A stretch of DNA of 64,000 nucleotides from Octopus sinensis (taxonomy: Eukaryota), in the NCBI RefSeq assembly GCF_006345805.1, contig NC_043006.1, forward strand, positions 81,282,001 through 81,346,000, in the 5' to 3' direction. The notes below the pieces were generated by a model, which saw only the letters and a list, made by a program, of their open reading frames with translations, was not told the DNA's origin and searched no databases. Within the stretch, counting starts at the first letter, position 1; each line of letters opens with the position of its first letter. Positions 1 through 64,000 of this stretch are shown here, in pieces. A program made the translations under genes and the position numbers.

Positions 1-146
1 GTCTCTTTTTCCAAACCGGTATGATATGGGCGCACAAACAAACCAAAACCGGTTATCAAGCAGTGGAGGGGAAGAAGCACAAATACAGAGACACACACAC
101 ATAAACACACGTACACGCACAAGCGCATATAAAAATATATATATAT

Positions 147-180
<34 letters not shown>

Positions 181-1553
181 CATAAGTATATATACATATG
201 TATGTCTGTATATCATGGCTAAACTTGTTTTGGCTCTTATTTCTAGCAATGGTGGTGCTGATTAGAACTCTCAGTTACTTTAATGACATTGTATCTCTGC
301 CTTTTGGTTGTAAATTGCGAATAGCAATCTTATTAATTTAAGCACACCCCCCCCCACACACACACACAAATACACACATAATTTTGTCAATCTAATTCAT
401 TTTGATTAATATATAAAGGATTGAGGTAACACCTCCAGTGGATATAGAGTCAAAATTAGAAGAGGGCCATTGTCATCTTTTGAACGATATTTCGACATCT
501 TTTGTGTCTTAAACAGGTTCAAAAAATAATTTTGTCAATTCTACTTCATTTTCGTTAATATATAAAGGATTGAGGTAACTCCTCCTGAAGATACAGAGTA
601 TTCCTACTTCATCGCTTCATCTGACACCTACTTACTCTCTTCACTCCTACCCACCTCCTCTCCTCGTTGACACCCCCACCCCACACCTCTACCTACATCC
701 ACGAACCCAATCCGCTCTCTATTCCCATCCCACGCTGCAACACTACACCACCCCATACTACTCCACACAACTAGCACTCATAACTTCCCAGCACCCACAC
801 CACACACCATCATCGACATATCCTCACACCCTCGTCCACACACCCACACAATCTTCAGTAGCGTCACCACACATACCACTATATGAGCAGCCACACGCTA
901 TAGATGCACACACTTACACACGCACACATTCACACACGTCAGTCACTAGCCCTGTTTGCACACACACACACACACTTACACATTCACACGTACCTTTCTC
1001 ACATACACACACACACGCTCGCGCGCGCACCTCCAGTGGGATTACCATCACCTTATTACATTATTATCTCCCTTTATTCTAGCCTCTTCTTTCAAACTAT
1101 TATTCTTTTTAGTCATCATGACTTACTGTTAAATCTACAGGTTTCTATTTTTTCTCTTTCAGTTTTATTTTCTCTTATTCTTTTCTGTTGAAGAGCGAAC
1201 GCTTGAAACGTAAGAGACTTTTTCACTTTTCTGAGTGTCAAACTATTACACATGTTTCTTATACACACACACACTCTCTCTCTCTCTTTTAATTGTTTCA
1301 GCCATTTGATTGCGGCTATGCTGGAGCACCACCGTTTGTTGAATAAATCGACCCCAGCACTTATTCTTTGTAAGTTTAGTATTTATTCTATTTTTGCTGA
1401 ACCGCTAGCTGACGGGGACGTAAACACACCAACATCGGTTGTCAAGCGATGGTGGGGGACAAACACAGACCCAACAACCAACACATATATCCATCACACA
1501 CACACACTATATATATATATGTATATATATAAATATATATATATATATATAGT

Positions 1554-1584
<31 letters not shown>

Positions 1585-2335
1585 CATCTTTATTGAACCA
1601 CTACATAAGAACATTAAGGTTAAACAAAACAAGCGTACATGAATGAGTAATACCTACAATAGGTACAATCATTATAAGAGGATATAAATAAAAAATATAA
1701 ATAGATACTTGCATATATATGAAAAGATATCAATATATATAAAAAAGGAGAGGGAGAAAGAGAGAGATATGGAAGCACAGACGAAGAGAGAGAGATAGTG
1801 ACAGACAGCGAGTCAGAGAGAACAGCGGAGTTAATCCACAATGTGTCAGACAAATTTTCCACACATCTGCGTATGTTGGCGTATTTGTGCGTGTTGGGAA
1901 ATATGAGTGGGTGAGTCTATATTAGATAACTGGTAACGCAAACTAGGAAATAACCATTATTCTGGAAAATAATTAGCCTAAATCTGAAATGAAATCTAAA
2001 TTATTTCGAAGTTGAGAAAACAATGAATGTCTACAAATTATTTTCCCTCGGTTTTCCTAGACTTAAATGTAAACAAGAATATACGTAAGAATAGAAATTA
2101 GTAGATTTTCTTTGTTACATATGATCTCTTCATCATATATATATATATATGTGCATGGGGGTGTAATTTTCAAACTTCCTATTTTGTTATGTAATAACTC
2201 TGCAAATAATATGTATCTCACGTTAATACGACAATGACACAAATTATATATGGTTTTGTAAAACTGCAATCAGCAGACTTGATGCAAGATGACACTGCTT
2301 GGATTTTTCTCTACATACATATGACAACTATTTAC

Positions 2336-2391
2336 CAACCTATTTATCTATCCATCTATCTATCTATCTATCCATCTATCTATATATCTAT

Positions 2392-2448
<57 letters not shown>

Positions 2449-2663
2449 CATCTATCTATTCATCTATCTATCCATCTATCTATCTATCTATCCATTCATC
2501 CATCCATCCGTCTAGCTAACTAGCTCATTATATACATGCCTGCCTACCTACCTACCTACCAACCTACCTACCTACCTACCTACCTACCTACCTACCTACC
2601 TACCTACCTACCTACCTACCTACCTACCTATCTATCTATCTGTCTGTCTGTCTGTCTGCCTGC

Positions 2664-2739
<76 letters not shown>

Positions 2740-2750
2740 TTATCTATCTA
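2336..2750. repeat. Compound (TATC)n/(TACC)n microsatellite
   Basis: Directly visible; similar tracts at 10985-11390 and 28418-28750. Confidence 0.95.
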
Positions 2751-3337
2751 CAAAAATTATTATAATTATAAACAGGGTTCAGCAAATCGCTTCACCAGAT
2801 ACCGAAATTGAGAAATAGCAGTTAAATACTATTCTACTACCGAAAGATATCTCCCAGACTGCCTACTCTGAAGAGAGGGAGAAAGAGAGAGATACGAATA
2901 AACAGACGAATAGAGAGAGAGATAGTGACCGATAGAGAGACGGGGAGAACAGCGGAGTTAATCCTCCACAATGTGTCAGACAATTTTTCCACACATCTGC
3001 GTATGTTGGCGTATTTGTACGCGTTGGGAAATATGTGTGGATGAGTCTATATTAGTGTAATATATATCAAGTGTATATATATCAAGATTGCTGTCTGCGA
3101 GACATCTTATGATAGTAAAATAGTATTTAACTGCTATTTCTAATTTTCGGTATAATTATACTTATGATTATAATTATAATAATTTTTGTATAAGTTTACC
3201 GATAACGGTTCTTTTAACATACCGAACTACTTGGTAAGATTATAAATTATAAATTGATTAATTAATTTTACTCTTTATTATTATTGATAATACCTATCTA
3301 TCTATCTATCTATCTCTATCTCTTTCTCACTCTATAT

Positions 3338-3369
<32 letters not shown>

Positions 3370-3382
3370 GCACACACACACA

Positions 3383-3468
<86 letters not shown>

Positions 3469-3815
3469 GTGTGTTGTATGTGTTCTCAAGGTCCGAGAGT
3501 TTCATGTGTCTGCACTGATAAGCGCAAACACACGAAAGTCTCAAATCTTCGGACACTCTTACTTCTATATATTAATGAAAAAAATATATACACTCATATT
3601 TTGAGTTCCACTTTTCTTGTTAGCATCAACATGTCTTTATGTATATATATATATAATTAGTTTGACGATACATCTCAGTAATGTTTCCCGATCTAAGCGG
3701 GTTTCGGGTATTCCCAGATCAGATCCCACGCCCAACTGATCCAGCAAAGTGTATCAGCCCTATCTTACACCTGTCTAGAAGCAAACAACAGGTTTCCCTC
3801 CTTTAAATTTATATA

Positions 3816-3923
<108 letters not shown>

Positions 3924-3987
3924 CATACACACACACACATACACCACACACACACACACACCACACACACCACACATATATATCTAT

Positions 3988-4047
<60 letters not shown>

Positions 4048-4049
<2 letters not shown>

Positions 4050-4562
4050 CGGAAGCTTTATGAAAATAGACAAAAGACGAAGGCAGGTGGAAAACAAACA
4101 AACAATTGTATTAGTATGGCGCTCAGGAAATATAGATAAAACAAGTCTTTAACGTTTCGAGCCTACGCTCTTCAACAGAAAGATACACAGAGAGAAAAAA
4201 AACACAGAAAGAAGGAGAGAAAAAAATGCGTGCAGTAACTAACGAATCAACATGGCGATCTGATTTCTGCCAGAGGTCAAAGATCAAACATGAGACGCGA
4301 GAGCGAAATTAGGGGAGATAATAGGGTTGATAATAGGGTTGAATGACCATAAGGTGTGTGTGTGTGTGTGTGTGTATGAGAGAGTATTAGTGCGTATGAG
4401 AGGTCTGGACGTATGTATGTATAGGGTTGGTGTATGTATTAGTATGTATTAGTATGTATTAGTACGTATTAGTATGTATAAGGGTGTATGTGTGTGTGTG
4501 TGTGAGAGAGTATAAGTGCGTATGAGAGGTCTGGACGTGTGTATGTATAGGGTTGGTGTATG
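4048..4562 (-). mobile_element. Non-autonomous Penelope pLTR-like element with a minimal hammerhead motif at 4146-4183
   Basis: Minus strand TCTTT-CTGTTGA-A-GAGC-gtag-GCTC-GAAA-CG-TT-AAAGA, followed by a shared 'ttcctgagcg' tail that ends in (TA)n. Contains an internal ~60-bp tandem duplication at about 4375-4560. Confidence 0.6.
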
Positions 4563-5461
4563 ACAGTGATCACCGTGACGGACCGGGCTATCAGATGTTG
4601 CTACACATTGCTGGTCACATTGAGCTTAGCATTGTTTTAGTCTTCAAATGACGCCACCCCGCTGGCTACGTGAGCAGGCCAATATGTATATATATATAGT
4701 TATATATATATTCATGCACACACACATGTACATATAGAAGGGAGAGAGAGAGGGTGGGAGAAGGAAAAATTGAACAGAAGGAAAACAAAGGCATCAACAG
4801 AAAAATTACACACAAGACGTGGACATGATCATCCTCATCAGTTATCAGCCTAAGATCATAGCAGTTTCGCGCCATTATCGATAGCGAGTATGAGAAATAA
4901 AAAGTTAGACATTACCGAAACAAGGTAGTAATATTTATAACAAAAGAAAAGACTGGTGTCTTCAGCAATATATCTTTGATTCTGTTTTTTTCTTTTGTAT
5001 TATACCTTCTAACATTTCTAATGTATTATAAAGGATTACACAAAATGTGACCGTTGATTAAATAGACAAAAGTCCTTTAATGATACCCTAGTTTATCGAT
5101 AGCCAAAAGACAAGAGTCAAAGTTGATCTCAGCGGGATATGACATCAGAATGCAAAAGGTTGAAACTAATTATTGCCAGTTACTTAGGCATTCCGACGCT
5201 CCTAAGAGCCTGCCAACCACATGATGGCCTTTTAGCATTAATTATTGATAGCTTTAGGAAATTAAGAAAATAATCAGCGAAAAATCGATAATTCCATCCT
5301 GCCATGATGTAAAGAATGATGTCGGTTTTGACCAATCGCCCATTAATAAATATCGATGATTGGAGTTAATCAAACTAAAACAAATGTTTATGAGTTTTCA
5401 TATCCTGAGAGTATAAAAGGAATATCCTCTATCTCATCTCTGACACATACACATACACCTT

Positions 5462-5561
5462 NNNNNNNNNNNNNNNNNNNNNNNNNNNNNNNNNNNNNNN
5501 NNNNNNNNNNNNNNNNNNNNNNNNNNNNNNNNNNNNNNNNNNNNNNNNNNNNNNNNNNNNN
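5462..5561. other. Assembly gap (100 N)
   Basis: Run of n characters. Confidence 0.99.
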
Positions 5562-5899
5562 GTGTGTGTGTGTGTGTGTGTACATATATATCAAAAGGCT
5601 GTGTTATTATACTATTCCACATATACAAAAACAGCCATACCAAGAATCCAACATACCATCATCATCAGCTGTCCCACGGATATCATTATGGTTTCGACAC
5701 CTGGGCAGAACCATTCAATCCGGCGGTGTCGACAGCTCTAAAATAAACGTTGTTTGGGAACAAACATACCAAAGAAACCACAACTTTCAAACACATTTAG
5801 CTTACGTACAACCGTATCGGTAAATAATGTCCAATAAGTAAATTACAACCAACTAATAAATGTGTAACTAAACAGCAACCAATCCATTAAGTCATACAA

Positions 5900-6620
5900 A
5901 AATTACATTCCCTACCATCTTCCATAGTATAATATAAAAGTGAAAGCTCAATAATCGCATTCATTCAATCAATCAAATGATAGGCAGGATTAATCACTAA
6001 CTTTAAAACACCTACAACAAAGAAGCACATAAACTAAGGTACATCGTATCAGTATTAATAGTAAACCTAAATTATATGCTAAATTGCGACCAGTCTTAAG
6101 TCCATACAGATAATAATCCCACCAGCCTTCCATAGTTACTACTAAACTAAAAAAAGCTCAAGCTTTATATAAATCTGTCCGAAACAAAATAAACAAGATT
6201 GAATTTCATTTAACTAATAATATAATTATGAGTGAAATACATTATTTTCTCATTTAAAAGGTAATAATAAAACACTACATACTCATTAATAAATCACGAC
6301 TACAAGCTATATTAAATTACCAGTAACTAATAGAAATATTAAATTTTATTAAATCGGAACTAATGAATGTACTTGTAATTAACTATTATTAAAAAACATT
6401 GCTATGTTTAAAGTTAATTGAAACTGTTTAAAAGGTAATATAACTACAAGTATTAACACATATGTTTTATAAGACATGCAGTTCCATCACCAAGAATTTA
6501 AAAAGACTATCTTAACTATTGATGACGTAGTGCATACATTCTACTTCCTCAACTGTTTCAAATAATATTGGTGACGTAGTAAGCAAATTTCTCGAATCCT
6601 AAACCTTCCAAATCCTTACA
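5900..6620 (+). mobile_element. Possible very decayed Penelope-like RT remnant
   Basis: KPKLYAKLRPVLS, LKLIETCLKGN and IDDV-like fragments occur in the expected order. Weak. Confidence 0.3.
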
Positions 6621-6865
6621 AATATTTGCTAAGTTGAAGACTAGATATTACCGCATATTTATTTAAAACTTCAAGTTTCCCAACTAAACCACTTAAATGT
6701 ACCTAACCCCTCAGGTTGGATGCTACCGTAGCTTGTAGCCTCAGGAGGACACCACCTCCAGCTGGCTATTGACACTTTCTGTGCCCTATCAGTATTTGCA
6801 AAGGGAAGATCCTTCCCATCTTCAACCTGTATGATATATATATGTATATATATATATATACATAT

Positions 6866-7620
6866 GATAGTCCAATGGATTGAGATCTGGGGAATTAGGA
6901 GGCCAAACGGTAGGGGTTATGTGATCATGAAAATTTTCAGACCTCTACTCCTGCGTTACTAGAGTCATGTATAATAGTGCAGAGTCTTACTGAAGCACAT
7001 ATGGCCTTCCATTGCACACATTGTCTATCCAGGGCTTAACAATTATTTCTAGGACCTCAATGTAGGCTGTAGAGTTATCTCTAAGATCTTGTGGAAAGAA
7101 GTAAGAAGGCAACACATATCCCTTATTGCTGATAACCCCTAATAGTTGCAGGTAATTTTGTACGCATAACACTTGGAACTTCAGAAGGGTCTGCACATCA
7201 CAATCTGTCATATCTACTGTGAAATTTTTGTTCTTAGTCGAAGCTTTTCTCGTTTGAGAAAAACCAAATCTTCTGCTGCATGTTTCAATTTAAGAGCCTT
7301 TTCCATTTGATGTAGCGATTTTCTTTTGCTTCTCCTGACAAATTGACCTTTCCTCATCAGTCTTCGTGGACATTTCTTTCTGTTCCTCCTGACACATGGA
7401 GATCATTTGTCATTGACCTCATGGACTTTCTGAGATTGTAATCAATGGTCTGTTGAACTTGCTGGATAAATTCAGGGGTTCTGATGATTTCAGAGCGTTT
7501 AGAATGTTTTTAATGCTTTCATAAAGCTGGTACATTTCTAGCTTCAGATTCTATCTCCTTACAAATTTGTAGACGAAAGATTTGGCAATTTTTAAAACTC
7601 GAAATATTTTTAAATCGCTA
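6866..7620 (-). mobile_element. Decayed Tc1/mariner transposase, DD37D (maT-type)
   Basis: IWFFSNEK, YVLQ*DSA and WPPNSPDLNPLDY, with exactly 37 residues between the second and third D. Contains stops and frameshifts. Confidence 0.85.
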
Positions 7621-7885
7621 TTTATGAAATTGTGTTTTATAAACGACAGACTATGCTGATGATCTTGCAGATGTTTATGTGTCCATATACGTAAATATTA
7701 ACTAGTGAAACTAATTAGTACATAAGTAATCGTATATTTTCATTTGTCTTGCTTACTTTTACACTTTGGGTTTTTGCTGAGTTTTTTCTTGAGAAAAAAT
7801 TCTTCGTGGAAAATGGCGATTTTGACATCTATATCTAGCGTATAGGCTGTCCACTTTTAGTGGACAGTCCTCTAAATTTTGTGTG

Positions 7886-7922
<37 letters not shown>

Positions 7923-7925
7923 ATT

Positions 7926-8244
7926 AAAAGTAAAGACTCCCTTCGGCCAGGAATTACCATAGAAACGTACTTAGAAACGTACCCTCCGATGCACAAATCC
8001 GGGCAAGGCTATTTATGGAAGACCAGCGGTCGACCATGCATACCAACCTCCCCTCTTCACGTCATTTCAAGAAAAGGCAAAAGCTGATACAGATTGGCAC
8101 CGGTGACGTCCCGATTCATTTATACCGCTGAGTGAACTGGAGCAAGGGAAAATAAAGTGTCTTCCTGAAGAACACAACACACAGTCGGTCGGTAAATCGA
8201 ACTCACTACCTCATGATTGCTAGCCCGACGCTCTAACCACTCAA

Positions 8245-8250
<6 letters not shown>
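7926..8250 (-). mobile_element. CORE-type tRNA-derived SINE
   Basis: tRNA-like head TGGTTGAGTGGTTAG..GAGTTCGATT, followed by CORE-like 'gtgttcttcaggaagacacttta...cactcagc..taaatg'. A related head lies at 54290-54412 (-). Confidence 0.72.
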
Positions 8251-8326
<76 letters not shown>

Positions 8327-8533
8327 TACAGGTATATATGCATATATATATATATATCTTATATATATATACATACACATACAATTATATATGGATATAC
8401 ATATGTATTATATATATATAGATAGAAATGTATACATATATATGTTTCTAAATATATACATATATATATATATATATATGTGTGTTGTGTGTGTGTGTGC
8501 GTGTGTATACATGTATGCATGTACGCCTGTATG

Positions 8534-8567
<34 letters not shown>

Positions 8568-9609
8568 TGCATGTATGTATGCATGTATCTATCTATCTAT
8601 CTATTTAGATGTGTAGGTTTTCATATATATATGTCTGACTGTGCATATGTATGTGTGGCTTGTTTGATAATGTATAGAAAGAGACAGTGACAGAATCGGC
8701 GATAGAATTAATAAGTAAATGTTTAAGAACAGAAATACGTTACGTTATTTATTCGGAATTGTAGAGACATTCAGCTATCATCTACCAACCTTATAAAGGC
8801 GATAAACCTGATATCAATGACTTCATAATCAAAGAGATGCAATATCATATATAATGATATACTTGAACATTTAAATATATTCGAGATTTAATTCTTCATT
8901 TACGCATGACTTCGAATTCTTTTAATCAATTTATAATAAGAGTCTTTCGAATGCATTCCCTACGGTCATGAAAGAGAGAAGAGTCATCATGTACACAAGC
9001 TTCATTACAGAACTCTCTTTCGTTACGATATGAACTATATATATAGGTATATCATGGGCATACGGTTAAGTTGTTTGCTTTGCAGCCACCTGTTCTCGCG
9101 TTCAGTACGTCAGCGAGTGATAATTTTGGCATATGCCGTGTTCTAAGTCTTTGGGTCGCTTCACACATTATGCGTAAAATTTGGTAGACGGAAATATTAA
9201 AAAACCCGCCTTAATTCAAAAGTTAGCAATCTTATCACATATTATTTTAATTAGAGTCTGGTTGAAAATTACATTAAAATTACACCTGTTTGTATAAAGC
9301 CACTTACAGGTTAATTTAAAAGAAGCTAGTTCATTTGATTGAACAACTCCATCGCCATTGCCGAGATCCAGTAATATTCGCCAAACAATACTTATATCAA
9401 ATCCATTTTACCGATAATTTCATTAACAGAGAAATAACTGTAATCAATATTAGATATCAGACTCACCATTGTTTCCCTAACTATTTTCCAGGCAGCCTTA
9501 CAAGTAATATAGTGATTATTACACCGTATTGCAACAAACAGTATATATATATATATCAAGTGTGTTGCTCGTGTTCGTGCTAAGGATATTCTTTGTTGCG
9601 ATGGGTGTA

Positions 9610-9643
<34 letters not shown>

Positions 9644-9854
9644 CTCTGTGTGTGTGTGTGTGTGTATGTATGTATCATTGTGACCGACCAGGCTATCAGA
9701 TGTTGCTACACATCGCTGGCTACAATGCGCTTCGCATTGTTTTAGCCTTCAAATGACACGACCCCGCTGGCTAAGCGAGCAGGCCAACAGAAGAAAGACT
9801 GAGAGAAAGTTGGGACGAAAGAGTACTATATATGTATGTATAAGTATGTATATG

Positions 9855-9900
<46 letters not shown>

Positions 9901-10287
9901 TATAATATATATTATATATATATATATGTATAAGGATGAAAAGGAACACACGACTTGATATATATGAAAAGCAAGTCAAGATAGAAAATGCTAAAATAAT
10001 TTTATAAAGAACATTTCAGTACCGGTTTCAGTCATTTTGAGACCGTTTCAACTGTAACGATTAAAGAATTAAATTTAGAAAAATTAAAAAGAAAAGTTTT
10101 TTAAAGGAATATTTGTATAGTGTTCAAATATAAGTGGCATTTTCCTTGTTTCTGCCTTTCTGCCTCTCTTGTTTACACATGTAAATATATATATTTACAT
10201 ACGTACGTACATACATATACTTATATACAAATATATATATACTTGTATATACGTATATATACATATATTGGTACATGCATATACATA

Positions 10288-10354
<67 letters not shown>

Positions 10355-11118
10355 TATATTAAATTTACGTATACACACATATGTGTATATATGTATTTAT
10401 GTATGTATATAGGTGTGAGTGATGGAATGTAAGCATGTATGTATATCCTGCATTGAAACTTTCTTGAATAGTTTGGGCAGGTTGACACAATGCTATGAAG
10501 AATGTAAGCATACAGAAAACTAATGTCAGCTAAGGTAACGCAACAAAATAGCAAATGTAATCATAAGATATGTTTACATAACGAATCTGACAATTAAATT
10601 GAATCCCGACAAGATGAAATGAAACAACTGTGATTTCTTTTGCAACAAGAGTACAACAGCACTTTTAAAGAGTAGAATCGATTAAAACTTTCGTAATGGA
10701 AATGTCCAGCAGATCTGAAGTGTCTACTCAAATCTGAAAGCAAACTTTCTATCGACAATCAATGGCAGATAGAGATAAAAGCTTGTTTTTAACGGCAAGG
10801 ACAGTTGTATCTGTTGTTTCTTCCTGGGCACATATGATAACAATGCAATGGCACATGCGTGGACATACACAGATAAGCATACACACACACACACGCACAT
10901 ACATATAAATAGACAGATAGATACATACATAAATAGATAGAGAGAGAGAGGGGGGGGAATGAGAGAGAGACAGCCAGATAATACCTAGATAGAAAGACCG
11001 ACAGACAGACAGATAGACGGACAGACAGCACGACAGACAGACAGATAGACGGACAGATAGACAGACAGACGGATACATAGATAGATAGAAAGGTAGATAG
11101 ATAGATAGATAGATAGAT

Positions 11119-11189
<71 letters not shown>

Positions 11190-11211
11190 CAGACAGACAC
11201 AGATAGACAGG

Positions 11212-11259
<48 letters not shown>

Positions 11260-12066
11260 GAGAGAGACAGACAGACAGATAGATAGATAGATAGATGATA
11301 GATAGATAGATAGATAGATATATTAATACATACATACATACATACATACATACATACATACATACATACATACATACATACATACATAGATATATTGATG
11401 AACGGATGGATGGATAGATTGAAATATACATAAATATCCATTCACATGTAATATATATATATGTAAATAAAGGAATATGTAAAAATAATCTACGCAGTAT
11501 ATGCGTACATGCATACGTATGCATAGAAATATGCATGTATTTATATATATATATATATGTGCGTGCGTGTGTGAGTGTGTTTGTGTGTGTTTGTGTAATA
11601 CAATTATTACTACATATATGTGTTGGAGTGTATGTTTCTGCATGATACTTACATAATGTGTGTGACTGTATGTGTGTGCGTTTGTGTGTGTGTGTGTGTA
11701 TGTGTGTGTACACGTGCGTATATATCGGAATGTTTATCTAAGCGCATGATACGATAAACACTTGATCGCACTTGGTAGACAGTAAGGTAACTTTGCTTGC
11801 GGGGATATTTTCATATTGAATTCCAGAAGGCATTGAATTGATTGGATGGCAAACTGACACGTAAATAACAATCGAGTTATGTGCAGGGTGGATCGATTCA
11901 CTGCAAATGCTCGAGAAAAAAAAAGTTCAGTATTGGCAGAGATATACTATTCAAATTGAATCATAGGACAGCGTATGACATATACGAAATGATCTAAATT
12001 GGAATGGAAGATATCTACAAGAAATTATGCGTGTATATATTATAATATAATATCTATATATATATC

Positions 12067-12104
<38 letters not shown>

Positions 12105-12109
12105 GTGTG

Positions 12110-12141
<32 letters not shown>

Positions 12142-12393
12142 TAGTATATTTCGGAATGGGCATATTGCCAGTTTAAACGTATATATATATATATAAATAT
12201 AGATGTCTCTTAGAAGATTTACTGTGAACAGTGTTCCCCAATATTATGCTTATTGCTTGCAGCCACTGTGCCTTTTCGTTTCACACAATATAATTCCCTA
12301 GAGAAATATCTTCAAAGGATTTCATATGTAACAATCCTACACGTTTGCATCTGTATATTTTTGCTTATGCATTGTATGAAAGAATATTCGTAC

Positions 12394-12439
<46 letters not shown>

Positions 12440-12623
12440 TGTGTGTGTGTGTGCGTGTGTATATTTATCTTTCTTTCCTTTCCTGAGCGTCCAATAACAC
12501 TACACGTGTTCCACGTCCTCATGTTGTTGTGTTTTCTCTTTGTTCATGTTTGGATTAACTATATATACATACACACACATGTATGTATGTGTACATATAT
12601 TTATGTGTACACACACACACACA

Positions 12624-13040
12624 CTAGCAATGCATCCCGGCGTTGCCCGGGTGTTATAACCTACAGCCACATTGTATTATTTGCTTCTTTCTTATGGGTA
12701 GAATTGGCACAGCTGATATATAGTTAATGGCAGAATGGAGGGTATTGTTTTTGGTTTTTGGTTTTTTTAGTGAATGGGGTTTGTAGAATTTGCATGGGTT
12801 TGCATGAAAGTGCTTTCTGTTTTTAAGAAGGATCAGAAACTATGTATTGTTCCATCGTATAAAAGGGGGTTAATGCGATTTTATTCAAAAATCACGTTTT
12901 CAAAATTTTAATTTCCCCCAATTCCCACCGCAATTTCTTAATTTGCAACTTTTTTTCGAAATTCTTTTTTTTTTTTTTTTGGTGTTGTTGCTATCTACGT
13001 AGAAACATACAGACGTTACGAATCTGGGAATTATATATAT
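12624..13040 (-). mobile_element. Non-autonomous Helitron, 5' end uncertain
   Basis: Minus-strand 3' end CCCGGGCAACGCCGGGATGCATTGCTAG|T. Confidence 0.7.
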
Positions 13041-14032
13041 TTTTATAGTTTAATTTTTCCTAAAGAAACTTTCAATGCATAGATTCATAAAATGATCTCA
13101 CATCTATTTTTCCCCTCGAAGACTGTTTTTCTCTGCCCCATGAGCTTAAGATTATTACTTGACCCGATGAATATATGGATTTATGAAAAACTATTTTCAA
13201 ACACAATGGTGTTTCAAGCGAAATAAATAGTGCGGAAAACATTAATTCCCATCTATTATCGATTTGTAGATATCTGCCCGTGTCAGCAAAAGTTTCTTCT
13301 CTAAAATTATAAACACGGTCTTTGGTTTTTGTCACTTACATTAGTCTGGGTTTTCTGCCTTTTAAGAGGAAAAAATGCCGAAACATCGGTGATCCAGAAT
13401 CACTTGTGCTAATGAATTGAGTGTGTTTTGAACGCACAGTCGCCGTAAACGGGTGGCTGTTCTCCTGTGATGACTAAAAGAGCAACAACTAACGTATTTG
13501 TACTTGAATCTGCTGGAATGCAATGAGGATAAGTACGAAAGTCATTATTTATTCGTAATTTCTTTTATTACACGAAGATGTGTCCTAACTAAATTTAAAT
13601 GAAATAAGATGCTTGAATGGCTGACTGGTATGCAACTGTAATTAAAAGATTAATTTTTCATGTTGCCTTGAAAATAAATACCTAGATATTCATATGCTAA
13701 CACTAACAAACAATAAACAAGCCAACAAACAGATACATATGTGTATGAGCGTGTGTATGTGTGTATGTATTTTTATCATATTTATTTTACTTGTTTCAAT
13801 CATTAGCGTGTAGTCATTGTGACACACAACCCTTTAGAGGGTAGTCGAATAAATCGACTATTTATTTCTAAGGGTGTAAGCTTATTGTATCGGTGTCTTT
13901 TTAAGGAAGTGTTGTCAAATAGTGTGGGGAAAGGCACAGACACAAAGATGCATACACACACACATACATTGTGTGAACATGAATACACACACACACACAC
14001 CACACACACACACATATAGATAGATATATATA

Positions 14033-14070
<38 letters not shown>

Positions 14071-14235
14071 ATCCAAACAAGGAAAAACAATAACGCGAGG
14101 ACGTGGTAAAATATTGTATTATGAGACACTAGGATAGGAAAGGAAGCAAGAGGATTTAACTTTCGAGCAAAGCTAATCTTCATAAATAGAGGAAAACCAA
14201 AGGGAATGGAAGACGGAGAAAGAAAAATCGCCAAG

Positions 14236-14300
<65 letters not shown>

Positions 14301-14355
14301 TATATATATATATATGTGGTGTGTGTGTGTGTGTGTTGTATATATATATATATTT

Positions 14356-14433
<78 letters not shown>

Positions 14434-15025
14434 GTGTGTATGTACGTGTGTTTATGTATATGCGGTTCCTTTCAGTTTCTGTCTACCAAATCCACTCAAT
14501 ATTTCTGATCGTCTCGGAGCTATTGTAGTTGGCATGTGCCAAAGTTGCTATACAGTGCAACACTGAGACATTACGTTGAGAAATAAATTTCTAAACACAC
14601 TGCCATACTTGCGCCTATATTTATGTGTAAAGATAAAGCGATGTGAGATCAAAACAGATTGAGCTATTAGGACAAAACTGTTCTATTTGGAGAATTTAGG
14701 CAAACGAACTACCGCGTTGCAGTTGCTTGAATTGCTTTAAATAACAACTAAATTCTCTTAGATTATAGTCTATCATCTTAAAAGACTGAAATATATATGG
14801 TACTATGCAATTAAAGGCATACAAAATGATGGATTGGGTGCATCTGTAATGCCTTTGGGAACCCTGCTAAGTGAGGGTTAACCAGAGTTTAAAAATATTC
14901 AACACAAACTAAAACCTAAATAACATGTGTTTATAATTGACCATGGAATCCGATGGTAGTTCTGGTGTTAGGAAGACATACATTGCTAAATGATAACGCA
15001 AAGTTAAATCGAAGCAACAAAGATA

Positions 15026-15418
15026 TCTCTCTCTATATATATAAAGCTGAAATTGTCTGTGTATGGCAGGTTTGGTAGCAATCAACTAACACTATCTCCT
15101 TCGAGACCCAGCGGCGCAATTTGACCAAAGTTGAGAGTATGATAGAAGACTTGCTCTTTCTTCCGTAGAAGAAAAAAATTCAAATCAGACCATGTTAACA
15201 CCAAAAATTATTTGCATCAAAAAGGTGCTTTATTTCTATGACAATCCCTATTTTTTACGATTTTTTGACTGCTGTGTCGCCATTTTTCGGTGTATTTCAA
15301 CCAGAAAATGTTCACTTAAAGAGAATAGCAAGCTACATAATGCAAAATTTTTACTTTTCAAAAATTCCAATTCTAAATGGCCGAAACAAACCCGAGCAAC
15401 GCCGGGCGATACTGCTAG
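15026..15418 (+). mobile_element. Non-autonomous Helitron (~393 bp)
   Basis: A|TC 5' end, subterminal hairpin CCCGAGCAACGCCGGG, CTAG|T 3' end, no TSD. Confidence 0.85.
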
Positions 15419-16136
15419 TACTGTATAGATTTGGAAGCTTCTTCAGCAATATTCAGATTGCTTAGTAATTGAAATACAACGGGTACATATGAGTAGGACC
15501 ACATGCACCAACAACTACACACGCATTTATCTATGTGTATGTTTGTGATCTTAAGAGCGTTTGTTTTACATATTCTTGTATCTTACTGAAAGATGATAAG
15601 GCAGTAACTTTAAGCGTTTTTGCAGAAACTTTGAAACTTGTAGATTCTTAGACGTTATTCATATACCATACAGCTGTCCTGAATACAGGGGACAAATGTT
15701 TATAAGTCAAAATCTATTTTAAGCTATGACCGACAATTAGTCTGGTGTTATCTATGAGCTTAAAATAAAATAAAAATGTGCTTCTTCTTAGAAGTAAGCC
15801 ATCCATTTCATGTTAAAACAGTGTAAACCTGAAGATATGTGCATAGAGGTCACTTTGATTATACAGTGATAAGGTTATTGCAATTTAAAAACGAAAACAA
15901 AAAAATACATTAAGTATCTAAGTAACAATTTTGTTTTCAATGAAGCTTTGTAGAAAATCTCTTACTTAACAACATACATGGTACAAAGCGTACAAGACGT
16001 AACTAAGCGTAAATTTTTTAAAATGATAACTAACGATGAAAGCCACATCTGTTTGTCATTTATGGAGGGACGTATTATTTATAAACGAAGTATCGAGAAC
16101 TCAAATCTCTGATATTATGACAACACCGCCACCACC

Positions 16137-16182
<46 letters not shown>

Positions 16183-16232
16183 GTAGCAACAGCAACAACA
16201 ATAATAGTAATAATATTAATAATTCTTATTAT

Positions 16233-16560
16233 CATTGATTTTCTTCTCAGAATGTTCAGCCTTGTTTGTTCTGGTAGATTCTGTGAGATCGGACAGCAGC
16301 CTGCTGTCAGAGGTCTCACATGGTCTCTTTCCACACATTATAAGCTTTGTGCCTGGTTAGTAATTATCATGGAAGACATTCAAAATCCCAGCACCAATGT
16401 CAAAATCCTACTGTCCTTAGCAGAGCAGCTTTTTGGGCATGCTCTGCTCTCATATCAATTCCGATTTCTTTGACATATTTCTCAAACTTGGTTGTTAGTA
16501 GTCCGAGAGCCCTTACAACAGACATGCTCTTTATAGTCCACATTTGCAATTTCGTTTGTA
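16233..16560 (-). mobile_element. 3' terminal fragment of an RLE LINE
   Basis: VVRALGLLTTKFEKYVKEIGID..AQKAALLRT, the RLE C-terminus, lying between AAT- and TTC-type repeats. Confidence 0.65.
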
Positions 16561-16767
16561 AGTTCTCTTCTTCTCTTCTTCTCTCTTCTTCCTTCTTCTT
16601 CTTCTCTTTTCTTAGTTTCTTCTTCTTTTTTCTTCTTTTCTTCTTCTTCTTCTTCTTCTTCTTCTTCTTCTTCATCTAATCATCCTTCTTATTATTATTA
16701 TATTATTATTTCATATTAATTATTATTATTATTATTATATTATTATTATTATTATTATTATTATATT

Positions 16768-18240
16768 GTTTGACTTTTACTTTATATTTGTACAAGTTGG
16801 CTCCAAGTCTCACCCGGAGACCTCAAGAGACAACAGGTTGGCAGTTCACGTTGTTGTTATGCCTAGTGTGCCATATATTTGGTTGTTGTTTGTGTTGTAC
16901 TAGTGGATGTCTAAAAAATAATAAATTTAAAAAAAAAACGTTTGTTTTAATCCTTGAGATTACATACAAAGTATTTTGCGTAGGATATGAGCAGTTCCCA
17001 TGGGCACTATCTTTTAAATTTCTGCCATTTTGGGGTTTCCTGGTATCAAAGTTAGGTAGCAATCAGCCCCTTTTGCTATCATTCCCAGGGCACCTATGAC
17101 AACAGGTATTGTTTTAGTCTTCAGGTTCCACATTTTGCTGATTTCTATTTCAAGATCTTTATATTTGCTCAGTTTTTGGTAGGTCTTGACAGATACGTTT
17201 ATATCGATTGGGACAGTCATATCAATGAGGAGGCATGTTCTTTGTTTGAAGTCTTTCAATATGATGTCTGGCTTATTGCATCTATCTTTTGTCAGTTTGA
17301 ATGGTGAAGTTGCAGAGGAGTGAGATGTGGTCATTTTCAAGCACTGGAGGTGGTTGTGTTCCCACCAGTTCTTTTCATGGGGCAAATCCAGGTTTTGCAA
17401 ATTACCCAGGAATATATTGTGCAGCTCTATCATGCCTGTTGAGATACTCTGTAGGCGCTAGAAGACTGCACTTGGAGACCACATGATCAATGGTTTCATT
17501 TTGTTGCTGGCATACACGACACGTTGAACTGCTGCTGATCTTTAATATGTTGGCCTGGTAGTTTCTTGTTGGTAGGCATTGATCATGAGCTGCTATGATA
17601 AACCCCTCTGTTTCAGATTTTAAGCCAGTGGCCATTAGCCATTGATGGGTCAGGGCTTTGTCAACATCTGCATTATCCGCTCTCTTTGGGTATTTGCCAT
17701 AGAGAGGTTTTTCTTGCCATTTATCATTCAGAATATATAAGGCCGCAGATTTAGCACGGGTTTTCATGCGCTTAGCTTTTTCTGTGCCTGTTTCTTGTAT
17801 GTTTATCTCTAATTCCGAAATTTGTTGTATTCGGAATTCACTTAGATATTCCTTTGCCTGTTTTGTTTCTGAGTATGATGCTTTCTTGTTTTCATGTTTT
17901 GAGACAAGTTTTAACATCCAGTCCTCAGAGTTTTTCAGGTTGGTGTCTAGGCCAATTGTAGCAATCTTCATTGTTATTGCCAGTTGTAAAAGTCCACGGC
18001 CTCCCTATTTTCTTGGCAGATAAGGTCGTTCTGTATCTGCCTTAGGGTGATGCATTCTATGCATTGTCAACAGTTTTCGTATTTTTCTGTCGAGATTACA
18101 TATTTCATTAATTAACTAGTTAACGATATTGAAACTGGAAGTCACGACTGGAATGGCTTATGCATTGATCGCTTCGATCCTGTTTCTCGCATTCAGCTCT
18201 GTCTTGAGTATTGCTCTTACTCTGCGATAACATTCTCTCC
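16768..18240 (-). mobile_element. 5'-truncated R4/Dong-clade RLE LINE
   Basis: ETEGFIIAAHDQ, CCHC knuckle CRVCQQQNETIDHVVSKC, and RLE motifs KPDIILKD, LIDMTVP, KLSKYKDL, IPVVIGALG. Both ends are in (TAA)n. Confidence 0.9.
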
Positions 18241-18306
<66 letters not shown>

Positions 18307-18374
18307 TACTATTACTATTACTATTATTATTATTATTATTATTATTATTATCATCATCATCATCATCATCATCA

Positions 18375-18429
<55 letters not shown>

Positions 18430-18431
<2 letters not shown>

Positions 18432-20500
18432 CTTCGTAACACAGTGTAAGCAAAAATGAACCGAGGTCGTTAGTCATCTGTCAAGTCATAACAAGGACCT
18501 CAGACAGATAATACTTTCCTTAAGATGTGCGTTGTGCCTAATAATGCTGCTCTTTGCAAGACATCAATCTAGCATTGGGTTTCCAGTTGCTTTAAGAAGT
18601 CTTGAAGTTTCAATGGGATTGAGCCCAAAGCTTCGATCACCACTGGTATCACTTTTACAATACCCTCTCGCATTCCATCCAGTCTGTCCACTTTCGCTTT
18701 GAATTTGGAGTATTTGGTGATTTTTTTAACCTCCTTACTCACAACATTCCTGTTATTTGGTATGGCTACATCAGTGATGACAATATCCACTCGACAGTGT
18801 TCGACTACACGATCCGTCTGAAAATCATAACCCCAGAGTATCGTTACTTTTCCATCCTCCTACATAACTTTACGTGATACATGCTCATACCAGTTCTTTG
18901 TTACTTCATATTGGTATTTACACTATAAGAGCCAAGGAAGATACACATACATTTTATCGAGGCGGCGCTTGCATTCATTTTGTGCAAGGCTCTCACATCC
19001 ACTTACCATGTGGGTCACATTTTCCACACTCTTTCCACAGAGTCTGCATTTCTGGGTGTCAGAAGTGTTATAGTTGTTATATTTCACAGAATTGGTAGCT
19101 AGAGTCTGGTCTTGTGGAGAAATGATCAGGCTTTCGGTGGCACGCTTCAAATGACCTCGCTCAAGTCATGCCCATGATGCTGTATTATCCTTAACGTCTT
19201 ATGTATTCCTTTCAAACTGTCCATGCATTCTCATTTCAAGAAGGTCTTCTTTTCTCTTCTGTCTCTTTGGTTAAACTCTTCCTTGCCAAACATTTCACCT
19301 GCATTTACACCCATGTCTTTCGCGGCATATTGCAGCGGTTCTTCATCACTATTTATCAAATACTCGGCAAGCGTTCTCCTTTCACTCCTTATACAATGGT
19401 CTATACTAATTAGTCCTCTGTCACCGTTCTTTCTTTCCATATACAGTTTGTTTACTTTTGCTTTGAGGGTGTAGCGCCCCATGCAGCGTCATCAACTTTC
19501 TCGTCCTTCTATCCAGTGTTGATATTTCCTCCTTAGCCCATTTGAGAATGGACGTACTATATCTGACCACTGCAACTGCCCAGATATTCATTGCAGTAAT
19601 CAAATATTTGGCATTCTGGTTGGATTTCAACACCATTTTCACCATTTTAATACGCCTCGCTGACCTTGACTTACATTTCTCTGTGTAGAATGTCATCCAG
19701 CACTAAAATCCTGAAATATTTATACCCATCAACGTCGGGTTCACCCATGGTTTCTCCTGATGGTAATGCAGTCTTCTGCAGGCTGCTTTCTTACGTCTTT
19801 TCATATTAACTAATGGGTATTTGGTAATCCCAAATTCCATACCGATGTCCCTACCACACTTCTGGGCTGTTTTGTTTAAGGAATCTATCTGTGTTTCAGA
19901 TTTCCCAAACGATTTCATGGCATCCATAAACATAAGATGGTTCAATGATGGGCCTTTCTTCGCACATTAGTAACCCATCATAATTTCCCTGTGTCATTGT
20001 TATGGGTATTAGTGTAATTACAAAAAGTAACAGTGAAAGCAAGTCACCTTGGTAGATTCCCCTTTTAATATTAACTTCTCCAAAGAATACGTTACTTGAG
20101 TACAATTTGGTTTACCACTCTTTCATGCTATGCATCAGAAAATTTGTGATGTTGTCAGCAACACCAAACATCTGCAGGCAATCAACGATCCAAGAATGAA
20201 GCATCATATGATATGCCTTTTTAATGTTAATCCAAGGCATAGACATGTTTGTATGATGTTTTTTACAATGCCTCAAAACTGTTTTATCGATGAGCAGGTG
20301 ATCCTTGGTACCTAGAGAACTCTTCCTGCATCCTTTTTGTTCCCTTGGTAGTATTTATTCCTCTGCCAGGTAGTGTATGTCTTTGGCGCACATATTCCAG
20401 TGAGTATCTTCCAGATTATGTTTAGGCATGCTATGGGACGGTAGTTTCCCACAATAGTCTTCTTCCTTCTATCTTTCACTATAAGTGTTGTCCTCCCAGT
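18430..20500 (-). mobile_element. Second, more decayed R4/Dong-clade RLE LINE (RT plus RLE)
   Basis: NYRPIACLN, RGIYQGDLLS, HLMFMD, ERKNGDRGL, CRLCGKSVENVTHMVSGC, DVAIP, IPVVIEALG across broken ORFs. The 3' end abuts (TAA)n. Confidence 0.88.
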
Positions 20501-20539
20501 GAACAAAGACACACATGAATGAGTCATGATTGATACTGC

Positions 20540-20909
20540 TGTTCCTACTAACCAGATTGCTGAAATCATCGACAGAATGAAAGTAAACAAAAACCAGGAT
20601 TAGGTACAGGAAATATATCAAGCAACAGTCAAACATATAGGTTTTGTTATTGGTACACTGGGAACAACTTCAAAGGATCTGGTTGCAATGACTTAGATCG
20701 TGGGCATACTAGATATATTAGGTAGTGCGCAAAAGGCTACGCTGCTTTGAGCATCTCATTTGCTGGGGAATGTGTTGTGATTCTGAGCTGTAGGCAGAAT
20801 AATGTTCCACACGCCTATCTGTGAAGATGATCATGTCCCACATGAACATCACTCGCTCATTTGCAAACAAGGCCTGTGGAGTGAGGCCATACCGCTTTTC
20901 TATGCACGG

Positions 20910-20910
<1 letters not shown>
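20540..20910 (+). mobile_element. 3' terminal fragment of an RLE LINE, opposite orientation
   Basis: Reads ...IGFVIGTLGTTSKDL...ILGSAQKATLL*ASHLLGNVL*, then a UTR ending in (GAT)n. Confidence 0.55.
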
Positions 20911-20941
<31 letters not shown>

Positions 20942-21826
20942 GATGATATACAATTCCTAGATAGTCTTATATTGGATTCATCCGTCCTTCACACAAGACA
21001 TTTTCGTTCAACTAGATTTCTAGCAACACACATCATGAAACAATCTGGTGAAGAAGCCAGTTGAGTCACCGATGGTTTGACTGTACACATTACTTGTTAT
21101 AAGCAGCACACACGAACGACCTCATATACATGTCAAAACAAATGTAGATAGTAATAATGACGTAAAAGTCAAAGGGTCAAACATCCTCTGCAAGGGTACT
21201 TATTTGTTTTTGCTTTCTTTTATTTGAAATATAACCAAAAGGATATAATTTCAGTAGATCTAAACTTCTAGCCTTGTCTTAACCACTTTGATATAAAGTG
21301 AATAGTCAGCAATTTACTTTGTCTGATTTCATATTATACGTTTTTTTTTTCTATTTGAAAAAAACGTAGAATCATTTTATATTTGCTACTTTTATAGGTT
21401 GAAACTTCCTGAATAAATGACTTCATTAACTTTTATTTGACAACAAAATACACAATAAAATCAATCGCCAGTATAAAAAAATGTCATGTTTTATAAAATG
21501 TAACAAACAAAATATTAAGCTTTCGATATTTAAGAAGTTTCATTTCTATTTTAACAACAAAAGAAATTTTTTAAATCTATGACAATTTTCTTGAAAGCAT
21601 CTGAGTGACATTAAAATACATCGAATAATGAAACTAAATTACGGTACTATTGTCATCATTTAAATTATATATTCGATATATTTCGATTCCTATTTCTTTT
21701 CAAGAAACGAAGAAACTTCGTATGTTGCAAAATAAATAAATATACATATATAGATAAATAAATAAATAAATAATAATGAAACATATTGTTCATTACTCAT
21801 CAAATATAGGTTACATACATACATCT

Positions 21827-21863
<37 letters not shown>

Positions 21864-23179
21864 GTGTGTGTGTGTGCGTGTGTTTCCTTTCTGAAGGAAT
21901 TTAGGTTCTGGTTTTACACACACACAGAAATGCATATATATATACATACATACATACATACATGCATATATATATATAAACATACATACATATATATATA
22001 CATACATACATACATACATACATACATACATACATACATACATACATACATACATAAATACATATATATATATATATTTACAAAATTATATATATATATG
22101 TATACAGACATACATAAATACGTCCGGCACTTTGTCTACCTATATAGATATCCGAATATTGATTTATCTAATTATTGATCTATTTGAGTCTGTCTTGGCA
22201 ATACCTGTAGGAATATGGCGCATTGCTGTCAGTTGTGACGTCATATCACCCAGGGGGACTGAAATGTTCAATACAGGATCGTGAAGTGTCTGAAAATATT
22301 TACGCTATTTCTAACGCCAAAATTGTATATAATGATATACCTACTTAAGCTATCATTGTGTACATTATATGTCTGCTACCTATTGTTCAACCAAGTTGGT
22401 TGAATAAACCGACCACCGTAAGTTGAAGTTCCAATCGTTTTGATCTTCACACAAACTTTAACTCTACTCTCAGTATAGAGTCATAAGTGCTCCATAATAG
22501 TAACATCAATTTAACAAACTCGCGCGAAATTTAAGGTGCTGTTTTTCGGTAATCAAATACACAAACGCACTTATATACATGTTTGTGTGTATGTGTGTGT
22601 ATGTGTGTGCATGTGTGTGTACGTTTGTCCGAGTGTGCATGAGTAATTGTACTGAAAGTTTTATTTCCTTATTTCAGCTAAATATTAAATTTAAATAAAT
22701 ATATGTATGTATACAGTTAATGTGTACATATGAGCTAGGGGCTTTCTCTTTCCGCTTTCTAGATAGCTAAACTATTAAAGCGCTTTCAAGAAAACATAGA
22801 AATGAAAAAAAGAAAAACCATACATTCCATGTATGTCTTCCAGTCTGTAATTATTTTTCCATCTATAAACAATGTCTCGCTTCGTCAAATTTTTAATTTA
22901 GTTATATTCTTTTTAACCTCGGGTTATGTCATGCTGAAGATAGCTAATGAGAATGAAATGATGCAATACATGTCTGCCTAAGGGTAGAGATTTTAAAATC
23001 TTCGGAATAAGCAAGCTAAGACTGACTAAATATATATATTTTGCGCACTTTCTTCCTATGTTCCTCGATTTCGAATTCGAATTTTGACACTCGCTAAATA
23101 TTATATAGAAATTATTATCTCCTTTACGCAAGTTGGTCACCAGAAAACACCACGTTTGAGGCATATGTGTGTATGTGTA

Positions 23180-23233
<54 letters not shown>

Positions 23234-24622
23234 TGTGAGCACGCTTCTGTATATGTGTGTATTTGTGATTAGTTGTTTCGCATGGTGGAAACATGAATTA
23301 TCTGTACCTAATTTTACTCTCAGTTTCTTGTTTCTTTAATCTTATAAAAGAGATTTACCAACACAAATTTCACAATAAGTCAATGAACTTTATATGATAT
23401 TCTCTTCGCTCAGAAATGTGAGAAAACATTCCCAAGATGGAAATATTGAATTTTCCCGACAAAACAACACACTGATAACTTGTAAAGAAATTGTGATATA
23501 TTATATAGGTAGAACGGTGATAAATTTGCTAAAGCAACTATGTGTGTAAGTGAAACGAATTCGCTTCTGAAAGGATTTGAAAATTGTAGTTAAATATCTT
23601 CTGATCAGTGTTTCAATGGCATTTTATTGCCAATCCTTTACAGCTATCAATTTATTATGAATGATTTGAAGTTATTCAAAAGAGTAATATTCTTTTTATT
23701 GATTCTTCTAAGATCACAGTCGAACATATATTAAATAACATAATCGCACAATATGTCACAACCGGACAGCAAATTCATTTCTATTTTGTTTTTTGTTCTC
23801 TTGTTGTATAGTGCCTGCTATATATTGGCAATATTGGGTTCTTCTTTAAATTGGCGAGCTGGTAGAATCGTTAGAATGTGGGGGAGGGGTGAAACGATTA
23901 GCGGTCTTGCGTTCGACTTTAAGTTCTGAGTTCAAATTCCGCTGTGATCAACGTTGCCTTTCATCCTTTCGTGGCCGATAAAATAATTACCAGCTGAGTA
24001 CTTGGGTCGATGTAATTAACTTAACCCGCTCCCTAAAAATTGCTGGCCTAGTGCCAAAATATGAAACTAGTAGTTTCTTCTGAGGATTCTCAAGCATGAT
24101 TACTTTAGAATCGGCGGCATAGGTATGTATTTAAGAAGTTCACTTCGCAGCCTCCTATTTTCCGTTTCAGTCCCCCTGTATGGTCATTGGAAAAAGTTCT
24201 CTTACAGCTCAAGGACTACCAGAGTGAAAAAATTTGATAGGCGAAAACTATGTGGAAACTATCCTACACATACATATATACATACATATATATATATATA
24301 TATATTCATAGATTCATAAATACGTACACACATACATATATATACCCTCTTTATAATGTTGGCAAATAAAAAGGGATAAGAATGTGCATTGTCCGTTTAA
24401 TTGTAAAATTCTATATGTGGCTGAAGATTTCTCGACATTTTAAAACTGATGTAATACTTACAGCGTTTAATAAAATGAAACAATTATACTGAAACAATTA
24501 TACTACTCTACACTGGATACCCTTGTTGCTTATTTTGATTATAATCACCCCATTTGATTTATATGGATAATACCATACAAAATTCTGGTACCTTTAACTT
24601 AAGTACCATATTCATCTGAATC

Positions 24623-24661
<39 letters not shown>

Positions 24662-25231
24662 ATATCTGCATCTATACATGTGTATGTGTGTACACTTGCA
24701 TTTATCTACCTAACGCTTGGCAACCAGTGACGGAATTTTTACGCCTCATTAACCTAGCAATTCTGCAATGGAACAGAACATATTCATATATAACCTCCTC
24801 TATTTTAATTTCTTTCATTCTTCATATCCTCTGGTTTCTTCTGAACCACACTGCCATAGTACCTATGGTTTCTGCCTCATATTCTTTTGCTCCTTAATGC
24901 CCCTTAAAATATTGCTGGTTAGAAAATATCTTGGATTTTCTCGTATGTTCAAGCGAATGGGATAAAACAATTTCGCTTTTGCAAATAACCATTTTCCTAT
25001 TAGCTTTGGGCCATAATTTTAAACCAATTCACTAAAAGCCGGGACAATATTTATACGTGGGGACAAAAGCAGCAATTGTACGGGTTCAATTATTCAGAAG
25101 AAGCTTCCGGCTTTTTGTGAATGAGACAATGTTGGTGACTATGAGATCTGTGATGACTATGATCTGATTTATATTTGGTCATTGTTTTAGTATTTGTCAT
25201 GCTTGACTAGATAAGAAATGTTTTGTTTTAA

Positions 25232-25276
<45 letters not shown>

Positions 25277-27571
25277 TGTGTACGCGCGCGCTTGTGTGTG
25301 TGTGTGTGTGCTAAAACCTCCGTTGGAGTCTTGCGCCTGAAATTTCAACTTTAGCTGTATCCTTTATGTATAGCATTAACGTTCTTGGATTTATGTGTGC
25401 TTCGATGTAACATTTACGTGTTTGAATATACATGTTTAACAGGTTAGTTTTAATTTGCATTTCACATGTAGTTAACATGCATTTAGCATTTTCAAATATA
25501 TATCTTACCAGTCCTATGTACATAAAAAAGAGCAAGAAGAAAAACAGACTTTGAAATGTAAATTTGAAGTTTTGTTGTGTATCTTAATTTCTGTGTATGA
25601 AATACTCGTGAAAAACTGGAGTGATGTGCGACCTTACAAATTCTAACTTGAACAACGGCAGATAGATAAACACCAAAGGTGATACCCGCAAGTTGTCACC
25701 TCGGAACGTAGACGGCAGTCGAAGTACTGTAAAGTATAGATTGTGTGGTTCCTTAGTATTTAATTAAAAATACTCCACCGCACCTACATTGCAAATATTA
25801 CATAATATATCTCAGGCTTTTCCTGGGTTTAAATGTCTCTGCTCCGGTCTCTGGGGTAAATTAAATAGGTATTAACATTTATCAGATTACTTTAGAGTGT
25901 CATTGTAATGCAACGCTGCCAAATTTCTTATCTAAATACAATATGTGTGTGTACCGATCGACCACTGTTTTATATTTTTGTTTCTTCTTCTTAATCTTCT
26001 TTATAACCTTTTCATAAATTTTTATTCTTACGTTGGAAATGGCAAGTACTGAGTCAAGTTTATTTGGGTTATATTGATAGTACTATCCTTTTAAACAATC
26101 AATAACTCCAAATTCATTTTAAGTAAAATACATTTAAAACACGAGATAATCCTTTTTTTATTCGTGACTGTAATTTCATTTCTCTGATTCTACGAAATTT
26201 TTATTTTTTGAAATCATTTCAATGAATCACAAAATCCGAATGTTTTCTCTATTTTGTTTGTCCTTTATACTTCTAATCTTTCTTTAGTAATTTTCTCGTT
26301 TGTGAAAAAGGAAATTTTTCTCTTTTTCTTTTTTTTTTTTCTCTGTTTTTCCTATTGTAATGTTTCGAATTATTTTCTTCTCTCGGAGGTTTGGAGTCAT
26401 ATTTAAGCAAAAGATATTCGAATATTAAAATTTATGCCACGGATCTGGTGGTTCCAGCTGCAAGATCATCAGCATTCTGAAAATAGGCATGTTAACTGTA
26501 ATTACAAAATTCCTTGAATGCGGTTGAAAATTAATCATGCAATCTTTGTCAATATTAATAAAAAGGAATCACATGTATCCTTTAATAGTTTTAAATCTGC
26601 TTTTATTTGCAAGTTGTAGTTAAATGGAAGACTGCAGCAGCACTGCACGTACATTTCAGAGGCAATTGATTCTCATAAAATGAATTGGGTTTAGAAACAT
26701 CTCATTTCTGTCTATGTCTCAATTACTGATGTCTGCTTTGTGTCACAAGACCAATAAATTTTTCTAATCTATTGTTGTACGTAAATCTATTTGGCTAATA
26801 CTGTGACATTTATTCAATTACGTAGTAAAGTGGCGGTCAACCAGCCACCTTAACCAATAGCCTTTCTGAATATCGAATATAGATGTAATCACCATTATCA
26901 GCTTTGACCAAGTTATATGCAAGTCGCTTACGATTACCTAAGACTTATTTTATCTCAAACCATAAAAATAAATTACTATTGCTTTAAATAGAAAACATAA
27001 AACGTTCGATATTTATATTGGTATTTGCGTAAATTTGATGTGTGTCTGATTCTCAGAATGTCTAATTAATGATATCGTTGTTATATGTAAAAGTGTCTTA
27101 AGTCCAAATCGTTGCTTTTTCAGAAAACGAAAAATTAGTATCACTATTCTATTTCTTTTTACATTAGCAACAGTTTCACCCTAACAATAAGACTTTGTTG
27201 GGTACTCGTAGCTTCCCAATGTATGATATTTTAAGTCAGAAGTATTTTTGCAAAGCTGTCGTATGTGGGACTTTCTATACTTTTGAAGAAATGCTAAACC
27301 GTTGTCCTACACTTTGACAATATTCATATTTTAGCATCTGAAGCATCTGAAGCATCTGGAGATATAATAGCTTGACCAAAAGAACCGGACATTGTAAGCG
27401 AAATTAAATATTGCAAAAATATATATATTTGGCCAAATTTGAACATAAGACAGTTTAACATGATGACAACGATATATATACTCCTACTTTATTCTTCCTT
27501 GACCTTAAACGATACTAAGCCCTACCACACACATAGATTAACAGGCACAACCACACAGACACACACGCACG

Positions 27572-27602
<31 letters not shown>

Positions 27603-27744
27603 ACGTGCTATCATTACACACATACACACAGATCTGCGCGCACGCACATATCCACACTTACACACACATACCTCCTTCTCTTGCACTCGCTTGTCTTTGA
27701 AAGAACTTTTTCTTCACCCATTCCTTTCCGGTCATTCAAAATGT

Positions 27745-27951
27745 AACCGCGTGTGTATCGTTGGAGACCTTCTTTCTCTCTCTTCCCTTCCTTGGATCTT
27801 TCCTTTTCCTATGTTTCTGACGAAGAGCTCCGCTCGGAACGTTAAATCCTCCTTCTTTCTTTCCTTTCCTGAGCGTCCAATAACACTATAGTTGTTCCTC
27901 GTCCTCACGTTGTTGTGTTTTCTCTTTGTGTTTTCATGTTTGGATTAACTA
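27745..27951 (+). mobile_element. Same HHR-bearing pLTR-like family (HHR at 27813-27847)
   Basis: GTTT-CTGACGA-A-GAGC-tcc-GCTC-GGAA-CG-TT-AAAT, then 'cctgagcgtccaataacact...ttggattaact' and (TA)n. Confidence 0.65.
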
Positions 27952-28417
27952 TATATATATATATATATATAATACACACACACACGTATGTATGTGTGTA
28001 TGTATATATGAATATACATACGCGTGTGTGTATGTGAGCGTGCGCATGCATATGTATTTTACTGGGAAAATTTATTCTATGGCATTCAATAAATATTTAG
28101 GGAATACCGATTTAAATGACCTTATGAAGTATAACTTAATCAAAATACCAATTCATTTAATTACGGTGAATATGTATTGTTCAGTGTTGTATAGAAAAAG
28201 CTCTCACAGCAAAATCAAACAGTAATAGCCATTAAGACGGAGTGTCGCCTTTGCAGTAATTAAAATCTAGTGCGGAATCATCTATGTAGACATTAGAAAG
28301 TTCATTATACTTCTCCGCTTATTCTTTTACTCAAGGCTTTCTTGATTATACGCATTACTCTTCAAAATGACCACTCTTTTTTATGCACGAACACACCAAT
28401 CTATCTATAACGAAACA

Positions 28418-28458
<41 letters not shown>

Positions 28459-28495
28459 CACCTCTATCTATCTATCTATCTACCCACCTACCTAC

Positions 28496-28554
<59 letters not shown>

Positions 28555-28567
28555 CCTACCTACCTAC

Positions 28568-28608
<41 letters not shown>

Positions 28609-29010
28609 CATATATCTATCTATCTATCTCTCTATCTATCTATCTACTTACCTACCTACCTACCTATTTATCTATCTACCTACCTATCTATCTATCTATC
28701 TATCTACCTATCTACCTATCTATCAATATATTTATTTATTTATTTATTCATCTATGTAATCGTCTCTCTATAATACAAGCATACATATATATACACACAT
28801 ACATGCATACACACACACATACACAGACATATATAAAATACATGCATTTTTACCTCCATGTATACTTGACCGTGTTTGGGTATATTTTACAGACAATCAC
28901 ACGTAAACACTCACGGGGATAAACACATCTTATCATAATCTACTTTATAAATTAGCGTTGTTGCTTTAAACTCATTTAGTATTCGATATGGCTTTGATTT
29001 CCTTTATTAT

Positions 29011-29394
29011 GGAAGCACTCCGTCGGTTACGACGACGAGGGTTCCGGTTGATCCGAATCAACGGAACAGCCTGCTCGTGAAATTAACGTGTAAGTGGCTG
29101 AGCACTCCACAGACACGTGTACCCTTAACGTAGTTCTCGGGGATATTCAGCGTGACACAGAGAGTGACAAGGCTGGCCCTTTGAAATACAGGTACAACAG
29201 GAACAGGAAGTAAGAGTGAGAGAAAGTTGTGGTGAAAGAGTACAGCAGGGATCACCACCATCCCCTGCCGGAGCCTCGTGGAGCTTTAGGTGTTTTCGCT
29301 CAATAAACACTCACAAAGCCCGGTCTGGGAATCGAAACCGCGATCCTATGACCGTGAGTCCGCTGCCCTAACTACTAGGCCATTGCGCCTCCAC
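29011..29394 (-). mobile_element. tRNA-derived SINE (OR-like head, tail A), full length with TSD
   Basis: A box TGGCCTAGTAG and B box-like GTTTCGATTCC. 11-bp TSD TCCTTTATTAT at 29000-29010 and 29395-29405. Confidence 0.9.
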
Positions 29395-29708
29395 TCCTTT
29401 ATTATATAGGTAACATGTTACAAAATTATGAATCTATGTGTATGTCTTCCTATGTTGTTGCAAAATATATTTTTCTGAGTTAAACTTATTTTATAATGCT
29501 ACAAGTTGGGAACAATTGCATCGATTCTTATATGTACTCATCGGATCATTCATCTATTCCGTACATTACACTTGCCGAATTTGGGACTTATCGTTCTTTG
29601 TCTTTCCTTTCTATTTTGTCTTTGACTTTTATGCCTTTCACTGATTAACACATACACACTTAATGCCACTTTAAAAAAAACATACACCTGTTTATCAAAT
29701 TGCGTGTA

Positions 29709-30003
29709 TATCACTGTGATCACCGTGACCGACCAGGCTATTAGACGTTGCTACACATCGCTGGTCACAATGCGCTTCGCATTGTTTTAGCCTTCAGATG
29801 ACGCCACCCCGCTGGCTAAGCGAGCAGGCCAACAGAAGAAAGAGTGAGAGACAGTTGTGGCGAAAGAGTACAGCAGGGATCGCCACCACCTCCTGCCGGA
29901 GCCTCGTGGAGCTTTAGGTGTTTTCGCTCAATAAACACTCACAAGGCCCGGTCTGGGGATCGAAACCACGAACCTACGTTCGCGAGTCTGCTGCCCTAGC
30001 CAT
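29709..30003 (-). mobile_element. tRNA-derived SINE (same head, tail B)
   Basis: Aligns with 57870-58172. Tail-only copies at 4563-4680, 9679-9830 and 50145-50255; head only at 43997-44068. Confidence 0.88.
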
Positions 30004-30021
30004 GCGTGTATATACATAAAT

Positions 30022-30053
<32 letters not shown>

Positions 30054-31509
30054 ACACACATATATGTAAATATGTGCACGTATGTGTGTGTGTGTGTGTG
30101 TTGGTGTGTCTGTTCCGCTAAATTTTTATTTATATTGTTAAATTTTTAGCGTGTATTTCAATACCACAAATCTCCAAGAAGACCACGAGTCTGATATATT
30201 GTAGGGACAAAATTTATTGAAGGATTTTGTTGGCGACATCATATCATTCAGTAACAAAACTGTACACAATAAACTCCACAAACTACCTCTGTAGTACATA
30301 GCATAAATCATAATAATCAATAATTTTTACAATATGTTTGAATACCTGTCATTTTTGATAGGGCAATTTCGTCAGTGATTTAAAATAATAACAACTGGAG
30401 CAAATTTCAGCAATAATTAAATACCTTTATTTATTTTTTTAACATCAAAAATATAATAATTCTCTCCGGATACAATCTTTCAAATAATTTTCAATGAAAA
30501 TTTAATTATTGATAGTATACAATTTTATATAAAATAAATGGAATATATCTTATGTCAATGCATTTATTGAATACCAGATTTAGTTCATTTCTTTCAAATT
30601 GCTGTAAATATATATGAAGAGGTGCTGAAGAATTCCTGGTTTTTTGGATGTCGCGAAAGGCCTGGCTGGAGGCCTGACATTCCGAGTTCAAAACGACGTG
30701 CAAAAACGGAAGGACCGCAGCAATAAGTATGCGAATATGAGAAGGGAGTGTGTTGAATAAACTCATTTTCTGTATTTTCTTTTACCCAAAGCCAAGAATA
30801 TTTCAGTACTCACCTCGTATATGTGTGTGTGTGTGTGTGCGCGCGTCTCTGTGTGTATGTATGCATGTGTGTATATGTGAGTGTGTGTGAGTGTGTGTAT
30901 GTGTGTGTGTATATATATATATTTTTATCTACAAAACAGCATTCGTGTATTGGCCGTCCCGATGATCTGGTTGACAGTACTGTTCTAAATTGGTGTATAT
31001 AGATATGAAACGTAGAAACAAGGAGTTTGTGAGTGCGTATTCTGTTGCTAAAATAGTTCTATATATATATTTCTTGTTTACATAAATTTGGAAGCAAGTT
31101 TCTTAACTGCAAAGTTATGCCTTCGCCGACTTGGTAGAGAAAATTTAATAATCGATCCATATCAGACATCACAGAAGATAAATATTCACCATTCGAAGAA
31201 ATTTTAATAAAAATGTAAAAATGATAAAATATTTTCATTTTATGAGTATGTAAAAAAAAAATCCAATATAATTAAAAGAATTCCATTTCAATAATTGCCT
31301 TCATTTAAAATTATTGCATGCACTGATGAAATTATATGAGATATATTTGGTTATATTTTTAATAAACGTAATCAATATTGCCTTATTTGGAACACATTGT
31401 TAATAACATTTCCAGCGGCGTGTCATAAGGACTCTGAAAATGTTTTACAGAGATTTGAAGCTCGATTTCTAATGTTCTTGTGATTTTCACTTCGCCCGGG
31501 CCGAGAGTT

Positions 31510-31744
31510 CTCTTTTACTCTTTTACTTGTTTCAGTCATTGAACTGCGGCCATGCTGGAGCACCGTCTTTAGTCGAGCAAATCGACTCCAGGACTTATTT
31601 TGGAAGCCTAGTAATTATCCCATCGGTCAGTTTTGCCGAACCGCTGAGTTACGGGGACGTAGACACACCACCATCGGTTGTCAAGTGATGTCGGGGGACA
31701 AAGACACACAAACATATACACACACACATACATACATGCATACA

Positions 31745-31805
<61 letters not shown>

Positions 31806-31952
31806 GACGGGCTTCTTTCGGTTTCCATCTACCAAATCCACTGGATTTGGTCGGCCCGAGGCTATAGTAGAAGACACATGCCCAAGGTGTCACGCAGTGG
31901 GAATGAACTCGGGAACCATGTGGTTGGTAAGCAAGCTTCTTACCACACAGCC
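31510..31952 (-). mobile_element. Bipartite tRNA-derived SINE with an internal (TA)/(TG) microsatellite
   Basis: Head 'ggctgtgtggtaagaagcttgcttaccaaccacatggttcc', then a microsatellite, then tail 'gacaaccgatggtggtgtg...ccagcatggccgcag...gaaacaagtaaaaga'. Other pieces at 1-80, 1290-1480, 9055-9210, 13785-13950, 14465-14620, 24112-24265, 35712-35850, 54975-55110 and 56190-56310. Confidence 0.85.
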
Positions 31953-33073
31953 ATATATATATATATATATATACAGAGGCTAGACGATAGAGAGGGAGGG
32001 ACGGAGAGAGAGAAATAGTATAAATATTCAGATAACCCCGTATATAGGCACCTTAACCTTTCTTTAATAAACTGTCTAAAGTAACTCAATTAAAACCAAA
32101 ATTTATTTGTGAATACTAGATTTTATAAAAGAAGATTTATCTTACATATAGAACACGTATATGTTCAGAAACTAAAAAAATGTAGTCGTTATATCTTAAA
32201 TTTCAAGCCACCATGTAGAATACCAATTATTTCCATATTAGTATTGTTTTATAAAACACAAAATACAGAACCAACGAACGCAAAGCGAAGCATTGGTAGT
32301 CATTATACAATTTCTGACAAGGAAATATTTCTTGTTTCTTACTCATAAGGCATATATTTCAGATTAAGTTTAAAGCCAGAATTTGTCATCTATCGCAGGA
32401 ATTTTCTCTTATATACTGCCTTTGAATCACTATTCAAATTCTCATATCGCTTAGAAGTTTACGTAGAATTACAGCTTAAGATGAGTGTGAAATAAATGCT
32501 TTTCCAGGTATTGATTTTCTATTTGGGATAATATAGATGTTATTCTTATGTGCATCCTTAAAATCTGTATCCAATTTTAATTATATCTGCTTGCAGTTCT
32601 CGTGGAAATTGCACATTTTATAAATGCCCTTATATTTATTTCGAATCCTTTATGTATGTATGTATGTGTATATGTATGTATGTATGTATATATGTATGTA
32701 TGTACATATGTATAAATATATATATATATATATATATATTATATAATATATATAGATATATATACATACATTTATACATACATATAATACTTACATATAC
32801 ATAAATACACACATGCCTGCATACATACACACACATATATATTATATATATATATAATATATATATATATAATATATATGTATATACAAGTGCATGATAG
32901 TACATAATACATGCATAATACATACATACTTACATACATACATATATACACAAAGCGCGGGCTTGATACATAACTAGATTGATGTAGATTTAGATATATA
33001 CATGCAAAACACTGTTTCATTACATTAAACATTTTCATTTTCTTCGATATCGTTCTATAGAATTATCACAAAT

Positions 33074-33109
<36 letters not shown>

Positions 33110-33337
33110 AAATATGCTATGTTAATTCTTAGAATTCGTTCCATAGTCATGTTTGCCAAAAGTATATCGCTCGAACATATATTGAGACAAACACTAATAT
33201 TACAGTTTTCTTTCACTGCTAGAGGATATTTACTCAAAATACTGACTGTTGAACGGAAAATGTTGGCAAATAAAAATGTAGAGGGTGAAATGGAGAGACA
33301 AACAAAATATATCTTAGGGTATCACTCTTATTACAAA

Positions 33338-33733
33338 CTAGCAGTATCGCCCGGTGTTGCTCGGGTTTGTAAGGGAAATAACTATATAAGCATTTTTAGA
33401 GATGTAAAGTATAATAGCCATCTCAATATGGCTAACCACAAAGGGAGGGGTGTTACTGTAGCTTTTTACGTTCTGAGATTTAATAATAAATTTTTAGAGA
33501 GTTACTTCCCTTATATATGCCAAAAATGCATTAAAATGGGAAAAATGATGGTAATTTTTTTCTAATCGTAGACTCATCGTAAGACGCGCGCTAATACCAG
33601 AAAAAGGCTCGATATGAATCACGACTATAAGATACCCAGTTTTGGTTTTAAACGCACCGCAAAATGTGGGAGTAGTTAGGAATCTAAATCGAAGGAGACA
33701 GACAGCACACAACCTCACTTTTATATATAAAGA
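33338..33733 (-). mobile_element. Non-autonomous Helitron (~396 bp)
   Basis: Minus strand A|TCTTTATATATAAAAG...CCCGAGCAACACCGGGCGATACTGCTAG|T; the same 3' end as 15026-15418. Confidence 0.85.
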
Positions 33734-34611
33734 TTACATCAAACGATATTAATAGTTTCGAAGGCAGCTGGTTGTCAATGAGTAAGACAAAATTCATTGC
33801 AGCATTCTTAGCAATATAAGGAATCAACAGGATAAATTGATTGGACATCATACAAGACTTCAAAGCCTTCAGCATTTGTCGACATACAGGGAAGGAAAGA
33901 AGTGAAAACCGGGGAAAAAAAAGCAGAGAGAAAATACTCGACGGTCTTTCAAGCTGGTTTGAGACAACACGCTAAGTTATTGTTTGTGTGATGTAGGATA
34001 AACGGGAAGTTCAAGATAGTGCAAACGTATCAGGTTGGCACATAAAGAAGGATTTAGGTATGGATATTTGCGTTTTGAATCTAAATCCCAGCCGTGTCGT
34101 CTTTGCTATGTCGTCCATGCTTCTGAGGTCTTTGTCGTGTCGTCCATGCTTCTGAGATCGATGAAGTCAAGTACGATAGTCGATAAAACTGGCTGTTCCT
34201 TCCCCACAAATTTCAGTAATGAATATTGATTAATAGACTCATTGGAGGTGGATTGGTGGAATCGTTAGAGCTTCAGGCAAATATTGTTGCAATATTCTAA
34301 AGTAAATGAAATAAAATAGTCGTAAAATACCAGTGTACATGTAGTCTAATCATTTTTTATATTCTCCCTCTTCCAATCCAAGAAAGAATAATAATTCATA
34401 ATAACAATAATCTTTACGACCGAAGACTCAAGGCCTGAAATTTGAAGGAAGGGGACCAGTCGATTACATCGACACCAGTACTCAACTAGTACTTAATTTA
34501 TCGACCCCGAAAGGATGAAAGTTAATGTCGACCTCGGCAGAACGTAAAGATGGATGAAATGCCCTTAACCATTTCACCCGGTGTACTAACCATTCTTTTA
34601 GCTCACCGCCT

Positions 34612-34646
34612 TAATAATAATAATAACAATAATGATGATGATGATG

Positions 34647-34686
<40 letters not shown>

Positions 34687-34826
34687 GGATTATGACGACG
34701 ATGATGATGATGACGACGACGACGATGACGACGACGATGATGATGATGATGATGACGATGACGATGATAATGAGGATGATGATGATGATGATGATGATGA
34801 CGACGACGACGACGATGATGATGATA
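34612..34826. repeat. (AAT)n/(GAT)n/(GAC)n microsatellite
   Basis: Directly visible. Confidence 0.95.
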
Positions 34827-35616
34827 GTTTCAAAATTTTGGCATAAGGTCCACAGCTTCGTAAGTCAATTACATCGAATCCCCGTACTCAACTGTTACTT
34901 ATTTTATCGATCTCGGAATTATGAAATGCACAGAAGAACAACAATAATAACAACACGAACATCATCTTCAACAACAACAACAGCAAGCACAACGGGAACA
35001 TGAAAAACAAAAACAGAAAATGAAATTTTTTTCCAACAACGAAAGAAAAAACAGAAAAATGAGACAGGCAACATAAAGAACAATCCCTTCATTAGTTGTC
35101 CCTTTTTTATCTACTCTGCCTTTCGAAGGTAGAGACAACAAGGCGACTTTTTAAGTCTGCCTTCAAAACGCGGAGTAGATAAAACAGGGGACAACTAATT
35201 AAGGGAATTTTGTTTTCTGTCTCGTTTCTCTATTTGTGTCTTTCGTTATTCGAAAAACTGTTCGTTTTCTATGTTTCACTTTTTTAAGTTCCCGTATCTC
35301 ATTTTGTCCAAATCGTTTAATGTCCTGTACCCATATATGCATATATATAAACATATATATCTAGGTATGTACATATATGTATGTATATATGCTTATATTT
35401 ATATTTTATCTATATCATTATATGATCGAACGCCACGCATCCTTTTCCAAGTAAGTTATATATATATATATAAATATATATAACAGATAATGGTGTCATT
35501 GAAGCCCAAAGGTGTCAGGTAATGCTGAATAAGTGCTATAGACAAATCATAGTTAAGTTCCAGATTCGTTAATATTGCGAATAGAGGGTTCAACGTTGGT
35601 TCTATGTCAGCGTGTG

Positions 35617-35692
35617 TATATATGAATTTTTTGCGTAATGAGATAAAAATCCAAGGTTTTTTTTATCTCATTACGCAAAAATTCATATATAT
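35617..35692. repeat. Near-perfect ~30-bp-arm hairpin next to (TA)n
   Basis: atatgaattttttgcgtaatgagataaaaa / tttttatctcattacgcaaaaattcatat. Confidence 0.85.
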
Positions 35693-36414
35693 ATATATAT
35701 ATATATATATGAGCTCTTTCATTTTCAGTTTACCAAATCCACTCAAAAGGATTGGGTTAGCCTGAGGTTTTAGAAGACATTTGAGAAATATACCACAACC
35801 ATGTTCTTGGGAACCAAGCTTCTTACCACACAGCTACACCTGCACCTATGTATAAATGCAGAATTCCAAAAGCAATATCGACAATATATACTCTACCAGA
35901 CGTAATATCAAAATCAATATTTGAAATCAATATCTAGTAACATAGTTAAAAGACATGAGTATATTATTTGGCTAATTATTATTACTATTATTATTATTAT
36001 TTTGGCTATTTTGTGCAAGGAATGGCATTACTATTTTGACTTAGTTTGAATAGTCAATTTAAAGTAACTTTTCTTAATTGCACTTCAAGCTATATATACA
36101 CGCGCACACACACACACATACACACACACACACACATACTTAAATATGTTTCAAAGAAAATTCTTTTTCAGTTATTTAAAAAGCAATGTGCATTATTTTA
36201 GATGTTTAAGAAGGGGGAAAAAACAATTGTGTACACCTAAAATGTTTTCATTTCCGGAATGAAAGATATAAGCATCTGACTTCTAAATATTGTCAGAGAA
36301 ACTGCTGCTTTTATCATTTAGATATTTCCTATGATCTCCATCATGACTAAGTACACATGTGTGTATTTGTATATAGATAGATAGATATATTCATATATAT
36401 ATATATATATAATC

Positions 36415-36446
<32 letters not shown>

Positions 36447-36637
36447 TTATATATAATATAATAATAACATATATAATAATATATATTATATAACATATTA
36501 TATATATATACATATATAATATATTACATACATATATATAATCTATATATATATAAATATACTATATAAGATATATATTATATATATATATATTATATAT
36601 CACATATATATATACATATATAATATATATACATTAT

Positions 36638-36674
<37 letters not shown>

Positions 36675-36675
36675 G

Positions 36676-36706
<31 letters not shown>

Positions 36707-37163
36707 CATACATACATATACATATATGACATTACTGACAACTTGTAGCTTTAGCTCCATCTCTTAGAATTTCGTTAAGTAAATTACTCGCTTCTCCCCC
36801 CTTTGCTTAAATTCTGACTGTCCCTTAGTTTCGACCGACCCTTGTTCACTGTACACCCGCCCAAATCCACCCCCACCGCCAATACCGGATATCTCTCCAT
36901 TCTCTCCCCTTCTCCTTCTTATCTCTTTTCTTCTCTTTTTCTATCTCCCCCTCTCTTTATTCCCCTCCCTTGTCCCTATGAAATGAAGTGAAGCAAAAAG
37001 CTACTGCTGCCATTACTACTGCTATTACCACTGCCTCTGCTACTGCTGATAGTGATATTGCTGCTGCTGCTGATGATGATGAATATTAGTGGTTAAAAAT
37101 AAATATATAAAATAAACGTAGGAAAAAGAATGAAAAATCTAATAATTTAACATTACTTGAAAA

Positions 37164-40100
37164 GGTAGTGGCTAGCGAATTTCTTCACTACCTCAGGGAG
37201 TGACGACCCTGCCTGACACGAGTTCCGGGCTCAGCTGGCTCCGGCTGACAGTACCCGGTATGGGCCCCTATCCTGGGTTACGGAAAGGAGACAACTTCAA
37301 AGAAATCCGGAGTGGAGCCCCGAAGGCGGTTTAGTGTTCGACTCGACACTCTTCCTGCAGCTCCTGCAATCAAGCTGGTGCCAAACGTAATGCACTGCAC
37401 TCCTTTGGACTACATCAGCAAGGTCGAGAGAGGAAACCTGACGATTGGGCTACCCAGAACTTTCTTATCTCTAGCTCAGGCCTGCGCAAAACTGGAGAGT
37501 ACACTTCAGTGCTGCTGTAAAAAGCTGCAGAAACAACACGGGAGGTAACAGTTACGAGTGATAAGTCCATTCAGATTGGCGTAAAATATGGGCGCTACGG
37601 GTTACCTCTGACGGTGGGAGGGACCTCCGTGTCCTCTTGGTTAGCTACTGCCCACCTCAAGCTGGGCAGCGCCCAGTTAATAAGGTGCTGACCCGCTACA
37701 GGCCGCCTGCTTCATTGGGTACTTGGAGCTAAGAGTATGACTTGAAAAGCGGCCTGCAACCTCTGCACCAGGCAAACAACTAAAAGTCAAGAAACCACCA
37801 GTCCTGCGGTTGGCAAGCTGGAATGTCAGGACATGTGCCCTGGAATATCTGATGATCTACTCAGGGTTGAAGAAGACACAAGGAAAAACGGCCATCATGA
37901 CCGTGAACTAAAGAGGCTCAACATAGACATTGCTGGGCTACAGGAGACAAGACTTCCCTCAAACGGCAAACTCAAAGAGCAGGATTTCACCTTCTTTTGG
38001 CAGGGAAGAGATCCAGAAGAACTTCGTCAACATGGCGTTGGCTTTGCAGTGAGAAACTCATTACTCTCATCAATAGAACCACCATCAGGAGGCACTGAGC
38101 GTATCCTCTCACTGCGCCTCTCGACGTCTGGCTCAGTACATCTACTCAGCATCTATGCTCCCACTCTCTACAGCTCTCTACAGTTCTACAAAGATCTCAA
38201 CTGTGTCATAGAAAATATACCAACGACTGAAAATATCTACCTTCTAGGGGATTTTAACGCTCGCGTGGGATCTGACCATGATTCGTGGCTCATTTGTATT
38301 GGACACTTTGGTATTGGCAACATGAATGACAATGGTCAGAGACTACTCGAATTCTGCACATACCATAACCTGTGCCATCACAAACAATTCTTTACAACAA
38401 AGCCATCCACAAGGCATCTTGGAGACATCCAAGATCTCACCACTGGCATCAGCTGGATCTCATCATTACACGGAGATCCTTTCTGAATTCTATTCTATTG
38501 ACCCACAGTTACCACAGCGCGGATTGTGACACAGACCACTCACTAATTAGAAGTAGGGTGAGGATTCTGCCTAAAAAAGTCCATCGCTCCAAGAAAGTGG
38601 GCCGACCACGCATTAACACTGCCAGAACCTCGGACCCTACACTGCGAAAATGTTTTGCTGCTTCTATCAAGGTTGTCCTCAGTAGCTGCCCAACCTCCTC
38701 TGCTGAAAGTAGGTGGAACTATATCAGGGCAGCTCTGTATACGACATCAATAGATACTTTCGGCATGAGAGAAAGGCAAAACCCAGATTGGTTCAATGCT
38801 GGGCTCTCAGAGCTGGAGCCAGTTATCGATGCAAAGCGTGCAGCTCTGATGCAATACAAGAATGACTCTTCTACAAATTCACTCGAAGAACTCAGAAAGG
38901 CAAGAAATAAAACCCAACTGACAGCCAGACGCTGTGTAAACAGGTATTGGCAGGAAATCTGTCAGAGTATCCAGCCAGCTGCTGACAGGGGCGACACCCG
39001 TGGGATGTATGCCGGTTTGAAGAAGGCCCTCGGTCCATCCGCAACCAAGTCAGCCCCTCTGAAATCAACTACTGGAGATCTCATCAGGGATCAAAGCAAG
39101 CAAATGGATAGATGGATGGAGCACTACCAGGATCTCTACTCACGAGAGACTACAGTGGCTGAGGCTGCAGTCGAGAGTGTCAAGATCTTGCCAGTAATGT
39201 GCGAACTTGACAGTCCGCCATCTATAGCAGAGCTCACCGAGGCTGTTGACTCCCTAGCAAGAAACAAGGCTCCGGGAAAAGACGGCATCCCCTCAGAGAT
39301 CATCAAAGCCGGCAAAAACACCATCCTGCTTCGGCACCTTCATGAGCTTCTGTGTCAGTGCTGGGAAGAGGGTACAGTCCCTCAGGATATGCGGGATGCT
39401 AACATCATTACGCTTTACAAAAACAAAGGTGACCGTGGTGATTGTAACAATTACCGTGGAATATCTCTTCTAAGCCCTATCCTGGCCAGGCTACAACTAC
39501 TTGCTTCTCAAATCTATCCGGAATCGCAGGGTGGCTTTAGAAGAAGCAGATCAACTATCGATATGATATTCTCCATACGCCAACTTCAGGAGAAGTCCAG
39601 AGCAGAAAATGCCATTATATATGGCCTTCATTGATCTAACAAAGGCCTTTGACTCGGTAAGCAGAACAGGCCTCTTCATCCTACTCCAAAAAATCGGATG
39701 TCCACCAAAGCTGCTGAGGATCATCAAGTCTTTCCATGATGACATGCAAGGCACCATACAGCACAAAGGTTCAACATCAGCCGCCTTCCAAATAAAAAAC
39801 GGGGTAAAGCAAGGTTGTGTCCTCGCTCCTACATTGTTTGACATCTTCTTCTCGCTCTTACTCTCACATGCCTTTCAGACATCAGATGATGGAGTGTTTC
39901 TGCACAGTAGAAGTGACGGGAAACTGTTCAATCTCTCGCGCCTGCGTGCCAAGACCAAAATCAGAAACGTCCTGATCAAGGCGATGCTATTTGCTGATGA
40001 TGTCGCTTTGGTATAACACACAGAAGAAGCCCTCCAAAGGCTCATTAACTGTTTTGAGCAAGCATGTAACGACTTTGGCTTAGCTATCAGCCTTAAGAAG

Positions 40101-40975
40101 ACCAACATCATGGGTCACGCTACACCAGACATCCCAAACATACATATTAGAGACCACAGATTACAAGAGGTGGAGAAGTTTACCTATCTCGGCTCTACCG
40201 TCACCTACAACCTATCCCTTGACGCTGAGCTCAATATACGCATTGGCAAGGCAGCTGCTGCGATGGCCCAACTCTCCAAACGGGCTTGGGACAACAATAA
40301 GCTGACCAAGACCACGAAAATGAAGATCTACCAGACATGTGTAGTTAGCACCCTACTGTATGGAAGTAAGACTTGGATGCTATACACACGCCAAGAGCGT
40401 CGCCTAAACATTTTTCACCTGCGCTGCCTCCGAAAAATCCTCCGCATCAAATGGCAGAATCATATCCCCAACAAAGATGTCCTCAGGCAAGCAGGAATAC
40501 CAAGCATGTTTGCACTCCTCACACAAAGACGTATGAGATGGCTTGAGCATGTTAGCCGTATGAAAGATGGCAGAATCCCCAAGGATATACTCTACGGAGA
40601 GCTTGCTAGGGGTACTACGTCTGTGGGTAGACCGTTCTTACGTTACAAGGATGTTTGCAAAAGGGACATCATGAAAGCCTGCAACATCAATATTAGCGGT
40701 TGGGAGGCAGTTGCCGGCAACCGTGGAGACTGGCGACGTACCGTAAAAGAGGGAATACAAAGGAGTGACAGAGAGAGAAAGGAGAAATGAAAGACAAAAA
40801 AAGACGTCAACAAGAAACTATGGCATTACAACCAGCCAGGAACAGTCTTCGTTACATTTGCGGTACCTGCCAGAGGGAGTGTTTGTCCAGGATAGGACTA
40901 CACAGCCACAGCAGGAAATGTATCAGGACATGAAATGTAAAAGCTGGAGTAGACTACTTTATGCGCAACTCCATT
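37164..40975 (+). mobile_element. RTE-clade (BovB-like) LINE, near full length, inactivated
   Basis: Structured ~600-bp 5' UTR. APE motifs LASWNVRT, LQETR, GVGFAV, IYAPT, GDFNARVG, DTDH. RT motifs KAPGKDG, NYRGISLL, FIDLTKAFDSV, GVKQGCVLAPTLF, LFADD, FTYLGS. C-terminal RMRWLEHV..RIPK..GRP and YICGTCQRECLSRIGLHSH. Confidence 0.95.
37790..40930 (+). pseudogene. Frameshifted APE-endonuclease/reverse-transcriptase ORF of the RTE LINE
   Basis: Successive ORF pieces 37833-38486, 38372-39634, 39609-40016 and 40110-40790 are separated by frameshifts and a stop. Confidence 0.92.
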
Positions 40976-41046
40976 ATATATATATATATATATTGGTTGT
41001 TGTTGGCATCCTTTTTGTCTCGGGAGACAATGGAGTTGCGCATAAA

Positions 41047-41085
<39 letters not shown>

Positions 41086-41352
41086 TTGCTGTTGGCATCT
41101 TTTTGTCTCGGGAGACAATGGAGTTGCGCATAAAGTACTCTAGTCCGGCTTTTACATATATATACATATATATATGTATATATATACATACACATGTAGT
41201 AATACATTATCTGTGATACTAGGTGTAGTAGTATGATAATGGTTGTTGTATTGGTAATGTGTTGGATGTGGTGTTGATGGTGACTATATTAGTTTTAGAA
41301 GTTGTTTTTGTTATACGGCAAATAATATAAGAACTATAAAGTAATCCCTTCT

Positions 41353-41716
41353 TATTTCTTTACTGCCCATAAGGGGCTACCTACAGAGGGGACAAACAAG
41401 GACAGATAAACAGATTAAATCAATTATATCTACCCCGGTGCGTCACTGATACTTATTTAATCGACCCCGAAAGGATGAAAGGCAAGTTCACCCTCGGCAG
41501 AATTTGAACTCAGAACGTAACGGCAGACAAAATACCGTTAAGCATTTCGCCCAGCGTACTAACGTTTCTGCCACCACGTCGCCTTAATTTCGCCCGGCGT
41601 GCTAACGTTTCTGCCACCACGTCGCCTTAATTTCGCCCGGCGTGCTAACGTTTCTGCCACCACGTCGCCTTAATTTCGCCCGGCGTGCTAACGTTTCTGC
41701 CAGCTCGTCTCCTTAA
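41353..41716 (-). mobile_element. Meta-domain-like SINE with a fourfold 43-bp head and a TSD
   Basis: Contains 'gcctttcatcctttcggggtcga'. TSD AAGTAATCCCTTCT on both sides. Other copies at 5075-5220, 23852-24070, 34430-34612, 41740-41918, 51905-52080 and 62990-63135. Confidence 0.82.
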
Positions 41717-42022
41717 AGTAATCCCTTCTGCTATAGAATCAAGGCCTGAATTTGAGGGGAAAGGGTAACTAGATTTCATCGAACTCAGTGCTCAACTTTT
41801 ATTGACCCGGGAAGGATGAAAGTCTACCACGGGGGATATGAACTCTACTTCAATACAGAGGAAATCTCGCTAAGCATTTTGCGCGGTATGGTTACAAGTC
41901 TGCCATCTTGCTGTCTTAGAAGTATGAAATAATAGTGATTGACCGATGTTGATGATAATGGTAACAATGATGGTTACAGTAACAAAACCAGCTACGGTTG
42001 TATCAAGTATAGATATATCAGA

Positions 42023-42535
42023 CAGTTTGGTGGAGAATAATATGGATAGTCGGGTCCTGGGAGACCCGACTTGTATTGACAGCCCAGAGGGGCCTCCGCA
42101 GGTGGGTGCGCTGGTGCTGGAAAGAAAATACTGTGATCATATAATTGACTCGTGTAAAAATGAGAATTATAGAATTCTTTTTTGCAGCCTCGGATTGCGG
42201 TTGCAGGAATGCCTGCAAGTTGCAAGAAAATTACTCGGGGAAGGATTGTAGAGGTTTATCGCCTCCAATTTGCATATAAATTGTGTTTTATTATTGTATG
42301 GACTTGTGAGACCAAATATATTGTATTTTAAATTGTAAGAGGGTTGATGCCTCTGTATATGATGTTTTTAAAAGAACAATGTTTCAGAGAAGCAGACGGT
42401 CGGCAGGTGCTTTCTGCCTTCTCCCATCTTTATCATTTTTGTATCATAATCATTCGCCTCATCAATGTCTATGTCCAGCCCGCAAAGCTACCTTATCTAT
42501 GTGCAGCCTACATGGCAAATTAAATGAATAAAAGC
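42023..42535 (+). mobile_element. TSD-flanked ~513-bp insertion, probably a 5'-truncated LINE 3' end
   Basis: 14-bp direct repeat ATAGATATATCAGA at 42009-42022 and 42536-42549. An ORF remnant ends at 42251 and AATAAA lies at the 3' end. Confidence 0.55.
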
Positions 42536-42874
42536 ATAGATATATCAGAGATAGTACCAGTTATTACTTTTCAATGTTATATTGGACATGACCTATTATG
42601 TTTTATTAATTCGCAGTTATCCACTATACACTATGGTGGATATATTACACTATTGTAATTTAGAAATTGTATTTTATAATTCAGTCAAGTCCTGTACATT
42701 TCACGACGGGAAGCAGTCATGAATAAATAATATACAAAAATAATGCCTTAAATTATTTACTACACTTGAGAAATTGCTTAAGGCTGAAACAGTCATAGGA
42801 AGATCTCTTGAATACGAAATTTACAACTCTGAAAGAAGTCTGCTTCGAACGAACAAAATCAGTAGTGAAAACAT

Positions 42875-43174
42875 TAAGTATGTATGTATACATGTATGTA
42901 CGTATGTATGTATGTATGTACGTACGTACGTACGTATGTATGTATGTATGTATGTATGTATGTATGTATGTATGTATGTATGTATGTATGAATGTATGCA
43001 CTTATGTATGTACGTATGTATGTATGTATGTATGTATGTATGTATGTATGTATGTATGTATGTATGTCTACGTTTGTAGTACATACGTATGTATATATTC
43101 ATGTATCTACGTACGTATGCATGTTTGTTTGCATGTATGTATATGTGTATTTATAAATGTGTGAGTGTGTATGC

Positions 43175-43207
<33 letters not shown>

Positions 43208-43370
43208 TGTATGTATGTATGTATGTATGTATGTATGTACGTATGTATGTATGTATGTTTGAAGTACATACGTATGTATATATTCATGTATCTACGTACG
43301 TATGCATGTTTGTTTGAATGTATGTATATGTGTATTTATATATGTGTGAGTGTGTATGCATGTATGTATG
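42875..43370. repeat. (ATGT)n microsatellite with a ~185-bp tandem duplication
   Basis: The block 'agtacatacgtatgtatatattcatgtatctacg...' occurs at ~43078 and ~43263. Confidence 0.9.
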
Positions 43371-43794
43371 TAGTTAGTCACTGTTATTAGGAAAGAGAAA
43401 GAGCCCGTTTCTAACTTAGAGCCAAGTCTCTTTCACTGGAATTTTAGCAACGTCAAAAAGGTAATTTTCCTTGTATGTGTGTATATGTGCAGTATTTGAA
43501 GTCAGCGCATGTGCAGATTTGTATGTTTTGTTTTATACATGAATTCTCATGCATATAGTTGTACATATTTATATACTCCAATGATAAAATTCTGGAAAGT
43601 TTTGCACACTTTTATAGTTTCATTGATGGCTTTATGTATGTATGTATGCATTTATGTATGTATGCATTTATGTATGTATGTATGTATGTATGTATGTATG
43701 TATGTATGTATGTATGTATGTATGTATATATGTATGTATGTATGGAAGTGTGTTTGTATTTATATATATGTGCATAAATAGATACGTGCGGCCG

Positions 43795-43993
43795 CATGTG
43801 TACCGTTGACGATTTTTTTCCTCCGTCTTCCCTTCCTTGGATTTTTCCTTTTCTTATGTTTCTGACGAAGACCTCCGCTCGAAACGTTAAATCCTCCTTC
43901 TTTCTTTCCTTTCCTGTGCGTCCAATAACACTCTACTTGTTCCACGTCCTCGCGTTGTTGTGTTTTCTCTGTGTGTTTTCATGTTTGGATTAA
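43795..43993 (+). mobile_element. Same HHR-bearing pLTR-like family (HHR at 43858-43892)
   Basis: GTTT-CTGACGA-A-GACC-tcc-GCTC-GAAA-CG-TT-AAAT; aligns closely with 27745-27951. Further copies at 1150-1260 (+), 12470-12561 (+, tail only), 14068-14235 (-) and 63378-63470 (+, partial). Confidence 0.65.
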
Positions 43994-44096
43994 ATGTTTG
44001 GGAATCGAACCCACGATCTTCTCACACTCATGAGTACAACACCTTAACAACAAAGCCATGCGCCTCCTCACACTCACACACACACTCACACACATA

Positions 44097-44139
<43 letters not shown>

Positions 44140-44958
44140 GGATTAAATGTAAACAAACAAAAGTAGGTGTAAAGAGTATATTTGTACGGAAAAAGGCAAT
44201 TAAACAAAGTGAATGATGATTCAACAGTGTTAGCCTTACATCTGTTTAGGATGAACCGTGGTTGATGTCGTAACCTCGTATATTACGGAAGAGAATCCCA
44301 TAATATCGTTGGTCTAAGGAAGAACATTAATTTTGTATACAATCGTGAAGCGAAATCGTACTATCCTCACCAGAAGGTTCTTGACTATTCTAAGTGTGTG
44401 TGTGTGTGTATGTGTGTGTGTAGGTATGGTTTTATTTACTATGTAACTCGAAGTGACGTCCGCTACAACTAACAGCTTATAAACATTGAGTTAAAATCTT
44501 AACTCCACTGCACAAAGTGAAAAGCATCCAGAACAAATAGATCTGCGCATCTCTGTAACCCACACTGATGTACTGCCGATCACATTGCAGCAAACTTTCA
44601 CCTTTCTTTCATTTAAAATTAAATGCTTACACCTTTAAAATGCGAGAGATTCTTGTCATTTTTTAAAACATTCTGAGCACAAATTGAAAATATCTACATT
44701 CTAAACAGAATATGTAAATTGTAATGTATTATTAAGATGTACATCAGATTTGTCATAGACATTGGAAGAAGCACAGTTTTAAAATATTTATATTTATTTT
44801 ACGATAGTAGTACATGGTTTAAGATATCAGATAATGTCACCATGCATCTGCGAGTTAGTGATATTCTTCTACTGCAGCTACATTAATACAACAATGTTAG
44901 GAAAGGTGTCGCAGATGTACGACAACATACTGCCAATTTATAGCTTATCGGGATGTGA

Positions 44959-45003
<45 letters not shown>

Positions 45004-45053
45004 TTGGATGCCTGCTATGTATGTTCACACACACACATACCTAATCTAACCCC

Positions 45054-45107
<54 letters not shown>

Positions 45108-45313
45108 GCGAGCATCCAACACATGCGTACATGACACATGACTTCACACACAACTGTAAATATTCAGTTGCATCGTCGTATCTTTTACGTTTTGTTTCAG
45201 TCATTAGCCTGTGGGGATGTCGGAGAATAGGTGTATATATATACATACATACATACATACGTACATACACACGCACACACGCACACACACACACACGCAC
45301 ACAAACACACACA

Positions 45314-45371
<58 letters not shown>

Positions 45372-45483
45372 CATATATGAATGGAGATTTGGCCATAATT
45401 AATAGCTTCACAATGCTCACAAATGCTGAAAAAGAAGTACAGGCGTGTGCGTACAGGCGTGTGCGCACACGCGTGCAGACACG

Positions 45484-45514
<31 letters not shown>

Positions 45515-46030
45515 ATGCACATATGCACACATGAGTTTGTTGCATGCAGACTCATGCACAAACCGTGACACACAACCAAATAATCTACAAATACACTTTT
45601 GAGACTTCGCAGCTACTTAACCGAAACACGCTCACACATATGCCTTTATACTTAAGAGGATCACATATATGAAATACGTGTAGCTTAGGTACTTTTTTCA
45701 CATTCCTATTTTTGCGTATATGGTCTCATTTCTTCTAGTTACTCATGATGATTCCACCTCCGTCATTTTTAATGTAATCCATCACTGGTTAATACATACT
45801 TTAACGTTAGTTTTTCTTCCTCCTTCCACTACATTTTTACAATTCTCTAACTCCCTGACTTTATGAAGATCTAAGCAGGAAATGCAAAGATTTTTTCAAA
45901 CTAATAACTATATAATTACTCTGATTTGCTTTTTTTTTAGTTGCTATACATTTCGATTAGTCTTGAACCGTTATATAGACATACACACACATACATACAC
46001 GCGTACACATACAGATAGATATATATATAT

Positions 46031-46077
<47 letters not shown>

Positions 46078-46078
<1 letters not shown>

Positions 46079-46210
46079 GATGTCCCCTTAACGTAACCCT
46101 TGACAGGGGCCCATGTCGAGTATTGTTAGTCGGAGCCAGCTGGGTCCGGGACTCGTGTTAGGCAGGGTCGTCACTGCCAGAAGTAGTGAAGAAAATCGCT
46201 ACCCACTACC
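46078..46210 (-). mobile_element. Short non-autonomous element made of the RTE 5' end (~130 bp) plus a (TATC)n tail
   Basis: Reverse complement 'ggtagtgggtagcgattttcttcactac...gtgacgaccctgcctaacacgagt...cagctggctccg...atgggcccct...gggttacg' matches 37164-37292 and starts at the same nucleotide. Confidence 0.75.
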
Positions 46211-47759
46211 TAAACACATATGCATATATATATATATATATTATATGCTATATGTGAGTGTGTATGTATATGTATTTATATATGTATATACACACACGTA
46301 TATATATACATGAATACTCACACATACAACACACGTGTGTGTGTACGAGTTTGTGTGGGCATGTGTGTGTGTGTGTGTGTACCAAAAAGAAGTGTCGCGT
46401 AGCGAAGTACCTTAAAATGTTTAATTGTACCGTTGAAACACTTTCAAAAATGAACTTTAATCACTTAATAACAATGTGCTTCTTCACTTCATCCAATAAC
46501 AAAATGCAAACTGTGACTTCAACCATTTTAAAATCATGTACAAAAATACTCTACAATAAAATAAAATGATACAAACAAATTTACATTGTGATTTTATTGT
46601 TTATATTAAATTGCAGCATCCTGATTTAGCTCCCTGATTAAACCATTCCATATAAGGACCAAGAAAACTGATTGTGAGTATTGATTTTAAGTATTGGTTC
46701 TGAAATATTAAGATATTTTCAAGTTGGTTTCTCAATATTGCCTCAAATTTAATGTTTGTAAAATATATAACATCCACTACAATGTTTGTAAATATCATCA
46801 TTTATCGCTTTTTTCTTAAGAAAAAAAAAAGGTAATCTAATCGATTAATTTATTATTTTAGTGGACACGATGTTTGCCTGTTTCTCCTTTGTGGTCTCTA
46901 ATAACAAACAGTTAAGTACATTTATTTTTTAACATAAAGTATTTTGTCTTTGTACGTTTTAACCAAAGCTTATTGTTGTGCAAATGTATCTATTGATTTC
47001 TCTATATCTGACGTCTCTTCGGTATTGTCGTAATGGTATAATTTTAGTCAACTAAAACACATTTCACTGGAGGAAATAACAATTTTTCTGTTGTAAGAAT
47101 AAATAGTATGCATGTACACTCAACGTATTACGTTTTATGGCATACCTTCCCGAAATGCGTCACATACATACGTATGACTGTGCGTATGTATACATGTGTG
47201 TATGTATGTATGCATGTACGTATGTATGTATGTATGTGGGTATATATATATATATATATATATAAATGTATGTATATTCTGAGAGAGTGAGAAAAAGAGA
47301 AAGATACATGGGGTATTATATAATTCTTTCTATATGCTTGTGTATACACAAATATTTACATGCATATGATATATAATGTTTCCATCCCTCCATCCATCCA
47401 CCCGGCCATCTATCCATACATACATACATACATACATACATACATACATACATACATACATACATACATACATACATACATACATACATACATACATTGT
47501 GCGCATCTAACATTTTGATATTACGATTAAACTTTACCAAATGGTTTTATTCGAGTGAGTATATAAACTAATACTATCATAAAAAATAAACTGAGAATTG
47601 TTACGATCAAGCTAGATTGAATGTTACTATAACTGTCTATATTAACGTTTTTTGCTTCAGCACTTTTATTTCTGGGTTTCAATTCCCACTGAGAACAATG
47701 TTGCATTTCATTTTTATTGTTCCTATTCTGCACTGGAAGTCCCATCTATGTCTTAGGCA

Positions 47760-48800
47760 GTTCTAGGCTTCGAAATGAATATTTAAATCCAGAGGGTTTG
47801 ATAAAATACTTGCAAATTTTACAAGTGGCCAATAAGTTCTTATCTCAAATGACGCCACGACCAGCTTTGCTTTAATTCCTTTATGACCTGACGGATACTT
47901 TCTTGGGTCGAAGAAGGATTGTAATGATGTGGATGTAAGAGTACAAATTGTAGAGGGTTCAAAAGCAGAAGAAAGATCCTGGTTTGGTGCTTGTGAGCGC
48001 AAGATGCGACGGACTACAATCTTACCTGTATTAAAGACCTGTTTCAAGGTCCTAAATATAGGCGACATGCATCGGACAAAGAGCGCGGTTTTAATCGAAA
48101 GGTGCGTAGGATGAGCAGTTGACAGGATATGGTATTATATTGGAAGCAGGAGTATTGTAGTTATGAGATGCAAGATTTGGTGTAGTCAGGGTTGAAAGAA
48201 ACAAAATTGAGGTAAAACTGGTGGCAGTTGGTTTACTAAAAACGGATGTAGGAGTGGGAGAGGGTTTCGGAAGTCAATGATGAAAGAAGGAAAATTAACA
48301 GCAGAGATGGTGGACGTGAAGTCAACGGTTGGATAGAAAGAGTCGACAAGGTCAATAAATATGCTTAAGCGGATGGAGGTGGTACTATTAGCGGCGATAC
48401 AGTCATTGATACACCTATCATACACCTTGGGGTTTGACCGATAAAATGGGCGAAGATGTGAGACTCAACATAACACAATAAACAGCAGCGTAGTTAGAGA
48501 CTATCCTAGTTTCTATAGCCATCCAGTAAGTTACTGCTATATTCACCGCGGAAAGACAAACAATACAGACTAAGGATAAGGTTATCAAGGCTGACGCGTG
48601 ACGTGTTACGTTTAAGGACATTGTAACGGTTTACTATGAATCTGTTGGAGAGTAGACCAGCTTATCATCATATAAGACACTAGTGAATAGGGTAAATGTC
48701 TAAAGTGAAGATTTAGAAAATGTCAGAAAGGAAGGAGAAGTTGAAGAGACAAAGGCTGTGATTAGTTTGGAGAATGTTGGTGGGAAATTATTGACTAAGG
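47760..48800 (-). mobile_element. Highly decayed Penelope-like element RT fragment
   Basis: MAIETRIVSNYAAVY resembles GTAMGT.MAPSYANLF. YDRCINDCI...FIDLVDSFYPTVDFTSTIS resembles RYIDD..F...NSFHP...FT..IS. FSKPT also present. Confidence 0.6.
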
Positions 48801-49463
48801 GGGTAGAATTCTACCAAGGTATCCAGAAATTTAAAAATGAATGAGTCATGGAATTTGATATATGTGTGTTTATGTATAAATAAGCTTGGATTTTCAGAAA
48901 AATAAATCAACCGATTCCCACATTACAAATGCAATCAATAAGCTGAACAGCAAAATCATGCAAGACTTTTCTAGTGTTTAAAATGTCGCATGGGTTTCGT
49001 TATCTACATTCAAAAGATGGAGCTTGCATCCTTATTATAAACCAGCTCCTTCTTCTGCCGAAGAATTTAAATGATTAACAACAGAAGAGGCATACATCTG
49101 TAAGAACTACAGTAATGTATATCTTATTTTCAGTTTAATACAGCTTACATGCATACAAACAAATACACACATTTATGTATGTGGTTTATACCAGTAATAC
49201 AAAGGTACCGTCTTGCACGCGAATTATATCATAGGTACAGTTCTCTGTGTAATGCTCCGCTACATGCAAGTTAAGTCTTCTAGGATATTGTTATACTGTG
49301 GATAAAATTACCCACTAAAATCTTATCGTTGAAAATAACGACTACTCATACAGTCGTTTATACACATCATTTATGTAATTATGTATATGTATGTATATAT
49401 ATATATATAATATATATATATATATATAATATATATATATATAATATATATATATATACATGC

Positions 49464-49495
<32 letters not shown>

Positions 49496-49517
49496 TAATA
49501 TATATATATTATATATA

Positions 49518-49577
<60 letters not shown>

Positions 49578-49634
49578 TTATGTATGTATAATATTAATTA
49601 ACGGGAGATGGATTTGATATTAAATCTCTATTGG

Positions 49635-49677
49635 GTACAACATGTTTCGACCCATCAGTCTGGGTTTCATCACGTAC
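49635..49677 (-). ncRNA. Minimal type I hammerhead motif, degenerate (C3>G)
   Basis: Reverse complement GTAC-GTGATGA-AACCC-agactgat-GGGTC-GAAA-CATG-TT-GTAC, with a palindromic CATG loop III. Confidence 0.7.
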
Positions 49678-49800
49678 ATCAATAGAGATGTGTCTCACTA
49701 CAGATTTTTAATGTCGGCTGACGTTTTGTTATATGTCCATCAAGTTGAACTTGAAGGACACCGACATTAAAAATCTGTAGTGAGACACATCAATATTGAT

Positions 49801-49845
49801 GTACCTGATGAGACCCAGGCTGATGGGTCGAGACATAAGTTGTAC
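49801..49845 (+). ncRNA. Minimal type I hammerhead motif, degenerate (GAGA in place of GAAA)
   Basis: GTAC-CTGATGA-GACCC-aggctgat-GGGTC-GAGA-cataag-TT-GTAC; stem I extends as ATTG/CAAT. Confidence 0.7.
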
Positions 49846-50088
49846 CCAATAAAGATTTAATACCAAATCCATCTCCTGTTAATTATCATTATTACCCTAA
49901 CTGTCACAATGGAATTCCCAAAGTAGATCCAAGAGAAGTTTACCAAGACTGAGGATGACAACAGGTAGCCTGAACTGTGACGGTGCTTTACTCAGCATTT
50001 AAACACACTTATCGGCTTATAACTACAAGTCCAAAATATCTATTATATATATATACACACATATATATGTTCGCTTGTAGGTATGTAT

Positions 50089-50147
<59 letters not shown>

Positions 50148-50250
50148 ACGCCACAGCGGGGTGGCGTCATTCAAAGGCTAAAACAATGCGAACACATTGT
50201 GACCAGCGATGTGTAACAACATCTGATGGTCTGGTCGGTCATGTGATCAT

Positions 50251-50284
<34 letters not shown>

Positions 50285-50482
50285 CATACATAACTACATT
50301 ATGTACGTATGTATATATAAATACTCACACACACGCACACACAGATACATATATATGTATCTTTTAATTTGAATTATTTTCCAAAAGTAATACAAATAAA
50401 ACGAACCATGTTTTTACTTTTTCTTCTCCATTTCCTTTTATTGACTTGTTAATTTTATATATATACATATACATACACACAT

Positions 50483-50519
<37 letters not shown>

Positions 50520-50931
50520 CATATATATATACATATACATATCTACATATATATATATATATATTTATATATATACATATATATAGTATATTATTTTAAT
50601 ATAAGGAAGGGGTACACTATAGGATGATATGTATATTAAATGTTAATATATGTATATTGGCTATTAGGCTTTGTAGGTATATAGGTAGCGTATTTAGGTA
50701 TTTTTGCATTTAAATGGCATAGTAAATAAAGTTGTAAAGACCAATTTCCTGATTTATATTTGAATTCGTCTTTCATGGTATGTAAATTGTATTTCAACAG
50801 AGAATTTACTTGCGTGGACGTTTCGATTGTATTTGAAATTTGTTTGCGAAATTTTAAAACCTAAATTCTTGCTACATTTAGGTATGCACTCTCCCAGACA
50901 TAAATACATATTCTGATAACAGTTTATGCAT

Positions 50932-50975
<44 letters not shown>

Positions 50976-51330
50976 TGTGTGTGTGTATACGTGCGGTCGA
51001 TAATGTTTACAACACTAGCGCTGCTTTTCATTCGTTATTGAATCTACGTATGCATCGCTGTGGCATACCAAGAAATACATTTACACTGTTTATATATAGT
51101 CTTAGAATGGCGACTCGGTTCGTCCCCGCTTCGTTTCAGGTGTGTGATGTTGATAAGCCACAAAGATGGCGAAATATCGATATCCACCACTTCTGAATGG
51201 GATTGGAGGCCGCCAGTTGTCTTGCCTAACTATGACTTTCAGGTATTTTAATACCCAGCGTAATGAGGGAGTCGTCTACACACGCATACACACATACACA
51301 CACACACACCACACACACACACACACATAT

Positions 51331-51362
<32 letters not shown>

Positions 51363-53612
51363 ATATACACATGCATATATATATATATATATATATATAA
51401 CGAGTTAAAATATATAATAAATGCACACTCAAACGGAAAACAGACACAGATGGTCGGCAACTCCTCATCAGTTATCGGCCTATGGATCAATCGCAATTTG
51501 GCACAAGCCCATTGTATACATACATACGTATGTATGCATGTGTATAAATATATGTATATATATATATATGCATTAATGTACGTAGCTATATATATGTATA
51601 CATGTATGTATATGTGTCTCTCAACGGTTGGAACTCAATGTAAATATTTGTATCAAAGAGATCCTGTATGTGACTGTTTATATGTTAAAAACAATAATTA
51701 AATCATCCTCAAATCACATTCCTCTGTGTAGTAAAAGGAAGCACAAAATATATAACGACGGTGGCCATATTGCATATTTATTTATCGTAAGAACCATATA
51801 CGATGAAATGTTTCATACGAAGAGCTTAAGATGATTGAGATCCGCAAGAGATGAAGTAGATTTACCCAACCATTTTTATTATTATAAATACAAAGAACCC
51901 AGTAAGCCCGACTAGTTAGCATGCCGTAAAAAATGCTTAGCGGCATTCCTTCCGGATTTATGTTCTGCACTCTAATGCTACCGTGGTCGAGTTTGCCGTT
52001 CATCCTTTCGATTAAATAATTAGCAGTTAAACACTGAAACCCTCCTCCTAAATTTCCTGGCCATGTGCCTATTGTAGAAAAAATTGTTACGAACACGTGT
52101 TAAATATTAAATAGGAATGTTGAGAAATCCATGTATGCAATAACATTTATTTATTATGCCAGTTTTCTTAAGTTCCTAACTCCGTTAGTTTCTGTTGCAT
52201 AAAGTATTTTGCTTTAAAATCTTGACTGATGTACATTTTAACTCTATTTGCTTGTATTTAATGCGGTAATGCGCTAGGGAAATACCTGAGAAAAATATGT
52301 GATTTCACAGTTAGGTATTATAAAATTTGACTGCACAAAAAAATAATAACTGAAGCATTTTTAATATTTATGTTCTAGTAAACTATCTGGTCAAACTTTC
52401 GAGAAAAACATTTAAATAAACCGAAGCAAAACCAAAATGAGCAAAACAAAAACCATTAGTGGTATCTCTGTCAGATGCTACCGTAGAATATGAGAATGTT
52501 ATATTATTTGACAGACAGGCAATGCTACAATGTTGTCAAGCCGGTAAATCCATTATTTACTTTTAGAAGAGGTCTTGTATGTCTCCATTTTGGCACTGAG
52601 TCATTAAAAACCTGTCTGGTATGTTGACATGGCTGTAGAAATTATCTCCCCCGAGTTTCTATTTGTCAGAATTGCATGATACTTCGAATTCATATACCTC
52701 ATTACAGATTACAATGATGCACAGCATAATGTTTTGCTGAAAAGTGAGGCGAGTTGCAAACTAGTTTTCTTCAATTTATTCCTCGTAAGCAGTGTTTAAA
52801 TACAACAAAATTTACTAAATTAAGGAACACGTTATTATTCAGCTTCTTTTGTTGCCTTATATAAACGACGTGAGTTGACAAGTTAAATTACTTTTGAGTA
52901 CAATCCTCGCTCTGGGAAATGCAAATCGTAATTGCCTCACTACTTATGATCCTTGCTCTCAAACCTTTGCTGGTTTTAATTTCTTTACTTCTCTGTCAGC
53001 AATCAATACTTTTCTCTGCACGTAAGAGCAAATCCTCATTTATATCTAGCATGAACATTAGGTTTTCAATTATTATAGTAGCTATGAGCATTAAACTCAA
53101 GTTTTAATCCAATGGCGTCTCAAACACAAAGCTTGGAAGGGTATTTCTTTTCTTATTTATTTCCCTTTACGCTATTTCTCACGAAAGTTGAAGGCCTTGT
53201 TCTACGTTAATTACTGCTGCATATTATAAGCTTCCGTCTAAAAATTCGTGTTAATTTACGCTCCAAACGGTAGCAATCGTCAAAATATTTTCCCAAATTC
53301 TTCATTATTTTCAACATGAATTGATTTAAGAGCAAAACGAATATAGCAATAAAAGAGTTAAATACGGAGGTGCCTCTGGCAGCACATGGGGCGTGATGTG
53401 TTTACCTGTGCTATATAGAGGGGTCCCCATGTAACTAAATGGTGCGTGTTTCAAACTAAAGAATTTAAGAAATGGTTTCAGTGTAGAATATGGGATGCAA
53501 AAACACTTTAAAACCTCCACTTTTGCTAACTTGTATGCATATATCTATCCGTCTAACTATCTATCTCTCTATTTACCAAGTAGTAGTAGTAGTAGTAGTA
53601 GTAGTAGCAGTG

Positions 53613-53927
53613 TGGAGGCGTAATGGCCCAGTGGTTAGGGCAGCGGACTCACGGTCGGAGGATCACACTTTCGATTCCCAGACCGGGCGTTGTGTGTGTT
53701 TATTGAGCGAAAACATCTAAAGCTCCACGAGGCTCCGGCAGGGGGTGGTGGCGACCCCTGTTGTATTCTTTCGCCCCAAACTTTCTTTCACTCCTTCTTC
53801 TTTCTTGAGTAAACCTTCGATGGACTGGCGACCCGTCCAGCTGGGGGGAACGCATGCGACATAGAAACCGAGAAACCTTGCCCATGAGCCTGGCTAGGCT
53901 TGAAATGAACGCAAAAAATAAAAAAAA
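53613..53927 (+). mobile_element. tRNA-derived SINE (same head, tail C) inserted in (TAG)n
   Basis: Same ~170-bp head, then a distinct tail 'ccttcgatggactggcgacccgtccagc...' and an A-rich end. Confidence 0.85.
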
Positions 53928-53940
53928 GTAGTAGTAGTAA

Positions 53941-54015
<75 letters not shown>

Positions 54016-54532
54016 GGTGGTGGTGGTGGAAGTGGTGGTGGTGGTAGTAGACGTATGGGGGCTGCAATAGCACGCCGCTGCATTCACTATTTGCTGGAAC
54101 TTCTACACCTGACGGATTACACGCTTTCACCACTCAGGCGACACTCTGGAGAACGGGTCTCTTTTGGATAGTCGTTGCTGGAGAGGGTTTTAGGAAGTTG
54201 GAGTGCAAACCATGCTCTAACCTCATTTAGTTACCTTTTAGGACTCTCGGAAGAAACGTTGGGTCGATTCTTTGGCATGCCAATCTTTACACACCAGTAA
54301 AGCAACGTGAAATGAAGTGTCTTGCTCAAGAACACAACAGGCCGCCTATCCAGGAATCGAACTCACGACCTGACTATTCGTGAGTGCAACACCCTATGCA
54401 CTTGGCCATGCATATTTTCCTAGCTACATATCTGCCTGTCTAAATCTCTGTTTATTTATATAGCTATCTATTTATTTAAGTATCTGTCGATATATCTGTG
54501 AGTCCAAAGATACGTGCGTAACATACAGACAT

Positions 54533-54930
54533 TGGTATGGATGTGTGGTAAAAAGCTTGCTGCCTAACCATACGGCTCGAGGTTCAGTCCCACTGTGTGG
54601 TACTTTAGGCAAGTGACTTAAACTATAGCCTCCGTCTTGTGAGTGGATTTAGTAGACAGAAACTGAAAGAAGCCCGTCGTATATATGGATATATATAATT
54701 TTCGGGCGTGGGTGTGTGTCTGTGCGTATGTGTATGTTCCCCATCTCTGCTTCACTACTAGTGCTGGCGTGTTTATGCCCCCGCAACTTAGCGGTTTGGC
54801 AAAAGTCGCCAATAGAATAAGCTCCAGACTTTAAAAAATAGTGGGGTCCATACATTCGATTAAAAATTGATAAAGGCGATGCCCCAGTATGGTCGCAGTT
54901 CAATGACCGACAGAAGTAAAAGTAAAAGAT
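54533..54930 (+). mobile_element. Bipartite SINE, full copy
   Basis: Same head-microsatellite-tail layout as 31510-31952. Confidence 0.82.
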
Positions 54931-54931
54931 A

Positions 54932-54974
<43 letters not shown>

Positions 54975-55109
54975 CGTGTGGTAAGAAGCTTGCTTCTCAA
55001 CCATATGGTCCCGGGTTCAGTCCCACTGTGTGGAATCTTGGGCATGTGTCTTCTACTATAAAAGCCTTGTAAGTGGATTTGGTAGACGGAAATTAAAAGA
55101 AGCCCGTCG

Positions 55110-55178
<69 letters not shown>

Positions 55179-55857
55179 TATATAGGCAAGGAAAAATTAT
55201 AAAAAGGCAGAATGCTAAATTGAAAGAAAATTTTAATGAAAATGGGTGTATGGAAAATTTTGAAAAGTTGATAAAATATATATATATTAATTCAAACAGG
55301 TTTTCGTCATAACGTAACTTTTCAAGAATTGTAAAGAAAATTTTTTTTTTTAAATTGAGGAGGGGGAAAAAGAAAATTACATTGTTTTTTGCAAAAAAGT
55401 AATAATAAATATATACAAAAATTAAAAAATAGGTACTCCGATACATTGTAAAGTCTTTGTGTATCTTGGGTTTAATGATAGTTCTTGAAAAAATTACCTT
55501 GGAGGATTGAGATCCATGGGATTAAATCCATGTGCTGTTTAATTTAATTAAGGATGTCTCTTACGTGAATTGCAAAACAGGAAGTAGTAGACCAGTTCCT
55601 GTGAATAAGGGGAGACAACTCTATGGGTTTTAAGCTCTTCAATTTGGGTTTATCAATTTTTTGTAATAAAGGGTGTTAATAAACCTTAAATTATAAAATT
55701 ATCATTTTAGCTTCATTTGCATTATCTTTTTTTATATAATTGTTTGCTAACTTAACATTCAGATTTTCGCACTTTATTTATATTGTTTTCTAATTATATA
55801 AATTTACATAAACCAATTTATAATTACATTTCAGATTGTTATGTCATATATAATAAA

Positions 55858-55928
<71 letters not shown>

Positions 55929-56348
55929 CAATAATAATAATGATAATTTTACCTTGAAGTGATGACTGCATGGTATCCTTATATATTTGTGTTAGTCCAT
56001 CCATGAAGAATGAGGTAGAAGAAAGAAGTATGATCAAAGAGGAGTTTGCATATTAAGATGCGTTTTGAATTTTTCAATATACATATATATATATATATAT
56101 ATAATAACTATCTATGTATGAGTATATGTATGTGTGTTTGTATGTATGTCTGTGTACATGTATGTAATTGTGTGTATGTGTGTATGTATGTATTTGTCCC
56201 CACACCATCGATTGACAACCGATGTTGGTGTGTTTATTTCCCTGTAACTTAGCGGTCCGGCATTGAAACCGATAGAATAATTACTAGGCTTACAAACATC
56301 GGGTCTAATTATGTATGATATGTTACTGGTCCGTATATGAGGAGAAAT

Positions 56349-56638
56349 GTGGAGGTACAATGGCCCAGTGATTAGGGCAGCGGACTCGCGGTCGTAGGAT
56401 CACGGTTTCGATTTCCAGACAGAGCGTTGTGAATGTTTATTGAGCGAAAACACCTAAAGCTCCACGAGGCTTGGGTAGGGGGGGTGATCCCTGCTGTACT
56501 CTTTCACCACAACTTTCTCTCACCCTTTCTTCTGTTGGCCTGCCCGCTTAGCCAAAGGGGTGGTATCATTTGAAGGCTAAAACAATTCGAAGCACATTGT
56601 GACCACCGATGTGTAGCAACATCTGATAGCCTGGTCGA
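56349..56638 (+). mobile_element. tRNA-derived SINE (same head, tail B)
   Basis: ggaggtacaatggcccagtgattagggcagcggactcgcggtc...gatagcctggtcg. Confidence 0.88.
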
Positions 56639-57167
56639 GGAGAAATAAAATGATAATAGAAATTCTGAACTTAAACGTTAATATTATGGTTGATTGAAAA
56701 TACATTAGTATAGCGTACCGAATGTAAAATACATATTCAGTAAAGTTTCACATAAGCAATATTGCATACTTCGAAATTCTGATTAAGTGAAATTTTCTTT
56801 GGAATAGGAGTATAAATGCCTCTTCTTCTTTTTTTTTTTTTTGCTTACTATTTATAAATAGCAAGCCAGGGAGGTAATTACATTCATATCAGTGAATTCA
56901 GTCATTTGAAAAATAAGGACAATACAATGAGCAGATCTTGTTAATAAAGCCAACTTGTGAAAGCAACAGACATGTTTCGAATTATTTATATCTCATCAGC
57001 GATACATATTGACATCAGTTGCCTAAAGGTTGAAGTTATCATTATGCGCACGCTCGTGTCTCTGTATGGGTAGTTTTTTTTGTGGATATTTGTGCATGGG
57101 CCTATGTGAGTCGCGTATATATATTTCGGAAGCATAGTATTTATACAACAGTGAGATAAATATAACA

Positions 57168-57418
57168 CAGTAATCCCACTCCATATCGCGGTTCACCTAC
57201 CGCGGTTTATTATTTAAGCTTACGTCGATTCCCCCGTGGTGTTGTTTTGCATTTATAATATAATAAATATATACAAATTATAAAAATGATAAAAACAAAT
57301 ATACAGTACAGTACTGTTTCTACTTCGCGAATTTTCACCTATCGCGTGGAGTTTTAGAACTTAACACCCGCGATAGTCGAGGGATCACTTAACACCCGCG
57401 ATAGTCGAGGGATCACTT
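57168..57418. mobile_element. Tigger/pogo-like MITE with a tandemly duplicated right TIR
   Basis: Left end CAGTAATCCC..TATCGCGG; right end CCGCGATAGTCGAGGGATCACT present twice (28-bp unit). Confidence 0.65.
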
Positions 57419-57786
57419 CCTGGGCAAAAGTAAAGTACTACTTTTAAAATGGGTAAACTTGTTGATATTCAAGTATAGGATTTAAATGTTTTAAAAATGA
57501 ATAAAAATATGGTTGTCGTAAGTTCATGAATGGAACAGTTGCAGACGTCTGACGCGTATCTTGCTGGGGGGTGGGAGTGATGGACACTTTTTGTCAGACA
57601 ATATAACATCAAGGTGATAAAAGCGAGATGGACCTAGGTGCGATTTGAACTGAGACCGCAAACATGACAGAATGGAAACATGCACACATATATGTATATA
57701 TGTATTCATACATACATACGTACGAGTGTACATACCTACATGCATACTCACATATATACACACACATATATATATATATATATATG

Positions 57787-57829
<43 letters not shown>

Positions 57830-57869
57830 AAATATATGTATATATATATACATATAAATATATATGTAT

Positions 57870-58172
57870 ATATCACCGTGACCGACCAGGCTATCAGATG
57901 TTGCTACATATCGCTGGTCACAATGCGCTTCACATTGTTTTAGCCTCCAAATGACGCCACCTCGCTGGCTAAGCGAGCAGGCCAACGGAAGAAAGAGTGA
58001 GAGAAAGTTGTGACGAAAGAGTACAGCAGGGATCACCACCACCCCCTGCTGGAACCTCGAGGAGCTTTATGTGTTTTCGCTCAATAAACACTCACAACGC
58101 CCGGTCTGGGAATCGAAACCGCGATCCTACAACCACGAGTCCGCTGCCCTAACCACTGGGCCATTGCGCCTC
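57870..58172 (-). mobile_element. tRNA-derived SINE (same head, tail B)
   Basis: Head matches 29011-29394. Tail 'ggcctgctcgcttagccagc...gatagcctggtcggtcacggtgat'. Confidence 0.9.
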
Positions 58173-58271
58173 ATGTATGTATATATTATATATATATTAT
58201 ATATATATATGTATGTATATAATATGTGTATGTATATATATGTTTATGGCTGTATATATATATATATATGT

Positions 58272-58314
<43 letters not shown>

Positions 58315-58339
58315 TATATATATATATATATATATATGT

Positions 58340-58388
<49 letters not shown>

Positions 58389-58667
58389 CAACAATTGAGG
58401 GTAAAATTAATTAATTAATCAATTTCACCAGTATTCAGTATGCAAAGGGACCATTTAAGGCGAATTCAAATTATTACATTATAAAAAGGGCTTAGTAAAA
58501 TAAATTACTTTGCCGCATACTGAACTCATTAGAAATAGCAGCTAAAAAAAACTTTTTTAAAACTATTTCTAATACTTAAAGAAAACCTCTCTCATATAGT
58601 GTTTGCTCAATTCAACTCACGCAAATATGGGGGTAGAGACATTAAAAAATCAAGTGCAAAGGTTATT

Positions 58668-58720
58668 TGAGAACGTACGTTTCAAGATTAGTCAAAGTCG
58701 ACATTTCTATCATCAGCTCA
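58668..58720 (-). ncRNA. Type I hammerhead motif, array unit 1 (also at 59224-59276, 60876-60928, 61434-61486; CUGUUGA variant at 59779-59831 and 60317-60369)
   Basis: Reverse complement reads tgagCTGATGAtagaaatgtcgactttgactaatcttGAAAcgtacgTTctca at the same offset in each unit. Confidence 0.65.
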
Positions 58721-61700
58721 GAACTCCCTGGTTGGATTTGAAAACACTGAAAGTGGGAGCATACCCTTTCGGCTTCCTCTCGCTTCTGAAGATCTGCTCG
58801 TAACTAACAGTGCCAACAAACTCAAAAATGCGAGCGAAGAATTTCTGCTCTCCCATTTCCACCAGCGTGGGTTAAAATCAGTAAACACTATGCTTTTTTC
58901 GGTAAAATCCGCGGCATTTATAGAGAGAGATGAATTATAATTTCAACAATTGAGGTAAAATTAATTAATTAATCAATTTCACCAAGTATTCAGTATGCAA
59001 AGGGACCATTTAAGGCGAATTCAAATTATTACGTTATATAAAAGGGGTTAGTAAAATAAATTACTTTGCCGCATACTGAACTCATTAGAAATAGCAGCTA
59101 AAAAAAACTTTTTTAAAACTATTTCTAATACTTAAAGAAAACCTCTCTCATATAGTGTTTGCTCAATTCAACTCACGCAAATATGGGGGTAGAGACATTA
59201 AAAAATCAAGTGCAAAGGTTATTTGAGAACGTACGTTTCAAGATTAGTCAAAGTCGACATTTCTATCATCAGCTCAGAACTCCCTGGTTTGGATTTGAAA
59301 ACACTGAAAGTGGAGCATACCCTTTCGGCTTCCTCTCGCTTCTGAGATCTGCTCGTAACTAACAGTGCCAACAAACTCAAAAATGCAAGCGAAGAAATTC
59401 TGCTCTCCCCTTTCCACCAGCGTGGGTTAAAATCACTAAACACTATGCTTTTTTCGGTAAAATCCGCGGCATTATATAGAGAGAGATGAATTATAATTTC
59501 AACAATTGAGGGTAAAATTAATTAATTAATCAATTTCACCAAGTATTCAGTATGCAAAGGGACCATTTAAGGCGAATTCAAATTATTACATTATATAAAA
59601 GGGCTTAGTAAAATAAATTACTTTGCCGCATACTGAACTCATTAGAAATAGCAGCTAAAAAAAACTTTTTTAAAACTATTCTAATACTTAAAGAAAACCA
59701 CTTTCATATAGTGTTTGCTCAATCAACTCACGCAAATATGGGGGTAGAGACATTAAAAAATCAAGTGCAAAGGTTATTTGAGAACGTACGTTTCAAGATT
59801 AGTCAAAGTCGACATTTCTATCAACAGCTCAGAACTCCCTGTTTGGATTTGAAAACACTGAAAGTGGGAGCATACCCTTTCGGCTTCCTCTCGCTTCTGA
59901 AGATCTGCTCGTAACTAACAGTGCCAACAAACTCAAAAATGCAAGCGAAGAATTTCTGCTCTCCCCTTTCCACCAGCGTGGGTTAAAATCAGTAAACACT
60001 ATGCTTTTTTCGGTAAAATCCGCGGCATTATATAGAGAGAGATGAATTATAATTTCAACAATTGAGGGTAAAATTAATTAATTAATCAATTTCACCAAGT
60101 ATTCAGTATGCAAAGGGACCATTTAAGGCGAATTCAAATTATTACATTATATAAAAGGGCTTAGTAAAATAAATTACTTTGCCGCATACTGAACTCATTA
60201 GAAATAGCAGCTAAAAAAAACTTTTTTAAAACTATTTCTAATACTTAAATAAAACCTCTCTCAACTCACGCAAATATGGGGGTAGAGACATTAAAAAATC
60301 AAGTGCAAAGGTTATTTGAGAACGTACGTTTCAAGATTAGTCAAAGTCGACATTTCTATCAACAGCTCAGAACTCCCTGGTTTGGATTTGAAAACACTGA
60401 AAGTGGGAGCATACCCTTTCGGCTTCCTCTCGCTTCTGAAGATCTGCTCGTAACTAACAGTGCCAACAAACTCAAAAATGCAAGCGAAGAATTTCTGCTC
60501 TCCCCTTTCCACCAGCGTGGGTTAAAATCACTAAACACTATGCTTTTTTCGGTAAAATCCGTGGCATTATATAGAGAGAGATGAATTATAATTTCAACAA
60601 TTGAGGGTAAAATTAATTAATTAATCAATTTCACCAAGTATTCAGTATGCAAAGGGACCATTTAAGGCGAATTCAAATTATTACGTTATATAAAAGGGCT
60701 TAGTAAAATAAATTACTTTGCCGCATACTGAACTCATAAGAAATAGCAGCTAAAAAAAACTTTTTTAAAACTATTTCTAATACTTAAAGAAAACCTCTCT
60801 CATATAGTGTTTGCTCAATTCAACTCACGCAAATACGGGGGTAGAGACATTAAAAAATCAAGTGCAAAGTTTATTTGAGAACGTACGTTTCAAGATTAGT
60901 CAAAGTCGACATTTCTATCATCAGCTCAGAACTCCCTGGTTTGGATTTGAAAACACTGAAAGTGGGAGCATACCCTTTCGGCTTCCTCTCGCTTCTGAAG
61001 ATCTGCTCGTAACTAACAGTGCCAACAAACTCAAAAATGCAAGCGAAGAATTTCTGCTCTCCCATTTCCACCAGCGTGGGTTAAAATCAGTAAACACTAT
61101 GCTTTTTTCGGTAAAATCCGCGGCATTATATAGAGAGAGATGAATTATAATTTCAACAATTGAGGGTAAAATTAATTAATTAATCAATTCCACCAAGTAT
61201 TCAGTATGCAAAGGGACCATTTAAGGCGAATTCAAATTATTACACTATATAAAAGGGCTTAGTAAAATAAATTACTTTGCCGCATACTGAACTCATTAGA
61301 AATAGCAGCTAAAAAAACTTTTTTAAAACTATTTCTAATACTTAAAGAAAACCTCTCTCATATAGTGTTTGCTCAATTCAACTCACGCAAATATGGGGGT
61401 AGAGACATTAAAAAATCAAGTGCAGAGGTTATTTGAGAACGTACGTTTCAAGATTAGTCAAAGTCGACATTTCTATCATCAGCTCAGAACTCCCTGGTTT
61501 GGATTTGAAAACACTGAAAGTGGGAGCATACCCTTTCGGCTTCCTCTCGCTTCTGAAGATCTGCTCGTAACTAACAGTGCCAACAAACTCAAAAATGCAA
61601 GCGAAGAATTTCTGATGATAGAAATGTCGACTTTGACTAATCTTGAAACGTACGTTCTCAAATAACCTGTGCACTTGATTTTTTAATGTCTCTACCCCCA

Positions 61701-62160
61701 TATTTGCGTGAGTTGAATTGAGCAAACACTATATGAGAGAGGTTTTCTTTAAGTATTAGAAATAGTTTTAAAAAAGTTTTTTTTAGCTGCTATTTCTAAT
61801 GAGTTCAGTATGCGGCAAAGTAATTTATTTTACTAAGCCCTTTTATATAATGTAATAATTTGAATTCGCCTTAAATGGTCCCTTGCATACTGAATACTTG
61901 GTGAAATTGATTAATTAATAATTTTACCCTCAATTGTTGAAATTATAATTCATCTCTCTCTATATAATGCCGCGGATTTTACCGAAAAAGCATAGTGTTT
62001 ACTGATTTTAACCCACGCTGGTGGAAAGGGGAGAGCAGAAATTCTTCGCTTGCATTTTTGAGTTTGTTGACACTGTTAGTTACGAGCAGATCTTCAGAAG
62101 CGAGAGGAAGCCGAAGGGTATGCTCCCACTTTCAGTGTTTTCAATCCAACCAGGGAGTTC

Positions 62161-62213
62161 TGAGCTGATGATAGAAATGTCGACTTTGACTAATCTTGAA
62201 ACGTACGTTCTCA
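62161..62213 (+). ncRNA. Type I hammerhead ribozyme motif (inverted arm of the array)
   Basis: TGAG-CTGATGA-T-AGA-aat-GTCG-actt-TGAC-taa-TCT-T-GAAA-CGTACG-TT-CTCA. Stem I TGAG/CTCA, core CUGAUGA and GAAA, palindromic stem III, GUU cleavage triplet. The first stem II pair is a non-canonical U.U. Confidence 0.65.
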
Positions 62214-64000
62214 AATAACCTTTGCACTTGATTTTTTAATGTCTCTACCCCCATATTTGCGTGAGTTGAATTGAGCAAACACTATATGAGAGAGGTTTTC
62301 TTTAAGTATTAGAAATAGTTTTAAAAAAGTTTTTTTAGCTGCTATTTCTAATGAGTTCAGTATGCGGCAAAGTAATTTATTTTACTAAGCCCTTTTATAT
62401 AATATATATATATATATATATAAACGTATACACACACATAGAGAGAATGAGCGAGCGAGAGAGAGAGGGTTTGAGAGAAAATCTGAATCTGGTACACCGA
62501 TATATAGTGAGAATGGCAGGGACAGATAGTCCGACATACATAGAAAAGGAAAGAACATCAGAGAAGGAGGAAGAGAGAAAGAGGAATAGAGAAAGAGAAA
62601 GCGACTCTATAATTTTATTTTATAAAAGTGTTTGTGTATTCAATACACGTAATACCATATGTTTATCACTTCAAAACTTGAAATTTGACAATGAAATTAC
62701 TCCAAGCATCTTCGGTGTAGTAATTATCGTGTCGAATCTCACTGGTAAATCTTCTCAAAATAGCCAGTTAAAATTTGTGAACGCTGAGAGCATACTGCAA
62801 TGACGTCATCCAATGATCGTTGATAGCGTGACAGCTGCAACACTATAATTTTAAAAGTTCAAGATATCAACATGTGTGTCCAGAGTATATTTTTTATATG
62901 GAAATAGTTGTTGTTGATGCTTTGTTGAATCCTGTATTACCGTTCATTGACCAGTACATTCTGGTATTAAATAATGGTTATACCTGCGTTTTCTTCCGTC
63001 CGTTTACTTTTCGTGTTCAAATACTGTCGAGGTGCACTTTGCCTTTCTTTCAATTGGGTTCGATAAAATATGGTATATGTCAAGTACTGAGGTCACAATA
63101 ATAATCTAACTCCCCTGGCGCTAAATACCTATATTAGGAACTGTCAATTTACTGAATTCAGTCATTGGACTGCGGTCATACCGTAGCTCAACTTTCAACA
63201 GTTTTAGTTGAAAGTTACAATCATCGTAATGATGAATAAATAATACCAAAACTTTTTCCCAATCTCCTGAGTAACATGTGTGTATGTGTGTGTGTGTGCG
63301 TGTGTGTACTTATGTATATACATATAAATATATGTATACACACACACACATACATACACACACATATGTAATGTATACGCCCGAAACGTAAAAGACGTTC
63401 CACTTTTCCCAAGCGTCAAACTACTATACTTGCTTGTTGTTCCTACATCTGGCCTCGTCTTTGTTTTTATATATATACATACATCCTGCTTCCCCCCTCT
63501 CTCTCACATGTTTTGGCCCTGTCTTTCTTTAAATCCCACTATTTCCCACTCGTTTATCTCCCCTGTAACTTTCTCTTTGTCTTTGATTTTTTCTAATCCT
63601 TCAATTCCGCAGCCCCCTACCCATCTCTCCTCCTTCCACGTGACCGGTGTCCGGCCAGCTATGATCTTTCTTTCTGGGCCTGACTGCCGACCGCCAACGC
63701 TTCTTACGTCCATCTCCTATGCTCTTGCTTTAGGCTTTCACTTCATACACGCCAGCCCAATCGAATTCATTGTCAGTCGAAAGGCATCTGTTGTTTTATT
63801 CTTGTGTGTATTCGTAAAAGTGTACCATGTTTTTCGTTTTTTGTCTTTTTTTGTGTACTATGTTCTCCGTTTTTTTCTTTGTTGCCGTACACATTCGGTA
63901 GCTTTCTTACAAAGGTGTCTAATGCTCTTAGCTTAGACTTTTGTTCGAACCGACTCAAGTGTAACTGCCCAAAATGGTCATGACTTCAGGTACTTGACTG

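Follow-up and report, generated by a model that had tools for sequence, protein, structure and literature searches.

Architecture of the locus

The window, a stretch of 64,000 nucleotides of the Octopus sinensis genome, contains an array of non-coding units whose bounds, 58382-62402, bear out those given in a preliminary description of the sequence (Table 1). The units are ~555-559 nt long and 95-99% identical, so that their near-identity stands, while the common length has an exception in one unit of 538 nt. The plain tandem array envisaged there is not what the sequence contains: 5.8 units on the minus strand are followed by 1.4 inverted units on the plus strand, and both outer ends of the array are embedded in (TA)n. 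Coding content is limited to stop-to-stop frames of 99-111 aa. As an open reading frame (ORF) for reverse transcriptase (RT) and GIY-YIG endonuclease is absent from the unit and from the array in the window, this is not an autonomous Penelope-like element. As in retrozymes, the repeat has no LTR, is non-coding and is found at many dispersed loci.

Table 1. Coordinates of the array, its flanks and its hammerhead motifs in the window
Feature	Position	Strand	Basis
Left-flank (TA)n target tract	58176..58381	.	TRF 58176-58384, period 2; sequence
Long arm, 5.8 units, ribozyme sense; outermost unit position 292 (site A)	58382..61614	-	
Tail of ~98 nt, unit 194-292, between two putative RT start sites; long-arm end only	58382..58480	-	inferred via PMC11167929
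Unit ~100-292, best-conserved block; three predicted helices flank both start sites	58382..58575	-	
Type I hammerhead, intact core; predicted cut between 58672 and 58671	58666..58724	-	
Type I hammerhead, intact core	59222..59280	-	
Hammerhead with A6->U; predicted inactive, or consensus error	59777..59835	-	
Hammerhead with A6->U; predicted inactive, or consensus error	60315..60373	-	
Type I hammerhead, intact core	60874..60932	-	
Type I hammerhead, intact core	61432..61490	-	
Inversion junction, 3-nt overlap; unit 381 abuts unit 512	61612..61614	.	
Short arm, inverted, 1.4 units; outermost unit position 194 (site B)	61612..62402	+	
Type I hammerhead, intact core; predicted cut after 62209	62157..62215	+	
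Right-flank (TA)n target tract	62403..62423	.	sequence

The hammerhead motif

All elements of the hammerhead that had been read into the unit are present in the sequence, namely stems I-III, CUGAUGA, GAAA, the palindrome ACGUACGU and the GUU triplet, with a predicted cut after 62209 on the plus strand, as is the additional helix formed by TTCAGTATGC and GCATACTGAA. The claim of one hammerhead per unit holds for seven complete motifs, two of which carry the A6 to U change, so that the core is not intact everywhere; an eighth, at 61612, is without the 5' strand of stem I. Intact motifs occupy consecutive units at 58666/59222 and at 60874/61432, and thus at least two consecutive units, as retrozymes do. 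A covariance-model search, suggested as a check, returned no Rfam hammerhead match (E <= 1 over 10 kb, E <= 10 over 141 nt), and a plain hammerhead descriptor also matched 4 unrelated places within the 64 kb, so that support for the motif comes from its conservation across three subfamilies. In the predicted dimer fold the stem III palindromes pair with each other, and the active monomer fold is predicted to lie 5.9 kcal/mol above the local minimum. The unit RNA is predicted to be highly self-paired (z = -4.51; 0 of 100 shuffles fold equally well), with predicted circular folds that are alike in two subfamilies. One preprint reports that 8 of 9 predicted retrozyme dimers failed to cleave.

Two features had been regarded as aberrant, the length of the unit and the U.U pair at 10.1-11.1, and neither is. 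Retrozyme consensus lengths range from 51 to 972 nt in the accessible part of a recent preprint (10.64898/2026.07.22.740005), and the portions available of PMC7229834, for axolotl HHR_Amex2, and of PMC3088659 describe U.U at the base of stem II together with a 2-bp stem III. The octopus motif shares both traits with HHR_Amex2, including the tetraloop on stem III, but differs from that ribozyme, as far as the available text describes it, in its GUU triplet, an internal loop in stem II and a variable 10.1-11.1 pair. According to the same text (PMC7229834), HHR_Amex2 performs poorly as a monomer and improves when dimeric.

A young family and its older relatives

Genome-wide, 1967 exact 29-mer matches were found, against 0 for the reversed control, and we estimate that ~900 insertions of this young dispersed family are present in the Octopus sinensis genome. 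Units of the same arm diverge by 0.8%, those of opposite arms by 1.1% and those of different loci by 4.4%. Contigs of four runs, whose RNA origin is a guess, together span most of the unit as short fragments and give no evidence of expression. There are at least two older subfamilies in which the core is kept and stem II has compensatory changes (A-U/G.U/G-C and C-G/U-A), the three subfamilies being 72-88% identical. Conservation of the core among genomic copies had been proposed as a critical point, and the core is indeed invariant in 18 sequences of the three subfamilies. Hammerhead pairing is kept in 96.3% of 269 cells, versus 19-50% in slid controls; pairs with changes on both sides number only 2, which is not above shuffle (308/500), and 10.1-11.1 is U.U, A.A or C.A, depending on the subfamily. 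The hammerhead region as a whole is barely more conserved than the rest of the unit (58% vs 51%), and the conserved letters within it are the catalytic ones. Three-way identity reaches 73% at unit 121-292, against 51% at 293-495. The block at unit ~100-292 holds 43 consensus pairs, 3 of them with changes on both sides, and we regard it as a candidate RT-binding element.

Insertion ends and Penelope-like elements

In a positional sample of 45 insertions, 26 of them two-armed, all 71 outer ends lie at site A (~292; 38 ends) or site B (191-210; 33 ends), and none at the ribozyme cut. Site A is paired with site B in 25 of the 26 two-armed insertions (p = 4e-7), and the same held for 10 of 10 new two-armed insertions in a separately chosen sample; exceptions to the rule are L243 (A+A) and L294 (tail-to-tail). 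The inverted arms vary in length and their inner ends are scattered; these would be joined through overlaps of 0-9 nt or short fillers. Outer ends of the sampled insertions lie in (TA)n, and a target-site duplication is indiscernible within TA tracts. The tail of ~98 nt is found on one end only. An older-subfamily segment in L051 and distant fragments in L069, L246 and L255 were left out before counting, as were columns near gaps and segment ends; the register tests described below left out the rearranged or split loci L036/37, L244, L247 and L276.

By analogy, the two fixed outer ends are the 'tail' signature of Penelope elements, left by two internal starts of reverse transcription. AT-rich DNA is cleaved in both strands by the PAc enzyme, which begins synthesis at two internal positions of the RNA, and the distance between these is the genomic tail (PMC11167929). 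The PAc start sites are non-homologous to the target, whereas the putative ones of the octopus unit carry TATA microhomology to it. Elsewhere in the octopus genome we found intact ORFs of 781 aa with RT and GIY-YIG domains and a CX4CxxC linker; its copies terminate in (TA)n at either of two positions ~40 nt apart (19 loci, 7 with the tail and 12 without), and in a second family one two-armed copy (L255+L069) has a tail of ~30 nt that is confined to a single arm. The idea of a retrozyme written back into DNA by a Penelope-type enzyme thus draws support from the anatomy of the insertions as well as from the intact RT-GIY-YIG elements of this genome, whose ends are alike. An autonomous element sharing DNA with the unit, by contrast, did not emerge: BLAST of the unit against 50 GIY-YIG stretches, drawn from 150 scored of 5029 candidates in a sample dominated by one family, and against Penelope ORFs next to family members retrieved only neighbouring family copies in shared TA tracts. 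An older-hammerhead pattern search gave 0 matches.

Judged by the available parts of the respective publications, the octopus insertions combine traits of several known systems. With metazoan non-LTR retrozymes of coral, mussel and axolotl (PMC7229834; 10.64898/2026.07.22.740005) they share tandem non-coding units that each carry a single type I hammerhead, a low GC content, an RNA predicted to be self-paired, dispersed loci and a length within the known range; the accessible text on these retrozymes holds no account of the two-armed inversion, the two fixed starts and the (TA)n targeting seen here. With EN+ Penelope-like elements (Neptune/Nematis-type linker; PMC8557442, PMC3846280) they have in common partial tandems, an inverted 5'-truncated arm, a tail at one end, AT-rich or (TA)n targets and, upstream of the 3' end, a hammerhead whose stem III is palindromic; unlike these elements the octopus unit has no ORF, and its tail is ~98 nt rather than 30-40 nt long. 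Non-autonomous elements of the Chlamys type, MRC1 among them (PMC8557442), are likewise non-coding, Penelope-dependent and inserted in multiple head-to-tail copies. The Chlamys elements, as the available text has it, are algal, mostly without hammerheads, and resemble their autonomous partner at the 3' end, whereas no such partner was found here. The literature search revealed no cephalopod retrozyme; the supplements of PMC7229834 and PMC4209133 and the tables of 10.64898/2026.07.22.740005 may list one.

The template of the insertions

Inner ends within 6 nt of the cut site numbered 0 of 71 over 113 crossings, with 1.6 expected by chance, and junction 14-mers were exact in 230 of 245 cases, without a scar of added letters, in a set picked in part by exact junction match. 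A linear cleaved monomer was rejected as template on these grounds, and the crossing of the cut site without stop or scar implies a circle or an uncut multimer. Five variants, each private to a single locus among 78, are present in every unit that covers the position, and 4 of them are so in both arms. Unit-specific alleles are common to both arms in 18 cases, with a roughly estimated ~0.4 expected from independent errors. Periods of 5 units (p = 0.011) and 4 units (p = 0.035) were detected in one arm each, partly limited to the inner part of long arms; of the remaining arms tested, 7 with shared variants were non-significant and 4 had no shared variants. The nearest unit belongs to a different locus for 43 of 117 units. 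The 4-5-unit periods and the cross-arm variants argue against monomer circles alone in long arrays, and suggest that these stem at least in part from multi-unit templates or from block duplication at a later stage. Stepwise duplication of single units is unsupported, as adjacent units share variants in 5 cases versus 7.7 expected, and an in-register similarity of the arms (0.70% vs 1.10%, p = 0.009) lost significance after matching by site, with only L273 remaining clear. Changes at A6 number 30, versus 3 at A9, of 1141 wild type, a tenfold excess that is not clearly repeated in the older subfamilies (1 in the first 100 of 587 listed).

We consider it probable that the locus is a non-LTR retrozyme insertion, likely copied in trans into (TA)n by a Penelope-like RT-endonuclease, and that its template was likely a covalently continuous RNA. 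The enzyme would cleave a TA tract in both strands, and synthesis would then be primed by one of the DNA ends at RNA site A (292) and by the other at site B (~194-210), both of which are UA-rich. Each cDNA would then extend for a variable length past the ribozyme cut site, and the two inner cDNA ends would join via the short overlaps or fillers. The template would most often be a circle, produced by a hammerhead that cleaves and ligates slowly and with the help of dimers, but in some cases an RNA of several units; circles would account for the regenerated array length and the single haplotype per insertion. The junction of such a circle would be identical in sequence to the tandem junction in genomic DNA. 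More speculatively, and in our view improbably, the arrays might be fossil read-outs of RNA circles, including circles of 2-5 units with dead or blocked ribozymes, on which one Penelope dimer would start both strands 98 nt apart and roll round. Such multi-unit circles would account for the A+B pairing, for periods of 4-5 units, for variants common to both arms and for the A6 excess; the latter could reflect a modified base, misread by RT, that keeps the ribozyme silent in the circle.

Alternative explanations

U17 has an attenuating effect in hammerheads, and together with the 10.1-11.1 mismatch it suggests an attenuated ribozyme. This would suit an insertion of Penelope type from an uncut linear read-through transcript, with the hammerhead as a weak relic or with a role in another step and the arrays lengthening later by DNA block duplication. 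For PAc, uncut RNA is the dominant substrate and ribozyme mutants insert normally in vitro (PMC11167929). The long-arm periods agree with such an origin, as do the short arm of the C16 array, which fits none of the unit classes, and L273, where 4 unit-specific variants are common to both arms in outer-end register. We nevertheless think it unlikely: core and stem pairing were kept through three subfamilies, adjacent units are not enriched for shared variants, the register effect over all loci is non-significant (10/18 vs 6.7 expected, p = 0.08), and linear copying alone only shortens arrays and would not readily spread a new variant to every unit on either side of the inversion. Somewhat less easily dismissed, if still doubtful, is a real family in which the long arrays, periods, shared variants and A6 changes are artefacts of assembly or polishing, uninformative on the template. 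The substitution spectrum within arrays is flat, as it would be for errors, 17 of 22 loci have their A6 variants on the reverse strand of the assembly (p = 0.02), and the inversion junction in the window was not seen bridged by independent contigs. Polishing, however, cannot yield fixed ends, A+B pairing or locus-specific haplotypes; short-read contigs of run X17, maybe the assembly's own sample, contain many different joints between orientations (15 listed of 40), and single-letter losses in C16 are non-periodic where substitutions are periodic.

An ordinary satellite or a MITE-like element spread at the DNA level, with an incidental hammerhead-like motif, would fit the tandem non-coding units, the inverted ends, the missing Rfam match and the descriptor matches elsewhere in the window. 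It is very improbable and largely refuted by inverted arms that differ in length and end outward at two distinct fixed positions, unlike terminal inverted repeats, by the scattered inner ends, by the catalytic nature of the conserved letters, and by RT-encoding Penelope elements in this genome that bear the same end pattern.

Implications for retrozyme mobility

The mobilising enzyme of animal retrozymes has so far been argued from co-occurrence and pLTR similarity, and a 2020 review describes retrozyme repeats as without a motif that identifies a partner (PMC7761336). Judging from sequence, the octopus repeat appears to be a new non-LTR retrozyme family that offers unusually direct genomic evidence of Penelope mobilisation. 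Hundreds of young copies now show the putative two-start-site signature of Penelope in the insertion ends themselves, and nearly every insertion uses different sites for its two DNA ends. The family may thus provide a handle on circular RNA as a template for tandem Penelope-type insertions, and on how one enzyme complex writes both strands.

Architecture of the array

The window contains 4.0 kb of a 555-559-nt unit with a (TA)n tract on either side; unit positions are counted from the predicted hammerhead cut site. The stems, core and cut site proposed in the preliminary description proved right on inspection of the sequence, and its picture of repeat units with a hammerhead stands, but it had overlooked an inverted arm and the altered cores. 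The two arms overlap by 3 nt at the inversion junction, and the array comprises seven complete motifs, two of them A6->U at this catalytic position, with one more truncated at the junction. No Rfam hammerhead match was obtained for the array region or the unit motif, and a plain hammerhead descriptor also matches four unrelated sites within the 64-kb window, so that the motif requires comparative support.

Features of the array, of its surroundings and of genomic loci compared (plain numbers, window; G000, genome searched; C, contig; L, genomic stretch)
Feature	Position	Strand	Description
Left arm	58382-61614	minus (ribozyme sense)	5.8 units; inner end unit 381 (61614), outer end unit 292 (58382)
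Right arm, inverted	61612-62402	+	1.4 units; unit 512 (61612) to unit 194 (62402)
Shortened unit	60049-60590		538 nt; ~20-nt deletion
A6 in altered cores	59821-59827, 60359-60365		unit position 515
LINE-like ORF pieces	37746-40790		frameshifted; endonuclease- and RT-like motifs; presumably RTE-like
Long arms	G000:C16:39.07 Mb, C1:157.52 Mb		13 and 17 full units; higher-order periods of 5 and 4 units
Fold-back insertions	L151-L180		older family, ~280 nt, only the unit's 3' block; mistakable for MITEs
Penelope-like copy, another family	L255:6083 to L069:2640 (G000:C1:29.144-29.148 Mb)		two-armed, inverted 3' UTR arm; ~30-nt tail on main arm only; between two insertions of the 559-nt family
Second non-coding hammerhead element, unrelated	L135:6264-7375 (G000:C6:12.735 Mb)		two-armed in (TA)n; outer ends 115 nt apart
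Type I hammerhead-like motifs	L139:5667, L137:8021, L137:8416, L142:5132		stem III palindromic

Insertion ends

Each of the 40 best-scoring stretches has one end at unit 292, and 26 carry an inverted arm with the other end at unit 193-209, although the underlying query was biased toward the unit-292 end. A query from the region common to both arm types recovered 10 further two-armed insertions, each combining 292 with 193-210, together with single arms of either type. In the least biased set, 45 consecutive clusters on contig C1, all 71 arms terminate at site A (unit 292; 38 arms) or site B (unit ~191-210; 33 arms) with (TA)n flanking, and the 3' ends point outward in all 26 two-armed insertions. 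A is paired with B in 25 of these (p = 4e-7), the exception being the A+A locus L243. Junctions between arms show overlaps of 0-9 nt or at most 11 filler letters. One locus (L294) from an additional set, selected for A6 changes, is arranged tail-to-tail.

The RNA template

Arms read across the cut site on 113 occasions. By chance 1.6 of the 71 inner ends would be expected at a distance of up to 6 nt, whereas none was seen there, and the junctions across the site are exact in 230 of 245 cases, the remainder being mostly single-letter losses. The template was therefore continuous at this point, as a circle or an uncut multimer. Every insertion has its own haplotype, in both arms; units of the same arm differ by 0.8%, those of opposite arms by 1.1% and those of different loci by 4.4%; and five private variants are fixed, all of which supports a single-unit bottleneck.

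Monomer circles alone are nevertheless disfavoured by 18 unit-specific alleles common to both arms of an insertion, by locus L273, where four such alleles occur in outer-end register, and by periods of 5 and 4 units in the two longest new arms (p = 0.011 and 0.035). The support from these periods is modest, as the arms were found via A6 changes and represent two of nine arms with shared variants. Rolling-circle copying has been proposed for Penelope RNA (PMC4209133) and for retrozymes (PMC7229834), and multi-unit circles are a possible source of the shared alleles and periods; block duplication at the DNA level is likewise possible, as is cross-talk in the assembly. A flat within-array substitution spectrum and the strand bias of A6 changes (17 of 22 changed loci on one assembly strand) are a warning that part of the within-array variation is consensus error.

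The hammerhead ribozyme

No catalytic letter changes among 18 representative sequences from three subfamilies; position 7 does vary. The 15 named pairs are intact in 96.3% of 269 cells, against 19-50% with partners slid. Two pairs of stem II are changed on both sides (A-U/G.U/G-C and C-G/U-A); the count of such pairs is not above a shuffle control (308/500), whereas that of the cells is (0/500), a control that kinship among sequences alone can exceed. Positions 10.1-11.1 are mismatched throughout (U.U, A.A or C.A), and U10.1-U11.1 also occurs in PMC3088659. Stem III has 2 bp, with a loop of GUAC or GGCC, both palindromic, or GUAAC. The predicted active monomer fold lies at -5.0 kcal/mol versus a local minimum of -10.9, and two copies are predicted to co-fold via the palindrome at -30.8 kcal/mol. 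The motif resembles the axolotl HHR_Amex2, of which 22% was cleaved in one hour as a monomer and more as a dimer (PMC7229834). We infer that it would be a weak, dimer-assisted ribozyme.

Identity across three representatives is 58% in the hammerhead region, 51% in unit 293-495 and 73% in unit 121-292, a block with three predicted conserved helices that is a candidate RT-binding element.

Of 520 columns, none varies within arrays as often as A6 (9 of 61 loci, mean 1.1%). Genome-wide, 30 changes at A6 (15 G, 13 T, 2 C) stand against three at A9 and 1141 wild-type copies, an approximately tenfold excess over A9, and they are scattered sporadically within arrays. This excess is not clearly repeated among the matches listed for the older subfamilies. 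As m1A followed by U is misread A-to-T in vitro (PMC4787781), the change to T would fit a misread m1A, but the strand bias and the older subfamilies weaken this reading.

Comparison with Penelope-like elements

Typical of Penelope-like elements are 5'-truncated inverted arms and, at one end, a tail of 30-40 nt (PMC8557442, its preprint, PMC3846280). The purified Penelope-like enzyme PAc cleaves AT-rich DNA on both strands, extends both, and uses two internal RNA start sites whose spacing equals the tail length; RNA with a mutated ribozyme was inserted normally (PMC11167929). The octopus genome contains thousands of GIY-YIG candidates; among its ORFs are intact ones of 775-781 aa that combine RT and GIY-YIG domains with a DKG motif and a CX4CxxC linker. 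In one Penelope-like family the copies terminate in (TA)n at two TATA sites ~40 nt apart, with a tail at 7 of 19 loci and none at 12. No sampled RT-GIY-YIG family has DNA similarity to the unit, and a Penelope partner is therefore proposed on the basis of anatomy. The two-armed (TA)n anatomy seems to recur in other families.

A young Penelope-like family (L133, L134, L135, L136) has intact 781-aa RT-GIY-YIG ORFs, overlapped in two copies by an upstream 479-aa frame, and repeated TGACGT and ATTGG boxes in its 3' UTR; a descriptor search found no canonical hammerhead. An RT-GIY-YIG family carries one of the four hammerhead-like motifs in the table within its 3' UTR; the base of stem II in this motif is U.U.

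Family size and classification

Exact matching of a 29-mer covering the 3' half of the ribozyme over the 2.72-Gb genome returned 1967 matches, and the reversed control none. The first 100 matches listed form 45 clusters by our count, which suggests ~900 insertions. Searches with diverged copies revealed a second subfamily (~82% identity per unit), a third with 72-78% identity to the second, and short fold-back relatives in which the 3' block alone is retained; a pattern built for the two older subfamilies gave 587 matches.

Non-LTR retrozymes are an established kind, known from coral, mussel and axolotl. A July 2026 preprint (10.64898/2026.07.22.740005) makes the case that they derive from Penelope elements and are non-autonomous, citing co-occurrence and pLTR trees; it gives lengths of 51-972 nt and cleavage of one of nine dimers. 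No cephalopod retrozyme was found in the literature covered, with the supplements of PMC7229834 and of that preprint and one file of PMC4209133 outside its scope. A 2026 octopus repeat annotation includes Penelope families that were recently active; in its available text, it was not found among the literature containing 'hammerhead'. Judged by sequence, the present family has the features of a non-LTR retrozyme and is a new family of this known kind. What makes it valuable is its insertion ends: in hundreds of young copies they connect a retrozyme with the two-start mechanism of Penelope elements.
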